The notes under the pieces: model-generated
Databases searched by the model: none
The model's input: the letters and a program-made list of their open reading frames with translations, nothing else
Told to the model about the DNA's origin: nothing
Program-made: the position numbers and the translations under genes
Assembly (NCBI GenBank): GCA_033764095.1
Contig: JANRJF010000068.1
Location: 4,199 to 68,198 of the forward strand
Direction: 5' to 3'
Origin: Deltaproteobacteria bacterium
GTDB taxonomy: Bacteria; Desulfobacterota; Binatia; HRBIN30; CADEER01
Length of the DNA stretch: 64,000 nucleotides
Part shown: in pieces, positions 1 to 64,000 of the stretch
Layout: each line of letters begins with the position of its first letter
Position numbering within the stretch: the first letter of the stretch is position 1

Positions 1-318
1 AACCCGGCGGTCGTCACCAACTCGTTCTCGCGCCTCGAGTACGGCACCAAGGGCCGCGCGGTTGACGGGACCGCCGCCGCGGCGCCGGCGGACGCGGCCG
101 CGGCCGCTGCGGCCGGCAGCTCGCCAGCCCATCCGAGCGACGATCGCCGCCAGCGCCTCGAGCACCGGCTGCGCAGCAATCTCGCCCACCTGGCGCTGCT
201 GCAAGCGGCGCCGGGCGGTGATGCGGGCCGCGCCGAGTTGCAGAACACGTTGACCGACGCGGTGCGCGCCGACCGCGCCGCGCTGGCGGCGCTGGCGCAG
301 GACGAGCCGGCGCCGTGA
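1..318 (+). CDS. 3' end of an upstream ORF (5'-partial), possibly another pilus/pseudopilin component; Ala-rich C-terminus
   Basis: Frame 1 is open from position 1 to a TGA at 316-318. It is co-oriented with, and overlaps the start of, the following prepilin-like gene. No recognisable domain; a minus-strand ORF (14..472) is also open here. Confidence 0.3.
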   Translation, partial: NPAVVTNSFSRLEYGTKGRAVDGTAAAAPADAAAAAAAGSSPAHPSDDRRQRLEHRLRSNLAHLALLQAAPGGDAGRAELQNTLTDAVRADRAALAALAQDEPAP

Positions 319-689
319 CGGACCAGAAGGGCATGGGGCTGATCGAGGTCATCGTCGGCCTCGGGCTGCTCGCCGTCTGCATCATCGGCATGAACGCGCT
401 GGTGATGTCGCTGATCCGCGGCAACCTGAGTGCGCGGCTCACCGACCAGGCGAGCCGGCTGGCGCAGACCAAGATCGAGGAGTTGCGCGGCGCCGGCTAC
501 GACAAGGCGACGGTCGGCAGCAGCACCGATCTGTGGTGGTCGGCGGCCGCCGGCGGCAGTGTCGCCTTCCAGCGCACGACGACGATCGCCGCCGGGCCGG
601 TGGCGAACACGCGCGCGGTGACGGTGACGGTCAGCTGGACCGACCGCGGCAAGCGCAGCGAGACCTTCACCTCGGAGCTGGCGCCGTGA
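315..689 (+). CDS. Type IV pilin-like / pseudopilin (PilV/GspH-like minor pilin) with prepilin leader
   Basis: N-terminus is MTDQKG then MGLIEVIVGLGLLAV. This gives Gly at -1, Glu at +5 and a hydrophobic helix, the class III signal cleaved and methylated by prepilin peptidase. GTG start overlaps the upstream stop. Confidence 0.75.
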   Translation: MTDQKGMGLIEVIVGLGLLAVCIIGMNALVMSLIRGNLSARLTDQASRLAQTKIEELRGAGYDKATVGSSTDLWWSAAAGGSVAFQRTTTIAAGPVANTRAVTVTVSWTDRGKRSETFTSELAP

Positions 690-1429
690 AGCGTTCGGCA
701 CACCGCCTCGCCGGCCGCGCCGGGCTGACGCTGATCGAGGTGCTGGTGGTCGCCGGGCTGCTCGGCGTGGTGATGAGCCTCGCGTACGGCAGCGTCATCG
801 CGCAGATGCGCCGCCACGCCGGACAGATGCTGCTGTCCGAGGCGATGCACTCGGGGCGCAGCGCCTTCAACGTGCTCACCGACCAGATCGAGCTCGCCGG
901 CTTCGGCGTGCCCACCGCCAGCACGCCGAGCAAGGCGCCGATGCTGGTCACCACCGACCCCACCAAGCTGAGCTTCTGGGTCAGCACGCGCGCCGTTCAT
1001 TCGTACCTCACCGCCGCGGCGGCGCTGGGGGCGACGACGGTGAAGCTGTTGTCCACCAGCGGGTTGAAGGTCGGCGGCACGGTCTACATCGCCGACGCGA
1101 CGCGCTGGTACAGCGGTACGATCAGCGCCGTGCGCAACGACGCGATCGACGTGAAGCCGGCGCTGACCTACAACTTCCCGGCCGGGTCGTCGCTCACGCC
1201 GGTCGAGCTGGTGACCTTCGACTACGCCGACGGCGCGCTGCGCCGCAACGGCAAGGTGCTGATCCCCAACGTCACCAGCCTGGCCTTCACCTACGATGCG
1301 AAGACGCCGGCGGCGGTGCGCATCGTGACCGTGGCGCTCAGCGTCCAGACGCGCGCCGCCGAGGCGCGCGTCGGGCGCCGCACGGTCAGTCTGGCGACGC
1401 GCGTCGCGCCGCCGCAGCTCGCCCTGTGA
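686..1429 (+). CDS. Type IV pilus minor pilin, PilW-like (prepilin-type N-terminal cleavage/methylation domain)
   Basis: Internal GTG start yields VKRSAHRLAGRAG then LTLIEVLVVAGLLGVVMSLAY, a prepilin motif with Glu at +5. It overlaps the previous stop by 4 nt, consistent with an operon. The 533 start given in the track is probably too far upstream. Confidence 0.7.
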   Translation: MKRSAHRLAGRAGLTLIEVLVVAGLLGVVMSLAYGSVIAQMRRHAGQMLLSEAMHSGRSAFNVLTDQIELAGFGVPTASTPSKAPMLVTTDPTKLSFWVSTRAVHSYLTAAAALGATTVKLLSTSGLKVGGTVYIADATRWYSGTISAVRNDAIDVKPALTYNFPAGSSLTPVELVTFDYADGALRRNGKVLIPNVTSLAFTYDAKTPAAVRIVTVALSVQTRAAEARVGRRTVSLATRVAPPQLAL

Positions 1430-2676
1430 CCGCGATGCGCCGGCGACGGCTGGATCAGCGCGGCTCGGTGATGACGCTGGCGCTCGGCTTCCTGGTGGTG
1501 CTGCTGGTGATCGCCGCCGGCGTGCACAAGCTGGTGCTCGGCCAGCTGCGCTCCGCCGGATCGCTGCGCCAGTCCATCGCCGCCCAGCAGATGGCCGAGG
1601 GCGGCGTGGCGCGCGCGCGCGCCTGGTTCTCCTCGATCAGCTACCAGATGCCGGCGTCGACGCAGCTGGTCAGCGGCGTGCCGACCAAGCTCGCCAGCAA
1701 CAAGGCGGCGGTGGTGCTGCCGACCAATCACCCCGACGCGTACACCGACGCCTACGGCACCGCCCGCAAGGGCGTGGTGGAGGGCTACAAGGCGGTGCTG
1801 ACCAAGCAGACCACGTCGCTCGGAACCTACGACGTGACCGCCTCGCTGATCGCGCAGGAGCCGGAGACCTGGGAGACGCTGGCGACCGCGCAGGTCGGCG
1901 GCGTGAAGCGCGTCGTCGGCGAGCTGCTGATGCGCGAGGCGCAGGTGCTGTTCTCCGACGCGCTGTTCGGCGCCAACGGGGTCAGCCTGGTCGGCAACGC
2001 CAGCACCGACGGTTACGACGCGAGCCTCGGCGGCTATGGCGGCGCCAACCTGTTCGACACCGGCAGCGTGCGCAGCAACCTCGGCATCAGCCTCAGCGGC
2101 AACGCGACGGTGCGCGGCGACGCGATGCCGGGCCCGACCAGCACCGTCAGCCTGAGCGGCAACAGCAAGGTCACCGGACTGACCGACCCGGCGAAGAGCG
2201 ACAAGGCGCTGGCGCCGGCCAGCGTGCCGGCCAACGCCGTCGCGCTCGGTGAGCTGAAGCTGAGCGGCAACTCGACGCGCACGCTCAGCGCCGGCACCTA
2301 CGTCGCCACCTCGCTGGCGATCTCCGGCAACAGTGAATTGATCATCAACGCCGCCGCCGGGCCGGTGGTGCTGTACGTCACCGGCGCGATCGACATCAGC
2401 GGCAACGGGATCAGCAACGCACTCAAGCCGAAGGACTTCAGCCTGGTGCAGGTCGGCGGCGCGTCGGTGCAGTTCTCCGGCAACGCCGTCTATACCGGCA
2501 CCGTCTACGCCCCCGAGTCGGCCCTGTCGGTGAACGGCAACGGCGTCTTCTTCGGCTCCTACGTCGGCGAGTCGGTGAATCTGAACGGCAACGCCGTCAT
2601 CCACTACGACCGCTCGCTGCGCTCGTTGAGCGGTCCGCCCGGTCCGCTGCGCGTCGTTGCGCAGTGGCACCAGTAG
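1426..2676 (+). CDS. PilX-like pilus assembly/tip protein, unusually long (416 aa), with C-terminal repetitive SGN/NGN beta-helix-like repeats
   Basis: N-terminal hydrophobic segment MTLALGFLVVLLVIAAGV resembles the PilX N-terminal domain. The C-terminal half carries repeated motifs: LSGNSKVTG, ISGNSELI, ISGNGISN, FSGNAVYTG, VNGNGVFFG, LNGNAVIHYD. Start overlaps the previous stop (GTGA). Confidence 0.65.
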   Translation: MTAMRRRRLDQRGSVMTLALGFLVVLLVIAAGVHKLVLGQLRSAGSLRQSIAAQQMAEGGVARARAWFSSISYQMPASTQLVSGVPTKLASNKAAVVLPTNHPDAYTDAYGTARKGVVEGYKAVLTKQTTSLGTYDVTASLIAQEPETWETLATAQVGGVKRVVGELLMREAQVLFSDALFGANGVSLVGNASTDGYDASLGGYGGANLFDTGSVRSNLGISLSGNATVRGDAMPGPTSTVSLSGNSKVTGLTDPAKSDKALAPASVPANAVALGELKLSGNSTRTLSAGTYVATSLAISGNSELIINAAAGPVVLYVTGAIDISGNGISNALKPKDFSLVQVGGASVQFSGNAVYTGTVYAPESALSVNGNGVFFGSYVGESVNLNGNAVIHYDRSLRSLSGPPGPLRVVAQWHQ

Positions 2677-2678
2677 GC

Positions 2679-2703
2679 GGCTGGCGCCGTTTCGGCGCCA
2701 GCC
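2679..2703 (+). terminator. Perfect hairpin GGCTGGCGCC-GTTTC-GGCGCCAGCC 3 nt after the pilX-like stop (10-bp stem, 5-nt loop); intrinsic terminator candidate without a U-tract
   Basis: Read directly from the sequence. It lies between convergent genes. Confidence 0.5.
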
Positions 2704-2708
2704 GCGCA

Positions 2709-2790
2709 TATCGCCTATCGCCTATGGCCTATCGTCGGAAAAAGCAGAACGGATCTTCCGACGACAGGCGATCAGCGACAGGCCATAGGC
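2709..2790. repeat. Four tandem heptamers (TATCGCC TATCGCC TATGGCC TATCGTC) leading into a long imperfect hairpin (CCTATGGCC...TCGTCGGAA / TTCCGACGA...GGCCATAGG)
   Basis: Seen directly in the convergent intergenic region between the pilX-like gene and the metE-like gene. Confidence 0.5.
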
Positions 2791-2842
2791 GGTCTGAGGC
2801 CGCGATGGGTGGTCGGCGGCCGGGCGCGAGCTCCAGCGGCGC

Positions 2843-4003
2843 TCAGAACAATCGCTGGCTGGCCAGCGCGGCGCCGTCGCGCAGCGCGCGCAGCTTCTCC
2901 CACGCCACCTCGTGCGCCACCGCGCCGAGGCCGGCGGCGGTGTCGAAGCCGCAGTCGGTGCCGGCCAGCACGCGGCGCGGGTCGCCGACCGCGTCCGCCG
3001 CGCTCTCGAGTCGTTGCGCGACGACCTCGGGATGCTCGACGTAGTTGGTGGTCGGATCGATGACCCCGGCGATCAGCAGCCAGTCGTCGGGCAGGCGATG
3101 GCGGGTGAAGCACCGGTGCTCGTGGGCGTGGCGAGGGTTGGCCAGCGAGAGCACCAGCGCGCCGACGCGCGCCTGGTAGAGCAGCGGCAAGAGGTCGTCG
3201 AGCGGCGTGTCGAGCGTGTGCGGCCCCTCGTAGTTGCCCCAGCAGAGGTGCAGGCGCACCTGCGCCGCCGGCACGTGGGCGAGCGCGCGGTTGAGCGCCG
3301 CGACGTTCGCCTCGACCCAGGCGAGAAAGTCGCGCAAGGGGCGGTCGGCGAACGAGGTGTGGCGCTCCATCGCCAGGTCGGGGGCGTCGATCTGCAGCAC
3401 CAGGCCGCGCGCCGCCACCGCTTCGTACTCCGGCGCCATGGCGGTCGCGACCGCGTCGCGGTACTCGGCCTCGCTGGCGTAGTGCGCGTTGCGCATGGCA
3501 GCGACGATGATGCCGGGCGAGGCGGCGGTGACGAAGCGCTCGGCGAACGGCGTCGGCGCCGCGGCGCTGAGGCGCAGCAAGCGGTCGAGCTCGGCGGCGA
3601 GCGGTGCGCCGTCGGCGTGGTGCACCGGACCGATCGCCTGCGGCGTGCGCAGCAGGCTGACCATGTCGCGCTGGAGCTCGGGCAGCTTGAGCTGCAGGAA
3701 GCTGGGGAAGGCGACCAGGTCGCGCATGATCGGCCGCTGCTCCTGGCCGCCGAAGCCGGACAGGCGGTCGCGCACGTAGGTGATGAAGCTCTCGCGGCCC
3801 TGCTCGCCGTCGTTGCCGACGTCGATGCCGCAGGCGCGCTGCTGCGCGATGACCTCGCGCGTCGCCGCTTCGACCGCCTCCGCCAGCGCCCCGGCGTCCA
3901 CCGCCGCGCCGCGGCTCTGCGCCACCAGCAGGTCGACCAGTGCGCGCGGCCGCGGCAGGCTGCCGGCGTGGGTGGTGAGGATGCGCTCGGCGCTGTGCAA
4001 CAT
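2843..4003 (-). CDS. Cobalamin-independent methionine synthase MetE C-terminal-like / UroD-like methyltransferase family protein
   Basis: 386 aa starting MLHSAERILTTHAGSLPRP. Motifs such as LHLCWGNYEGPH and DCGF are typical of the MetE C-terminal/UroD fold. Start chosen at an internal Met. The surrounding longer ORFs are in other frames. Confidence 0.7.
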   Translation of the reverse strand: MLHSAERILTTHAGSLPRPRALVDLLVAQSRGAAVDAGALAEAVEAATREVIAQQRACGIDVGNDGEQGRESFITYVRDRLSGFGGQEQRPIMRDLVAFPSFLQLKLPELQRDMVSLLRTPQAIGPVHHADGAPLAAELDRLLRLSAAAPTPFAERFVTAASPGIIVAAMRNAHYASEAEYRDAVATAMAPEYEAVAARGLVLQIDAPDLAMERHTSFADRPLRDFLAWVEANVAALNRALAHVPAAQVRLHLCWGNYEGPHTLDTPLDDLLPLLYQARVGALVLSLANPRHAHEHRCFTRHRLPDDWLLIAGVIDPTTNYVEHPEVVAQRLESAADAVGDPRRVLAGTDCGFDTAAGLGAVAHEVAWEKLRALRDGAALASQRLF

Positions 4004-4071
4004 GCGGCGGTCTGATACAGGGCGTGCGGGTGGCCCGTCCACCGCGCGGTCGCCATGTGGAGGAGGTGGGA

Positions 4072-4806
4072 ATGCCGAGGTTGCTGAAGCGCGCGGCGCT
4101 GGGATGCGCGGCGCTGGCCGTGATCGGCTGCGGCGGGCGGTCGGCTCCGTCGCCGGGCCCGCCGGCGCCGGTGGTAGCGCCGCCGGTCAACGCCGCCGAG
4201 TTGGTGCGAGCGCTGCGCGGTGGGGGCTTCGTGCTCTTCGTGCGCCACGCCGCCAGCGCGCCGGGCGACGACGGGGCGCGCGTCGTGATCGAGGACTGCC
4301 GGACGCAGCGCAACCTCACCGCCGTCGGGCAGGCGCAGGCGCAGGCGATCCACGCCGCGCTGACGCGCCTGCGCATCCCGATCGGCGAGGTGCGTGCGAG
4401 CCCCTACTGCCGCGCCGCCGACACCGCGCGCCTCGCCTTCGGCTACATGTTGCTCGACAACGACCTGCGCCCGCTGCGCGACGGGCACAGCGCGACGCAC
4501 CTCGCCGCCGTGCGCCACCTGCTCGCAACGCCGCCGGTGCCGGGCACCAACGCGGTGCTGGTCGGTCACGCCGACACCTTTGCCAAGCTCACCGGCATCG
4601 AACTGGGTGAGGGCGACACCGCCGTGGTGCGGCCCGAGCCGGGCGGCGGCAGTTGGACCGTCGTCGGTCGCATCGCCGCCGCGCAGTGGAGCGCCCTCGC
4701 GATCGCGCGCGCCGTCGCTCCGTCGACCGAATCGAACCGCCGCGCCGGCGCGGCGGCAGTCGCGACCGCACCGGTGTCGACCGCCGCGGCCGCCCGGGAG
4801 GGGTGA
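4072..4806 (+). CDS. Histidine phosphatase family (phosphoglycerate mutase-like) lipoprotein
   Basis: Start MPRLLKRAALGCAALAVIGCGG carries a lipobox and follows a GGAGG RBS. FVLFVRHAAS matches the RHG motif region of the histidine phosphatase superfamily. Confidence 0.6.
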   Translation: MPRLLKRAALGCAALAVIGCGGRSAPSPGPPAPVVAPPVNAAELVRALRGGGFVLFVRHAASAPGDDGARVVIEDCRTQRNLTAVGQAQAQAIHAALTRLRIPIGEVRASPYCRAADTARLAFGYMLLDNDLRPLRDGHSATHLAAVRHLLATPPVPGTNAVLVGHADTFAKLTGIELGEGDTAVVRPEPGGGSWTVVGRIAAAQWSALAIARAVAPSTESNRRAGAAAVATAPVSTAAAAREG

Positions 4807-5237
4807 TGACTGGACCGTTGGCATGGTTGTTCCCACCCGTCGTCGAGGGACGCGGCGCGGTGGGTCTGCTGATCCTGCGCCTGATCGCCGGCGCGGCGTT
4901 CCTGCAGCACGGCTGGGGCAAGATCCAGGCGCCGTTCGATTGGATGGGACCGGAAGCGCCGGTGCCGGGTGCCCTGCAGGGACTGGCGGCGGCCGCGGAG
5001 TTCTTCGGCGGCGGCCTCGGCTGGCTGGTCGGCTTCCTCACCCCGATCGCCTCGCTCGGCGTGCTGGCGACGATGAGCGTTGCGGTGCTGTTCCACGCCG
5101 GCCGCGGCGATCCATTTGTCGGCACCGGCGGTCCGTCGTACGAGCTCGCGCTGGTCTACTGGGCGATGGCGCTGATGTTGACGCTGCTCGGTCCGGGTCG
5201 CTACTCGCTCGACGCGCAGCTGTTCGCCAGGAAGTAG
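4806..5237 (+). CDS. DoxX family membrane protein
   Basis: Residues LLILRLIAGAAFLQHGWGKI form the DoxX signature, followed by multiple TM helices. ATG overlaps the previous stop (ATGA). Confidence 0.7.
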   Translation: MTGPLAWLFPPVVEGRGAVGLLILRLIAGAAFLQHGWGKIQAPFDWMGPEAPVPGALQGLAAAAEFFGGGLGWLVGFLTPIASLGVLATMSVAVLFHAGRGDPFVGTGGPSYELALVYWAMALMLTLLGPGRYSLDAQLFARK

Positions 5238-5282
5238 CTCGCGCCTCGCGACCGGCGTTGTGCGCGACGTCTGAACTCGGAC

Positions 5283-5395
5283 CCCCATCCTGGCCTTCCC
5301 CCGCTGACGCGGGGGAAGGAAGCGGAGCCACGAACCGAGTTGGTGTCCTTGCTTGTCTCCTTCCCCCGCGCAGCGGGGGAAGGTCGGGATGGGGG
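5283..5395. repeat. REP-like palindromic element: two GC hairpins (CCTTCCCCCGC-TGAC-GCGGGGGAAGG and CCTTCCCCCGC-GCA-GCGGGGGAAGG) nested inside outer CCCCCATCC/GGATGGGGG arms; probable bidirectional terminator
   Basis: Read directly from the sequence. It lies between convergent genes (the DoxX stop at 5237 and the lipoprotein stop at 5457). Confidence 0.55.
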
Positions 5396-5456
5396 CCGAA
5401 CCGAATGCTTGGCAAGCCGCTCGCGTGGGCTTCCGAACAACGCCGACCCCAGGTCC

Positions 5457-6464
5457 TCACTCACAACCGACGACGACCAGATCCCGGCACGACGACACGA
5501 CTTGTTCCGGGACGCCATTCCCGTCCGCGTCGAGGCTGACGCCGCCGTCGAGTCCGATTTCCGCCGCCGCGCCGCTCGGCAGTCGCAGGCTGCCCGATCC
5601 TGACGGACACGTCGCGGCGCCGTCGGTTTCGACCTCGAATCCGAACCCTCCCGCGCAGGCGAGGTCGGCGTCGCCGCTAAGCCGCGTGCCGGCGCTCAGC
5701 ACCAGGTCGTGCAGCGCCGCGCGCACCGTGCGCCCGCCGGCGGCGTCGCTGAACGTGGCGACCCCGTTGCCCACCACGCGCGCCGCCGCGCCGCCGTCGA
5801 GCCGCCGCGCCAGGCGCAACCGGTCGCTGTCGATGCGGATGTCGGTGCCGTCGTCGCGCCGGATTCCGACCCGACCGCTCAATTCGACGTCGGCCTGCCG
5901 CGCGCCGCCGAGCGGCGTGACCTTCTCCGTCAGCTGCGGCGCGTCGAACGCCTCGACGACGCGCGGGCCGTCGCGCACCACGGCCTGGAACTGGCGGTAG
6001 CGATAGGTGCGCGGCAACGCGTCGGGCAGCTCGCCGCTACGGCAGACGTCGGGCGCGGCGATCGTCACGCGCAGCTCGCCGTCGAGCGTGACGCGGTACC
6101 CGCTCGCCGCGTCGAGCAGCTCGCACTGCGCGGCGCGGGAGGTCACCACGGCGCGCCCGCCGTCGGCGCGGCAGTTGGCGGCGAGCACGCCGCCGTTCAG
6201 GCACTGGGCCGCCTGCGCCGGGCCGTCGGACATCGCCGCGATGCCGGAAGTCGCCGGCGCATCGCCGCTCAGTGCGCGCAGCGCGGCGATGAAGGTCAGT
6301 GCCGCGCCAGCGCCGGTCTCGACCGCCTGCGCGTCGCTCAAGGCGACGGCCGGAGTCGGAACCGTCTGTTCGCTCGTGTCGCCGCCGCCACCGCTGCCGC
6401 CCCCGCAGCCGGCCGCGGCGATGGTTGTCGCCAGCAGCCCGCCGACCCAACGCGCCAGTCGCAT
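5457..6464 (-). CDS. Hypothetical lipoprotein (335 aa)
   Basis: Start MRLARWVGGLLATTIAAAGCGGGSGGGG has a lipobox and is preceded by GGGGAGGG. The upstream part of the 640-aa track ORF overlaps the next gene in another frame and was trimmed. Confidence 0.5.
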   Translation of the reverse strand: MRLARWVGGLLATTIAAAGCGGGSGGGGDTSEQTVPTPAVALSDAQAVETGAGAALTFIAALRALSGDAPATSGIAAMSDGPAQAAQCLNGGVLAANCRADGGRAVVTSRAAQCELLDAASGYRVTLDGELRVTIAAPDVCRSGELPDALPRTYRYRQFQAVVRDGPRVVEAFDAPQLTEKVTPLGGARQADVELSGRVGIRRDDGTDIRIDSDRLRLARRLDGGAAARVVGNGVATFSDAAGGRTVRAALHDLVLSAGTRLSGDADLACAGGFGFEVETDGAATCPSGSGSLRLPSGAAAEIGLDGGVSLDADGNGVPEQVVSSCRDLVVVGCE

Positions 6465-6613
6465 GACCGCCCTCCCCGGGGCGAGGAACGCATCTCCCCC
6501 CCTGCAGAAGAGACGTTGCAGCAGCCGTGACAACGTTCGTCGTGCGCGGGGATACCCGCTCGCCATGGCGACACCGTGGCGCCGCGGCTTGTCGTGGTCG
6601 TGTCTGGTGGCGT

Positions 6614-8098
6614 TCAGGGGAACGGCAGGCGGCCGCGCGGCGCGTTGGAGGCCGCGGCAGCCGGCGGGCCGTCGCGGCCATACAGCGCGGCGGTCTCGTC
6701 GGTGTAGAGCAGATGCCACTCCGGGCGCTGGTCGAGCGGAGTGGGCAGGCCGCGCGGCGCGAGCACCAGCGTGGTCGGGTAGGCGTCGAGCAGGCGGGCG
6801 CCGGCCGGGTCGCCGTCGCCGCGGAAGAAGGCGAAGCCGTCCTCGACCGTCGCCGGCGGGTAGACGGTGGCGAAGCGGCCGTCGAGCGAGACGGCGATCG
6901 CCGGCGCGAGGTGCCAGAGCGCGTAGCCGCCCCAGTCGAGCGGCAAAGCGAGGTTGCCGCGCGTGCCGCTGCTGGCGAGGTAGCGTACCGCGCCGACCGG
7001 GTAGTCGCGCGCCTCGAACACCAGGCGTGGTCCGTCGCCGGCCAGCCGCGCGCCGAGCAGCGCCAGCTGCAGCGTCGCGAGCCCGGCCAATGCGGCGGCC
7101 AGGGCGCCGGTGGCGGCGGCGGAGAAGCGAAAGCGGGCGCGCGCCGCCAGCCAGGCGAGCGCCGCGTCGGCCTGGTCGGCGAGCGGCGCCGCGGCGCAGA
7201 GTGCGAACAGCGGGGTGTGGCGCTGCTGGCGCAGCGCGAGAGCGGCGAGGCCGGCGACCAACAGCGCCCACCACCAGTGGCGGCGCAGCAGCCGTGCAAA
7301 CGGCAGCGTCGCGAGCCAGGCGGCGAGCAGGACGAGGAACGGTCGTTGCGCCGGATCGGCGAGCTGCACCGGTTGCCATTCGCTGAGCGGATGCGGCGCG
7401 CTGAGCTCGCGCACGACGTAGGCGAACAGGTCGGCGCCGTAGGGCGTCAGGCAGGCGCCGACGGTGGCGGCCAGGACGAAGCGGATGGCGCTGATCTCAC
7501 GCTTCTGGACAACCTGTTGGCCGACATAGAGCCCGAGGATGCCGAGGCCGACGACCACCGCGCCGTGTGCGTTCGACCACAGTGTGAAGGCGGCGACGAC
7601 GGCGGGTAGCGTGCGCCAGCTGGGGCGCGGGGTGCGGTCGAGCCAGACCAGCAGGGCGGCGACGGCGAGCGCGGTGACGATCTGCGGGCGCACGGCGTAG
7701 CCGCGCGACAGTGCGGCCAGCGCCAGCACCATCACCGGGCCGCGCGCCCACCAGTTGGCGGCGTGGCGGGCGATCAGCGTCCACAGCAGCGCGGCGGTCA
7801 GCAGCGCAACGGCGAGCTTGGCGAGCCACAGCGCGGTGCCGCCGCCGTGCGCGAACAGCCAGGCGAAGACGACCTGGGTGAGCCACTCGTGATCGACCCA
7901 GGCGGCGCCGGCGGCGGTGTACGACGCATCGTCGACGCGCGGCACGGCGCCGAGCGCGAGGATGCGGCGGCCGCTGAACAGGTGCACCCAGAGGTCGTTG
8001 TCGGCCTCGTTGTCGGCGAGGAAGTAGAGTGCGCTGCTGGCGATCAGCAGCATCCAGGCGCGGGCCAACCAGGTGTCGGCAGGGCCGGCGTTGCTCAC
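6614..8098 (-). CDS. Multi-pass integral membrane protein, GT-C-fold glycosyltransferase-like (function unknown)
   Basis: 494 aa with about 10 predicted TM segments rich in W, L and A, plus a C-terminal soluble domain. This resembles polyprenyl-phosphate-dependent glycosyltransferases such as ArnT, PMT and Emb. Start overlaps the SppA stop (GTGA). Confidence 0.5.
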   Translation of the reverse strand: MSNAGPADTWLARAWMLLIASSALYFLADNEADNDLWVHLFSGRRILALGAVPRVDDASYTAAGAAWVDHEWLTQVVFAWLFAHGGGTALWLAKLAVALLTAALLWTLIARHAANWWARGPVMVLALAALSRGYAVRPQIVTALAVAALLVWLDRTPRPSWRTLPAVVAAFTLWSNAHGAVVVGLGILGLYVGQQVVQKREISAIRFVLAATVGACLTPYGADLFAYVVRELSAPHPLSEWQPVQLADPAQRPFLVLLAAWLATLPFARLLRRHWWWALLVAGLAALALRQQRHTPLFALCAAAPLADQADAALAWLAARARFRFSAAATGALAAALAGLATLQLALLGARLAGDGPRLVFEARDYPVGAVRYLASSGTRGNLALPLDWGGYALWHLAPAIAVSLDGRFATVYPPATVEDGFAFFRGDGDPAGARLLDAYPTTLVLAPRGLPTPLDQRPEWHLLYTDETAALYGRDGPPAAAASNAPRGRLPFP

Positions 8099-9084
8099 GG
8101 CGCCCAGAGGTAGAGGAAGCCCGGCCCCTGCGGCAGCCCGTCGCGCGTCAGGCTGAGCACGTTGATCTGGTTGACCTGCGGCACCGTTCCACCGCTGCGC
8201 GCGTAGATGCTGTCGGCGAACTCGCTGCCGCGCAGATAGCGGATGACGGTCGCGTCGCTGACCCCGGCGCGCTGCTTGGCGCGGTCGATGGTGCCGTCCA
8301 GGTAGCCGATGTCGTCCACCAGGCCGCCGGCGTGTGCCTGCTCGGCGCTGAAGACGCGGCCGTCGACCATGGTCGCGTCCATCTCCGCCGTCAGGTGGCT
8401 GCCGCGCCGTTCGCGCACCAGGCCGACGAAGCGCTGCTGCATGTCGCCGATCAGCTGCTGCAGGACCGCGCGCTCGGCCGGCGTCATGGTGCGCAGCGGC
8501 GAGCCGATGTCCTTCATCTTGCCGGAGGCGATGGTCTGGTCGGCGACGCCGATCTTCTCCATCAGGCCGGCGACGCTGACGTTGGTGAAGATCACCCCGA
8601 TGCTGCCGGTGACGCTGGTCGGGCTGGCGACGATCTCGTCGCCGGCGAGCGCGACGTAGTACCCGCCGGAGGCGGCGACATCCAGCATCTGCACGAAGAT
8701 CGGCGTGCCGTGCTTGGCGCGGAACCGGGTGAGGCGATCGTAGATGATGTCGCTGGCGGTCACCGTGCCGCCGGGGCTGTTGATGCGCAGCACCAGCGCC
8801 TTGATGTCGTCGTCCTGATCGGCCTGGTCGAGCTCCGCCTCGAGGCGCGCCAGCGTGCTCTCCTGGCGACTCAGCCCGAGCGCGCTCTCGCGCGGCTCGC
8901 TGCCGATCACGCCGGAGAGGTCGATGAGCAGGATCTTGGCGCGGCCGCTGCCGCTGACGACGCGTTCCTCCAGCGGCTCAGGGCGGCGCGACAGCGGGTT
9001 GAACTCACCGGTGATCAGCACGCAGCCGCTGAATGCCAGGGCGAGCGGCGCCAGCAGCGCGAGGCGGAGCGAACGGCTTGGCAT
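8095..9084 (-). CDS. sppA: Signal peptide peptidase SppA (S49 family, 36K type)
   Basis: ILLIDLSGVI, INSPGGTVTASD and VASGGYYVA are S49 motifs. Start chosen at MPSRSLRLALLAPLALAFSGC (signal peptide with lipobox). The full track ORF extends 52 aa further upstream. Confidence 0.75.
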   Translation of the reverse strand: MPSRSLRLALLAPLALAFSGCVLITGEFNPLSRRPEPLEERVVSGSGRAKILLIDLSGVIGSEPRESALGLSRQESTLARLEAELDQADQDDDIKALVLRINSPGGTVTASDIIYDRLTRFRAKHGTPIFVQMLDVAASGGYYVALAGDEIVASPTSVTGSIGVIFTNVSVAGLMEKIGVADQTIASGKMKDIGSPLRTMTPAERAVLQQLIGDMQQRFVGLVRERRGSHLTAEMDATMVDGRVFSAEQAHAGGLVDDIGYLDGTIDRAKQRAGVSDATVIRYLRGSEFADSIYARSGGTVPQVNQINVLSLTRDGLPQGPGFLYLWAP

Positions 9085-9130
9085 CACCGGGGGCACTGTA
9101 TACTCATGGGCTTTCCGGCGAGGCAAGGCG

Positions 9131-10432
9131 ATGCAGAGGCGAAGGCGAAGCGCGATCGCGCTGGGGATGGCGCTGCTCGCCGCGGCCGGCGCGGCGCGCG
9201 CCGACGAGCCGCTCACGGTCAACGCCGCCAACCTCGACACCTACCGCGCCCTGCTGCCGGAGTCGGTGGCAGCCCGCGTCGCCACCCGCCAGTACACGCT
9301 GCGCGTCGCGCCGGTGGACGCGGCGCGCTTCCGCGCCAACTACAGCGACCGCTTCTGGCAGGCGACCAGGGCAAACCAGGGCCGGTTCGGCATCGACGCG
9401 GCGACCAGCGGGCTCACCGACGTCGCCACCGGCGCGATCCCCACCCAGTTCTTCGGCCTGCCGTTCCCCGACATCGATCCGCAGGATCCGCAGGCGGGGA
9501 CCAAGATCGTGCACAACTACCGCGCCCGCCGCATGCAGATGGACGGCGAGCTGCACCGCTTCGACCTCAGCGACGTGTTGGAGAACGGCGAGGTGCTGCG
9601 CACGGTGAAGATCCTGCTCTCGCAGCGCTACTACGTCGGCACCAGCGCGCCGCCGCCGGCGGCGCTGCCCGACAACACCGAGTCGCGCCAGCTCGCCGCC
9701 GCGTTGGCGCCGCAGGACCTGGAAGGCGTCGGCGTGCTGACCTGGCGATTCAACGACTGGACCACCTGGGACAAGGTGTGGGCCTTCCTGCCGACCATCC
9801 GCCGCGTGCGCCAGGTGCGCAGCTCGACGCGCGGCGACCGCATTCCCGGCTTCGAGGTGCAGGGCGACGATGCCGACTGCTACGACAACAAGACCACCTA
9901 CTTCACCTGGCGGCTGCTCGGCGCCGGCGAGGTCATCGGGCCGGTCGGCAGCGACACGCCCTATCCGCGCGAACTGCGCGACGAGCCGCCCAGCCGCCGC
10001 ACCATGGCGCTGCCGTACAACAACGCCGTGTTCGAGACGCCGGGCGCCAAGGGCGCCGGCTGGTTCACCCTCGGCAACGTCTACGTGCGCCGCCCGGTGT
10101 GGATGGTCGAGGGCACGCCGAAGGATCCGTACTACGAAGCCGGCAGGGTCGTGCTGTACGTCGACCGCGACCTGTATCACGGCTACTACAAGCTCTCGTA
10201 CAACAAGGCCGGCGAGCTCTACCGCACCAACTTCTGCGGCTCCGCCTGGGGCCGCAGCGCCAGCGGCGACTTCGCCGCGGCGACCGCGCTGCTCATGCTC
10301 GGCGTCAACGAGAAGGAGAACCGCGGCACCCCGGCCGGCCGCTTCACACTGCAGACCTTCGAGCGCGGCTTCCCCGACGACTGGTTCACCGCCGAGCACC
10401 TCGGGCGCCTGTCGGTGGAGCCGGCGCGCTGA
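9131..10432 (+). CDS. DUF1329 family protein (periplasmic/outer-membrane lipoprotein-sorting-like fold)
   Basis: Start MQRRRRSAIALGMALLAAAGAARA is a signal peptide. Length and sequence character fit DUF1329, the usual partner of the DUF1302 barrel. Confidence 0.6.
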   Translation: MQRRRRSAIALGMALLAAAGAARADEPLTVNAANLDTYRALLPESVAARVATRQYTLRVAPVDAARFRANYSDRFWQATRANQGRFGIDAATSGLTDVATGAIPTQFFGLPFPDIDPQDPQAGTKIVHNYRARRMQMDGELHRFDLSDVLENGEVLRTVKILLSQRYYVGTSAPPPAALPDNTESRQLAAALAPQDLEGVGVLTWRFNDWTTWDKVWAFLPTIRRVRQVRSSTRGDRIPGFEVQGDDADCYDNKTTYFTWRLLGAGEVIGPVGSDTPYPRELRDEPPSRRTMALPYNNAVFETPGAKGAGWFTLGNVYVRRPVWMVEGTPKDPYYEAGRVVLYVDRDLYHGYYKLSYNKAGELYRTNFCGSAWGRSASGDFAAATALLMLGVNEKENRGTPAGRFTLQTFERGFPDDWFTAEHLGRLSVEPAR

Positions 10433-10514
10433 GGCGCGCCGGCGCGTATGGCGTGTGGCCTATGGCGGGCCTATTCCATACGCCCGCAGCCATGCGCGAG
10501 TCGTCGCCGGCGAC

Positions 10515-10967
10515 TCACGCCTGCGCGGCTTCGCCGGGGCGGATCTGATCCCAGGCGTTGCGGTAGGTGGCGAACTTGCCGGCATACGAGCGGCGCGAGT
10601 CGGGCAGGTAGAAGGTCTTGCCGCTGATCGCCTCCCAGGGGATGACGAAGGCCTGCGACAGGTCGAGCTTCTGCTGCGGCACCAGCGGCACACAGGCGAA
10701 AAAGTCGCTGTAGCGCTCACCGACCTTGCCGCGATGGTGAAAATTGAAGTTCCAGGCGCGGTAGACGTAGTTGTAGTGTCGCCCGCCGACGTGGACGCGG
10801 CGGCGCGACGAGCTCGGGTAGGCGACGCGCAGGGCCAGGCGAACCCGACCGTCGACGATGAAGTCGAAGCGCGACTGCGGCGGGGCGGTGACCACCTCGT
10901 GGCCGAGGCCGGTCAGATGGGAGACGACCTCCTGCTTCGGGACTTCGTGTATCTCGACCCGGTTCAT
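10515..10967 (-). CDS. Hypothetical protein (150 aa); weak resemblance to the restriction-endonuclease-like PD-(D/E)XK fold
   Basis: Start MNRVEIHEV at the first internal ATG. Residues FDFIVDG..LALRVAY form a D...(D/E)xK-like pattern. The upstream TTG-initiated extension is unconvincing. Confidence 0.35.
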   Translation of the reverse strand: MNRVEIHEVPKQEVVSHLTGLGHEVVTAPPQSRFDFIVDGRVRLALRVAYPSSSRRRVHVGGRHYNYVYRAWNFNFHHRGKVGERYSDFFACVPLVPQQKLDLSQAFVIPWEAISGKTFYLPDSRRSYAGKFATYRNAWDQIRPGEAAQA

Positions 10968-11140
10968 CGTCCGTTGCGAGGTCGTGCGTCGGCTCGGCGA
11001 CATCAGCCCGTTCGGCCGCTCTTTCTGGTCAGACCACCTATGCTCCAGCCGCGCCGGGTATAACCCGACACCGGGCGCTTGCCAAGCAAAAAAACGGCGC
11101 GACAACTGCATTGCATTGCCTCGCCCGTGGAGCGGCGAGG

Positions 11141-11908
11141 TCAGCTCTTGCGGCCTCGGGCGTTTGGCTTGGCGGGCCTGGTCGCGGGCTTCGGCTTGCC
11201 GACCCAACGCGATCGCGTCGGCGTTTTCTTCGGCTCAGGCGGGGTCGTCTTGCCCGGGAACGGGCAGATGTCGATCAGGACGCAGGCAGGGCAATCTGGT
11301 TTGCGGGCAAAGCAGACGCGTCGGCCGTGGTACTGCAGCAGGTGGCAGAAGCGGATCTGGCGCTCGGCGGGGACCATCGCGGTGAGATCGGCCTCGATTC
11401 TGTCCGGCTCGGTCTCGGTGGTCAGGCCGAGGCGCTGCGACAGCCGGCCGACGTGCGTGTCGACGCCGATGCCGGGCAGGCCGAAGGCGTTGCCGCGCAG
11501 GATGTTGGCGGTCTTGCGGCCGACGCCGGAGAGGGTGAGCAGGTCGTCGAGCTGACGGGGCACCTCGCCACCGAAGCGCTCGACCAGCTGCTGGCAGCAG
11601 GCGCGGACGGCCTTGGCTTTCTGCCGGTAGAAGCCGGTTGGGCGCACCCATTCCTCCAGGTCTTCCTGGCTGACGGCGGCGAAGTCGCGCGCGGTCGGGA
11701 AGCGGCGGAAGAGCCCCGGGGTGACCTCATTGACCTTCGCGTCGGTGCACTGCGCGGCGAGGATGAGGGCGACGAGCAGCTCCAGCGGCGAGGTGAAGTC
11801 GAGCGCCAGCTTGGCGTCCGGGTGGGCGCGGTCGAGGCGCTCGTAGAGCGCGTTGATCGGCGCCGCCTTGCGGGCGCGGCGCGGCGGGGCGGCGGGGCGG
11901 GACGCCAT
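11141..11908 (-). CDS. nth: Endonuclease III (Nth), DNA glycosylase/AP lyase with a [4Fe-4S] cluster
   Basis: HhH-GPD motif LLTLSGVGRKTANIL and C-terminal CX6CX2CX5C (CFARKPDCPACVLIDIC). The basic Lys/Pro-rich C-terminal tail is unusual. Confidence 0.85.
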   Translation of the reverse strand: MASRPAAPPRRARKAAPINALYERLDRAHPDAKLALDFTSPLELLVALILAAQCTDAKVNEVTPGLFRRFPTARDFAAVSQEDLEEWVRPTGFYRQKAKAVRACCQQLVERFGGEVPRQLDDLLTLSGVGRKTANILRGNAFGLPGIGVDTHVGRLSQRLGLTTETEPDRIEADLTAMVPAERQIRFCHLLQYHGRRVCFARKPDCPACVLIDICPFPGKTTPPEPKKTPTRSRWVGKPKPATRPAKPNARGRKS

Positions 11909-11955
11909 CGGGGAGGGTGGAGCGGCGGCGGCCAGCTGCCGCCGCCGCTCGCGGG

Positions 11956-12780
11956 TTACATGTACGAGCCGCCGGTGACCAGGACGACGTGGCCGGTGAC
12001 GTAGTCGGCCAGCGGCGAGGCGAGGAACAGCACCGGGCCGGCGGCTTCCTCCGGCGTGCCGGCGCGGCCGAGCGGCACCATCTGGATCGCCATCTGGCGC
12101 ATCTGGTCGGGGATGCCCATCTCGACCGTGTTGCCGTCCACCTGTTCCTTCATCGACTTGTCCTTCGCCGCGGTGAGCCGCGTCTCGATGAAGCCGTAGG
12201 CGACGGCGTTGACGTGGATGTTCAGCCGCCCCCACTCCTTCGCCAGCGTCTTGGTGACGCCGACGATGCCCATCTTGCCGGCCGAGTAGTTCACCTGGCC
12301 GGCGTTGCCGGCGACGCCGGAGGTCGAGGAGGTGTTGACGACGCGGCGGATGACGCGTTTGCCGGCCGCCGCCTCCTGCTTCGCCCACTCGCGCCAGTAC
12401 AGCGAGGCGGCGCGCAGGATGCGGAAGGGGCCGGTCAGGTGGCAGTCGATCATCGCGTACCACTGCTCGTCGCTCATCTTGTGGATGACGCCGTCGTAGG
12501 TGTAGCCGGCGTTGTTGACGATGATGTCGAGCGCCTTGAACTTGTCGACGGTGGTCTTGATTAGCGCGTTGGGGAACGCGGCATCGGTCACCGACCCGGC
12601 GACCGCGAGCGCCTCGCCACCGCTCTTGCGGATCGACTCGGCGGCCTCCTCGGCGACGTTCGGGTCGAGGTCGTTCACCACCACGCGCGCGCCATGCTGG
12701 GCGAACAACTCGGCCACCGCGCGGCCGATGCCGCGCCCCGAGCCGGTGACGATCGCCACCTTGCCTTCGATGAGCTTCAT
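11956..12780 (-). CDS. SDR family NAD(P)-dependent oxidoreductase
   Basis: MKLIEGKVAIVTGSGRGIGRA (TGxxxGxG), NNAG and YSAGK (YxxxK). Strong AGGAGG RBS upstream. Paralogous to the gene at 38115-39062. Confidence 0.8.
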   Translation of the reverse strand: MKLIEGKVAIVTGSGRGIGRAVAELFAQHGARVVVNDLDPNVAEEAAESIRKSGGEALAVAGSVTDAAFPNALIKTTVDKFKALDIIVNNAGYTYDGVIHKMSDEQWYAMIDCHLTGPFRILRAASLYWREWAKQEAAAGKRVIRRVVNTSSTSGVAGNAGQVNYSAGKMGIVGVTKTLAKEWGRLNIHVNAVAYGFIETRLTAAKDKSMKEQVDGNTVEMGIPDQMRQMAIQMVPLGRAGTPEEAAGPVLFLASPLADYVTGHVVLVTGGSYM

Positions 12781-12919
12781 GCGACTACCTCCTGGGGGAA
12801 TCGGCCCTCTGTAGCCCAAGCCGGCGGGCCGGCAAACCACACCCGCCCTTGCCCGACCGCGGCAAACCTGACACCTGGCAGGCCAGGCACCGGAGGCGGC
12901 CCTGGAGGAAATTCGAGAC

Positions 12920-13828
12920 GTGCAGATCGATCGGGCGACCGGCGCGAGCGTGCTGGTGCGCGACCTGTGGAAGCTGCTGCGGCCGACGCAGTGGTCGAAG
13001 AACGCGGTGCTGTTCGCCGCGCTGATCTTCTCCAAGCACCTGTTCGTGGCCGGCGATCTGCTGCGCGTGACGGTGGCGTTCGTCTGCTTCTGCGCCGTCG
13101 CCAGCGGCGCCTACGTGATGAACGACCTGCGCGACTGCGAGCGCGACCGGCAGCACCCGCTCAAGTCGCGCCGTCCGCTGCCCTCCGGCCGCGTCTCGCG
13201 CGGCGCCGCCCTGGTGCTCGCCCTCGGCCTGATGGCGACCGGCGTGGCCGGCGCGGCGCTGCTCGACCGCGGCTTCGCCGTGCTGGTCGTCGCCTACCTG
13301 CTGCTGCAGATCCTCTACACCTTCTCGTTCAAGGAGAAGGTGATTCTCGACGTCATGTCGATCGCCACCGGGTTCGTCATCCGCGCCGCCGCCGGCGGCG
13401 TGGTGATCAGCGTGCCGGTGTCGCCCTGGCTGATGATCTGCACCTTCCTGCTGGCGCTCTTCCTCGGCTTCGCCAAGCGGCGCCACGAGCTGGTGCTGCT
13501 GGAGGGACGCGCCGAGGAGCACCGCGCCTCGCTGCGCGAGTACAGCCCGTATTTCCTCGACCAGATGATGTCGGTGGTCACCGCCTCGGTGGTGGTGGCG
13601 TACGCGATCTACGCCGCCTCGCCGGAGGTGCAGGAGAAGCTCGGCACCGACAAGCTCTACCTGACGATTCCGTTCGTGCTGTTCGGCATCTTCCGCTACC
13701 TCTACCTGGTGCACCAGAAGGAAGAGGGCGGCGATCCGACGCAACTGCTGCTCTCCGACCAGCCGCTGCTGCTCGACGTCGTGCTGTGGATCCTCACCGC
13801 CGCGATCGTGCTCTACTGGGGCGCATGA
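12920..13828 (+). CDS. UbiA-family prenyltransferase, decaprenyl-phosphate phosphoribosyltransferase (DPPR synthase)-like
   Basis: Motif NDLRDCERDRQHPLKSRRP is the Asp-rich motif characteristic of DPPR synthases (Rv3806c family). About 8 TM helices. GTG start. Confidence 0.7.
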   Translation: MQIDRATGASVLVRDLWKLLRPTQWSKNAVLFAALIFSKHLFVAGDLLRVTVAFVCFCAVASGAYVMNDLRDCERDRQHPLKSRRPLPSGRVSRGAALVLALGLMATGVAGAALLDRGFAVLVVAYLLLQILYTFSFKEKVILDVMSIATGFVIRAAAGGVVISVPVSPWLMICTFLLALFLGFAKRRHELVLLEGRAEEHRASLREYSPYFLDQMMSVVTASVVVAYAIYAASPEVQEKLGTDKLYLTIPFVLFGIFRYLYLVHQKEEGGDPTQLLLSDQPLLLDVVLWILTAAIVLYWGA

Positions 13829-14196
13829 GCGGCGGCGGGCCGACGCGCGGCGACCGGGTCGACAAGCCCTGGGGCCACGAGCTGATCTGGGCGCGCACCG
13901 ACCGGTACGTCGGCAAGATCCTGCACATCCGCGCCGGCGAGGCGCTCAGCCTGCAGTACCACCAGGTGAAGGACGAGACCCTCTACCTGCTGCGCGGCGC
14001 GCTGCGGCTGGAGGTGGGCGACGACGAGCGCAGGCTGGAGACGCTCGACCTGGTGCCGGGCGATGCGATCCACCTCTGGCCCGGGCGGCGGCACCGCATG
14101 ACGGCGTCGAGCGACTGCGAGGTGCTCGAAGTTTCGACGCCCGAGCTGCACGACGTCGTGCGCCTGGCCGACCGCTACGGTCGCGCCGGCGGCTGA
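13825..14196 (+). CDS. Cupin domain protein (small, type II phosphomannose-isomerase-like barrel)
   Basis: PWGHELIW...LSLQYHQVKDETLYLLRGALRLEV carries cupin motifs G(X)5HXH and G(X)5PXG. ATG overlaps the previous stop. Confidence 0.6.
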   Translation: MSGGGPTRGDRVDKPWGHELIWARTDRYVGKILHIRAGEALSLQYHQVKDETLYLLRGALRLEVGDDERRLETLDLVPGDAIHLWPGRRHRMTASSDCEVLEVSTPELHDVVRLADRYGRAGG

Positions 14197-14207
14197 GCAC
14201 GCCGCGC

Positions 14208-15131
14208 ATGCGCGCGCTGATCACCGGCATCGACGGCTTTGCCGGTCGTCACCTCGCCGCGCTGCTGGCGGCGCGCGGCCACGCCGTGCACGGGCTGGCG
14301 CGCCGGGCGGTCGCGTCGCCGGCGGGCGCGACGGTGCACCCTGCCGACGTCACCGACGCCGACGCCGTCGCGCGCGCGGTTGCCGCGGCGGCGCCCGAGC
14401 GGTGCTTCCACCTCGCCGGCATCGCCTCGGTGCCGGCGGCGATCGCCGACCCGTCGCTGGCGTTGCGCGTCAATGCGCTCGGCACCCAGCACCTGCTCGC
14501 CGCGGTGGCGCGCCACGCACCGGCGGCGCGGGTGATCGTGATCGGCTCGGGCGACGCCTACGGCGCGGTGCCGGCGGCGGCGCTGCCGGTACGCGAGGCG
14601 CAGCCGCTGCAGCCGCGCAGTCCCTACGGCGCGAGCAAGGCCGCGGCGGAGATCATCGCCGGCCAGTGGGAGCGCGGGGGCGGGCTCGACGTCGTCTGCG
14701 TGCGCGCCTTCAATCACACCGGGCCCGGCCAGCGCGCCGGCTTCGTCTGCGCCGACTTCGCCCGCCAGCTGGTCGCCATCGCCGCCGGCACGCTGCCGCC
14801 GCGCGTCGCGGTCGGCGATCTCAGTCCGGTGCGCGACTTCAGCGACGTGCGCGACGTCGTCGCCGCCTATGTCGCCATCGCCGAGCGCGGTGCGCGCGGC
14901 GCGGTGTACAACGTCTGCAGCGGCGTTGGGCGCAGCGTACGTGAGGTGCTCGATGCGCTGATCGGGCTGGTCGGCGTGCCGGTGGAGGTGACGGTCGATA
15001 CCACCCGCCTGCGCCCCGCCGACGTGCCGGCGCTGGTCGGCGATGCGTCCGCCCTGCACGCCGCCACCGGCTGGGCGCCGCGCATCGCCTGGGAGCAGAC
15101 GCTCGCCGACCTGATCGCCTCGCTGCGATGA
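14208..15131 (+). CDS. NAD-dependent epimerase/dehydratase family protein (NDP-sugar epimerase/reductase-like)
   Basis: MRALITGIDGFAGRHL is a Rossmann GxxGxxG. YGASKAAAE is the catalytic YxxxK. About 300 aa, typical of extended SDRs. Confidence 0.75.
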   Translation: MRALITGIDGFAGRHLAALLAARGHAVHGLARRAVASPAGATVHPADVTDADAVARAVAAAAPERCFHLAGIASVPAAIADPSLALRVNALGTQHLLAAVARHAPAARVIVIGSGDAYGAVPAAALPVREAQPLQPRSPYGASKAAAEIIAGQWERGGGLDVVCVRAFNHTGPGQRAGFVCADFARQLVAIAAGTLPPRVAVGDLSPVRDFSDVRDVVAAYVAIAERGARGAVYNVCSGVGRSVREVLDALIGLVGVPVEVTVDTTRLRPADVPALVGDASALHAATGWAPRIAWEQTLADLIASLR

Positions 15132-15146
15132 GATCTCCTATCGAAC

Positions 15147-16295
15147 CTAGGCGACGTAGGCGAACAGGGTATACGTGTTTGAGATCAGATAGACCCCGTT
15201 ACCGACCGGAGCATCTGTACTGGCCCCCAGGTTGCCGATGTTGATCAGCTGAACACCATTCGCAGCGTTGAAGGCCCGATTCGGCCCAGCAGTAAAAAGT
15301 ACACCGTTGGCAACGGTGACGCCGATCGGAGATCCCGCCGCGGTCATCCAGTTCTGCGCACCGGTCGTCGCGTCGAACGAGCGGACCGCTCCGTTGCCAG
15401 TCGCGATGTAAACCTGACCATTGTCGATAGCGGGCGCAGACGTTGCGGTGATGCCAGCCGCGGCCCACAACGATGTGCCGTTCGTCGCGTCCAGCGCGCG
15501 CAGGGTGGAGCCAAATCGGCCGAACAGCTTGCCGTTCGAAATGGCGAGATCATTCACCACGCCGCCGAACGCGGGGCTCGTCCACAAGACTTGTCCGGTG
15601 CTCAGATCGAGCGCCTTCACGACCCCGCCGGTACCGTAGTAGACCGCAGTATCCACTACGGTCCAGGTTGTGGCTGCTCCCGCGTTGCTGGTCCACACTG
15701 TCGCGCCACTGCTCGCCGCCAGCGCGCTCACCCCGGTTGTTGTACTGAGATAGAGATTTGCCCCAACCAGGCCCGGTGATGAGAGTCCGTTAACTCCAGA
15801 TACAGTCGCGCTCCAGGACAGCGCTCCGTTCGTCGAGAACGCGTATACCTGGTTGGGTGGTCCCGAACTCTGCGACTGGGCGACGTACACGAACGAGGCT
15901 GTGGCAGCAGGCGTCGCGGTCTGCCCGGTGACCCAGTCGTTGCCGCCAGTTACTGATGCACTCCACAGCTCGACACCCGTGTCCCATTGATATGCATGCA
16001 AGTTTCCGTCGCCGCCGTTTACGAATACCTTGTTGCCTGCGAGGACTGGATTGCCAGCGTAGTAGTGCTGATAGGTTTTGAGCGGGTCGCCGATCGGAGC
16101 CTGCCAGAGTTGATGCAGATTGGCCGCGTTGTCGGTGGAAATTGCGTTAGCCTGATTGCAGCACCCCTCGTTCATATTGAATCCAGACCGCGTGGCACTG
16201 CCACGGAACTGCGGCCAGTCACACCCGCCGAGCAACACCAACGACGAGGCGATGCCTACGGTCACTTTCATCCATCGACGTTGAGTTGCGATCAT
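15147..16295 (-). CDS. PQQ-like beta-propeller repeat lipoprotein (BamB-like fold); composition-atypical gene
   Basis: Lipobox LVLLGGC. Repeated ...G.VYA/LWT... propeller-blade motifs. GC clearly lower than neighbours. The start could alternatively be the Met 8 codons downstream. Confidence 0.6.
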   Translation of the reverse strand: MIATQRRWMKVTVGIASSLVLLGGCDWPQFRGSATRSGFNMNEGCCNQANAISTDNAANLHQLWQAPIGDPLKTYQHYYAGNPVLAGNKVFVNGGDGNLHAYQWDTGVELWSASVTGGNDWVTGQTATPAATASFVYVAQSQSSGPPNQVYAFSTNGALSWSATVSGVNGLSSPGLVGANLYLSTTTGVSALAASSGATVWTSNAGAATTWTVVDTAVYYGTGGVVKALDLSTGQVLWTSPAFGGVVNDLAISNGKLFGRFGSTLRALDATNGTSLWAAAGITATSAPAIDNGQVYIATGNGAVRSFDATTGAQNWMTAAGSPIGVTVANGVLFTAGPNRAFNAANGVQLINIGNLGASTDAPVGNGVYLISNTYTLFAYVA

Positions 16296-16563
16296 GCTCC
16301 CTCCACGGAAGGTTGAGTGCCGCAGTATAGCGGTCGACCCACGTGCAGGGGGGGTAGCGCGAAGCGATAGTCAACGTCCAGATCTAAACTCGCTGCACAG
16401 AGTATGTGCCTTGCAGGTATTGACGCGGTTGCGAGCGACAAAGCCGGTGCAAGTCAAGGTGGCGCCGCTACGGAGGCTGGCAGCCGCAGCCGCGCGGCCA
16501 GAGGGCCGGGCTCGTCGGAGGTTGCCCACTCGACGCCGCTGAATGGGCAACCTCTGACGCGAA

Positions 16564-18474
16564 TTAGTTCAGCTGGTAGGTGACGCGCAGCGCGACCTGA
16601 TCGCGATCGCGGAAGAAGCCGAGCGATTGGTAGGCGCCACTGATGTACTGGTAGTCGGCCTGGAACAGCAGCCAGTCGTTCCAACGATACGTGATCGTCG
16701 GGTGCAGTGCGGCGGTGCCGCGCACGAATTGGATGTAGGTCAGGCGCGGCGAGAGGCGGCCGTGCAGGTAGTCGGTCTGCAGCGTGATCTGGCCCTGCGC
16801 ATCGACGCCGTAGGCGTTCACGTAGTCGTCCTGGAAGGCGCCGCGCTGGCGGAATTGCGTGCAATCGCCGTGGCCGTTCCCCTTGACGCATACCGGGCCT
16901 GGCTTGAGCTGGCCGTTCATGCGGAAGTGGTTGGCCGGATTACTGCCGTCGTACGACGTGTTCCACGAGCCGACGATCGACGAGCTCAGCACGAAGCTGT
17001 TGGTCGGATTGAGGAAGCGGGCGAAGAAAAAGCGGTCGAAGCCGAGCTCGTAGCGCAAAATATCGTTGTAGGGCACGTGACCGGGGCTGGCGAGCTGGTT
17101 CGCGCCGTTCTTGCATGGCTGGTTGTTCTGCGGGTTCTCCGGACAGATGTTCAGGTTGGTCTGCGGCACGAAACCCTGCTCATGCTCAAACAGCTGCGCG
17201 TTAAGGCGGAAGATGCCGTCCACTGTCTCGCTGAAGAACGTCGCGGCGAGACCATAGACCATGGCCGGCTGGTGCTGCAGCGCGACGATGAAAAAGTTGG
17301 TTCCCGGTCCGTCGGGATTGCTGCCGGTGGGCTGACCGATCTGGATCGGCCGGCTGTCGGCATAGCCGATCTTCTTCGGCACTGGGTTGGGGAAGGTGCG
17401 GTAGACCCACGCTTGTGCGGTCAGGAATCGGTTCACGACGGTCTGAAACCGCACGCCCCAGCGGCTGCTGCCGATGTCCGCCTTGGGGATCTGGTCGAAG
17501 AGGACGAACTGGAAGCTGGGCGGGAAGACGCCGCCCGGGTAGCGAAGCGGATCGGAAAGAAGCTGCGGATCGACGCCGCGCGGCGAGTACGGGCTCAGGC
17601 CGACCGGATAGGGGGTGATGGCGACCGTCGAGTCGATGCCGCCCGGCACCCAGTAGCCTTCCAGGAATCCGCTCGACAGCGGACCGAGGGTATCGAAGAT
17701 GTTGTAGCTGGTGCGCACCGTGTACAGCGGGATGCGCGCCTCATCGATGTCCTGGAAGAAGCCCGGCGCGGCCAGGGTGAGGTCGAAGGGATTGCTCTGG
17801 TCGAGCAGTGCGACCGTGTCGGACTCACCCCAGGAGATGCTCTGCTTGCCGACGCGCAGGAAGAAGGGGCCTTTCGAGTAGCTCAGGTAGAGCTCGTTGA
17901 CGCGCGCCTGGTCCGCGTAGATGTCGCGCGGATCGGTCAACTCGGCGCCCGGGAACACGTCGGTGAACTGACGCGGCTGTTGGCAGCCGGAGCCGGCGAC
18001 GCGCGGGTTGCAGAGCTTGATGTTCTGCCCGCGGAAGTACCACCCGCCGACGCGCGGGTTCTGCGGCGTGACGCCGTTGTTGAACGACCGATTGAGGACC
18101 AGCTGCGACTGGTTGAACTGCTGCGAACCGTAGTCGTAGATGCCGTCGTAGAAGCCCCACGCGGCGATGCGAAAGCGGAAGTCGTCCGGCGACAGCCAAT
18201 CGAACGAGCTGCCGTTGAGGAAGTTCGTGTACGGCGTCAGCTTGGCGTCCATCTCCGGGTTGAAGAAGAAGCGGTTCTGGATCAGCTGGCCGGTCTTCGT
18301 GTCGGGCTCGGTGAAGACCTGCGAGTTCTCCGTGCGGATCGACGCCTGCGAGTAGATGCGCGCGCGCAGCGTGACGTTCTGGTCCTCGTCGAGGAAGATC
18401 GCCTGCGCCGTGACGGCAACCAGGCACACTGCACCACCAGCCAGCCACGCCAGCCAGGCTTGCCGTCTGAGCAT
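16564..18474 (-). CDS. DUF1302 family outer-membrane beta-barrel protein
   Basis: Start MLRRQAWLAWLAGGAVCLVAVTAQA (signal peptide) is preceded by GGAAGGAGGGGGAG. About 636 aa, aromatic-rich with a C-terminal ...YQLN terminus, typical of outer-membrane barrels. FLDEDQNVTLRARIYSQ at the mature N-terminus fits DUF1302. Confidence 0.65.
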   Translation of the reverse strand: MLRRQAWLAWLAGGAVCLVAVTAQAIFLDEDQNVTLRARIYSQASIRTENSQVFTEPDTKTGQLIQNRFFFNPEMDAKLTPYTNFLNGSSFDWLSPDDFRFRIAAWGFYDGIYDYGSQQFNQSQLVLNRSFNNGVTPQNPRVGGWYFRGQNIKLCNPRVAGSGCQQPRQFTDVFPGAELTDPRDIYADQARVNELYLSYSKGPFFLRVGKQSISWGESDTVALLDQSNPFDLTLAAPGFFQDIDEARIPLYTVRTSYNIFDTLGPLSSGFLEGYWVPGGIDSTVAITPYPVGLSPYSPRGVDPQLLSDPLRYPGGVFPPSFQFVLFDQIPKADIGSSRWGVRFQTVVNRFLTAQAWVYRTFPNPVPKKIGYADSRPIQIGQPTGSNPDGPGTNFFIVALQHQPAMVYGLAATFFSETVDGIFRLNAQLFEHEQGFVPQTNLNICPENPQNNQPCKNGANQLASPGHVPYNDILRYELGFDRFFFARFLNPTNSFVLSSSIVGSWNTSYDGSNPANHFRMNGQLKPGPVCVKGNGHGDCTQFRQRGAFQDDYVNAYGVDAQGQITLQTDYLHGRLSPRLTYIQFVRGTAALHPTITYRWNDWLLFQADYQYISGAYQSLGFFRDRDQVALRVTYQLN

Positions 18475-18656
18475 CTCCCCCCTCCTTCCGTTCGCACGCG
18501 GTGCCGCGTGTTCCATCGTCGACGTCCGTGCCTGCGAGCCCACCACTCACGCGCGCTCGGCGCGCGCTGCACGTGCGTTGTCCGATTCGAAGACGCCGCG
18601 TTGTAAGCGCGGCGGTTTTGCGCTGTCAAGGCCGCCGGACCGCAGTGCGTCACGCC

Positions 18657-21098
18657 TCAGCCGCGGCGCGCCGCCGCGACGGCGATGACGCCGTCGGCGG
18701 AGAGCGTGACGCTGACCGCGCCATCGCGATCGGTGCGCCAGATCTCGGCGCCGGCGCGCGCGTAGGCGCGCTCGACCTCCGGATGCGGAAAGCCGAAGCG
18801 GTTGTCGGCGCCGGCGGAGATGACGGCGAGGCGCGGCGCGACGGCGCGCAGCCACGGCGCCGAGCTCGAGGTGCGGCTGCCGTGGTGCGGCACCTTGACC
18901 ACGTCGCTCGCCAGCGTCGCGCCCCAGCGCTGCACCAGCGCCGCCTCGCCGGCCGCTTCGAGATCGCCGGGCAGCAGCACGGCGCGGCCGCCGTAGCGCA
19001 GCTGCAGGACCAGCGAATCGTCATTGTCGCCCGGCAGGCGCTCGGCCGGCGGGTGCAGGACGCGCAGCGTGACGCCGTCGATCGACCACGCCGCGCCCGC
19101 CGGCGGTTCGACCAACGCGACGCCGCCGGCGGCGAGCGCGCGGTGCAGGCTGGCGAAGGACGGCCCGCGTCCGGCGCTGCCGTTCCACCACAGGGCGCGC
19201 GGCGCGAACGTTTCGGTGAGGAAGGCGAGGCCGCCGTAGTGATCGAAATCGGGGTGGGTCAACGCCAGCCAGTCGACGTGCGCGATCTTGCGCCGCCAGA
19301 GCTGCGGCGCGACGACGCGTGCGCCGACGTCGAAATGGCCGCCGAGGCCGCCGCCGTCGACCACCAGCACATGCCCGGCGGGGAACTCGACCAGCGTGCA
19401 GTCGCCCTGGCCGACCGAGACGAAGGTGAGGCGCAGGGCGCCCGGCGCCGTGCGCGCCAGCGCCCAGGCGCCGGCGTCCACCGTCAGCGCGAGGGCGCAG
19501 CCGAGCACCGTACGCCGCCGCCAAGCGGAGTCGCGCAGCAGGCAGGCGCCGAGCAGTCCATAGAGCAGTGCCAGCTCCAGCAGTGACGGCGTCACCACCC
19601 GCACGCTGGCCAGCGGCCAGGCGGCGAGCCACGCGGTCAGCCGGTCGGCGGCGCGCACCGCCAGGTCGACGACGGCGAAGAGCGGCGCCACCGCCGGCGG
19701 CGCGATCGCCACCGCCAGCGTACCGAGCAGGCCGGCGCCGATGGTCAGGCCGCCGAGCAACGGCAGCACCAGCGGGTTGGCGAGCGGCGCGATCAGCGAC
19801 ATCTGATTGAAGTGCCAGGCGATCAGGGGCGTGGTGGCGAGCACGGCGCAGGCGCCGACTGCCTGCGAGACCACCACCCAGCGCAGCCAGCCCCAGCGGC
19901 CGTCGCGCAGGCGCAGCAGATGCGCCTCTGCCCAGGCGTCGAAGCCCGCGATCAGCCGCGGCGCGCCGAGCACGATGCCGAGGACGGCGGCAAAGGAGAG
20001 CTGGAAGCCGATGTCGCGCGGCGCCCCCGGCGTGCACAGGGCAATTCCGGCGGCCGCCGCCGCCAGCGGCGCCAGCCAGTCGCGCGGCCGCTCGAGCAGC
20101 AGCGCCGCGGCGACCAGCACGCCCATCGCCTCGGCGCGGCGGGTGGCGACGTTGTCGCCGGCCAGGGCGCCGTACAGGACCACCGGGAGCAGGCTCGCAG
20201 CGGTGGCCAGGTGCGGCACCACGCCGCGCAGCAGCAGGCGCTCGCTGCGCGCCAGCAGCCAGCGCAGCGCGGCGAAGGCGGCCGCGGCGACCAGTCCGAT
20301 GTGCAGGCCGGAGATCGACAGCACGTGGCTGACGCCGGCGCGCGCGAAGCGCTCGCGCACCGCGTCGTCGAGCCCGGCCATGTCGCCGAGCAGCAGCGCG
20401 GCGGCGATCGGCACGGCGGCCGGGTCGAGGTGCGCCGCCAGCGCCGCGGCGGTCGCGGCGCGCCAGTCGTCCAGCCAGGTCCAGGCGTCGCGCGCCGCGG
20501 GCAGGCGCGTCCAACCGCGATCGTCGGCGGCGAACGCCGTCAGCGCGATGCCGCGCCGCGCCAGGAACGCCTCATAGTCGTACTCGTCCGGATTGCCGAA
20601 GTTGCGCGGCCGCCGCAGCGGCAGCAGCGCCTCCAACGCATCGCCGCGCCGCCAGGGCTGCTCGACGCGACGCAGGGTGATCGAGACGCACACCGGCAGC
20701 GGCTGCCACTCGGCGCCGCGGCGCGCGGTCTGCAGCGCGACCACCATTCGCGTCGCGTGCGGTTGGCGCTGCGGTGGCTCGACGATCGTGCCGCGCACCC
20801 AGGCGCGACTGCCGGCAACGCGCATGGCCTCGCCGTCGTCGCGCGCCGCACCGACCTGCCAGAGCCCAACTGCCGCGGACAGGGCGAGTAGCGCGATCGG
20901 CCAGGCCGCCACCGTGCGCCGGTGTGCCGCCAGCGTCAGCGCGGCGATGGCCAACGCCGCCACACGCGGTGCCGTTCCGGGGCACAACGGGGCGAGCAGC
21001 TGTCCGACCAGCAGGCCGGCGGCGAGCCAGTAGAGCGGCGTGATCGGGCGCCGAGCGCTGCGCGGCATGCGCGCGTCGTGTCGATGTGGCGCAGTCAA
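18657..21098 (-). CDS. comEC: DNA internalisation competence protein ComEC/Rec2 (multi-TM channel plus C-terminal metallo-beta-lactamase domain)
   Basis: N-terminal competence domain with many TM helices. HPDFDHYGG and VKVPHHGS are MBL-fold metal ligands. Start could be the Met 10 codons downstream. Confidence 0.8.
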   Translation of the reverse strand: MTAPHRHDARMPRSARRPITPLYWLAAGLLVGQLLAPLCPGTAPRVAALAIAALTLAAHRRTVAAWPIALLALSAAVGLWQVGAARDDGEAMRVAGSRAWVRGTIVEPPQRQPHATRMVVALQTARRGAEWQPLPVCVSITLRRVEQPWRRGDALEALLPLRRPRNFGNPDEYDYEAFLARRGIALTAFAADDRGWTRLPAARDAWTWLDDWRAATAAALAAHLDPAAVPIAAALLLGDMAGLDDAVRERFARAGVSHVLSISGLHIGLVAAAAFAALRWLLARSERLLLRGVVPHLATAASLLPVVLYGALAGDNVATRRAEAMGVLVAAALLLERPRDWLAPLAAAAAGIALCTPGAPRDIGFQLSFAAVLGIVLGAPRLIAGFDAWAEAHLLRLRDGRWGWLRWVVVSQAVGACAVLATTPLIAWHFNQMSLIAPLANPLVLPLLGGLTIGAGLLGTLAVAIAPPAVAPLFAVVDLAVRAADRLTAWLAAWPLASVRVVTPSLLELALLYGLLGACLLRDSAWRRRTVLGCALALTVDAGAWALARTAPGALRLTFVSVGQGDCTLVEFPAGHVLVVDGGGLGGHFDVGARVVAPQLWRRKIAHVDWLALTHPDFDHYGGLAFLTETFAPRALWWNGSAGRGPSFASLHRALAAGGVALVEPPAGAAWSIDGVTLRVLHPPAERLPGDNDDSLVLQLRYGGRAVLLPGDLEAAGEAALVQRWGATLASDVVKVPHHGSRTSSSAPWLRAVAPRLAVISAGADNRFGFPHPEVERAYARAGAEIWRTDRDGAVSVTLSADGVIAVAAARRG

Positions 21099-21105
21099 AA
21101 TACTA

Positions 21106-21141
21106 GCCTGGCAATCTACATATTAAATTTACACCAGGCTG
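21106..21141. promoter_or_regulatory. 7-bp inverted repeat AGCCTGG-N22-CCAGGCT around an AT-rich core, in the divergent comEC/comEA promoter region
   Basis: Seen directly. This is the only markedly AT-rich stretch in the neighbourhood (caatctacatattaaatttaca). Confidence 0.3.
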
Positions 21142-21225
21142 GCTACTGCAGTACAGCGGGCGTACCCGGCTCCCGCGGGATCCAACACAAGTGGCGGCGC
21201 ACCAACGCCGCGAAAGGAGGGTCAC

Positions 21226-21570
21226 ATGACGACAGGTAGACTGATGATCGCAGCGGCGCTGTTGGCGCTGCTGCTCGGAACGGCACGGCACGCCGGCGCC
21301 GAGGCGCCGGTGAATCTCAACACCGCCTCGGCGACGGAGTTGGAGGGGTTGAAGGGGATCGGGGCGGCGAAGGCGCAGGCGATCGTCGAGCACCGCGAGA
21401 AGAACGGCCAGTTTCAGAGCGTCGACGACCTCAAGCTGGTGCGCGGCATCGGCGACAAGATGCTCGAGCAGTTGCGGCCGCAGGTGACGGTGGGGGGTGG
21501 CAAGGCGGAGGGCGCGGCGGCCGCAGCGCCGATGGCGCCCGCGGCGCCGGCGGCGAAGAAGCAGCCGTAG
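21226..21570 (+). CDS. comEA: ComEA family DNA-binding competence protein (helix-hairpin-helix)
   Basis: Signal peptide, then VNLNTASATELEGLKGIGAAKAQAIVEHREKNGQFQSVDDLKLVRGIG, the canonical ComEA HhH motif. Confidence 0.85.
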   Translation: MTTGRLMIAAALLALLLGTARHAGAEAPVNLNTASATELEGLKGIGAAKAQAIVEHREKNGQFQSVDDLKLVRGIGDKMLEQLRPQVTVGGGKAEGAAAAAPMAPAAPAAKKQP

Positions 21571-21734
21571 GTAGCTCTCAACGACACGTCCCGTCGGGAG
21601 CCGGGACGCACGCCGTACGGCCGACGGTTTCCTTGACAACCAGTCGCTGCCTCGGGCAGTCGGTTAGGTCGTTTGATTGAAACCGAGGATCTCGCGCGCG
21701 TGGCGTTCCGCATGCCGGTGAAGAAAGAATAGAA

Positions 21735-21837
21735 CTCAACGCAGAGGCGCAGAGTCACAGAGGGCGCAGAGGCATGCAGAAGAGAAATACTGCTCGTCCT
21801 CTCTGCGCTCTTCGCGCCTCTGCCCCTCCGCGTTGAG
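21735..21837. repeat. Long imperfect palindromic element with arms CTCAACGCAGAGGCGCAGAG / CTCTGCCCCTCCGCGTTGAG; related to the elements at 23033 and 25513
   Basis: Seen directly. It shares CTCAAC(A/G)CAGA and GTTGAGTCTC with the 23033-23188 element. Confidence 0.55.
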
Positions 21838-23017
21838 TCTCCGGGTTTGGGAGGGGCATTTGGGCAATCTGTCAGGTAAGTACGCGATCGTCGGCGTCGG
21901 TACCTCGCGCTTCGGCAAGCTGCAGGGCGTCAGCACGATGGGCTTCACGCTGGAGGCCAGCAAGGCGGCGATCGACGACGCCGGGCTGCCGCGCGACGCG
22001 ATCGATGGCGTGCTGGTGATGATGCCGGCGATCATGGGCGAGCAGCACGGCTGGGCGGCGCGCGTCGCAGCGTATCTCGGTGTGGAACCGACCTTCTCGG
22101 CGACCATGGATCTCGGCGGCGCCACCGCCTGCGGCTCGGTCGCCACCGCCATGGCGGCGATCGACGCCGGCTACTGCACCAGCGTGCTGTGCTGCTTCGC
22201 GACGCAGAACTGGCCGCAGGGTGTCGCCATGCAGCTTTTCGGCTCGGAGTTCCAGGTGCCGTACGGCGACGTCGGCGCGCTCACCCTGATGGGCCACATC
22301 AAGCGACGCCAGATGCACGAGCACGGCTACACGCACGAGCAGTACGGTGCCGTGGCGGTCACCTGGCGCGCGCACGCGCTCAACAATCCAGACGCGCAGA
22401 TGAAGAAGCCGATGACGCTCGACCAGTACCTCGCCTCGCGCTGGGTGGTCGAACCGCTGCGCTTGTTCGACTGCTGCCCGAACACCGACGGCGGTGGCGC
22501 CTGCGTCGTCACCTCGGTCGAGCGCGCGCGCGATCTCGCCAAGCGCCCGGCGCGCATTCTCGGTGCCGGCCAGAGCCACTCCGCCGAGATGATCCAGCCG
22601 ACCGGCCGCGATCCCGGCCGCATCTCCGGCAGCAAGGCGGCCGACCAGCTGTACGCCATGGCCGGCGTGACGCCGCGCGACATCGACTGCGCGCAGCTCT
22701 ACGACGCCTTCACGCCGCGCGTCATGCACGACCTGGTCGCCTACGGTTTCTGCGCACCGGGCGAGGCCGGCGCGTTCGTCGCCGCCGGCAACTGCACCTA
22801 CGGCGGCCAACTGCCCTGCAACACCGCCGGCGGCCTGATCTCGGAGGGCCACCTGTCGGGCTTCGGCCACATTCGCGAAGCGGTGCGCCAGCTGCGCGGC
22901 GAGGCCGGTCCGCGCCAGGTGCCGGATACCGAGCTCTGCCTGGTCACCGGTTACGGTGGCGCGCCGCACGAAGCGCCGCCGACGGTGAGCTACAGCGGGT
23001 TGATCCTGGCGCGCTGA
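21833..23017 (+). CDS. Thiolase-like protein, SCP-x / lipid-transfer-protein type (non-condensing acetyl-CoA C-acyltransferase-like)
   Basis: KYAIVGVGTSRFGK at the N-terminus and catalytic-region Cys/His motifs (CGS, GHIKRRQ, NTAGGLISEGH). TTG start at 21833 lies inside the repeat. The true start may be the TTG at about 21860, after GGGAGGGG. Confidence 0.7.
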   Translation: MSLRVWEGHLGNLSGKYAIVGVGTSRFGKLQGVSTMGFTLEASKAAIDDAGLPRDAIDGVLVMMPAIMGEQHGWAARVAAYLGVEPTFSATMDLGGATACGSVATAMAAIDAGYCTSVLCCFATQNWPQGVAMQLFGSEFQVPYGDVGALTLMGHIKRRQMHEHGYTHEQYGAVAVTWRAHALNNPDAQMKKPMTLDQYLASRWVVEPLRLFDCCPNTDGGGACVVTSVERARDLAKRPARILGAGQSHSAEMIQPTGRDPGRISGSKAADQLYAMAGVTPRDIDCAQLYDAFTPRVMHDLVAYGFCAPGEAGAFVAAGNCTYGGQLPCNTAGGLISEGHLSGFGHIREAVRQLRGEAGPRQVPDTELCLVTGYGGAPHEAPPTVSYSGLILAR

Positions 23018-23032
23018 CCCCGCCTGAAACTG

Positions 23033-23188
23033 CTCAACACAGATGAACACAGACCCCGCTCCGCCCGCCCGATGATTCACGGAGCCTCAACCCATCCTGG
23101 AAATGGGAAATGAAAAGGTTGGTGGAGGGTGGGGCTCTGTGGTCATCGGGGTAGGGGGGCGGGCGGATCTGTGTTCATCTGTGTTGAG
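23033..23188. repeat. MITE-like palindromic element: about 32-bp terminal inverted repeats CTCAACACAGATGAACACAGA...CCGCCCGCCC / GGGCGGGCGGATCTGTGTTCATCTGTGTTGAG flanking about 90 bp
   Basis: Seen directly. The GATGAACACAGA core is shared with the element at 25513. Confidence 0.6.
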
Positions 23189-23213
23189 TCTCTGATCTGA
23201 AGAAGAGGGACGC

Positions 23214-23621
23214 ATGTTCGGAGCGATCGAGAAGCCGTTGCCGCGGCCGACTGAGGACAGCGCGCCGTTCTGGGAAGCGGCGTTCAGGGGCGAGCTGCGC
23301 CTGCAGCGCTGCGGCGACTGCGGACACGTGCGCTTTCCGCCTTCACTGTTGTGTGCACGCTGCCTGTCGGCGAACAGCGAGTGGGCGAAGATGAGTGGTC
23401 GCGGCACGGTCTACAGCTGGGTGATCGTGCACCAGTCGCAGCATCCCGCCTTCAATCCCGATGCGCCCTACAACGTCGTCATCGTCGAGCTGGAGGAAGG
23501 GCCGCGCATGCACGGCACCTTCGTCGGCGACAACGATGACATCCGCATCGGCCTGCCGGTCGAGGTGGTGTTCGACAAGGTCAGCGACGACACCGCGCTG
23601 GTGAAGTGGCGCGCCGCCTAA
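23214..23621 (+). CDS. Zn-ribbon / OB-fold protein (DUF35 family), typical partner of SCP-x-type thiolases
   Basis: CGDCGHVRFPPSLLCARC zinc ribbon followed by an OB-fold region. Placed immediately after the thiolase-like gene. Confidence 0.7.
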   Translation: MFGAIEKPLPRPTEDSAPFWEAAFRGELRLQRCGDCGHVRFPPSLLCARCLSANSEWAKMSGRGTVYSWVIVHQSQHPAFNPDAPYNVVIVELEEGPRMHGTFVGDNDDIRIGLPVEVVFDKVSDDTALVKWRAA

Positions 23622-23700
23622 ATTCGCCCCCTCGTCCGTCCGATTCCCTCCCCCGCCCAGCGGGGGAGGGCTAGGGTGGGGGCCCCGCACAGGAGCCACG

Positions 23701-25536
23701 ATGCCAATCGCCAGCCGCGCCAAACCGAACCGCGCCGCCCGCAAGCCGGCGCGGTCACGCGCCGCCACGCCCGCCGTCGACGCGGTGACCGCGGAGATCA
23801 TCCGCGGTGCGATGGAGACCGTCTGCTACGAGATGGCGACGCACGTCTCGCTCACCGCGACGACGCCGATCCTCAACCAGTCGAACGAGCGCAACGCGAC
23901 GATCCTCGACGGCCGCGGCGCGCTGGCGGCGCTCAGCGTCGGCATCCCGCAGTTCATGCTCAGCTCGACGCTGCCGGTGCGCTTCGCGCTGCAGTTCTTC
24001 GGCGCCGACGGCCTGTTCGACGGCGACGTGCTGGTCGCCAACGATCCCTACCACGGCGGCGGTCACCTGCCGGACTACAACATCTTCGCGCCGGTCTTTC
24101 ACCGCGGCGAGCTGGTGCTGATCGCCTCGATCCAGTGCCACCACGCCGATACCGGCGGCGGTATGCCGGGCGGCTACAACGTCGACGCGCAGGACATCTG
24201 GGCCGAAGGTGTTCGCTTCCCGGCGCTGAAGATCTTCGAGAAGGGCGTCGAGCGCAAAGACGTCTCCTACTTCATGAAGGTCAACAACCGCACCCCGACC
24301 TTCGTCGGCGACCTGCGCGCGCAGATCGGCGCGGCGCAACTCGGCGTGCGGCGGCTGAAGGACGTCATCGCCCGGCACGGCGTCGCCGCGGTGCGCGGCG
24401 CGGCGCAGTACATGATCGACTATGCGGCGCGGCGCTTCCGCGAGGAGGTGCGCGGCTGGCGCGACGGCGTGTACGAGTCGGACGTCTTCGTCGACCACGA
24501 CCCGAAGGGCAACAAAGACATCCACATCCACTGCAAGGTGACGGTGAAGGGCGAGCGGCTGACCGTCGACTTCAGCGGCTCCGACACGCGCGACAACCTC
24601 GCCGCCTACTCCACTTTCGGCAACACGCGCGGCTACGTCGTGGCGCAGATCGCCAGCATGATGGATCCGACGATTCCCAAGAACGAGGGGTTCTTCGATT
24701 CGATCGAGCTGATCGTGCCGGAGGGCTGCTGCCTCAACCCGCCGAAGAACAAGTCGGTCGCCGCCGGCACCCATCACCCCGGCACCGAGGTCGGCGAAGC
24801 GATCGCCAAGGCGCTGGAGCAGGTGATCCCCGAGCGCTGCTGCCCGCAGATCTACAAGATGGGCATGCCGACGGTGATCTTCGGCACCAACCCGAAGACC
24901 AAGCAGCTCTTCATCGACCACTCGGTCGACACCTTCGGCGCCTACTGCGGCGCGGTGAAGGGGCAGGACGGCTGGGGGGCGATGAACGTCAGTTTCGGCA
25001 ACCTGATTCGCGCCACCGGCGAGATCAACGAGAGCATCTTCCCGGTGCGCCACCTGGCGCGCGACTACGCCACCGACAGCGGCGGCGCCGGGCGCTGGCG
25101 CGGCTGCCCCGGTACCAAGTACGTGAAACAGATCCTGGCGCCGTCGCAGATCTATACCTACGTCGTCGGCCGCAAGTACCCGATGCCCGGTATCGCCGGC
25201 GGTCACGACGGCGCGCCCAACGAGCTGCGACTGCGCGCCGGCACCGAGCGCGAGCAGCTCGTCGAGACCACCGCCTTCTACGTCCCGCACGAGCCGGGCG
25301 ACCGCTACGAGTACCGCTACGGCGGCGGCGGTGGCTGGGGCGACCCGCTCGAGCGCGAGCCCGAGAAGGTGCTCGACGACGTGCTCGACGAGTACGTCTC
25401 GATCGAGGGCGCCCGCCGCGACTACGGCGTGGTGATTACGGGGACGTTGGAGGCGCTCGACCTGGCGATCGATCAGGCTGCGACCGTCTCGCTGCGTCAG
25501 GAAATGAAGAACGGAACCACGGATGAACACAGATGA
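23701..25536 (+). CDS. hyuB: Hydantoinase B / 5-oxoprolinase family protein (HyuB-like)
   Basis: 611 aa with GDVLVANDPYHGGGHLPD, the HyuB signature. Confidence 0.8.
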   Translation: MPIASRAKPNRAARKPARSRAATPAVDAVTAEIIRGAMETVCYEMATHVSLTATTPILNQSNERNATILDGRGALAALSVGIPQFMLSSTLPVRFALQFFGADGLFDGDVLVANDPYHGGGHLPDYNIFAPVFHRGELVLIASIQCHHADTGGGMPGGYNVDAQDIWAEGVRFPALKIFEKGVERKDVSYFMKVNNRTPTFVGDLRAQIGAAQLGVRRLKDVIARHGVAAVRGAAQYMIDYAARRFREEVRGWRDGVYESDVFVDHDPKGNKDIHIHCKVTVKGERLTVDFSGSDTRDNLAAYSTFGNTRGYVVAQIASMMDPTIPKNEGFFDSIELIVPEGCCLNPPKNKSVAAGTHHPGTEVGEAIAKALEQVIPERCCPQIYKMGMPTVIFGTNPKTKQLFIDHSVDTFGAYCGAVKGQDGWGAMNVSFGNLIRATGEINESIFPVRHLARDYATDSGGAGRWRGCPGTKYVKQILAPSQIYTYVVGRKYPMPGIAGGHDGAPNELRLRAGTEREQLVETTAFYVPHEPGDRYEYRYGGGGGWGDPLEREPEKVLDDVLDEYVSIEGARRDYGVVITGTLEALDLAIDQAATVSLRQEMKNGTTDEHR

Positions 25537-25622
25537 ACACGGATGGCTTCAGATCGTGATGAATCGAGTTCTTGATTCTCTGTCGGAGTCAATCTGTGTT
25601 CATCCGTGTTCATCCGTGGTTC
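25513..25622. repeat. Palindromic element with arms GGAACCACGGATGAACACAGATGAACACGGATGG / CAATCTGTGTTCATCCGTGTTCATCCGTGGTTCC; the left arm encodes the last 8 codons and stop of hyuB
   Basis: Seen directly. The GATGAACAC core is duplicated in each arm. Confidence 0.6.
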
Positions 25623-25641
25623 CGGCTTTGGTTCTGATGCG

Positions 25642-27699
25642 ATGAGTTACCGCATCGGGATCGACGTCGGCGGCACGTTCACCGACCTGGTGCTGGCGCG
25701 GCCGGATGGCTCGATCGCGCTGGCCAAGAGTCCGACGACGCCGGACGATCAGTCGCGCGGCGTGGTCAACGGCATCGGGCTGCTCGCCGAGGGTGAAGGG
25801 CTGACGCTGCAGGCGCTGCTCAGCAGGACCAGCGCGGTCGTGCACGGCACCACCACCGCCGACAACACGATGATCGAGATGAGCGGCGCAGTGACCGGCC
25901 TGATCACCACGGCGGGACATCGCGACGAGATCGAGCTGCGCCGCGGCTACAAGGAGGACATCTGGGATCCGGCGATCGCGCCGCCGCCGCCGATCGCACC
26001 GCGCCGGCGCCGCATCGGCGTGCCGGAGCGGCTCGACTACGAGGGCCACGTCGTCACGCCGCTCGACGAGGACGCGGTGCGCGCCGCGCTGAGGCGGCTG
26101 AAGCAACTGGGTACCGAATCGCTCGCCGTCGTCTTCATGTTCTCGTTCGTCAACTCGGCGCACGAGCAGCGCGTGCGCGCGATCGCCGCCGAGGAGTGTC
26201 CGGGGCTGCCGGTGTCGCTGTCGCACGAGGTGATGCCGTCGGCGCCGGAGTTCGAGCGCACCAGCACGACGTTGGTCAACGCCTTCGTCGGCCCGAAGAT
26301 CCAACGCTACCTCGAGCGCCTGGTGCGGGCGCTGCGCGAGGCCGGCTACGCGCGCGAGCTGCTGGTCATGCAGTCGAACGGCGGCATCATGACGCCCGAG
26401 TACATCGCGCACCGGCCGGTGACGACGCTCAGCTCCGGTCCGACCGGCGGCGTCATCGCCGCGTGCGCAGTGGCGGGCAGAGCCGGCGTGCACGACTTCG
26501 TCTGCGCCGACATGGGCGGCACCAGCTACGACATCTGTCTGATCCGCGGCGGCCAGCCGGAGGTGAAGGCGGGTTGGAACTGGCATCACCGCTACCTGGT
26601 CGGCCTGCCGATGGTGGACATACACTCGATCGGTGCCGGCGGCGGCTCGATCGCGTCGGTGGTCGCCGGCGCGTTGCAGGTCGGCCCGCGCAGCGCCGGC
26701 GCGCAGCCGGGACCGATCTGCTACGACCGCGGCGGCACGCAGATCACGGTCACCGACGCCAACCTGTTGCTCGGCTATCTGAACCCCGGCGACTTCTGCG
26801 CCGGTCGCATGACGCTCAAGACCGCCGGCGTGCGCGAGGCGATCGAGGCGCAGGTGGCGAAGCCGCTCGGCGTCGACTGGGTCGAGGCGGCGCACGGCAT
26901 CTATCGGCTGGTGAACGCCAACATGGCGAACGCGATCCGCCGCGTCGCGGCGACGCGCGGTGTCGATCCGCGCGGTCTCACCATGGTCGCATACGGCGGC
27001 AACGGCCCGGTGCACGCCACCGCGCAGGCGGACGAGCTGGCGGTCGAAGAGGTGCTGGTGCCGAAAGTGGCGCCGGCGTTTTCGGCGCTGGGGCTGCAGC
27101 TGTCCGACCACCTGGTCGACGAGATGCATGCCTACATCGCGCCGGTCGGCCAGGCGGATGTGTCACGCGTCAACGCGCTGTTCGGCGAGATGGAAGCTGC
27201 GGCGCGCGGCGTGCTCGGCAAGCGCAAGGAGCAACACAAGCGCGTCGAGGTGCGGCGCTTCCTCAACCTCTGCTACCCGGGCCAGACCTTCGACATGGCG
27301 GTGCCGGTGGCGTCGGCCAATGGCCGCCTCAAGTCAGACAGCCTGGCCGCCACCGTCGAGCGCTTCCACGCCCTGCACGAGGAGCTGCACACCTACGCCT
27401 CGCGCGATGAGCAGCCGATCCTGCGCGGCCTGCGTCTGACGCTGGTCGGCGTCACCGAGAAGCCCGACCTGCCGCGCTTCGGCCGCTCGAGCAGCAAGCC
27501 GCCGCTCAAGGGGCGTCGCCAGGCGTTCTTCGGCGGCCGCTTCGTCAGCGCGCCGCTCTACGACGGCGCCAAGGTGCGCGTCGGCCACCGCATCGCTGGC
27601 CCGGCGATCATCGAGGAGCCGTTCACGACCATCGTCCTGCACCCCAAGCAGGTGGCGACGCTCGACCGGCACGGCAACTACCACATCCGCGTCGGGTGA
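25642..27699 (+). CDS. hyuA: Hydantoinase A / 5-oxoprolinase family protein (HyuA-like), ASKHA-fold ATPase
   Basis: MSYRIGIDVGGTFTDLVL is the HyuA N-terminus, followed by ADMGGTSYD. Start set at the first ATG. The GTG at 25606 in the track lies within the repeat. Confidence 0.8.
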   Translation: MSYRIGIDVGGTFTDLVLARPDGSIALAKSPTTPDDQSRGVVNGIGLLAEGEGLTLQALLSRTSAVVHGTTTADNTMIEMSGAVTGLITTAGHRDEIELRRGYKEDIWDPAIAPPPPIAPRRRRIGVPERLDYEGHVVTPLDEDAVRAALRRLKQLGTESLAVVFMFSFVNSAHEQRVRAIAAEECPGLPVSLSHEVMPSAPEFERTSTTLVNAFVGPKIQRYLERLVRALREAGYARELLVMQSNGGIMTPEYIAHRPVTTLSSGPTGGVIAACAVAGRAGVHDFVCADMGGTSYDICLIRGGQPEVKAGWNWHHRYLVGLPMVDIHSIGAGGGSIASVVAGALQVGPRSAGAQPGPICYDRGGTQITVTDANLLLGYLNPGDFCAGRMTLKTAGVREAIEAQVAKPLGVDWVEAAHGIYRLVNANMANAIRRVAATRGVDPRGLTMVAYGGNGPVHATAQADELAVEEVLVPKVAPAFSALGLQLSDHLVDEMHAYIAPVGQADVSRVNALFGEMEAAARGVLGKRKEQHKRVEVRRFLNLCYPGQTFDMAVPVASANGRLKSDSLAATVERFHALHEELHTYASRDEQPILRGLRLTLVGVTEKPDLPRFGRSSSKPPLKGRRQAFFGGRFVSAPLYDGAKVRVGHRIAGPAIIEEPFTTIVLHPKQVATLDRHGNYHIRVG

Positions 27700-27704
27700 G
27701 GAGG

Positions 27705-28820
27705 TTACGCCGCCTTGAAGGCGCGGCCGATCTTCTTGCGGTCCTTGTTGATGTCGCGCAGCGCCGCGATGCCGGCGTCGACCACTTCGGCGCCGACCAC
27801 CTCGTCGGACTCGCCGGCGAGCTCGTCCATGTCGACCCACATCGCGTAGGTCGCCTTGGTGCGCTCGGTGATGATGCCGGCCTTGAGCAGCGTCTTGATC
27901 AGGACGCGGAAGATGTTGGTGCTCTCGCGCATCAGGCGGCGGCGATCGGTGTCGGTGAACGCCTCCATCACGGCGCCGCGCACCCACTGCCAGTCGAGGC
28001 CGAACTGGGCGTAGATCGCCTGCTTCTGCTCGGAGTTGACCAGGTTGAAGAGCAGCGTCTCGAAGCACTTCGCCGCCCAGGCCTCGACCTTCTCGTGCTC
28101 CTCCTCGCTCAGCTTGGGTACCGTGCGGTCGGCCCAGATCTTGCCGAATTTATGGTGGAAGGCTTCGTCGGTCATCACCATCTGCACCATGCGGCGCAAC
28201 AGCGGGTCGTTGGTCTTCGAGTGGATGGTGGCGAAGGCGCCCATCGCCAGGCCTTCGATCAGCATCTGCATGCCGACCAGCTTCTTGTAGACCTCGGGCG
28301 CCAGCACCAGCTCGATCATCAGGTTCTTCAGCGTCGGACCGACCGCCAGCGGGGTTCCCCAGCGGCGCTCGATGTACTTCGCGAAGGCGGTGACGTGGCG
28401 CGCCTCTTCGCGCGTCTGGTTGGCGGCGTACTCCTGCGCGCCGGGATCGCGCAGGATCATGCACAGGCTGGCCGACAGCGACAGTGCGCCCTGCTCGCCG
28501 TGCAGGATGCTGGACAGCGTGAAGCGGGTGTTCTCGTTGGCGAGGTGCAGTTGCTGGCGCTCGTCGAGCTTGTCGGCCACCGCGCTGTTCAGCTCGACCA
28601 CCATCGAGCGCGGCATGATGTACTCGTTGGTGAGGTCGAACGGCTCGGCGTAGTTCAGATACGCGGCGTCGGTCGGATCCCAGAAGTGGTCGTGCGTCGC
28701 GGCGATGATCTTGTCGAACGCGTCGGCGCGGTCGCCGTAGCGCTCCGGCTCGATCATCGAAGCGAAGTCGTCGCGATCGACGGTGTTGTAGATCGGGTCG
28801 TGGGTGATGTGCTGCGACAT
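27705..28820 (-). CDS. Ferritin-like di-iron carboxylate protein, AurF/p-aminobenzoate N-oxygenase-like
   Basis: Paired ExxH motifs TREEARHVTAF and MTDEAFHHKFG, plus LIEGLAMGAF. 371 aa. GC lower than surroundings. Confidence 0.55.
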   Translation of the reverse strand: MSQHITHDPIYNTVDRDDFASMIEPERYGDRADAFDKIIAATHDHFWDPTDAAYLNYAEPFDLTNEYIMPRSMVVELNSAVADKLDERQQLHLANENTRFTLSSILHGEQGALSLSASLCMILRDPGAQEYAANQTREEARHVTAFAKYIERRWGTPLAVGPTLKNLMIELVLAPEVYKKLVGMQMLIEGLAMGAFATIHSKTNDPLLRRMVQMVMTDEAFHHKFGKIWADRTVPKLSEEEHEKVEAWAAKCFETLLFNLVNSEQKQAIYAQFGLDWQWVRGAVMEAFTDTDRRRLMRESTNIFRVLIKTLLKAGIITERTKATYAMWVDMDELAGESDEVVGAEVVDAGIAALRDINKDRKKIGRAFKAA

Positions 28821-28971
28821 GGGCTCGACTCCTCGCGCGCCGCGACGGCGTCAGTCGGTGAACCGAACTTCATAAAGGAGGGAAGCGCGGCGCTCGTCAA
28901 GCCTGGTGCGGCGATGTGCCTGGCTATTTGGCAGACCCTGTCGTAGGGACCGCCGCAGCCTGCGCAAGAGG

Positions 28972-29598
28972 ATGAGTGTGATGATTCGATGTGTTGCAGC
29001 GATGCTGCTGGCGGTGGCGCTGTGTGGAAGCACGCCGGCGCGGGCCGACGAGGCCGCCGCCACGGCGGTGATCGAGCAGCTCGATTCGACGCTGCTGTCG
29101 GTGATGAAGGACGCCAAGACGCTCGGCTATCAGGGGCGCTACGACCGTCTGGCGCCGGTGCTGGCCAACACCTTCGACTTCGACTTCATGGCGCGCTTCG
29201 TTCTCGGCCCCGGCTGGCAGGAGCTGTCGGCCGAGGACCAGCAGCGCTGGATCACTGCATTCACCAAGGTGACCACCGCCACCTACGCCGGGCGCTTCAC
29301 CGGCTGGAGCGGCGAGGCGTTCAAGACGCTCGGCCAGGAAGTCGCGCCGCAGGACACGGTGTTCGTCAAGACCATGCTCGATCGGCCGAAGGACGAGGAC
29401 GTCGAGCTCACCTATCGCCTGCGCAAGATGCCGGTCGGCTGGCGCGTCGTCGACATCTATCAGAAGGGCACGGTCAGTGAGTTGGCGTTGCGCCGCTCGG
29501 AGTACTCGACGGTGCTGAAGCGCGACGGCTTCGCCAAGCTGCTGGCGACGGTCGATGCCAAGGCGGCGGACTACGCTTCCGGTGCGCTGACCCAGTAG
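28972..29598 (+). CDS. mlaC: MlaC/Ttg2D family periplasmic phospholipid-binding protein
   Basis: Signal peptide MSVMIRCVAAMLLAVALCGSTPARA. NTFDFDFMARFVLGPGWQELSAEDQQRWITAFT matches the toluene-tolerance Ttg2D/MlaC family. Confidence 0.7.
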   Translation: MSVMIRCVAAMLLAVALCGSTPARADEAAATAVIEQLDSTLLSVMKDAKTLGYQGRYDRLAPVLANTFDFDFMARFVLGPGWQELSAEDQQRWITAFTKVTTATYAGRFTGWSGEAFKTLGQEVAPQDTVFVKTMLDRPKDEDVELTYRLRKMPVGWRVVDIYQKGTVSELALRRSEYSTVLKRDGFAKLLATVDAKAADYASGALTQ

Positions 29599-29602
29599 GC
29601 GC

Positions 29603-30472
29603 TCACTCGTCGGCGAGTGCCGCGCCGACGTCGTCGGTGGCGGCGGCCGGCGGTGCGGCGCCGCGCCGGTGCGCTTCGCGTCGATCCCAGATCTGCGCCT
29701 CGCGCGTCTGGTAGAACGCGTTGCGCAGCGCCGAGTAGTAGTCGACCGACGACGAGCGCAGCGACGCCAGCGCCTCGCTGTACACGTCGCGCGCCGACAG
29801 GCCGGTCGAGAGCCCGAGCGAGCCCTCGTAGATGAACAGCGTCGCGATCGGCAGCACGTAGAGCAGCGGCTGGAAGAAGAAATCGACCACCGTGCCGCTG
29901 GCGTCGCGCACCGTGCTGGGGCCGAACAGCGGCATGATCAGGTAGGGGCCGCTGCCGACGCCGGCGAGCGCCAGCGTCTGGCCGAAGTCGGAGCTGTGGC
30001 GCTCCATGCCGAGCGCCGCGGCGGGATCGAAGAGGCCGCCGATGCCGATGGTGGTGTTGAGCACCAGGCGTTGGGTGGTGACCGTCGCGTCGCCCCACTC
30101 GCGTTGCAGCAGGTCGTTGGCCAGCGTCGAGACCGAATTGATGTTGAGGCAGAAGCGCCGCACCATGCGCCGGCCCGGCGGCGGGACGATGAACTGGTAG
30201 GTCTTCACGATCGGTTCGATCACCCAGCGATCGACCTGCTGATCGACCTGCAGCACGCTGCGGTTGGCGCGCTCGAACGGATCGGGGAATCCGCTCGGCG
30301 CCGCGCTGGTGTCGTCCAGGTTGAACGACTCGTCGAGCGGGATCACCTCGCGCTGCGGGGCGGTGTCGGCCGCCGGCGCCTGCGCGAGCTGGTCGGCACG
30401 CACCGGCGCGGGCGCCAGCAGGGGCAGCGCGGCCAGCGCCGCGAGCGCGAGAAGGAACTGGGGCGCCGGCAT
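29603..30472 (-). CDS. mlaA: MlaA/VacJ family lipoprotein
   Basis: Signal peptide MPAPQFLLALAALAALPLLAPAPVRA. FERANRSVLQVDQQVDRWVIEPIVKTY...NTTIGIGGLFDPA is the VacJ core. Confidence 0.7.
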   Translation of the reverse strand: MPAPQFLLALAALAALPLLAPAPVRADQLAQAPAADTAPQREVIPLDESFNLDDTSAAPSGFPDPFERANRSVLQVDQQVDRWVIEPIVKTYQFIVPPPGRRMVRRFCLNINSVSTLANDLLQREWGDATVTTQRLVLNTTIGIGGLFDPAAALGMERHSSDFGQTLALAGVGSGPYLIMPLFGPSTVRDASGTVVDFFFQPLLYVLPIATLFIYEGSLGLSTGLSARDVYSEALASLRSSSVDYYSALRNAFYQTREAQIWDRREAHRRGAAPPAAATDDVGAALADE

Positions 30473-30549
30473 CGCGCCCCGTCCTACATGGCGCGGCGCG
30501 CGCCGGCCAGCGCTTGCGGGGGGCGGCGGCGCGGCTCTACACATCGGCG

Positions 30550-31398
30550 ATGCGCTTCGGATTGTTCGGCATCAACATCGGGCCCTGTGCGAGCGGACAG
30601 GCGGCGGCGCGGGTGGCGCGCGCGGCCGAGGCCGCCGGCTTCGAATCGGTCTGGACCGGCGAGCACGTCGTGTTGCCCGATCCACAGGTGGCGCCGTCGC
30701 CGATGCCGCCGCAGGCGCCGATGCTCGACCCGGCCGTCGCGCTGACGGTCGCGGCCTCGACGACGACGCACCTGCGGCTCGGCACCGGCATCATCATCCT
30801 GCCGCAGCGCAACCCGCTGGTGCTGGCCAAGGAGCTGGCCAGCGTCGACGTCGTCTCCGACGGCCGCCTGATCGTCGGCATCGGCGTCGGCTACCTGGAG
30901 CCCGAGTTCGCGGCGCTCGGCATCCCGTTCACCGACAAAGGCGCGCGCACCGACGAGTACCTGGCGGCGATGCGGGCGCTGTGGACGATGGAGCACCCCG
31001 TCTACAGCGGTCGGTTCGTGCGCTTCGCCGGCATCGACGCCCATCCGCGTCCGGTGCAGCGCCCGCATCCGCCGGTGGTGATCGGCGGGCGCACGCCGCC
31101 GGCGTTTCGCCGCGCCGTGCGGTCCGGCAACGGCTGGTACGGCTTCGCGCTCGACGTCGACGACACCGCCGCGTGTGTCGACGGGCTGCGCCAGGCCGCC
31201 GCGCGCGACCCACGCCCGGCTGCGCTCGGCGAGCTGGAAGTCAGCGTCACGCCGCGCGGCACGCCAAATCGCGACACGGTCGCGCGCTTCGCCGCGCTCG
31301 GCGTCGAGCGGCTGATCGTCTACTGGCCGCTCAACGACGAGCAGGCGCTGCTCGACCGCCTGCACCGCTTCGCCGACGAGGTGATCGCCCCGTCCTGA
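30550..31398 (+). CDS. LLM-class (luciferase-like) flavin/F420-dependent oxidoreductase
   Basis: MRFGLFGINIG start, then ...FESVWTGEHV..., the TIM-barrel LLM family. Start set at an internal Met. Confidence 0.7.
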   Translation: MRFGLFGINIGPCASGQAAARVARAAEAAGFESVWTGEHVVLPDPQVAPSPMPPQAPMLDPAVALTVAASTTTHLRLGTGIIILPQRNPLVLAKELASVDVVSDGRLIVGIGVGYLEPEFAALGIPFTDKGARTDEYLAAMRALWTMEHPVYSGRFVRFAGIDAHPRPVQRPHPPVVIGGRTPPAFRRAVRSGNGWYGFALDVDDTAACVDGLRQAAARDPRPAALGELEVSVTPRGTPNRDTVARFAALGVERLIVYWPLNDEQALLDRLHRFADEVIAPS

Positions 31399-31504
31399 GC
31401 GGCGCGTTCGCATTATTCGATGTCGGGCTGGCGGAATATCTATTTGCCGCTAGCCTGAGCGGGTGAGCAGATGGAGAAGTGGTCCCGGTTGGTGAGCCGC
31501 GCCG

Positions 31505-31762
31505 ATGACTGAAGACCCGCACGACCTCGACGAATCCTGGTACGGCGTCCGCGGTCGGTTGATCGTCCTGTGGGGGGCGGCGCGCGTCGTCGCCGGCGTG
31601 CTGCTGATCGTCGCCGGCGTGCTCGGCACGTTGCTGCCGGTCATCCCGGGTGTCCCGCTGCTGATCGCCGGCGTCGCCCTGGTGGGTCCCAAGCATCCGC
31701 TGATCCGACCCTTCGTCGAGCGTTTCGAGCGCTGGCGCGAACAGCGCGCCGCCAAACCGTAG
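31505..31762 (+). CDS. Small membrane protein (two TM segments, PGPGW/YbaN-like)
   Basis: LLIVAGVLGTLLPVIPGVPLLIAGVALVG. Confidence 0.45.
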   Translation: MTEDPHDLDESWYGVRGRLIVLWGAARVVAGVLLIVAGVLGTLLPVIPGVPLLIAGVALVGPKHPLIRPFVERFERWREQRAAKP

Positions 31763-31788
31763 CGCGCATGGCCGCGCCAAGGGCGCGC

Positions 31789-31817
31789 CCGGCCGACACC
31801 AGGTCGGCCGGCTACCC
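31789..31817. repeat. Left copy of a 29-bp inverted repeat CCGGCCGACACCAGGTCGGCCGGCTACCC (itself a 9-bp-stem hairpin)
   Basis: The partner at 31947-31975 matches at 28 of 29 positions in reverse complement. The pair flank 129 bp, giving a MITE-like architecture. Confidence 0.55.
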
Positions 31818-31946
31818 GGTGTCTTCAGATCGGGTCGGCCAATACGGGTTCCATCGGCCGACGGTGCAACGCGCAGCCCGCGCACTGCACAGTTGCAGCG
31901 ACACCCAGGCCTGCCGGACAACCGCAGCGCTCCTCACACACGGATT

Positions 31947-31975
31947 GGGTAGCCGGCCGACCTCGTGTCGGCCGG
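31947..31975. repeat. Right copy (inverted) of the 29-bp repeat: GGGTAGCCGGCCGACCTCGTGTCGGCCGG
   Basis: See the left copy. Confidence 0.55.
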
Positions 31976-32036
31976 CGGCGCGAAGCGCCGCCGATGGACG
32001 CTTGCGACCGGTCCGACCGCGTTCTAGTCGCACGCG

Positions 32037-32693
32037 ATGTCCCGGCGCGCCGTCGCGGTTATGCTCCTCGCCGTCGCGGCGGCGGCGCTGTTCTACGCAA
32101 CGCAGCGCACGCCGGCACCGGCGCCGAATGCGACCGACGACCTGCTCGCGCGCGCGGCGCGGCAGCAGGCGGCGCATCGGCCGTTCCGCGCCGTGCAGAG
32201 CTACCTGCGCGTCGTGCAGCGGTGGCCGGAGCAGGTCGACGCCTGGGCGGCGCTCGCCGGCCTTGCGCTGGCGGCGGGCCAGTCGGGCAACGCTCGGCGC
32301 GCCGCCGAGCGTGTGCTGGTCCTGCGACCCGGTGATGCCGGGGCGGCGGCGGTGATCGCCAGCGCCGCCGCCGCGACGCCGGCGCCGACCGTGCGCCCGG
32401 GGCGTCCGCATGCCGTCACCCGCCGGCGTTGCGCGGCGGCGAAGCGGCTCTACGATCTCGGCCGCGTCGACGACGCGATCGTCGCCCTGCAGGCGGCGGC
32501 ATGGCTCGACGATCGCGCCGCGCGGCCGTACCGCGATCTCGCCAACATCTACTATCTGCAGGGCCGTCTGCCGGAGGCGATCGGCGCGCAGCGCGAGGCG
32601 GTGACGCGTGCCCCGCAGAGTCAGGCGCTGCGCCGCAACCTGGCGGCGCTGGAGGCGGGGTTGCCAACTAGGGCGCCCGGCACACCGCGGTGA
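32037..32693 (+). CDS. TPR repeat protein with N-terminal membrane anchor/signal
   Basis: Hydrophobic N-terminus AVAVMLLAVAAAALFYA and TPR-like helical repeats (RLYDLGRVDDAIVALQAA, LANIYYLQGRLPEA). Confidence 0.55.
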   Translation: MSRRAVAVMLLAVAAAALFYATQRTPAPAPNATDDLLARAARQQAAHRPFRAVQSYLRVVQRWPEQVDAWAALAGLALAAGQSGNARRAAERVLVLRPGDAGAAAVIASAAAATPAPTVRPGRPHAVTRRRCAAAKRLYDLGRVDDAIVALQAAAWLDDRAARPYRDLANIYYLQGRLPEAIGAQREAVTRAPQSQALRRNLAALEAGLPTRAPGTPR

Positions 32694-32725
32694 CGATCCC
32701 CTGCCGCGTCGCGGCGATCCGTGCG

Positions 32726-34687
32726 ATGCGTCGGCGCATGCCGCGCCGCGCGCTCATCCCGCTGCTGCTGCTGCTGGCGCTGTTCGGCTGCGCGCGTGCG
32801 CCGCAGCCGGAAGCGGGACGGGTCATCGTACTCGGCCTCGACGGCGTCGATCCGGATGTCGTCGACATGCTGGTCGCCGAGGGCAAACTGCCGCACTTCG
32901 CCGAGCTACGCGCCGGCGGCGCGAGTGGACGATTGCGCAGCAGCAAGCCGCTGCTCAGCCCGATCCTGTGGACCACGATCGCCACCGGCAAGACACCCGA
33001 CCAGCACCGCATCGGACACTTCGTCGCGGTCAATCCGACCAGCGGTGAGCAGCTGCCGGTCACCAGCCAGATGCGCCGCGTCAAGGCGCTGTGGAACATC
33101 CTGTCCGATGCCGGCCGGCGTGTGGCAGTGGTCGGCTGGTGGGCGACCTGGCCGGCGGAGTCGGTGCGCGGCGTCATCGTCAGCGACCACACCTGTTACC
33201 ACTTCCTGTTCGACGAGGGTCTGCACGGCGGCGGCGAGTCGGCGGGCAGCGTCTTCCCGGCGTCGATGGCGGCACGTCTCGCGCCGCTGGTGAAGCGGCC
33301 GAGCGACCTGCGCGGCGAGGACCTCGCCCCGTTCGTGCACGTCGACGCCGTGGCGCTCGCCCGCCCGTTCGACTTCGACGATCCGCTCGGCCACTTCCGC
33401 TGGGCGCTGGCGACGGCGCAGACCTACACCGCCATCGCCGCCGAGCTGTGGAAGACCGAGCGGCCCGACCTGCTGATGAGCTACGTGGAAGCGACCGACT
33501 CGACCGCCCACCTGTTCGGGCATCTGTTCCGCGCCCGTGGACTGGTCGGCGAGCTGGCCGAGCAACAGCGCCAGTATGGCGACGCGGTCGAGGCGATGTA
33601 CGTCTACGCCGACCGGATGGTCGGCGATACGCTGCGCCTGCTCGACGACCGCACGACGCTGTTGGTGCTCTCCGACCACGGGTTCACGCTCGGGCAGTTG
33701 CCCGACGACCCGAGCGCGACGCGGGATATGCGCCGCGTCAGCGAGCGCCAGCATCGCGAGGAGGGCATCCTCTACCTCTACGGCCGCGCGGTGCGCGCTG
33801 GCGCGCGGCTCGCGGCGCCGACGCTCGTCGACATCGCCCCGACCGTGCTGGCGCTGAGCGGCGTCGCGCCGCCGCGCGACATGCCCGGCCGCGTGCTGAC
33901 CGATGGCCTCGATCTCGTCGACCCGCCGCGCATCCTGGCGAGCTACGAGGGCGCGGCGCCCGGCGCGACCGCGCGCGCCGAGGATGCGAGCGTCGATCCG
34001 GCGATCCTCGAGCGGCTGCGCAGCCTCGGCTACCTGGAAACCGAATCGCCCCAGGGTGATCGCAACCTTGCCGCGGTGCTCTTCCAGCAGGGGCGCTACG
34101 CGGAGGCGGCGACGGCGTTTCAGGCGCTGGTGGCGCGCAATCCCGACGACGGTGCGCTGCGCGCCAGCCTGGCTGGGGCGCTCGGGGCGCTCGGCCGCTA
34201 CGACGAGGCGCTCGCCGAGCTCGACCGCGCCATCGCGCTCGCGCCGCTCAACCCGGAGGGCTACCACAACCGCGGCGTGATCCATGAGCGGCGCGGCGCG
34301 CGTGATGCCGCCATCGCCGCCTACCGCCAGGCGCTGCGCTACAACCCGCGCTATGCGCCGGCGCGCGACGCGCTGGCGCGGCTCGGCGCTTCTGACGAGG
34401 CGCCGACGCCGGTCGCCGCGGCGGCGCAGATCGCGCTGCAGCTCGCCGAACAAGCGAGTGCGCTGGCGCGGCGCGGCGACTACGCCGCTGCGATGCGGGC
34501 GCTCGACGACGCCGCGCGCGCCGCACCGCAGGTCGCGCTGATCCAGCAGTACCGCGCCAACGTCGCCTTCCTGATGGGCGATCGCGCCGGCGCGGTCGCC
34601 GCGCTGCGCGAGGGGCTACGCCTCGAGCCCGACAACAAGCTGTTCCAGGAGAACCTCAAGCGCCTGATCGTGGAAGACGGGCGCTAG
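32726..34687 (+). CDS. Alkaline-phosphatase-superfamily (type I phosphodiesterase / nucleotide pyrophosphatase) lipoprotein with a C-terminal TPR domain
   Basis: Lipobox LLLLALFGCA. VIVLGLDGVDPD and LLSPILWTTIATG are AlkP-core metal-site motifs. C-terminal TPRs (AEAATAFQALVARNPDD..., AIAAYRQALRYNPRYAPA). Confidence 0.65.
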   Translation: MRRRMPRRALIPLLLLLALFGCARAPQPEAGRVIVLGLDGVDPDVVDMLVAEGKLPHFAELRAGGASGRLRSSKPLLSPILWTTIATGKTPDQHRIGHFVAVNPTSGEQLPVTSQMRRVKALWNILSDAGRRVAVVGWWATWPAESVRGVIVSDHTCYHFLFDEGLHGGGESAGSVFPASMAARLAPLVKRPSDLRGEDLAPFVHVDAVALARPFDFDDPLGHFRWALATAQTYTAIAAELWKTERPDLLMSYVEATDSTAHLFGHLFRARGLVGELAEQQRQYGDAVEAMYVYADRMVGDTLRLLDDRTTLLVLSDHGFTLGQLPDDPSATRDMRRVSERQHREEGILYLYGRAVRAGARLAAPTLVDIAPTVLALSGVAPPRDMPGRVLTDGLDLVDPPRILASYEGAAPGATARAEDASVDPAILERLRSLGYLETESPQGDRNLAAVLFQQGRYAEAATAFQALVARNPDDGALRASLAGALGALGRYDEALAELDRAIALAPLNPEGYHNRGVIHERRGARDAAIAAYRQALRYNPRYAPARDALARLGASDEAPTPVAAAAQIALQLAEQASALARRGDYAAAMRALDDAARAAPQVALIQQYRANVAFLMGDRAGAVAALREGLRLEPDNKLFQENLKRLIVEDGR

Positions 34688-35688
34688 TCGGCGACGCGCA
34701 GCACGCCGGCGCCCTCGAAGCCGTCGTACTTGAGCTGCTGGAGCGCCTGGTTCGCATCGGCGAGATCGAACGGCACGGTGCGTGGTCGGATCGGGATCTC
34801 CGCGGCGAGCCGCAGCAACTCGATGCCGTCCTGGCGGGTGTTGGCGGTGACGCTCTGCAGCGTGCGCTCCTGGAACAGGTGACGCTGGTAGTCGAGCGGC
34901 GGGATGGCGCTCAGGTGGATGCCGGCGAGCGCCAGTGTGCCGCCGCGGTCGAGTGCCGCCAGGGCAGGGAGGACGAGCTCGCCGGCCGGCGCGAACAACA
35001 CCGCGCTGTCGAGTGGCTCGGGCGGCGCGTCGGCCGCGGCCCCGGTCCACTCGGCGCCGAGCGACGCGGCGAGGCGGCGATGGCGTGCCTCACGGGTCAT
35101 GACGAAGACGCGGCAGCCGAGGTGGCGCGCGACCTGGATGGCGATGTGCGCCGAGGCGCCGAACCCGTAGAGGCCGACGCGCCCGCCGGGGCGCAGGTTG
35201 GCGCGGCGCAGGGCGCGGTAGCCGATGATGCCGGCGCACAGCAGCGGCGCGGCCTCGGCGTCGCCGATCGCGTCGGGGAGCACATAGGCGAAATCTTCGC
35301 GCACCAGCGCGTAGTCGGCGTAGCCGCCGTCCGCCGACCAACCGGTGAAGCTCGCCGCCGCGCAGAGGTTCTCGTCGCCGCGTTGACAGTACGCGCAGAC
35401 CCCGCAGGTCGAGCGCAGCCAGGCGATGCCGACGCGCTGGCCGGCGGCGAGGCGGGTGCAGCCGGGGCCGAGCGCGTCGACCACGCCGACCACCTGGTGA
35501 CCGGGCACGACGCGCGGGCGCTGCACCGCGAGGTCGCCCTCGACGACGTGCAGATCGGTGCGACAGATGCCGCAGACGTGCACCCGCACCCGCACCTCGC
35601 CGGCGCCGGGATCGGGCGGCGGTCGTTCGACCAGTTGCAGCGGCGCGGTGTCCACCGGCGCCGGTCGCTCGAGTTGCATGGCGCGCAT
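34684..35688 (-). CDS. Zinc-dependent alcohol dehydrogenase family protein (MDR superfamily)
   Basis: MRAMQLERPAP...VCGICRTDLHVVEGD..GHQVVGVV..CGVCAYCQRGDENLC (structural Zn Cys cluster)...GLYGFGASAH. Confidence 0.8.
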   Translation of the reverse strand: MRAMQLERPAPVDTAPLQLVERPPPDPGAGEVRVRVHVCGICRTDLHVVEGDLAVQRPRVVPGHQVVGVVDALGPGCTRLAAGQRVGIAWLRSTCGVCAYCQRGDENLCAAASFTGWSADGGYADYALVREDFAYVLPDAIGDAEAAPLLCAGIIGYRALRRANLRPGGRVGLYGFGASAHIAIQVARHLGCRVFVMTREARHRRLAASLGAEWTGAAADAPPEPLDSAVLFAPAGELVLPALAALDRGGTLALAGIHLSAIPPLDYQRHLFQERTLQSVTANTRQDGIELLRLAAEIPIRPRTVPFDLADANQALQQLKYDGFEGAGVLRVAD

Positions 35689-35782
35689 GACGGCATTGTG
35701 CGGCGCGCCGTCCCGTCGCCGCAAGCGCGATCCGGGTCGCGCACTTGCCGGTTGCGCGCCGACGCGGCAGCATCGCCGCCCG

Positions 35783-37579
35783 ATGGCGTCCCGAAAGCGC
35801 AGCGCGGCGCGTCCGCAGCCGGCCGCGGTCGCGCGCGCGACGCCGCCTCCGGCCGTGGCGCCGGCCGCACCCGCCGGCCGCACGGCGCTGCGGATCTTCT
35901 TCGCGCTCTTCGTGCTCTACGCGTGCAACGCCCGCATGCTGGCGCCGGGCGACAGCATTCCGACCCGGCGACTGCCATTCAGTCTGCTGCGCGAGGGCAA
36001 CCTCAACCTCGACGAATTCAGTTGGGAGATGAGTCCGAAGGGGCGACTGCCGTACTACGTCCATCCCGCCAATGGGCACGTCTACTCCGTGTCCACCTTC
36101 GCCACCGCGGTGGTGATCGCGCCGCTCTACGTGTTGCCGGCCTGGTGGCTGGCGCGTGCCGGCGTGCCGTACGACGACGTCCGGGCGCGCGTCGTCGAAG
36201 TGGTCATGGAGCACGTCTCCGCCGCGATGCTGGCGGCGCTCTCGGCGGCGTTGCTGTTTCTGCTGCTGGCGCGACTGACGACGCGCGGCTGGGCGCTAGC
36301 GCTGACGCTGCTCTACGCGCTCGGCACCTCGACCTGGTCGATCGCTAGTCAGGCGTTGTGGCCGCACGCCCTGTCCGAGCTGACGCTGGTGGGCCTGTGT
36401 CTGGGGCTACTCGCTCGCACCCCGACGCGCGCGCAACTGGTCGGTGCCGGTCTGATCGCGGCGCTGATGGTCGCCAATCGGCCGCAGATGCTCGCCTTCG
36501 CCGCGCTCGCCACCGGGTTCGTCGCGGTGCACCACCGCCGGCATCTGCTCGCCTTCGTCGCGCTGCCAACGCTGCTGGGGGTCGGTCTGGCGGCGTACAA
36601 TCGCGCCATCTTCGCCAGTCTGACCGGCGGCTACGGTGGGCTCGGTGTACTACGTGGCGCCCCGGGGCAGGGGCTGGCCGGGATGCTGTTCAGCCCCAAT
36701 CGCGGCCTGCTGGTCTACACGCCGATCATGGCCTTCGCGCTGTGGGGCGGCGTGCGGCTGTGGCGCGTCGCCGGCGTGCCGCCGTGGTTGCGGTGGTTGA
36801 GCGTCGGCGTGCTGGCGCACGTGCTCGTGCACGCCAGCTTCCGCGCCTGGTGGGGCGGCTACACCTATGGGCCGCGCTACTTCACCGACGTGCTGCCGGC
36901 GCTGACCATCTTTCTCGTCTACGGGCTGGTGCCGTACTGCCGCCAGCGCGCCGTGTTCGCGCTGGCGGTGGCGCTGGCGATGTGGGGCATCGGCGTGCAG
37001 GCGATCGGCGTCTACGCCGCCGACGACAGTTGGAATCGTACGCCGCAGACGCTGGGCCGGTCGCTGCAGCGGCTGTGGGATTGGAACGACCTGCAGATCG
37101 CGCGCGCCGCGCGCGACGGCTTTCGCGGTGGCGAGCTGGCAGCGGTGATGCTGGACGCCTTCACCGACTCCCAGGCGGCGCGGCTGGTGCCGCTCGAGCC
37201 GACCGACCTCGCCTCGACGATCGACGTGCCCGACCTTCCCGAGACGGTGCCGGCGGGGTCGCGGATGCGGCTGACGGCGCGAATCGTGAATGGCGGCGCG
37301 CAGGCCTGGCCGGCATTCAACGGCGAAGGCGTGATCAGCGCGCGCAACCTCGTCTATCTGATGGTGCGCTGGTTCGACGGCGAGCGCATGGTCGACGGCG
37401 ATGTGCTGCCGTTGCCGGAGAACCTCGCGCCGGGCGAGGCGCTGGACATGGCGCTGCCGCTGGCCGCGCCGAAGCAGCCGGGTATCTACACGCTGGAGGT
37501 GCGCGTCACCCAGGCGCTGGACGGGCGGCGCGGTGTGATCGGGCCTGACGCTTTGCGGCGCGAGATCCGCATCGAGTGA
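35783..37579 (+). CDS. Multi-pass integral membrane protein with C-terminal extracytoplasmic domain, GT-C-fold glycosyltransferase-like
   Basis: 598 aa with about 11 TM helices (W/L/A-rich), then an approximately 190-aa soluble domain. Start set at MASRKRSAARP. Divergent from the alcohol dehydrogenase gene. Confidence 0.5.
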   Translation: MASRKRSAARPQPAAVARATPPPAVAPAAPAGRTALRIFFALFVLYACNARMLAPGDSIPTRRLPFSLLREGNLNLDEFSWEMSPKGRLPYYVHPANGHVYSVSTFATAVVIAPLYVLPAWWLARAGVPYDDVRARVVEVVMEHVSAAMLAALSAALLFLLLARLTTRGWALALTLLYALGTSTWSIASQALWPHALSELTLVGLCLGLLARTPTRAQLVGAGLIAALMVANRPQMLAFAALATGFVAVHHRRHLLAFVALPTLLGVGLAAYNRAIFASLTGGYGGLGVLRGAPGQGLAGMLFSPNRGLLVYTPIMAFALWGGVRLWRVAGVPPWLRWLSVGVLAHVLVHASFRAWWGGYTYGPRYFTDVLPALTIFLVYGLVPYCRQRAVFALAVALAMWGIGVQAIGVYAADDSWNRTPQTLGRSLQRLWDWNDLQIARAARDGFRGGELAAVMLDAFTDSQAARLVPLEPTDLASTIDVPDLPETVPAGSRMRLTARIVNGGAQAWPAFNGEGVISARNLVYLMVRWFDGERMVDGDVLPLPENLAPGEALDMALPLAAPKQPGIYTLEVRVTQALDGRRGVIGPDALRREIRIE

Positions 37580-37582
37580 AGG

Positions 37583-38056
37583 TCAGTCGAAGCGCGTGAT
37601 GGCGCGCTCGAGGCAGGCTTTGATCTCGTCGCGGCAGGCGGCGAAGACCGATTCATCGCGGCCGGCCGGATCGTCGATGTCGCCCTCGATACCGGCGAAC
37701 GCCTTGAGGGTGTAGATCGGCTTGCCTTCCGCTTCCGGCCAGCCGGCGCGCAGCATACGGATCTGCTCGTCGGTCATCGCCAGGATGAGGTCCGCCTCGG
37801 CGATCAGGTGGCGGTTGCGCTTGAGGTCGGTGGCGACGCTGTCGGCGGGAATTTCGATGCCCTCGTCGCGCAGCACCAGGCGGGCGTCGAGCGAGACCAG
37901 CGCGCCGTCGCGGGCGAACGGCGCGATACCGCCGGAGAGCACCTGCCAGCGCTGGTCGAGCGCCCGCTCGCTCAGCATGCGGCGCAGCATCGCCATGGCG
38001 ATCTGGCTGCGGCTGGTGTTGGCGTGACAGATGAAGAGAACGGTGCGCGGCGACAC
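37583..38056 (-). CDS. Low-molecular-weight protein tyrosine phosphatase / ArsC-type arsenate reductase family
   Basis: VLFICHANTSRSQIAMAM is the CX5R P-loop (CHANTSRS). A DP motif lies near the C-terminus. Confidence 0.75.
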   Translation of the reverse strand: MSPRTVLFICHANTSRSQIAMAMLRRMLSERALDQRWQVLSGGIAPFARDGALVSLDARLVLRDEGIEIPADSVATDLKRNRHLIAEADLILAMTDEQIRMLRAGWPEAEGKPIYTLKAFAGIEGDIDDPAGRDESVFAACRDEIKACLERAITRFD

Positions 38057-38114
38057 GGGAAATGGAGGGGGCCGGCGACGTGCGCCGCCGGCCCCGGCAG
38101 GTGCGAAACAGCGC

Positions 38115-39062
38115 TCAGGCGCTCAGCGCCTCCATCATGATGGCGCTGATGTTCTCCTTGGCGGTGAGGCCCTTGGCGAGCTCGGCCTTGAGCTGCGCGC
38201 CGAGCTTGTCGGCCTCCCAGGTGGCGCGCTGCGACACCTTGCCGACCGAATGCCAGCCCTGCATCAGCCAGACCGTGCCGCCGCCGACGCGGAACACCTC
38301 GCCGTGCACGTCCTTGGCGTCGTCGCTCGACAGCCAGGCGACCAGCGGGGCGATGTTGCGCGGGTCGAAGACGTCGAACTTGCCCTCCTCGACCTGCTTG
38401 CCCATGAACGCCGCGGTCGACGGGGTCGCCTCGACCGTCAAGCGGGTGCGCGCCACCGGCGCGATCGCGTTGCAGCAGACGCCGTACTTCTGCATCTCGG
38501 CGTCCATCACGATCGCCATCAACGCCACCGCCGCCTTGGCGCCGCCGTAGTTCGACTGGCCGACGTTACCGAGCAGGCCGGCGTCGGACGAGGTGTTGAC
38601 GATGCGGCCATTGAGCACGTTGCCCTTCTTGTGCTCCTCGCGCCAGTACTCGCAGGCGTGCCGGCTCATGTTGAACGAGCCCTTCAGATGCACGCCGATC
38701 ACCGAGTCCCAGTCCTCCTCGCCCATGTTGAAGATCATGCGGTCGCGCAGGATGCCGGCGTTGTTCACCACGATATTGAGCTTGCCGAAGTTGTCGAGGG
38801 CGCACTCGACGATGCGCTTGGCGCCCTTGAAGTCGCTGACGCTCTCGCCGTTGGTGACCGCTTCGCCGCCGGCCTTCTTGATCTCCTCGACGACTTCCAG
38901 CGCCGGGTGCTTGTCGGCGGTGCCGGTGCCGTCGAAATGCGCGCCGAGGTCGTTGACGACCACCTTGGCGCCCAGCTTGGCCATCAGCAGCGCCTCTTCG
39001 CGACCGATGCCGCGGCCCGCGCCGGTGATGATCGCAACCTTCCCCTCGAGCAAACCTGCCAT
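38115..39062 (-). CDS. SDR family oxidoreductase (paralog of 11956-12780)
   Basis: MAGLLEGKVAIITGAGRGIGRE...VVVNDL...NNAG...YGGAK. N-terminal 40 residues closely parallel the other SDR. Confidence 0.8.
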   Translation of the reverse strand: MAGLLEGKVAIITGAGRGIGREEALLMAKLGAKVVVNDLGAHFDGTGTADKHPALEVVEEIKKAGGEAVTNGESVSDFKGAKRIVECALDNFGKLNIVVNNAGILRDRMIFNMGEEDWDSVIGVHLKGSFNMSRHACEYWREEHKKGNVLNGRIVNTSSDAGLLGNVGQSNYGGAKAAVALMAIVMDAEMQKYGVCCNAIAPVARTRLTVEATPSTAAFMGKQVEEGKFDVFDPRNIAPLVAWLSSDDAKDVHGEVFRVGGGTVWLMQGWHSVGKVSQRATWEADKLGAQLKAELAKGLTAKENISAIMMEALSA

Positions 39063-39174
39063 TTGTCCTCCTTGAAGCTAGCGTGTGCGTGGAGTGTGGT
39101 GTGACCGGCGGCGGCGCGGACGCGCCTGGATGGGCCGGAAACCGCGAATATGTGCGCCGAAAGGTCCGGCCAAG

Positions 39175-39723
<549 letters not shown>

Positions 39724-39741
39724 CGACGAGGACTTTTTTGG

Positions 39742-39770
39742 TTGATTTCACTCTGGGCCACTCATAGTAT
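39742..39770 (+). promoter_or_regulatory. Sigma-70-like promoter TTGATT-N17-TAGTAT upstream of the secreted-paralog genes
   Basis: Read directly. The -35/-10 hexamers with 17-nt spacing lie in an AT-rich 61-bp divergent spacer. Confidence 0.4.
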
Positions 39771-39784
39771 GCGGCCGGAATCCA

Positions 39785-40702
39785 ATGCGGCGGGTAGGAC
39801 TGATCAACACGTTGGCACTGGCCCTGATTGGGCTGGCACTGACGGGAACGGCACGAGCCGAGGCACCGCCGCAGCGTCTCCCCTCCGCAGTGCTGGTCTG
39901 GCCGCTGATCACCGTCGAGGGCGGCGGCTCGGTGACCGACACGCGCGTCGAGTTGGTCAACCTGTCGCCACGGCCGATCGAGGTGAAGTGCATCTACGTC
40001 TTCCAGACCTCGTGCGGCGGAATCGACTTCCATCTCTACCTGACGCCGAATCAGCCGGCGACCTGGCTGGCCAGCAAGGGCATGTTCAACGGGCTGACCG
40101 CGGTGCCACCGTTCTCGTCGAGTGGCGAGCTCAAGTGCATCGTGCAGCCCGATGAGCAGGGCGTCGATCGCCATAACGCCATTCAGGGCCGCGCCGCGGT
40201 GTTCGGTGCCGATGGACAGACGATCGGGTACAGCGCCGTCGGCTTCCTGCGCCTGACCGACGGGCCGCTCACCAACGTCATCGAGTTGGACGGCGACACG
40301 TACTCACAGTGCCCCGACGAGCAGCACTTCCTCTTCCTCGCCAGCGAGGCCAACCCGCTGACCGAGAGCGAGATCGTCCTGGCGCCGTGCACCGAGGACT
40401 TCGAAAATCGCATTCCCACCACGGTCACGGTGCAGTTCCTGATCATCAACGAGTTCGAACAGCAGCTGTCGGCGGCGACCACGGTCAACTGCTACACGCG
40501 CAAGACGCTGCGTCAGATCAGCCAGTCGTTCACCCGCGCGACGCTGGGATCGGAGACCGGCCATGTGATCGTGCGCGGCGTCCAGTCGCCGATCCTGGCG
40601 ATGGTGGTCGACCGCTTCCTGACGCCGGACATGGCGCGCGGCACGGCGGGCAACGAGCCGGCGCTGCGCGGCGGCCGCTCGGCGGAGATCCGCATCCCAT
40701 GA
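39785..40702 (+). CDS. Secreted Cys-containing protein of unrecognised family (paralog A)
   Basis: Signal peptide MRRVGLINTLALALIGLALTGTARA. About 45% identical to the next gene over about 280 aa, with conserved Cys, NEFEQ, IVRGV.SP and GGRS motifs. Confidence 0.6.
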   Translation: MRRVGLINTLALALIGLALTGTARAEAPPQRLPSAVLVWPLITVEGGGSVTDTRVELVNLSPRPIEVKCIYVFQTSCGGIDFHLYLTPNQPATWLASKGMFNGLTAVPPFSSSGELKCIVQPDEQGVDRHNAIQGRAAVFGADGQTIGYSAVGFLRLTDGPLTNVIELDGDTYSQCPDEQHFLFLASEANPLTESEIVLAPCTEDFENRIPTTVTVQFLIINEFEQQLSAATTVNCYTRKTLRQISQSFTRATLGSETGHVIVRGVQSPILAMVVDRFLTPDMARGTAGNEPALRGGRSAEIRIP

Positions 40703-41964
40703 AGCGGACTGCGTTGTTCGCGCTGCTGGCGCTGATGCTGGCGCAGCCGTCGATCGCGGCGCCGACCGCCGCCGTGGATTGGTCGACGGTGCTCAAGGCG
40801 CTGGGCGGCGCGCTCGACTCGTGGCGCATCTCGCCCTTCAGCAACGGCACGCCGACCGTCGGGCCGACGCGCACGCGCACCCCGATCGCCGGCACGGCGA
40901 CGCGCGGCCCGTCGAACACGCGCACGGCGACGCGCACGCGGACGCCGACCAATACGCGCCCGTTCACCTCGACCGCGACCCCGTCGCGGACCGCGACCGC
41001 GACGCGGCCGCCGACCGAAACCAAGACGCCGCGGCCGGCGACCAATACGCCGACGCCGCGGCCGACCTCGACGCCGGTGCCGACGCTGGCGAGCGACGGC
41101 CGCATCGCCTTCGCCGAGGCCGAAGGCATTCCGCCAGCGCAGAAGCTCGCCTCGGCGTTCATCGTGTTCCCCTACATCGTCTCCAGCGCGACGCAGGATA
41201 CCCGCATCGAGCTGATGAACATGTCGAACCGCGAGATCGAGCTGCAGTGCTTCTACGTCCGGCAGTCCGATTGCCTGGAGGTCGGCTTCTTCGTCCGCCT
41301 GACCGCCAATCAGCCGCTGTCCTGGCTGGCGTACGACGGGGCCAGCAATCCGGTCGTCTTTTCCGCCGTGCCGCCGTTCGACGGCGTCGGGGAGATGAAG
41401 TGCGCGGTGGCCGCCGATCGGCCGGAACTGAGCGCCCACAACGCGCTGCAGGGTCGCGCGCTGATCTACGAGAAGGCGACCGGCGAGACGGTCGGCTACG
41501 ACGCCATCGGCTTCCAGCGCCTGACGCCGGGAGGCTACAGCGGGGTCATCGACCTGGACGGCTTCACTTATGAAGAGTGTCCCGATCGCCTGCACTTCGC
41601 CGTGCTGTCGCGTCAGAGCGGCGGTCCGGTGAGCGAGCTGATCACGGTGCCGTGCGCCGAGGATCTGCTCACCCAGACGCCGACCCAGACGGTCGTGCAG
41701 ATGCAGATCGTCAACGAGTTCGAGCAGGTGTTTTCGTCGTCGTACAAGTTCAGCTGTATCACCAGCCAGCCGTTCTCGAAGTTCGGCACGCTGGGCAAGT
41801 CGACGCTCGGCACCGATGCCGCTCACCTGATCGTGCGGGGCGTCTCGTCGCCGCTGATCGGCCTCGTCATCGACCGCTTCTCGGGCCAGAACAACACGCT
41901 GCACACCACCGCCAACGAGCCGTTCCTCGAGGGCGGGCGGTCCTCCACCGTCATCTTCCCCTGA
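40699..41964 (+). CDS. Secreted Cys-containing protein of unrecognised family (paralog B) with Thr/Pro/Arg-rich low-complexity linker
   Basis: Signal peptide MKRTALFALLALMLAQPSIAAP, then a 70-aa TRTRTP/TPTPRP linker, then the domain homologous to paralog A. ATG overlaps the previous stop. Confidence 0.6.
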   Translation: MKRTALFALLALMLAQPSIAAPTAAVDWSTVLKALGGALDSWRISPFSNGTPTVGPTRTRTPIAGTATRGPSNTRTATRTRTPTNTRPFTSTATPSRTATATRPPTETKTPRPATNTPTPRPTSTPVPTLASDGRIAFAEAEGIPPAQKLASAFIVFPYIVSSATQDTRIELMNMSNREIELQCFYVRQSDCLEVGFFVRLTANQPLSWLAYDGASNPVVFSAVPPFDGVGEMKCAVAADRPELSAHNALQGRALIYEKATGETVGYDAIGFQRLTPGGYSGVIDLDGFTYEECPDRLHFAVLSRQSGGPVSELITVPCAEDLLTQTPTQTVVQMQIVNEFEQVFSSSYKFSCITSQPFSKFGTLGKSTLGTDAAHLIVRGVSSPLIGLVIDRFSGQNNTLHTTANEPFLEGGRSSTVIFP

Positions 41965-42062
41965 CCGGGAAGTGCCTCCGGCGGGGAGGCCGGCGGGGTG
42001 AAGATCGCCGTTGCCGGTTCCGGCGGCGCGCCTATAATCGCGCCGCATAGGAAGCCGACGGC

Positions 42063-42203
42063 GTGCGCGAGTTCTTCTACGGGCTGATTCTCGGGGCGAC
42101 GGCGATGTACCTGTTCGAGTACTTCGACGCGCCGGGTGTGCTCGCCTACCTGAACAGTGCCACCCAGTCGGCCGTGCAATCGACGCACGGCTACTCGCGC
42201 TGA
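42063..42203 (+). CDS. Possible small membrane protein (46 aa, GTG start)
   Basis: VREFFYGLILGATAMYLFEYFD... contains one TM helix. Preceded by AGGAAG and by a TATAAT (42033-42038) flanked by a GC palindrome. Not in the ORF track because it is under 60 aa. Confidence 0.3.
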   Translation: MREFFYGLILGATAMYLFEYFDAPGVLAYLNSATQSAVQSTHGYSR

Positions 42204-42226
42204 TCCGCGGCGGCGCTCGGCGGCGC

Positions 42227-43042
42227 TCAGTTGAGTGCCAGAACGCGGCGGCCGCAGCCGGAGCGCGCGGCCTCCTGCAGGCGCAGGCGGATCTCGTCGC
42301 GTTCCATGTGACCGCGCTGACGCAGTTTGCGCAGCGTCCGCGCGATGCACTGGACGTACTCGCGCTGGTTCTCCCACTCGGCGTCGGCCGTCGGCCCCTC
42401 GCACGGGCAGGCCTGCAGCAGCGCGCAGCCGTCACCCAGCACCAGCTCGTCGGGCGGGGTTTCGGCGCAGGCGTCGCACGCGTCGCCGATGCTGTCGGCG
42501 TCGGCATCGGCCTGGTCGTTGTTGGCGACCGCGGGGCAGTTGTCGGCCGCGTCGGCAACGCCATCGCCATCGCCGTCGGGGGACGCCGCCGGATCGGGGA
42601 TCGCCACCAGCGTCACCGCAAAGCCGCTCCGGATCCCTTTCGGCGAGCTCAGGTGGAGGCGGATCTCGTCGGTGCCGCTGTGTTGCCGGCGACCGCTGGT
42701 GAGCAGCAGCGGGACGCCGTTGACGCGCATGTCGAGCACCATCGTCAGTCCGGCGTCGCCCAGCCTCTGGATGAAGCCAGCGCCGCTCAACGTCAGGGTA
42801 TCGGTCGACCAGCGCACGCTGGTGACCGCCTCGACGGCGTACTCGACCCCGGGGAGGACGCTGAGCTCAAAGGAGCCGCGCAGCGGTTCGGTGCGGGTGG
42901 TCGCCGGGTCGCAGGTCGTGCAGTGCGTGGTCAGCCGGCTCTCACCGGTGAGCACGTAGCGGATGCTGTCGGCATGCGCCGGCCGCGCGGCGCACAGGGC
43001 GCCGGCGGCGAGCAACAGGCCCAGCGCACGACGCCAGGGCAT
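42227..43042 (-). CDS. Secreted protein with thrombospondin type 3-like calcium-binding repeats
   Basis: Signal peptide MPWRRALGLLLAAGALCAARPAHA. DGDGDGVADAADNCPAVANNDQADADADSIGDACDAC is a TSP3-type Dx(D/N)xDGxxDxxDNC repeat. Confidence 0.6.
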   Translation of the reverse strand: MPWRRALGLLLAAGALCAARPAHADSIRYVLTGESRLTTHCTTCDPATTRTEPLRGSFELSVLPGVEYAVEAVTSVRWSTDTLTLSGAGFIQRLGDAGLTMVLDMRVNGVPLLLTSGRRQHSGTDEIRLHLSSPKGIRSGFAVTLVAIPDPAASPDGDGDGVADAADNCPAVANNDQADADADSIGDACDACAETPPDELVLGDGCALLQACPCEGPTADAEWENQREYVQCIARTLRKLRQRGHMERDEIRLRLQEAARSGCGRRVLALN

Positions 43043-43092
43043 GGGAAAACGATACGCGCGCGGTTCGGCGCGGGCAAGCCCAAAGGCCCGAA

Positions 43093-43365
43093 TCAGGGCA
43101 TCGGCAGGCCGCGATCGGCGCGGCGCTGCTCGAAGCGCTCGTGCTGCGCGGCGTGCATCGCTTCCTGAGCCGCCAACTGGACGCAGGCTGCCACCCGCGC
43201 TTTGGTGGTGCCAAACTCGCTGGCGACCTGATCCTGCGTGCGGCCGAGCGCCAGCGCGGAGGTCAGATCGTCACACGACGGACGGGCCGCCCGGGCGGCG
43301 ACTGCCCCGCTGCCGATGGCGCTGACGATGACGATTGCGACGAGCCACGGACGAACACCACGCAT
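43093..43365 (-). CDS. Small secreted hypothetical protein (90 aa)
   Basis: Signal peptide MRGVRPWLVAIVIVSAIGSGAVAARA. No known domain. Confidence 0.4.
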   Translation of the reverse strand: MRGVRPWLVAIVIVSAIGSGAVAARAARPSCDDLTSALALGRTQDQVASEFGTTKARVAACVQLAAQEAMHAAQHERFEQRRADRGLPMP

Positions 43366-43420
43366 GTCGCGACCGTAGGCCGCGCCGCGCGGTCAAGTCA
43401 ACGGCGAACGCCGCGCCGAC

Positions 43421-43585
43421 TCAGCTGACCGTCGCCGGGCGCTTCGGCTTGGTGACGACCACGACTTCCTGGCCGTTCACCCGCACCGTGCGCCGGTCAT
43501 TCGGCGTCGGGCTGGTCGACTGTTTGCGCGCCCGGTCGGCGCGCCAGCGGCGCAACTCGTCCTCGAGATCGTTGCTCTTCAACAT
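43421..43585 (-). CDS. Small hypothetical protein (54 aa) immediately downstream of rpoD
   Basis: ATG preceded by AGGAGGAGG at 4-nt spacing. The product MLKSNDLEDELRRWRADRARKQ...VRVNGQEVVVVTKPKRPATVS is basic. It is the C-terminal tail of a long spurious track ORF. Confidence 0.4.
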   Translation of the reverse strand: MLKSNDLEDELRRWRADRARKQSTSPTPNDRRTVRVNGQEVVVVTKPKRPATVS

Positions 43586-43635
43586 GGGCCTCCTCCTTCT
43601 CCCCTCCACACTCCCCGATCGGCCCGCTGACGCCC

Positions 43636-45432
<1,797 letters not shown>

Positions 45433-45748
45433 CTGATTCCCTCCCCCGTCTCAGCCCATCACGGTGTCACTGCACCCGAGCGGCAAGGCGGGGAAGACCC
45501 CGGCGAGCTGCGGATGCGCGCACAGTCGCGTCAAAGGGAGGGACACCAAACGTTGATGAATGAGCGGAAATGACCAGCGGTCGTCATCCGGGTGGAGAGG
45601 CCCACAGGAGATCCTACCGGGCCTCCGATTTCTAGACGGGGCCTGTAGGTGAGTCAAGGCCAACGTGGGGAAAGCAAGTGAAAAGTTCTCTCCGGGCGGC
45701 GGCGTGCCGCTCATGATCCGGGCCGACCCCGGACCCCGGCGGGCTCCC

Positions 45749-47059
45749 TCAATCGTAGTATTCGAGCCCGAGGTGGGTGATCAGCTCTTCGCCACGCAGG
45801 TGGCGGAGGGTGTTCTTGAGCTTCATCAGCTGGATGAAGAGGTCGTGCTCCGGGTAGAGGCCGGGGGCCGTCTGCGGGCTCTTGAAGTAGAAGGAGAGCC
45901 ATTCCTGCACCCCGTGCATGCCGGCACGGTGCGCCAGGTCGAGGAACAGGGCCAGGTCGAGGACCAGCGGGGCGGCCAGGATCGAGTCGCGGCAGAGGAA
46001 GTTGAGCTTGATCTGCATCGGATAGCCGCACCACCCGAAGACGTCGATGTTGTCCCAGCCTTCCTTGTTGTCGCCGCGCGGCGGGTAGTAGTGGATGCTG
46101 ACTCGGTGGACGTAGTCGCGGTAGAGTTCGGGATGGAGGTCCTCGCGCAGGATGACGTCGAGCACCGACAGCTTGCTCTCCTCCTTGGTGCGGAATGAGG
46201 ACGGCTCGTCCAGCACCTCGCCGTCGCGGTTGCCGAGGATATTGGTCGAGAACCAGCCCTTCAGGCCGAGCATGCGCGCCTTGAGGCCGGGCGCGATGAT
46301 CGTCTTCATCAGGGTCTGACCGGTTTTGAAATCTTTACCACAGATGGGCACGCCGCGGTCGTTGGCCAGCTCGACCAGGGCCGGGATGTCGGCGGTCAGG
46401 TTGGGGGCGCCGTTGGCGTAGGGAATACCGAGCTTCAGCGCCGCGTAGGCATACAGCATGCTCGGCGCGATGGCCGGGTCGCTGTTGCGAAGCCCGGCCT
46501 CGAAGGCCTGCAGCGACTGGTGCACCGGCTGCGGCTGCAGGAAGCTCTCGGTGCTGCCGCACCAGATCATCACCAGGCGATCGGCGCGTTGGCGGGCGCG
46601 AAACTCCTCGATGTCGCCCATCAACTGCTCGGCCAGCGCCATTTTCGACGCCGCCTGCTTCACGTGTGGGCCGTTCAGGCGCTTGACGTAGGTGGGGTCG
46701 AACGCCGCCGGCCAGGGCCGCACCGCCTCGAGCTCGTCGCGCACGGCGTGCAGCTGCGTGGCGTCGAGCACGCCGGCCTTGAGGGCGCTCTGGTAACAGG
46801 TGTCGGGAAAGATGTCCCAGGCGCCGAAGGCGAGATCGTCGAGACCGGCCAGGGGCACGAAGTCGCGGATCAGCGGAGTGCGGTTGTCGGTACGTTTGCC
46901 GAGCCGGATGGTGCCGAGTTGGGTCAGCGACCCGATCGGCTGTGCCAGTCCCTTGCGCGCCAACTCGACGCCGGCGACCAGCGTGGTGCTGACTGCGCCG
47001 AGACCTGGCAGCAGAACTCCGAGCCGGCCGGCGGCAGGAGCGATGCGCGCGGCGGTCAT
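45749..47059 (-). CDS. ino1: myo-Inositol-1-phosphate synthase (MIPS)
   Basis: NGAPNLTADIPALVELANDRGVPICGKDFKTGQT and SVLDVILRED are MIPS catalytic-region motifs. 436 aa. Confidence 0.8.
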   Translation of the reverse strand: MTAARIAPAAGRLGVLLPGLGAVSTTLVAGVELARKGLAQPIGSLTQLGTIRLGKRTDNRTPLIRDFVPLAGLDDLAFGAWDIFPDTCYQSALKAGVLDATQLHAVRDELEAVRPWPAAFDPTYVKRLNGPHVKQAASKMALAEQLMGDIEEFRARQRADRLVMIWCGSTESFLQPQPVHQSLQAFEAGLRNSDPAIAPSMLYAYAALKLGIPYANGAPNLTADIPALVELANDRGVPICGKDFKTGQTLMKTIIAPGLKARMLGLKGWFSTNILGNRDGEVLDEPSSFRTKEESKLSVLDVILREDLHPELYRDYVHRVSIHYYPPRGDNKEGWDNIDVFGWCGYPMQIKLNFLCRDSILAAPLVLDLALFLDLAHRAGMHGVQEWLSFYFKSPQTAPGLYPEHDLFIQLMKLKNTLRHLRGEELITHLGLEYYD

Positions 47060-47177
47060 GGCGCGAGGTGCTTAAAGGGTTCGATCCCGCAAGGCAAGGT
47101 AGCGGCGCGGTGTGCGCCTTGACTTGCCGAACCGCTTCGGGAACGGTCGCGCGCATGGGTTGGTGGGGAGGTGAGCG

Positions 47178-48590
47178 GTGAGAGCGGGCGTCGCACTGCT
47201 TGTGGCCGTTCTGGTCGCGGTCGTGGCGAGCGTCTGGTGGTTCAAGCTCGAGCCCGGCCCGCCGACGGTGACGTTCACGTCCGACGCGGCGCTGTTCGGT
47301 CGCACTGCCGCCGGTGAGGTGACGGTCACCGCCGCCGGCCGTCCACCGCTGCGCTGGGTCGAGATCCGCCTCACCGCCAACGGCCAGACGGTGCCGCTGG
47401 CGCGCGAGGAGTTTCCCGCCGACACCGCGCCGCGTCAGGCGACGGTGAAGTTCAACGCCGACCTCACCTCCAGCAACCTGACCGAGGGGCCGGCGACGCT
47501 CGAGGTCGCGGCCGACACCTACGCCTGGCACCTCTTCGGCGGGGCCCGCGGCAATGCCGTCAGTCGCGCGGTCGCGATCGACACCACGCCGCCGCGTATC
47601 GACCTGCTCACCACCCAGCACAACCTGCGCCTGGGCGGCGCCGGCCTGGCGTTGATGCGCGTCAGCCCCGACGCGACCGCGGTCGAGGTGGTCGTCGACC
47701 ACTACGTCTTTCCCGCTGTGCGCGGCTATTTTGCCGACCCGGACGCCACTCTGGTGCTGTTCGCCGTCCCGCAGGACCTGAGCGTGGCGGCGCAACCGCT
47801 GGCGCGCGCCAGCGACGCCGCCGGCAACACCACCGAGGTGGCCCTGCCGGTGACGATCAAGGACCGCAAATTCCCGGAGCGGCAGATGGCGCTCGACGAC
47901 GCGTTCCTGCAGCGCAAGGTGCCGGAAATCCTCGCCAAGGTGGGCAAGCCTGTGCCGACCAACCTGCTCGAGGGCTATCTCACCGTGAACCGCGACGTGC
48001 GCCGCGAGTCGGAGGAGAAGCTCGACGCGGTGACGGCCAGGTCGGCGAACGAGCCACTGTGGACCGGTCCCTTCCACCGCCAGTCGAACGCCGCGCCGAT
48101 GAGCGCCTTCGCCGATCGCCGCGTCTACATGTACCAGGGCCAGGCGGTCGATCGGCAGACGCACCTCGGCTACGACCTTGCCTCGCTCAAGCGCGCTCCG
48201 GTCGAAGCCGCACAGGCCGGCGTGGTGGTGTTCGCCGGCTACCTCGGCATCTACGGCGACGCGGTGGTGATCGACCACGGCTTCGGCGTCGCGACAGTCT
48301 ACGGGCATCTGAGCAGCCTGGCGGTGAAGGAAGGGCAGCACGTCCAGGAGGGCGAGACCATTGGGCAGACCGGTGAGACCGGTCTCGCCGGCGGCGACCA
48401 TCTGCACTTCTCGGTGATGTTGCGCGGTACGCACGTCGACCCGGTGGAATGGTGGGATCCGCACTGGCTGCGCGACCAGGTGACCAGCAAGCTGGCGACG
48501 CTCCCCGCCGCCAAGCCGGCGGCGGCTGTCGCCGCGGAATCGGCGCCGGCTGCGCCGCAGCCCACCGCGCATGCGCAAGCCGCACCCTGA
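47178..48590 (+). CDS. M23 family metallopeptidase (LytM domain) with N-terminal membrane anchor
   Basis: HLGYDLAS...GETGLAGGDHLHFSVMLRGTHVDP matches the HxxxD and HxH M23 motifs. GTG start. Confidence 0.75.
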   Translation: MRAGVALLVAVLVAVVASVWWFKLEPGPPTVTFTSDAALFGRTAAGEVTVTAAGRPPLRWVEIRLTANGQTVPLAREEFPADTAPRQATVKFNADLTSSNLTEGPATLEVAADTYAWHLFGGARGNAVSRAVAIDTTPPRIDLLTTQHNLRLGGAGLALMRVSPDATAVEVVVDHYVFPAVRGYFADPDATLVLFAVPQDLSVAAQPLARASDAAGNTTEVALPVTIKDRKFPERQMALDDAFLQRKVPEILAKVGKPVPTNLLEGYLTVNRDVRRESEEKLDAVTARSANEPLWTGPFHRQSNAAPMSAFADRRVYMYQGQAVDRQTHLGYDLASLKRAPVEAAQAGVVVFAGYLGIYGDAVVIDHGFGVATVYGHLSSLAVKEGQHVQEGETIGQTGETGLAGGDHLHFSVMLRGTHVDPVEWWDPHWLRDQVTSKLATLPAAKPAAAVAAESAPAAPQPTAHAQAAP

Positions 48591-49746
48591 CGAGTTACAG
48601 GCGGCCGGTGAGCAGCGCCTGGCCGAATGGGGCGTGGCGACCGATGCGAGCGTCGCGGCCCTGATCGCCCTGCTGCACCGCGATGCGAGCGCCGACGTCG
48701 CCATCGCGCACCGTCTCGGCGCCATCGCGAGCGCCGAGAGTGCCGCGGCGCTCGCGACACTCGAACGCGAAACCACCGACACACAGCTGCGGCGCGAGGT
48801 GAAGCGCGCGCGTTATCGGCTGCAACAGCGGGGCGTCGAGGTGGCGGCGCCGGCGGCGCCCACGGCCCCGGCGCCGATCCTGGCGACCCCGATCGAAGGC
48901 TACCTCTCACCGCTCGACGGCCGCGGCGACCAACTGGTCTGGCTGGTGAAGCCGCAGCCGAGCGGCGCCTTGCACTTCTTCGCCGTGCTCAACGACCCCG
49001 ACGGGCTGCGCGAGGTGGCGCTGCACGCGGTGACGCGCAAGGCGCTCAAGGCGTTGCGCGGCGAGTTGGAGCGTCGTCACGAGGTGCGCCTGGTGGCGGT
49101 CGACTGGCACTACGCCGACTTCCTCGTGCGCCGCGCCTTCGACTGGGCGCGCGCGCGCGACGCCCGCATGGATGGGGACTACCCGGCGCTGCGCGCCCAG
49201 TTCAGCCGCCAGCCGGCGCCGAGTGAGCGTCCGGGCACCAACCTGCCGGCGATCGACAACGCGGCGACCGATGATGCCGCCGCGCTCGCCGCGTCCGCCG
49301 AGATGCTCGGCGAGCCCGAAATGCGCACCTGGTTCCGGCCGCTGGAGGAGTTGCAGCCGTCGCTCGAAGAGATGTCGAGCGTACGGGAGAGCCCGCTGGT
49401 GCTGAACGAGATGCAGCAGCAGGAGCGTTTCGAATCGATCATCCAGCGCGCCGTCGACGAGTTGTTCGGCGGCGCGCAGCGCGACAGCTGGAGCCGTCGC
49501 TTCGCCGAGCAGGCGGTGTATTTCGCCGCCACCCGCCGGCCGGCGCGCGCCGCGCAGGCGTTGGCGGCGAGCGCCGCGCTGCAGCGCGGGGTCGCGGCGC
49601 ACGAGGTGCCGGTCTGCGCCCAGATCGTGCGCGCCAGCCTGGCGATGTATTTCCAGATGGCGATGCAGCGCGAGCAGGAACGCCAGCAGTCCTCGTTGGT
49701 GATGACGCCGCAACAGGCGGCGGCGCAGCGCCGCCGTCCGCGCTGA
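48571..49746 (+). CDS. Hypothetical protein (391 aa), likely co-transcribed with the M23 peptidase
   Basis: Long ORF overlapping the upstream gene by 20 nt. No recognisable domain. Confidence 0.45.
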   Translation: MRKPHPDELQAAGEQRLAEWGVATDASVAALIALLHRDASADVAIAHRLGAIASAESAAALATLERETTDTQLRREVKRARYRLQQRGVEVAAPAAPTAPAPILATPIEGYLSPLDGRGDQLVWLVKPQPSGALHFFAVLNDPDGLREVALHAVTRKALKALRGELERRHEVRLVAVDWHYADFLVRRAFDWARARDARMDGDYPALRAQFSRQPAPSERPGTNLPAIDNAATDDAAALAASAEMLGEPEMRTWFRPLEELQPSLEEMSSVRESPLVLNEMQQQERFESIIQRAVDELFGGAQRDSWSRRFAEQAVYFAATRRPARAAQALAASAALQRGVAAHEVPVCAQIVRASLAMYFQMAMQREQERQQSSLVMTPQQAAAQRRRPR

Positions 49747-49755
49747 CGCGCGGGC

Positions 49756-50496
49756 TCAGAGCGTGATCGTCAGCCCGTCGCTGGCGAGCTCTTCGGTGAC
49801 CTCGTCGCGCCGCGCGTGCACTTCCCGCCCGAGGTGCGAGAGCACCAGGCGCTTGCAGCCGAAGCGCGCGCGCTGCGCGGCGATGCGCGGGTAATCGAGG
49901 TGGAAGTCCACCCGCGTGTCGAAGAAACAGCATTCGCAGATGAACAGGTCGGTATCGCGCGATTGCGTCACCAGCGCCTCGGTCCAGCCGGTGTCGCCGG
50001 AGTAGAGGACCGTCTTGCCGGCGGTGGACAGCCGGTAGCCGAGCGACACCTCGACCGGTTGGTGCGGCACCGGAAACGAGACGAGGTCGATGTCCTTGAT
50101 CGGCGTGCGGCCGTCGCCATTCAGCTCGACGTAGTCGATCGGGAAGGGGAGCGGACGCGCCGAGATGTCGCGATACATGGCGCGAAACAACTCCGGCACG
50201 CGCGCCGCGGTGCCCGGCGGGCCGGTGATCGTCAACGGCCGGCTGCGCGGCTCGTCGAAGATCCAGCTCAGCAGGAAGAACGGCAGGCCGGCGAAGTGGT
50301 CGCCGTGCAGATGGCTGAGGCAGATGGCGTCGATCGCCTCGATCGACACCCCGTCGCGGCGCATGGCCAGCAGTGCCGAGGGGCCGCAGTCGAGCATCAC
50401 CGTCGCCGACGGCGCCTGGATCAGGTAGCTGGCGTGGCAGCGGGCGCGCGCGTTGAACGCGTCGCCCGTGCCGAGAAATCTCACCGTCACGCTCAC
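49756..50496 (-). CDS. MBL-fold metallo-hydrolase (RNase Z / cyclase-like)
   Basis: LSHLHGDHFAGLPFF (HxHxDH). Confidence 0.7.
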   Translation of the reverse strand: MSVTVRFLGTGDAFNARARCHASYLIQAPSATVMLDCGPSALLAMRRDGVSIEAIDAICLSHLHGDHFAGLPFFLLSWIFDEPRSRPLTITGPPGTAARVPELFRAMYRDISARPLPFPIDYVELNGDGRTPIKDIDLVSFPVPHQPVEVSLGYRLSTAGKTVLYSGDTGWTEALVTQSRDTDLFICECCFFDTRVDFHLDYPRIAAQRARFGCKRLVLSHLGREVHARRDEVTEELASDGLTITL

Positions 50497-50549
50497 CGTC
50501 GCCTCGTGTCGCCCGCCTTATCGCGCCTCGCCGCGCACTTTGCCATGCC

Positions 50550-53500
50550 TCAGGCGCGCGGTCGCGCCAGGCGGTCGAGCTCGCGCAGCACCACCAGGAC
50601 CGCCGGCAGGGTCGGCTGCGGCGTCGCCTTCAGGTCGCCGATCAGTCCGGCGATTCCATCCACCGCATCGCGCCGCGTCTCGCAGTACGCGGCGATGGCT
50701 GCCTCGACCGATGCCTCGTTGCGACGCTCCGCCAGGATCGCGCCGGTGATCAGGCGGCGCGACTCCAGCAGATCCTCCAACAGGCCGACGGCGGCGCGCG
50801 GCGCCCAGCGATCCTCGTCCCCGAGCGTCGACGGCATCATCTGCCGCAGCCAATCGAAGCCGAGCGCCGCGCCGAGGTGGAGGTAGGTCGCCGCGGCCAT
50901 GTCCAACGGGACGCGCGCCGCGGCTGCCACCTGAGTGATCTCCAGCATCTCGTCGAGGCATGACAAGCGCACCAGGCGCTCGGCGAGCGGCTCGGCGATG
51001 CCGAGACCGCTCAGGCCGGTCACCTCGGCCGCGTGGGCCTCGCCGCGCACCGCCGGCAGCAGGGCGGGCCACAGACGGCCGAGCTCGTCGATCGCACCGC
51101 CGAAGGTCTGGCGCAGGGCGGCGAGCGGTTGGGCGCTCGGCACCCGGTCGACCAACCAAAGGGTGGCGCGCTCCAGACCGTCGGCGAGCAGGCGGGTGGC
51201 GCGCTGCGCTGCCGCATGGCTCAACCGCCCGTCGATGGCGTCGAGCTCGGCCTCCAGTGCGGCGCCGTCGCCAAGCAGCCGGGCGCCCACCCAAGCGTGC
51301 ATCACGTCGAGCACGTCGTGCCCGCTGTCGCGCACGCTGCGCACCAGGAAGGTCATGCCCATGCCATCGACCAGGCGATGTGTCAGCTCCAGCGACACGA
51401 TCTCGCGGCGCAACGCGTGGCGGCGCAGCGCGGCGGGGAACTGCGTCGCCAGGGCGCCAGGGAAATAGCCGATCAGAAGCGGCTCGAGCTCGGGATCGTC
51501 GACCAGCGACGACTGCAGCAGGCGACGGCGGAGATCGAGCTTGGTATGCGCCAGCAGCACCGCCAGCTCCGGCCGGGTGAGGCCGCGGTAGACGCCGCGC
51601 CGCAGCCGCAGCGCATCGCGCGACGGCAGCTGCGCGCGCGCGCGGTCGAGCCCGGCCTCGCCTTCCAGGATGGTGACCAGATCGCGGAACGCGGCGAGTT
51701 GGGTGCGCGAGCGCAGCTGGTCGGCGGACAGCGCGCGCGCCTGACGGCGGTTGTGTCCGAGCACCGCGTCGCACACCGGCTCGGCCAGCTCGGTCAGCAC
51801 ACGGGCGCGGGTGGCCGCGGTGAGCTCGCCCCCGGCGGCGAGCGGCTGCAGCGCGATCTTGATGTTCACCTCGTGGTCGGAGCAGTCGACTCCGGCCGAG
51901 TTGTCGATCGCGTCGGTGTTGATGTGGCCGCCGGCGAGTGCGTACTCGACGCGCGCTCGCTGGGTCAGGCCGAGGTTTCCGCCCTCGACCACCACCGTGG
52001 CGCGCAGCTCGCTGGCGTCGATGCGCACGCTGTCGTTGGCGGGATCCGCCACTGCCGCGTGCGTCTCGTCGCTCGCCTTGACGTAGGTGCCGATGCCGCC
52101 GTTCCACAGCAGGTCGACCGGCAGGCGCAGGATGGCCTGCACGATCGCGTCGCCGGAGGGGGCCGCCGCCTCGAGCCCGAGCAGGCGGCGCGCTTCGACG
52201 CTCAGCGGGATGGCCTTGGCGTCACGCGCGTAGGTCCCGCCGCCGGCGCTGAACGCCGCCGGGGCGTAGTCGGCCCAGCTCGAACCGGGCAGGGCGAACA
52301 GCCGCTCGCGCTCTCGCGCCGCGCGCTCGGGATCGGGCGCCGGGTCGAGGAAGACATGGCGGTGGTCGAATGCCGCCACCAGCAGGATGCGGCGCGAGCG
52401 CAGCATCCCGTTGCCGAAGACGTCGCCGCTCATGTCGCCGATGCCGGCGACGCGCACCAGGTCGCGGTCGAGGTCGCGCTCCAGCTCGCGGAAGTGCTGG
52501 CGGGCGCACTCCCAGGCGCCGCGCGCGGTGATGCCGAGGCGCTTGTGGTCGTACCCGTGGCTGCCGCCCGAGGCGAAGGCATCGCCGAGCCAGTAGCCGC
52601 GCCGCTCGGCGAGCGCGTTGGCGCGGTCGGAGAATGCGGCGGTGCCCTTGTCGGCGGCGACGACGAGATAGGCGTCGTCACCGTCGTAGCGCAGCACTTC
52701 GGGCGGGTGGACGACCTGCCCGCGCTCGCGGCTGTCGGTGATCGACAGCAGCGCGTCGATGAAGGCGTCGTACGCCGCGCCGACGCGCTCGCCGTCGGGC
52801 GTGTCGGCGCCGCCGCCGGTGAGCACGAAGCCACCCTTGGCGCCGACCGGGACGATGACGGCGTTCTTCATCACCTGGGTGCGCATCAAGGCCAGGATCT
52901 CGGCGCGGAAGTCGTCCGGCCGATCGCTGAAGCGGATGCCGCCGCGCGCCAACGGGCCGCTGCGCAGGTGCACCCCCTGCAGTCCGACGCCGTGCACCCA
53001 GACCTCGATCGCCGGGCGCGGGGCCGGCAGGTGGGGCAGCCGTGTCGCGTCCAGCTTGAGCGCCAGCGGTGCGCCGGGCGCGCTGCTGTAGGCGTTGGTG
53101 CGCACGGTCGCGGCGACCGCCGCGCCCAGGGCGCGCAACGGGCGATCGTGTCGCAGGCTGGCGACCGCCGCCAGCCGCTCCCGAAAGGTCTGCTCGGCGG
53201 CGGCGACCGGACCCTTCAGGCGGTCGGGCGGCGCCAACGTCGACGCGGCGGGGTCGAAGCGAGCGGCAAACCACGCCGCCAGCGCCGCGGCGCAGGACGG
53301 AGCGGCGAGCAGCGCTGCGCGCACCGCCTGCCGCGAGGCGAGCCCGGTCTGGTGCGTGTGATCGACATAGGCGCGCAGGACGCGTACCGCCCGCCAGTCG
53401 AGCCCGGCGGACAGGATGAGGGCGTTGAGCGCGTCGTCGATCGCCAACCCGGTGCGCATCGCGTGCAGCGCCGCGATCAGCGGCGGCCCGACGCGATCGG

Positions 53501-55397
53501 CGTCGACCACGTCGGGCACGGCATCGACGCTGAACGTGTGGCGGCTGATGCGTCCCTCGGGCAGCACCAGCTCGACGATCTCCTGGCCGAGCACGCGCAA
53601 GCCGAGGTGCTCGAGCGTCGGGACGAAATCGCTCAGCGCCAGCGTGGCGTCGCGCAGGAACAGTCGGAGGGCGAGCGCAGCGCCGTCGCGTCCGGGCAGC
53701 AACTCGATCTGCTCGCGGCCGCTGGCGAGCAGCGCCTCGATACAGCGCACGTCACCGGCCGCGGCGCCCGGATCGGTCGCCGCCTTGTAGGCCGGCGACA
53801 GGGCGCGCCCGTAGCGCGATGCCAGCCGCTCCGCCTCGCCGCGCGAGGCCTCGGCGGCGAGCGCGTCGCGCAGGCCCTCGTCCCAGGTCTGCAGCAAGTC
53901 GCCGAGCGCCTCGCGCAGCGTCTCGACCGGGGGGGCGGCGAGGCGATCGGGAGCGACCACCGCGTGGTAGTGCAACCGCGCCACCGGTCGCTCGTCGAGC
54001 GCGAGCTCTTCGAGCAGCAGTGGGCCGTCGAGAACGCGCGCCACTGCCGCGCTGACCCGCGCATGCAGCGCGGTCGAGAAGCGCGCGCGCGGCACGATGA
54101 CCAGCGCAAACAGGCCGCGCCCGTGCGCGTCGGCGTGCAGTCGGACGTCCGGTTGGGCGGTGCCCTCGGCGCGCCGGATGGCACGCAGCGTCTCCTGCAC
54201 GTCGTCGAGGCGGCAGGCGAGGAGCAGCTCGCGCGGCAGGCTGTCGAACAGCGCGCGCAGCTCGCGCCAGTCGTGCGACCCCTCCAGCGCTCCCTCGCGC
54301 GCCAGGATGGCGGCGAGCCGGCGGCGCAGCAGCGGCGTCTCACTCGCCGGCTCGGCCTTGGCCTGGGTGGTGAACAGGCCGAGGAACCGCTGCGCACCGA
54401 CCACCTGTCCGTCGCCGTCGACCTCCTTGATCGCCAGGTCGTCCATCGGCGCGCTGCGATAGACCGGGCTGCGCGCGGTGGTGCGGGAGACGCTGAGCAG
54501 CGGGGGACGGTCGATCCGATCGACGAGCGGCGGCGGGAGCGCGACTGGCGCCGCCCAGCGCGAGCGCTCGGGGTCGCGCAGCAGGCCGAGGCCGCTGTCG
54601 GCCCGGACGGCGGCGAGCCGCTCGCCCGGCGTGTCGCGCAGCGCGTACTCGCGATAGCCGAGCAGCACGAAGCGCTCGTCCTCCAGCTGCTCGAGCCAGG
54701 CGGCGATCTCCTCGCGCTCGTCGTCCCAGGGCGGTGGCAGCGCGCTGGCGCGCAGCCGCGCCACCGTGCCGGCCAGCCGCTCGCGCAACGCGGCGTGGTC
54801 GCCGGTGACCAGGATGAGCGCTTCCAGATGATCGGCGAGCTGCCGCTGCCAGCGCGCGTCGGCGGGCAGGTTGGCAGCCTCGACGTGGACGAACGACTCG
54901 CGCGTCCCCTCGTCGTCGGCGGCGGCGAGCTGCGTCAGCGAGCCGTCGCTGCCGCGGCCGACGCCGAACTGCGGATGCAACAGGCGCTTCACCTCGCCGC
55001 CATTCGCTTCCAGCAGCGCGGTGATGGTGTCGACGATGAAGGGCCGATCGTCGAGCACCGTCTCGATCACCGTCACCGGCGCCGTCCAGCCGTCGCGGTC
55101 GGTGAGCGGCGTGAAGACGCGCAGCGCCAGCGGCCCGCGCGCGCGGGTGCGGAAGAAGCTGAAGGCGCCACCGGCCATCGCCGCCAGCGCGCCGCTGTCC
55201 GGCGCGGCGTCGAGCGGCGGCTGCGCATGCGCGAAGAGCGCGCTCGCGAAGCGGTCGAGCAGCGCATGATCCTCGGTCGGAAAACGCTGGCGCAGGAGGG
55301 CGAGGACCGCCGACAGGCCGCCTGTCTCGGGTGCCGGAGTCGGCCGCTCCTGGCGGCGCTCCATCAACTGCGCGATGGCCTTTTGCAGCTGCGCCAT
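50550..55397 (-). CDS. gdhB: NAD-specific glutamate dehydrogenase, large (about 180 kDa) form
   Basis: 1615 aa. The central catalytic domain with GG..VAVQG-like dehydrogenase region and the overall architecture match the bacterial giant NAD-GDH family. Confidence 0.75.
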   Translation of the reverse strand: MAQLQKAIAQLMERRQERPTPAPETGGLSAVLALLRQRFPTEDHALLDRFASALFAHAQPPLDAAPDSGALAAMAGGAFSFFRTRARGPLALRVFTPLTDRDGWTAPVTVIETVLDDRPFIVDTITALLEANGGEVKRLLHPQFGVGRGSDGSLTQLAAADDEGTRESFVHVEAANLPADARWQRQLADHLEALILVTGDHAALRERLAGTVARLRASALPPPWDDEREEIAAWLEQLEDERFVLLGYREYALRDTPGERLAAVRADSGLGLLRDPERSRWAAPVALPPPLVDRIDRPPLLSVSRTTARSPVYRSAPMDDLAIKEVDGDGQVVGAQRFLGLFTTQAKAEPASETPLLRRRLAAILAREGALEGSHDWRELRALFDSLPRELLLACRLDDVQETLRAIRRAEGTAQPDVRLHADAHGRGLFALVIVPRARFSTALHARVSAAVARVLDGPLLLEELALDERPVARLHYHAVVAPDRLAAPPVETLREALGDLLQTWDEGLRDALAAEASRGEAERLASRYGRALSPAYKAATDPGAAAGDVRCIEALLASGREQIELLPGRDGAALALRLFLRDATLALSDFVPTLEHLGLRVLGQEIVELVLPEGRISRHTFSVDAVPDVVDADRVGPPLIAALHAMRTGLAIDDALNALILSAGLDWRAVRVLRAYVDHTHQTGLASRQAVRAALLAAPSCAAALAAWFAARFDPAASTLAPPDRLKGPVAAAEQTFRERLAAVASLRHDRPLRALGAAVAATVRTNAYSSAPGAPLALKLDATRLPHLPAPRPAIEVWVHGVGLQGVHLRSGPLARGGIRFSDRPDDFRAEILALMRTQVMKNAVIVPVGAKGGFVLTGGGADTPDGERVGAAYDAFIDALLSITDSRERGQVVHPPEVLRYDGDDAYLVVAADKGTAAFSDRANALAERRGYWLGDAFASGGSHGYDHKRLGITARGAWECARQHFRELERDLDRDLVRVAGIGDMSGDVFGNGMLRSRRILLVAAFDHRHVFLDPAPDPERAARERERLFALPGSSWADYAPAAFSAGGGTYARDAKAIPLSVEARRLLGLEAAAPSGDAIVQAILRLPVDLLWNGGIGTYVKASDETHAAVADPANDSVRIDASELRATVVVEGGNLGLTQRARVEYALAGGHINTDAIDNSAGVDCSDHEVNIKIALQPLAAGGELTAATRARVLTELAEPVCDAVLGHNRRQARALSADQLRSRTQLAAFRDLVTILEGEAGLDRARAQLPSRDALRLRRGVYRGLTRPELAVLLAHTKLDLRRRLLQSSLVDDPELEPLLIGYFPGALATQFPAALRRHALRREIVSLELTHRLVDGMGMTFLVRSVRDSGHDVLDVMHAWVGARLLGDGAALEAELDAIDGRLSHAAAQRATRLLADGLERATLWLVDRVPSAQPLAALRQTFGGAIDELGRLWPALLPAVRGEAHAAEVTGLSGLGIAEPLAERLVRLSCLDEMLEITQVAAAARVPLDMAAATYLHLGAALGFDWLRQMMPSTLGDEDRWAPRAAVGLLEDLLESRRLITGAILAERRNEASVEAAIAAYCETRRDAVDGIAGLIGDLKATPQPTLPAVLVVLRELDRLARPRA

Positions 55398-55424
55398 TGT
55401 GGGGGAGGAAACCCGGCCGGCGCC

Positions 55425-55874
55425 TTAGTCGGCGGCCGGCGGCAGGTCAAACTGTACCCGCTCTCCGCCGGTATGCCAGCCGAGCGCGGTGAAGAACGGG
55501 CGTGCGCCCTCCGCTGAGCGGCGCGTCGCCAACTGCTGACAGCCGCGTCGCCGCGCGCGCGCGATCGCCGCGTTGGCGAGCGCGCGGCCAACGCCCAGGC
55601 GCCGCCTCTGCGGGTGGACGACCAGCAGCTCCAGCATCGCCTGGGGCGCGGCGAGCAGGTGACGCGCGTAGGTGACGTGCACGACGCCGCACACGGCGTC
55701 GTCGATGCTGGCGAGGTAGAGGTCGGCGCCGAGGTCGGCGACCAGGCGCCGGAAGCGGCTGCGCAACGCGCGGTCGTCGGCGCGCACGGCCAGCTCGGCC
55801 GCCGCGAGCAGGCCGGTGAGCGCCTCGAAGTCGGTCCGGCGGACCCGGCGCAGGCGGATGGGCCGAGACCGCAT
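55425..55874 (-). CDS. GNAT family N-acetyltransferase
   Basis: 149 aa. HPQRRRLGVGRALANAAIARARRRG is acetyl-CoA binding motif A (Q/RxxGxG/A). Trimmed from a 665-aa track ORF whose upstream part is off-frame noise. Confidence 0.65.
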   Translation of the reverse strand: MRSRPIRLRRVRRTDFEALTGLLAAAELAVRADDRALRSRFRRLVADLGADLYLASIDDAVCGVVHVTYARHLLAAPQAMLELLVVHPQRRRLGVGRALANAAIARARRRGCQQLATRRSAEGARPFFTALGWHTGGERVQFDLPPAAD

Positions 55875-55958
55875 GGTCGTCCTGCATAGCACAGCCGCCT
55901 GAATGGGCCACGCGAGATTGAGTGAGTTGGCGGGTCGGACATGCTCTAGTCGCCGGCA

Positions 55959-57317
55959 ATGGAGTCGGAACCGGAGCACGGCGAGCCGCTGCAGGTCACC
56001 ACCGGCGAGATGGCCTACGGGCCGCATGCCGTGGCGCGCCACGACGGCAAGGTGCTGTTCGTGCGCGGAGCGGCGCCGCACGAGGCTCTCGAGGTGGTGG
56101 TGCGGGAGTCGCACGAGCGCTTCGCCTTCGCCGAGGTGACGCGGGTGCTGCACGCGTCGCCGCTGCGCCGTCAGCCGCCCTGTCCACTGCTGCCGCGCTG
56201 CGGCGGGTGTCCCTGGCAGCACCTCGAGTACGCGGCGCAGCTGGCGGCCAAGCAGAGCATCGTGCGCGAGCAGTTGCGTCGCCTGGCCGGCCTGGACGTC
56301 GAGGTCGCCCCGGTGCTGCCCTCGCCGCGCGAGTACGGCTATCGCCGGCGCATCAAGCTGCGCGTCGACCATGGGGTGGTGGGCTTTCACGCCGCCGCGT
56401 CGCACACGCTGGTCGAGGTCGCCCACTGCCTGCTCGCCGAGCCGCAGGTGGACGCGGCGATTCCGTCCGCCGTTGCGCTGGCTGCGGCGCTGCCCGGGAT
56501 ACGGCGCATCGAGCTCAGCGGCGGCGGCGCCGGCGGGCGCGTCGTCGCGGCGGGCGAAGTGGAGGGGGCGCTGCGCGACGCCGACGCGGCGCGCGCGCAG
56601 GCGTGGCTCGCCGCCCATCCGGGGATCGCCGGCCTGGCGCTGCGCGGCCGCGGCTGGGCGCGCGCCTGGGGCGACGTCGAGGTCGCGGCCGACCCGGAGG
56701 ATGGCACCGCCCTGCGCGTGCGCGCGCCGGGCTTCACGCAGGTCAATACCGACGCCAACCGGCTGCTGGTCGATGCGGTGATCCGGGCGGTGGCACCGCG
56801 TCCGCAGCTGCGCGTCCTCGATCTGTATGCCGGCGCCGGCAATCTGTCGCTGCCGTTGCGCCGGCGGGGGGCACTGGTGACGGCGGTCGAGCAGGAAAGC
56901 CGTGCCGCCGCCGACGCGCGCGACAATGCCGCGCGCACGCCGGGCCCGCGACTCACCGTGCTCACCGAGCCGGCCGAACACGCCGTCGCCCGGCTGGCCG
57001 CCGCGGGCGAGCGCTTCGACGTCGTCCTCCTCGACCCGCCGCGCGCCGGTGCCGCCGCCTGTCTGGCGGGGCTGCTGCGGCTGCGCGCACCGCGCCTGGT
57101 GTACGTTTCCTGCGACCCGGCGACGCTGGCGCGCGACCTGAAGCGCCTGCGCGCGGCCTATCGGATCGCCCATGTGCAGCCGATCGATCTGTTTCCGCAC
57201 ACGTATCACGTCGAGACGGTGGTGCAGGCAACACTGTCTTGCGACCCCCCACCCCCCGGTGTATCGTCCGCGCCGCGTCATGAGTCGACTGCTCCGCCGC
57301 GTCGCCGCCGGTCCTGA
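55959..57317 (+). CDS. 23S rRNA (uracil-5-)-methyltransferase RlmD/RumA family (TRAM-like N-terminus, 4-Cys cluster, class I SAM methyltransferase)
   Basis: CPLLPRCGGCPWQH Fe-S Cys cluster. VLDLYAGAGNLSLPL is the SAM motif. VYVSCDPATLARDL and the PIDLFPHTYHVETV C-terminus complete the family signature. Confidence 0.75.
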   Translation: MESEPEHGEPLQVTTGEMAYGPHAVARHDGKVLFVRGAAPHEALEVVVRESHERFAFAEVTRVLHASPLRRQPPCPLLPRCGGCPWQHLEYAAQLAAKQSIVREQLRRLAGLDVEVAPVLPSPREYGYRRRIKLRVDHGVVGFHAAASHTLVEVAHCLLAEPQVDAAIPSAVALAAALPGIRRIELSGGGAGGRVVAAGEVEGALRDADAARAQAWLAAHPGIAGLALRGRGWARAWGDVEVAADPEDGTALRVRAPGFTQVNTDANRLLVDAVIRAVAPRPQLRVLDLYAGAGNLSLPLRRRGALVTAVEQESRAAADARDNAARTPGPRLTVLTEPAEHAVARLAAAGERFDVVLLDPPRAGAAACLAGLLRLRAPRLVYVSCDPATLARDLKRLRAAYRIAHVQPIDLFPHTYHVETVVQATLSCDPPPPGVSSAPRHESTAPPRRRRS

Positions 57318-57348
57318 CGCAGATGCGCGTGCAGAGGTGTGAGACCTG

Positions 57349-57594
57349 ATGGCCAAGCCGCCGAAGTCGCTTGCCCCGAAAATCACCATCATTCCGGGGC
57401 GCGGGGTCTCACAGACCATCAACTATCTGCTCAAGGATCGCGACGAGCTCGACTGGCTGGTGGCCGTCGGGCGGAACAAGGAAGGCGAGATCTTCTTCTA
57501 CGACACCGGCGGCGACATCATCGAGGACCTCGGGACGCTGGAGTACCTGAAGGAACGCATCGCCCGGGCGCACTTCGGCGACGAGCCGGAGTGA
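57349..57594 (+). CDS. Small hypothetical protein (81 aa), lower GC
   Basis: Clean ORF with a coding-like sequence (KITIIPGRGVSQTINYLLKDRDELDWLVAVGRNKEGEIFFYDTGGD). Confidence 0.45.
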   Translation: MAKPPKSLAPKITIIPGRGVSQTINYLLKDRDELDWLVAVGRNKEGEIFFYDTGGDIIEDLGTLEYLKERIARAHFGDEPE

Positions 57595-57766
57595 CGCATG
57601 GCGTCGCCGGCGCCGAGCAACTGGCGCAGCGACCGGCATTTTGGTCGTCACGATGGTGACGCCGACACGTCACTCGCGAGGTCGGGTGTCGTGGAAAGCG
57701 CCGGGTGGTCGCGGGCACGGTCTTGGCTAACACCCTCCCCAGTCCTGGCTGGACGGGAGGTGGTGC

Positions 57767-58087
57767 ATGGAAGATCTGCGCAAACAGGCGAACGACCTGC
57801 TGGTGTTCTACGGTAAGATGCAGAACCGGCTGTCGCAGGCCGGGGTGACCGACACCGGTTCGCTGGTCACCATGTTCAAGCAGCTCGAGCGCGGGCTCGA
57901 GGCGGTCTCGCTCGACGACCTCGACCCGGCGATCCAGGAAGTGACCCGCCTAGTGGATTCGCTCAACCGCATGCAGGGCGACCTGCAGGTCCTCAAGGAC
58001 CTGAAGATGCGCGTCGAGAAGACCAAGGCGGCGATCGGCGCGCGACCCGAGGACCAGCCGGCCGGCAACGGACGTCGCGCCGCCTGA
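57767..58087 (+). CDS. Small hypothetical helical protein (106 aa)
   Basis: ORF with amphipathic helix character (LVTMFKQLERGLEAVSLDDLDPAIQEVTRLVDSLNRMQGDLQVLKDLKMRVEK). Confidence 0.4.
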   Translation: MEDLRKQANDLLVFYGKMQNRLSQAGVTDTGSLVTMFKQLERGLEAVSLDDLDPAIQEVTRLVDSLNRMQGDLQVLKDLKMRVEKTKAAIGARPEDQPAGNGRRAA

Positions 58088-58111
58088 GCGACGCGACGTC
58101 GGGCTCGCCGT

Positions 58112-58999
58112 TCAGCTCGACGGCGGCGAGATCTGCCGCGGTTCAGGCGTCGGCGGCGGATCGAACAGGTCCGACAGCCGCACGCGCCGGTAGGATTCGG
58201 GCACCTCGAAGGCGGAGGCCGGCACGTCCTCCTGCTTCACCGCGGTGGCGACCCGCTCGTAGCCGCCGGCCAGGTGGTGCACGATATTGCGCAGGACGAA
58301 GCCGCGCTCGATCATGCTGCGGTACTGCGCATCGTGGTAGAGCGCGTTGTACTGCTTGGCGGACTTGCCCATCATCGCCGCGCCGGTCGTCTCCTGCTGC
58401 GCCAGGAAGCGGGCCGCGTCGAGATCGGCCGACACGTTCAGGCCGGTGGCCAGCCACAGCTCCTGGAAGAGCTCGCCGTCGACCTTCACCTCGAACTTCT
58501 CGGTGTCGTAGCCGGCGATCTTCTCGTGCTGCCCGGTGCTGGTGATCGACACCGGCAGTTGCTTGGCCTGCTCGAGGGCCTCCTTCTCCTTCCGCGCGAC
58601 GCGCTCCTTGTGCGACTCGTCGCCGCGCTCGGCAGCCTTGTTCTTCATCTTCTCCGACATGCCCATCGCGGCGACGCGGTCGCTCATCACCTGCTTCCTG
58701 TGCGCCGACATCTCGCTGACGTAGTCGTTGACCGGGCCGCCCCAGAACGTCTGCTTGCGCGGGTTGAGCAGGGTGAACCGATCGGTGGCGTAGTCGGTGA
58801 TCGTCACCACATCCGGCTGTTGCATGCGCACCTTGTTGCCGCTGATCGACTGGACGGCCGGCTGCGTCGCCATGCGCTCGCCCCTGGCGTTCACCGCCGT
58901 CGTATTCCAGTCGATGACCCACCCGGCCTGCGCCGCCACCGGCAGCAGCAGCGAGCCCAGCCCCAAGAACGCCCTGCAAATCGCGCGCGACATCAACAC
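58112..58999 (-). CDS. Secreted hypothetical protein (295 aa)
   Basis: Signal peptide MLMSRAICRAFLGLGSLLLPVAAQA. Lys/Glu-rich central region. Confidence 0.5.
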   Translation of the reverse strand: MLMSRAICRAFLGLGSLLLPVAAQAGWVIDWNTTAVNARGERMATQPAVQSISGNKVRMQQPDVVTITDYATDRFTLLNPRKQTFWGGPVNDYVSEMSAHRKQVMSDRVAAMGMSEKMKNKAAERGDESHKERVARKEKEALEQAKQLPVSITSTGQHEKIAGYDTEKFEVKVDGELFQELWLATGLNVSADLDAARFLAQQETTGAAMMGKSAKQYNALYHDAQYRSMIERGFVLRNIVHHLAGGYERVATAVKQEDVPASAFEVPESYRRVRLSDLFDPPPTPEPRQISPPSS

Positions 59000-59064
59000 C
59001 GTCCTCCACTCAATGATGACCGGCGACTCTAAAGGTGGGTGCTCGGCAAGTCAATTTTCGCGCT

Positions 59065-59937
59065 TCAGCGCAACGCGCTGGCCTGGCCGACGATCGTCTT
59101 GGTGCCGTCGTCCTTGGCGCACCACACATCGACCGGCACGCGCCAGCGACTCCCCTCGCGGATCGGCTCGCGCGCGCTGCCGCCGGTGCTGATCGCCTCC
59201 TCGCCCCAGAGGACGTTGACCAGGCTCACCTGCAGTTGTCCGCCGGCCAGCCAGCCGAGCCCGAAGGCGCGCGTCATCAGCTCCGAGATCAGGCAGATCG
59301 AGAGCATGCCCTGCACCACCACGTCGGGGAATCCGAGCGCCCGCGCCATCTCGCGGTCGGTGTGGTAGTTCTTCACCGGACCGGAGAAGGCCTCGCACAT
59401 CGCCAGCGAGACGACGCGACGGAACTCGGGCAGCGCCGCGCCGCCGGGCGCGATCTCGAAGCGGCGTTCGCTGCGCTGCTCGCGTGACTTGTCGAGCACG
59501 ATCTCGTCGGCCGGGATGTCGGCGAGGAAGCTCTGATGGGTGCGGCTGCGCTGCAGCCAGCGGCCGTCGTCGTCGGTGATCAGGATCTCGTTGACGATGT
59601 AGTCGCGGTCGCGCTTGCGATAGCGCGAGACCACGGTCGAGCGCGTGCGCACCGCCTGGCCGAGCGGCATCGGCGCGAACAGCTCCCACTCCTGCTTGGC
59701 GTGCAGGTTGCCGATCAGGTTGGGTAGGTACCAGCCGAGGTCGCGGTAGACCTCGGAGTGGTAGAGCAACGCCGGCGCGAACGGGCCACCGGCGGTCGTC
59801 TCGCGGTACAGCGGGTGCGAGTCGCCGGTGCCGGCGGCGTAGTGGGCGACGTCCGCCGCGCTCGGGATGGTGCGGCGGCCGCCGAGATCGCGGCCGACGT
59901 AGACCTCGCCAGGGGCGTAACCGAGTGCGTCCATCAC
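59065..59937 (-). CDS. MaoC-like (hot-dog fold) dehydratase, double hot-dog
   Basis: 290 aa with N- and C-terminal hot-dog halves (YHTDREMARALGFPDVVVQGMLSICLISE). Confidence 0.6.
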   Translation of the reverse strand: MMDALGYAPGEVYVGRDLGGRRTIPSAADVAHYAAGTGDSHPLYRETTAGGPFAPALLYHSEVYRDLGWYLPNLIGNLHAKQEWELFAPMPLGQAVRTRSTVVSRYRKRDRDYIVNEILITDDDGRWLQRSRTHQSFLADIPADEIVLDKSREQRSERRFEIAPGGAALPEFRRVVSLAMCEAFSGPVKNYHTDREMARALGFPDVVVQGMLSICLISELMTRAFGLGWLAGGQLQVSLVNVLWGEEAISTGGSAREPIREGSRWRVPVDVWCAKDDGTKTIVGQASALR

Positions 59938-60032
59938 CGCGGACCATAGGGAAGCGGCGCCGGCGGCGTCAACGCGCGCCGGCGGTTGCGAGTCGCCGCG
60001 CCGCCGCGCTAGGTCTCTCGCAGTCGCTCGCC

Positions 60033-60563
60033 ATGCTCACGCTGATCGGAGTCGCCGTCGTCGCCGTGTCCGTCGGCGTGCTGGCGTACCTCGGCAGTCT
60101 CCTGTGGGGCGCCGCGCGCGGGCCGCTCGGGGCCTATCTCGAGCGCCAGCAGTTCGAGCGCCATGTCGCGCGCGCGCAGCGCGGCGACCGCCTGCTGCGC
60201 GAGGGCGATCTGGGCGGCGCGCTGGCCGAGTTCGAGGCGGCGCTCTACCCGCATCCGCCGCACGCCGCGGCGATGGCCCGCGCGGTCGCCAACCACCATA
60301 CCGGCCTGCTCAGTCGGCTGATGGCGGCGGCCGACTCGGTGCAGGGGCAGCGGGTGCGGCTGATCTCGCTCGCCAAGGCGGATCGCCTGTTCCACGAACG
60401 CGCCGCGCTGCAGCAGCGCTACGTCGCCCTGCGCCAGAGTGGCTCGCGCCAGCGCCTGCGGCAGCTGGAGCAGGACTTCCGCGCCAACACCCGCGAACTG
60501 CGCGCGACGCTGAGCGCCTTGAGCGCCGAAATTGCGACCACGCGTGCGGTTCGCTACCACTGA
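60033..60563 (+). CDS. Membrane-anchored hypothetical protein
   Basis: MLTLIGVAVVAVSVGVLAYLGSLLWGA TM anchor, then a helical domain. Start set at an internal Met. Confidence 0.4.
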   Translation: MLTLIGVAVVAVSVGVLAYLGSLLWGAARGPLGAYLERQQFERHVARAQRGDRLLREGDLGGALAEFEAALYPHPPHAAAMARAVANHHTGLLSRLMAAADSVQGQRVRLISLAKADRLFHERAALQQRYVALRQSGSRQRLRQLEQDFRANTRELRATLSALSAEIATTRAVRYH

Positions 60564-60569
60564 CCGACC

Positions 60570-61367
60570 ATGTGGGCGAGAGAGCTTGAGGTGGCGGTCG
60601 CGGCCGCGCGCGAGGCCGGTCGGGTCGTCAAGGAAGTCTACGAGCAGCCGTTCGAGGTGCGCGAGAAGTCGCACGACAATCCGGTCACCGAGGCCGATCT
60701 GCGCGCCAACGCGGTCATTCAGCGGCACATACAAGACGCCTTCCCGACCGACGGCTGGCTCTCCGAGGAGACCGGCGATTCGAGTGCGCGGCTGGCGTGC
60801 CGGCGCACTTGGATCATCGATCCGCTCGACGGCACCAAGGAGTTCACCCAGCACATTCCGGAGTTCTGCATCTGCATCGCGTTGGTCGACGACGGCGATC
60901 CGGTGGTCGGCGTCGAGTACAACCCGATCACCGACGAGCTGTTCGCCGCCGCGCGCGGGCACGGCATCACGGTCAACGGGGTGTCGGTGCGCCCGACCGC
61001 GACGGCCGACGTCGCGCAGGCGCGGGTGCTGGCCAGTCGCTCGGAAGACAAGCGCGGTGAGTGGGATGCGTACAAGTCGCGCATGCGTGTCGAGCTCACC
61101 GGGTCGGTTGCATTCAAGCTGGCGCTGATCGCCGCCGGCCGCGCCGACGGCACCTTCAGCCTGACGCCGAAGCACGAGTGGGACGTCTGCGCCGGCGCCG
61201 CGCTGATCCTCGAAGCCGGCGGGCGGATCACCGACTGCCACGGCCTGCCGCTGCGCTTCAATCAGACGCAGAAGCCGTTGCTCCCCGGCATCATTGCCAC
61301 CAACGCAGCGCTGTTCGAGCCGATCCGCGCCGTGATCGCCGAGGTCGAGCCGACGCGCAAGCCCTAG
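60570..61367 (+). CDS. Inositol monophosphatase family protein (SuhB/CysQ-like)
   Basis: WIIDPLDGTKEF and WDVCAGAALILEAGG are IMPase family metal-binding motifs. Confidence 0.75.
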   Translation: MWARELEVAVAAAREAGRVVKEVYEQPFEVREKSHDNPVTEADLRANAVIQRHIQDAFPTDGWLSEETGDSSARLACRRTWIIDPLDGTKEFTQHIPEFCICIALVDDGDPVVGVEYNPITDELFAAARGHGITVNGVSVRPTATADVAQARVLASRSEDKRGEWDAYKSRMRVELTGSVAFKLALIAAGRADGTFSLTPKHEWDVCAGAALILEAGGRITDCHGLPLRFNQTQKPLLPGIIATNAALFEPIRAVIAEVEPTRKP

Positions 61368-62158
61368 CCGCGGCGGGCGCGCGCCGCGCTGGCGACCAGC
61401 CCGGGCAGGTCGGACATCACGCCGTCGACGCCGAGGTCGAAGAGGCGCGCGATCTCGGCGGCGTCGTTCACCGCCCAGACGTGCACCTCCATGCCGGCGC
61501 GATGCGCGGCGGCGACGAACGCCGGGGTGACGATCTCGATGCCCTCGAAAGCGGCCGGCACCTGGAGCGCGCGGCCGGGCGCGACGTAGTCGTCCCAGGC
61601 ATCGGTGGCGACCCGCTCCATGAAGTGCCACACGTCGCCGACGCTCATGCCGGTCGCCACCCGATCGCCGACCGCGGCGCGGATGTCGGTCATGATCGCG
61701 TCGTGCTCGGCGGCGAGCAGCGTGCGATCGAGCGCGCCGGCGGCGCGCAGCACGGCGAGCACCGGCGCGACGATCGCCGGCGCCCCCTGCTTGATCTCGA
61801 TGTTGAGGCATTGGGCCGGGAAGGCGGTCAGCACCTCGGCCAGGCGCGGCACGCGCACGCCCTGACCGCGATAGGGAAAGTGACGGCCGTCGGGAGTGAA
61901 CTGCCAACCGGCGTCGAGCGCCGCGACCGCCGCCCAGGCGTGCTCGGACACGGGCCCGCTGCCGCTGGTGGTGCGGTCGAGCTCGGCGTCGTGCAGGACG
62001 ACGATCTCGCCGTCGCGTGTCGCGTGCACGTCGAGCTCCAGGTAGTCGGCGCCGAGCGCCACCGCGAGGGCGAACGACGGCAACGTGTTCTCCGGCGCGA
62101 CGCCACAGGCGCCGCGGTGACCGAAGACGCGCGGGCGCGGCGCGGCGAAGTAGCGCAC
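61364..62158 (-). CDS. Glycerophosphodiester phosphodiesterase (GDPD family)
   Basis: VFGHRGACGVAPENTLPSF...YLELDVHATRDGEIVVLHD is the GDPD His/Glu catalytic motif. Confidence 0.75.
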   Translation of the reverse strand: MRYFAAPRPRVFGHRGACGVAPENTLPSFALAVALGADYLELDVHATRDGEIVVLHDAELDRTTSGSGPVSEHAWAAVAALDAGWQFTPDGRHFPYRGQGVRVPRLAEVLTAFPAQCLNIEIKQGAPAIVAPVLAVLRAAGALDRTLLAAEHDAIMTDIRAAVGDRVATGMSVGDVWHFMERVATDAWDDYVAPGRALQVPAAFEGIEIVTPAFVAAAHRAGMEVHVWAVNDAAEIARLFDLGVDGVMSDLPGLVASAARARRG

Positions 62159-62165
62159 GGCCGAC

Positions 62166-63404
62166 TCAGAAGGTCAGCGTGATCGGGCCGACGCGACCGG
62201 CGAGCGCCAGGGGCGAGACGCCGGTCTCCGGCGCGGTCGGCGCCGCCGGCGAACCGGGGATGGCGCGCAGCCGCGCCTGCAACTGGCGGCGCGCGCGCGC
62301 GAAGACGTCGGGACTGACGGCGGCCGCGAGCTGCGCCGGGTACTGGATCGACAGCGGGTCGACGTATTCGCCGCGCTCGAAGATGGCGAAGTGCAGATGC
62401 GGGCCGGTCGCCAGGCCGCTCTGCCCGACCCACCCGAGCAGCTGACCACGCGCGATGCGCGCGCCGTTGGCGACGCCCGGCGCGATGCCCTGCAGGTGCG
62501 CGTACGCGGACACGAGCTCGTCGCCGTGGTCGAGCTCGATGTAGGTGCCGAAGCCGTTCTTCACGCCGGCGAAGCGCACCGCGCCGGGGCCGATGGCGCG
62601 CACCGGCGTGCCGGCCGGGGCGGCGAAATCGACGCCGTGATGCGGGCGGTTGGTGGCCAGGATCGGATGGAAGCGCGCCTCGGAAAAGGCGGAGGAGATG
62701 CGCGTGAACTCGAGCGGGAAGCGCAGCGGCGCGCCGTCCAGCTGGCGGCCCTGGTCGTCGACGTAGACGCCGGCCTCGCCGTCCTCTTCGGGCGCGATCC
62801 AGTAGGCGGAGGCGCTGTCGGCGCGCCCGGCGTACTCGACCGCCAGCACGCGGCCGGGGCGCAACGGCCGTCCGTCGAGCGTCGTGCGCTGCTCCCACAA
62901 TACCTGGAAGCGATCGCCGCGGTGCAGGTCGGCTTTGAAGTCGAGCCGCCAGCTCAACAGATCGACGAGCTGCGAGGTCACCGCGTCGGGAATTCCAGCG
63001 CGCATCGCCGCATCCGGGAAGCTGCGGCCGACGCTACCGCGCGCCCCGACGCTGCGCACCCGCACCGGCTGCGGTTCGCGCCGCGCCTTCAGCCGGCCGG
63101 CGTTGCCGCGCTCGACCGCCAGCCGATCCTCGCCGTCGAGGTCGTAGCGCAACGCTACCAGGCGACCGCGCGCGTCGAGCTCCAGGCGCAGCGCGCGTCC
63201 GGCGACCAGGCGGGCGAGATCGACCACCGGTCGCGCCGCGCGCCGCCAGCGCGCGATCTCGTCGCTGGCGATGCCGTTCGCGGCGAGCAGCGCCGCGAAG
63301 CTGTCGCTCGGCGTGACGAGATGCACGACGCTGCGCACGCTGCCGGCGCGATCGCCGGCGGTGGCGCGCGGCAGCGCCGCGGCGCACACCGGCACCAACA
63401 GCAT
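62166..63404 (-). CDS. M23 family metallopeptidase with signal/anchor
   Basis: HHGVDFAAPAGTPV and GPHLHFAIFERGEYVDP. Start set at MLLVPVCAAALPRA. The track ORF begins 51 codons upstream. Confidence 0.7.
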   Translation of the reverse strand: MLLVPVCAAALPRATAGDRAGSVRSVVHLVTPSDSFAALLAANGIASDEIARWRRAARPVVDLARLVAGRALRLELDARGRLVALRYDLDGEDRLAVERGNAGRLKARREPQPVRVRSVGARGSVGRSFPDAAMRAGIPDAVTSQLVDLLSWRLDFKADLHRGDRFQVLWEQRTTLDGRPLRPGRVLAVEYAGRADSASAYWIAPEEDGEAGVYVDDQGRQLDGAPLRFPLEFTRISSAFSEARFHPILATNRPHHGVDFAAPAGTPVRAIGPGAVRFAGVKNGFGTYIELDHGDELVSAYAHLQGIAPGVANGARIARGQLLGWVGQSGLATGPHLHFAIFERGEYVDPLSIQYPAQLAAAVSPDVFARARRQLQARLRAIPGSPAAPTAPETGVSPLALAGRVGPITLTF

Positions 63405-63622
63405 CGCGCCGATGACGACCTGCGCCGCGCGCGGCAGCACGCCCCTCCGCGCACTACACACGCCGGCCGCCGGGATGGTTCGGAACCACCCGTTCCCCCG
63501 CAGCCTCACTCGCATTTTGTGTGCCGGGACCCTGCCCGAGATCGCCGGCGGGGTCAAGAAACTTTGCCCGCGCCGGATGCGGCTGGTAGACGGGCCGCGA
63601 TGGCGCGACGAGAGCCGCTCTG

Positions 63623-64000
63623 ATGCGACGTGCGCTCGTCTGGTGCGGCGGCGTCGCGTTGCTGCTCGCCGCGGTGGCGGCGGGGGGTGCGTGGTGGGCG
63701 TGGCGCGCGCTGCACACGCCGGTCGCGCCCACGGCGCCGGGCATGGTGGTGGTGGTGCCGTCGGGGGAATCGTTTCGCGCCGTGACCAATCGGCTGCACG
63801 CCGCCGGCGTGCTGCCGCATCCGTGGCTGCTGGCGGCGTGGGCGCGCCTCACCGGCCTCGACCGCTCGGTGCGCAGCGGCGAGTTCCGCTTCGACACGCC
63901 GCGCTCGCCGCTCGAGGTGCTGACGCTGTTGCAGTCCCCGACCGACAGCGGCGCGTTGGTGACCATTCCCGAGGGCCTGACGGCGGAGCAGATCGCGGCG
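63623..64000 (+). CDS. mltG: Endolytic murein transglycosylase MltG/YceG family (3'-partial; runs off the window end)
   Basis: MRRALVWCGGVALLLAAVAAGGAWWAW TM anchor, then ...FRFDTPRSPLEVLTLLQSP...VTIPEG typical of YceG. Not in the track because there is no stop within the window. Confidence 0.6.
   Translation, partial: MRRALVWCGGVALLLAAVAAGGAWWAWRALHTPVAPTAPGMVVVVPSGESFRAVTNRLHAAGVLPHPWLLAAWARLTGLDRSVRSGEFRFDTPRSPLEVLTLLQSPTDSGALVTIPEGLTAEQIAA

Follow-up and report, generated by a model that had tools for sequence, protein, structure and literature searches.

In the window (the whole 64,000-nt stretch of DNA that was analysed), two adjacent genes, designated A and B, raise the question of what a tandem pair of related exported proteins of no recognised family may do for the cell. 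The genes and the domain common to their products are located as follows:

39785..40702, plus strand: gene A, encoding a 305-aa exported protein; signal peptide (approximately residues 1-25) followed by the family domain, without a linker
40699..41964, plus strand: gene B, encoding a 421-aa exported paralogue of A; its start codon overlaps the stop codon of A (ATGA)
41086..41961, plus strand: family domain of B, ~290 aa, all-beta; its six cysteines align with those of A

As proposed in a first-pass annotation of this DNA, A and B are tandem paralogues with a common domain of ~280 aa: both ORFs were found at the above plus-strand coordinates, and a BLASTP comparison gave 122 identities over 282 residues (43%; E = 4e-79), far beyond chance. 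The conserved Cys positions described earlier correspond to six equivalent residues, namely Cys 69, 77, 118, 176, 202 and 236 of A and Cys 184, 192, 235, 294, 319 and 353 of B. All of the previously listed motifs were recovered, with slight amendments: the VFP of B is VWP in A, and the form of one motif common to both proteins is TY..CPD..HF, not TYS.CPD..HF. The residues D52, N59, Q90, N131, D205, E223 and E225 are invariant or nearly so, including in relatives at 25% identity, and all are kept in both paralogues. The proteins end in GGRSAEIRIP (A) and GGRSSTVIFP (B), with the last Pro nearly invariant across the family. A protein search retrieved 365 homologues of A, and a protein identical (100%) to B (P0389) is labelled hypothetical in an NCBI MAG.

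The domain has no match in Pfam-A, NCBIfam, PHROGs, PADLOC or PDB sequences, the Pfam search (E ≤ 10) having taken in A, B and 46 family members one by one. A 38-sequence family profile matched no PDB chain at E ≤ 10, and PHROGs and PADLOC gave nothing above noise for A and B beyond the low-complexity linker. No full-length structural match to the models of A or B was found among solved or viral structures. The family was therefore as unassignable as first claimed; a confident hit to a known enzyme or lectin family, which the first-pass annotation had named as fatal to that claim, was sought in profiles and structures and none was obtained (lectin and GH2 structure matches had TM ≤ 0.2). No description of the family turned up in a search of the literature.

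In a profile search against clusters at 50% identity, the family comprised 1462 representative clusters at E ≤ 1e-3, of which 646 remained at E ≤ 1e-10. Wherever a member was seen with an informative organism name, this was Candidatus Binatia or a MAG label commonly applied to Binatia, and as far as named records show the family is apparently restricted to this class. Larger proteins carry the domain joined to beta-propellers, FG-GAP, CARDB, dockerin or EF-hand modules, partners that are typical of extracytoplasmic binding and processing proteins. The large size of the family, its apparent lineage restriction, the tandem pairing and the N-terminal helix of B described below were absent from the earlier description. 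Binatia (Binatota), a class that occurs worldwide and lacks any cultured representative, has been linked to methylotrophy, to the breakdown of alkanes and aromatics and to CO oxidation (PMC8262859; bioRxiv 10.1101/2022.03.11.484050). Defining the family, which by itself opens no long-standing question, would replace thousands of "hypothetical protein" labels.

Tandem pairing is the most conserved property of the family, whose members are nearly always arranged as pairs that are inherited together. The A+B pair is present in 32 of the 34 species-representative loci; the phyletic genome scan covered the close subfamily, the broad alignment being too diverged for scanning. Pairs were also found among distant paralogues with 25-30% identity (loci L004, L036, L039, L040, L041, with four in a row, and L042). 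In a multidomain pair (L043), the domain closes a 1443-aa protein and opens the 639-aa protein encoded directly after it, and single-chain fusions of two domains exist (P0151). Intergenic distances within pairs range from -4 to +50 nt. The first and the second genes of the pairs separate into two clades whose internal groupings are alike, mirrored trees of this kind being expected for any linked gene pair. The near-constant pairing is suggestive of a binding complex made of two subunits in the cell envelope. One pair type was found over the full span of sampled Binatia genomes. Given this and its large size, export, pairing and apparent lineage specificity, the family is a good candidate for an envelope feature that defines Binatia. 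The reading that we favour, although we hold it tentatively, is that A and B constitute a Sec-exported hetero-oligomer serving as a tethered ligand-binding (probably glycan-binding) module of the envelope.

Three further features flank the pair:

39737..39768, plus strand: promoter-like block upstream of A, consisting of a T-tract, TTGATT (-35-like), 17 nt and TAGTAT (-10-like), defined from a 16-locus alignment
42063..42203, plus strand: small ORF of 46 aa with a single TM segment, directly downstream of B; own promoter-like block at 42011..42038
42227..43042, minus strand: TSP3-repeat protein of 271 aa, convergent with A/B; PF02412 match with E 5.5e-7, above the cut-off

Over the 16 aligned orthologous loci, TTTT(T)GGTTGATTT and a hexamer resembling TAGTAT are wholly or almost wholly conserved in upstream DNA that has otherwise diverged. 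The near-consensus sigma-70 promoter reported earlier is thus retained as a promoter-like element backed by phylogenetic footprinting, but only 8 of the 12 positions of TTGATT-17-TAGTAT agree with the E. coli sigma-70 consensus, and a promoter scan did not flag it. A and B would be translationally coupled within a single bicistronic unit, probably under the control of this element of its own. Where the 46-aa ORF aligns unbroken among the rpoD-linked loci, its identity is 66-87%; it is split by a frameshift in L016 and is absent elsewhere. A conserved TTGcsg-16/17-TAtaaT block lies upstream of it, and its product had no family match in a family library search. It is a possible accessory of the A/B unit, of uncertain membership.

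The TSP3 protein had been described as following the pair and as part of the same module. Its gene is convergent with A/B rather than in the same direction, and it accompanies the pair in the rpoD-linked clade only; neither the sister clade nor the other subfamilies have it beside the pair. A functional link of A/B to the TSP3, RpoD, NUDIX, SDR and LMWPc genes was rejected, as these are syntenic only in the clade with at least 51% identity. The neighbours in the sister clade are GDH, GNAT and ferredoxin-reductase-type genes. The flanks of A/B are occupied by unrelated housekeeping genes that differ between clades, and the examined A/B neighbourhoods contain no carbohydrate-metabolism genes.

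The N-terminal part of B has three segments preceding the domain:

40699..40761, plus strand: signal peptide MKRTALFALLALMLAQPSIAA, recognised by inspection; residues 2-13 are a helix in the AlphaFold model
40774..40839, plus strand: conserved N-terminal helix segment VDWSTVLKALGGALDSWRISPF, defined by orthologue conservation and the AlphaFold helix
40840..41085, plus strand: Thr/Pro/Arg-rich low-complexity linker of 82 aa, defined by composition; pLDDT 35-42; length varies in orthologues

The signal peptides claimed for both proteins were recognised by inspection: the N-terminus of A has MRR, a hydrophobic core and ARA↓E, and that of B has MKR, a hydrophobic core and SIAA↓P. The same Sec-type features (basic n-region, hydrophobic core, AXA-type site) were seen by inspection in A, B and their orthologues, and none of these signal peptides contains a lipobox Cys. 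In B alone, the signal peptide is followed by a conserved helix (VDWxxVLxALGGALDSWR) and the disordered Thr/Pro/Arg linker. Among 37 B orthologues, W28, A34, L35, S41, W42 and R43 of the helix show no or almost no variation, and residues 28-43 were modelled as helical by AlphaFold with moderate pLDDT. The segment was found in all rpoD-linked loci. In the sister clade, B starts directly with the hydrophobic segment and lacks the VDW...SWR helix; therefore, tethering through that helix cannot be general.

The linker occupies residues 48-129 of B (T 35%, P 20%, R 13%), within a stretch (residues 44-150) that is disordered in the AlphaFold model (pLDDT 35-42). The low-complexity spacer noted at first is real, but it measures 82 aa, not 70. 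In B orthologues, the distance between the predicted start codon and the domain is 92-187 residues for the rpoD-linked clade and 58-281 for the sister clade; the stalk is wholly absent from other subfamilies, which occur in arrays. The presence of the spacer leaves a cell-surface tether or adhesin, as originally suggested, among the possibilities, but no SLH, PEP-CTERM, MYXO-CTERM, lipoprotein, LPXTG or other anchor or sorting motif was found in A or B with Pfam and NCBIfam. In TonB, with its Pro-rich spacer, and in secreted cellulases, with their PT linkers, an N-terminal anchor or targeting element, a variable low-complexity spacer and a C-terminal globular beta domain follow one another. 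B has the same layout. It differs in having no homology to TonB C-terminal, CBM or cellulase modules and in a signal peptide that looks cleavable rather than a stable TM anchor, and subunit A has no counterpart in those systems.

The AlphaFold model of A is all-beta (pLDDT 90.6, pTM 0.84), and the B domain, with pLDDT 80-95 for most of residues 151-421, has the same predicted strand order. Each subunit apparently comprises two beta-sandwiches. Once defined, the family would be a confident two-domain target for structural biology with only a partial relative in the PDB. This relative, TM1070/ASRT, was the sole strong fold match in Foldseek: TM1070 (1nc7) was retrieved with both models (probability 1.00, TMt 0.63-0.71), and ASRT (2ii7) matched the B model with probability 0.99. 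The match to the eight-stranded ASRAH-type sandwich covers only ~130 of 280 residues, i.e., under half of the domain, and no sequence-profile link to ASRAH/ASRT (PF07100, DUF1362) was detected for A, B or 46 members in Pfam at E ≤ 10.

ASRAH domains always occur as dyads or tetrads, and their predicted sugar-binding cleft is partly formed by the dimer interface; a conserved Asn ends strand 2, stabilising a tight turn, and a Trp starts strand 1 (PMC2739507). The resemblance of A and B to ASRT/TM1070 lies in the small all-beta sandwich, in the pairing of proteins that each apparently hold two sandwiches, and possibly in the invariant N59, which ends the predicted strand 51-59 before a tight turn and may be a counterpart of TM1070 N32. 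The aromatic residue W/F/Y39, the candidate counterpart of TM1070 W7, is near the end of strand 1, not at its start. Other differences are that the A/B proteins are ~280 aa long, exported and Cys-containing, whereas the ASRT-type proteins have 115-125 aa and are cytoplasmic, and that the A/B family lacks the His and Cys of the SHEshChhN signature, any sequence-profile relation and nearby sugar-metabolism genes.

A looser likeness exists to PNGase F, DUF2961 and XepA, which are exported or extracytoplasmic all-beta proteins with jelly-roll sandwiches (two in PNGase F and DUF2961, one in XepA) and tend to oligomerise (PMC8812541). The weak Foldseek matches of this kind (1pnf, 6i56, calicivirus and picorna-like capsids) have TM 0.13-0.24 and rmsd 15-27 Å, too low for a common domain topology or orientation; there is no sequence similarity, and no sign of a trimeric or pentameric capsomer-like assembly was seen for A/B. 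Membership of the double jelly-roll group (PNGase F clan CL0612, DUF2961) was rejected, with 1pnf ranking 43rd (TMq 0.21, rmsd 19 Å) and no Pfam match. A comparison of the domain halves with hhalign under three settings gave no signal of internal duplication, the best E value being 0.05 over 12 columns. An S-x-h-h-h-x-P strand recurs at residues 34-40, 195-201 and 299-305, an anecdotal observation.

Under the binding-module reading, A and B would associate physically as the two subunits of an exported hetero-oligomer, each with two beta-sandwiches possibly braced by disulfides, which we infer. One sandwich per subunit would resemble ASRT/TM1070 (ASRAH), with a predicted cleft for a sugar or other small molecule completed by the partner domain. 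Subunit A would be free, and B would be held to a partner or to the membrane by its conserved helix; the long disordered Thr/Pro/Arg stalk, possibly glycosylated, would let the A/B head reach away from the anchor point. The most likely activity would be non-catalytic binding of a glycan or another envelope or environmental ligand, presumably in the periplasm or at the cell surface. If the head does bind glycans, the poorly understood ASRAH-type sandwich extends to exported proteins.

Counting against a binder, the conserved D52, N59, Q90, N131, D205, E223 and E225 fit an enzyme equally well. A and B could represent a new family of secreted beta-sandwich or jelly-roll enzymes (e.g., a glycoside hydrolase, polysaccharide lyase or peptidase), with these acidic and polar residues as the active site and the paralogues either differing in specificity or forming a catalytic dimer. 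We consider this rather unlikely. The retention of the residues down to 25% identity and in both paralogues is consistent with catalysis, as are the expansion of the family into arrays, often seen in carbohydrate-active enzyme families, the fusions to dockerin, CARDB and Vgb-lyase-type propellers, and weak Foldseek matches to PNGase F, GH2 sandwich domains and transglutaminase. However, all of the enzyme structure matches have TM ≤ 0.21 and involve non-catalytic sandwich domains, no enzyme family was matched in Pfam or NCBIfam, the NEFEQ motif lies in a predicted hairpin turn and not along a cleft strand, and no substrate-related genes are found nearby.

A structural role at the surface, in which B would be the stalked anchor and A its partner in an S-layer-like lattice, adhesin or matrix protein, perhaps with the TSP3 protein in the rpoD-linked clade, also appears unlikely. 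It would account for the Thr/Pro-rich stalk and conserved helix of B and for the occurrence of the stalked pair at one locus in nearly every species-representative genome matched, over a wide identity range; weak fold matches to the biofilm scaffold RbmA, capsid jelly-rolls and the oligomeric XepA, and the synteny of the TSP3 and 46-aa membrane proteins in one clade, point the same way. Yet A and B contain no SLH, lipobox, PEP-CTERM, MYXO-CTERM or other anchor family, the convergent TSP3 gene is absent from the sister clade, which also has a stalked B, other subfamilies are stalk-less and in arrays, and the length of the pre-domain stretch varies widely (58-281 residues), which speaks against a lattice of fixed geometry. 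Some binary toxins typically consist of secreted paralogues encoded in tandem, and the fold searches gave weak matches to Cry toxin domains, XepA and phage tail proteins. That A/B is such a toxin, or a cassette of the effector-immunity, phage-derived or defence-related kind, is nevertheless very improbable and was already disfavoured: the pair keeps one chromosomal position between housekeeping genes and has long been inherited vertically, has no relatives on 2.9 million viral contigs, contains no pore-forming or enzymatic toxin domain, and matches no PHROG or PADLOC entry outside the linker. On the viral-contig, PHROG and PADLOC searches, a phage or defence origin was rejected.

A bolder version of the binding-module reading, which we regard as doubtful, makes the stalked A/B pair a core envelope complex across the class Binatia. 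It would have a novel type of ligand-binding head built of four sandwiches, two from each subunit; the B helix would dock to the co-conserved 46-aa membrane protein in the rpoD-linked clade, and the stalk-less arrays would be a diversified repertoire of the same head for different ligands. If true, the family would be a receptor or binding system specific to the lineage that had so far gone unrecognised.

Antisense to the region lie long ORFs (e.g., 40513..42570, minus strand). Given the hundreds of conserved homologues of the plus-strand proteins, they were rejected as genes and interpreted as high-GC shadow ORFs. The DNA encoding the linker of B contains imperfect repeats of 6-27 nt.

Two adjacent genes on the same strand, A and B, encode paralogous exported proteins in a window with a base composition of ~70% G+C:

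39785..40702, plus strand: gene A, ORF of 305 aa
40699 (ATG)..41964, plus strand: gene B, ORF of 421 aa, its start overlapping the TGA of A as ATGA

The two proteins are 43% identical over 282 residues (BLASTP, E = 4e-79), with six cysteines at equivalent positions, which confirms the tandem paralogues with conserved Cys described in the first-pass annotation; every motif listed there is common to A and B. Both proteins start with what looks like a Sec signal peptide, as had also been proposed (basic start, hydrophobic core; ARA/E in A, SIAA/P in B), and neither carries a lipobox. In B, additional residues separate the signal peptide from the common domain: a 22-residue segment, VDWSTVLKALGGALDSWRISPF, directly after the signal peptide, and then a linker, or stalk, of 82 residues (35% Thr, 20% Pro, 13% Arg), encoded by imperfect repeats of 6-27 nt. 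The Thr/Pro/Arg-rich low-complexity spacer is thus present, but is longer than the 70 residues originally claimed. Protein A contains three copies of the strand motif S-x-h-h-h-x-P (SAVLVWP 34-40, SEIVLAP 195-201 and SAEIRIP 299-305), the last copy closing the protein at a nearly invariant C-terminal Pro. An hhalign comparison gave no significant sequence evidence that the two halves of the family domain are repeats.

The A/B family is absent from every curated library tried, and its initial description as unrecognised therefore stands. At E ≤ 1, neither protein matched Pfam-A or NCBIfam, except for a noise-level mucin model on the B linker; PHROGs and PADLOC yielded nothing beyond linker noise, and no PDB sequence was matched, whether the query was a single sequence or a profile of 38. 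No recurrent family emerged when 46 diverse members were scanned singly against Pfam at E ≤ 10. The database record of a protein 100% identical to B reads 'MAG: hypothetical protein SF182_04960 [Deltaproteobacteria bacterium]', and no paper describing the family was found in the literature.

A word-indexed search returned 365 homologues of A, while a profile search of 1.84 billion cluster representatives identified 1462 family clusters at E ≤ 1e-3 and 646 at E ≤ 1e-10. With few exceptions, the informative organism names were Candidatus Binatia or labels often applied to Binatia MAGs (Deltaproteobacteria, Thermodesulfobacteriota, Desulfurellales, 'Bacterium HR30'). The odd-named members (one Terriglobales MAG, one Candidatus Dormibacteraeota protein and one Syntrophobacteraceae) are probably mis-binned. 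Among members at ~25% identity, residues P40, T53, N59, C69, W94, G99, G114, C118, C176 and C202 (protein A numbering) are invariant, and the nearly invariant ones include D52, Q90, P91, S97, N131, D205, E223, E225 and the C-terminal Pro.

The most conserved property of the family is its pairing, an unusual and robust feature that we call obligate. An HMM built from the family alignment was run on six-frame ORFs of all fetched loci, and tandem same-strand pairs were found in 32 of the 34 species-representative loci, the short member first and the N-terminally extended member second. Distant paralogues reached by other routes were also paired (loci L004, L036, L039, L040, L041 and L042). The L004 pair (365 + 411 aa) has a mutual identity of 33%, and L041 carries four family members consecutively. 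Intergenic distances within pairs run from -4 to +50 nt. Multidomain relatives are arranged likewise: in L043, a 1443-aa protein with a C-terminal family domain and a 639-aa protein with an N-terminal one stand in this order, 1 nt apart. Protein P0151 contains two full family domains within one chain. The first and second genes of the pairs fell into separate clades of a neighbour-joining tree, with similar internal groupings, which indicates that the pair is older than the divergence of the genomes and has been co-inherited. The tree also suggests either that the A/B split originated separately in the two major subfamilies or that homogenisation has occurred.

The flanks of the pair were compared between loci. 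In the window, the pair lies in a stable genomic block of housekeeping genes, with genes for a polytopic membrane protein, LMWPc, SDR and NUDIX upstream, and a 46-aa ORF, a TSP3 (thrombospondin type 3 calcium-binding repeat) protein, a 90-aa ORF, RpoD and inositol-phosphate synthase downstream:

35558..37579, plus strand: polytopic membrane protein (~600-670 aa) with a C-terminal Ig-like region
42063..42203, plus strand: 46-aa single-TM ORF, MREFFYGLILGATAMYLFEYFDAPGVLAYLNSATQSAVQSTHGYSR, downstream of B, with a promoter-like block at 42011..42038
42227..43042, minus strand: exported TSP3 protein, 271 aa (PF02412, E 5.5e-7), with a Cys-rich C-terminal region
43636..45432 and 45749..47059, minus strand: RpoD-type sigma factor and inositol-1-phosphate synthase, just downstream

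These flanking genes accompany the pair in all loci with A at least 51% identical (the rpoD-linked clade). In the sister clade (42-50% identity) a stalked B is also present, and the pair adjoins genes for NAD-glutamate dehydrogenase, GNAT, a ferredoxin-reductase-type protein and a 2Fe-2S ferredoxin; other subfamilies have the pair in yet different settings. Family members therefore have only each other as constant partners. The TSP3 protein had been taken as the follower of A and B in one module, but its gene lies on the opposite strand and converges on B, and its position is kept only in the clade with at least 51% identity, so that the link is one of clade-level synteny. The polytopic membrane protein, whose synteny with the pair holds in the rpoD-linked clade, weakly matches NF047440 (LA_3751/LA_3752 putative glycosyltransferase; E 3e-7, below cut-off) and might be a candidate glycosylator of Thr/Pro-rich exported proteins. 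A genome scan of the close subfamily found a single stalked-type locus in nearly every genome matched, and at least two such genomes also hold separate stalk-less paralogue loci.

The putative promoter upstream of A, TTGATT-17-TAGTAT, had been called near-consensus sigma-70; it matches only 8/12 consensus positions and was missed by a promoter scan, but it is conserved. In 16 aligned orthologous upstream regions, a (near-)invariant TTTT(T)GGTTGATTT is followed after ~17 nt by TAGTAT, TAAGAT or a hexamer like these. The DNA is otherwise unalignable, and this conservation favours a genuine promoter immediately before A. A further-upstream conserved block in the same alignment is coding, corresponding to the N-terminus of the divergent NUDIX gene. 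The 46-aa ORF matches no Pfam or NCBIfam family and is preceded by a conserved TTGcsg-16/17-TAtaaT block of its own. Where it aligns in one piece in rpoD-linked loci, its identity is 66-87%, on a par with or higher than the 51-74% of A there. The fetched loci contain it in the rpoD-linked block only, in which B has the VDW...SWR helix between signal peptide and linker; in L027 it stands beside a single family member.

The AlphaFold2 model of A (38 sequences) is confident and all-beta, with pLDDT 90.6 and pTM 0.84. The B model consists of a signal-peptide helix, a helix at 28-43 of moderate confidence, a disordered stretch (residues 44-150, pLDDT 35-42) and a domain with the same predicted strand order as A (pLDDT 80-95 for most). 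Helix 28-43 appears not to pack against the domain, judging from its moderate pLDDT and from the disorder of the adjoining linker. Foldseek found no full-length relative in the PDB or BFVD (best TMq 0.29, most matches 0.1-0.2), and the matches were generic sandwich or jelly-roll folds (calicivirus and picorna-like capsids, XepA, vicilins, a fungal lectin, PNGase F, RbmA, SIDT ectodomains). The sole strong match, a partial one, was of both models to T. maritima TM1070 (1nc7; probability 1.00, TMt 0.63-0.71); the B model also matches Anabaena ASRT (2ii7; probability 0.99). [quoted passage not shown] In the A/B family, invariant N59 ends the second predicted strand and is a candidate equivalent of this Asn.

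A Sec-exported two-subunit complex fits these observations best. A would be the free subunit, while B would contribute the conserved helix and a flexible stalk, variable in length and possibly glycosylated; the head, of four beta-sandwiches, would bind a ligand, most plausibly a glycan. The idea of the helix as an anchor is weakened by the sister clade, since B there lacks a separate helix, its first residues being a hydrophobic MAELLRILAAFL-type segment. An enzymatic function is a serious rival to ligand binding, favoured by the conserved acidic residues, and the pair could also be structural or act as an adhesin. Toxin, phage and defence roles are unlikely; no family member was found on any viral contig. 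The fold is of a common kind, and the family is likened to exported beta-sandwich binding modules with PT-type linkers. It brings no field-changing surprise; its value lies in the annotation of an uncultured class and in offering a structural target.

Multidomain relatives (L043 5668..11920; P0143, P0147, P0151, P0155, P0168, P0199, P0201, P0219, P0260) join the family domain, or its N-terminal half alone, to Vgb-lyase-type beta-propellers, FG-GAP repeats, CARDB, CarboxypepD_reg, dockerin or EF-hand, and in L043 the family domains of two adjacent giants abut. Stalk-less paralogue arrays comprise four intact genes in L041 (7887..12951), and two intact genes with several frameshifted fragments in L040 (7812..15979), which points to duplication and decay in place, or else to errors of assembly. 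In L042 (11127..14214, minus strand) the distant pair adjoins a minus-strand cluster of small genes including a weak GspH-like pseudopilin match, which may hint at a link to type II secretion or pili, or may be a coincidence.
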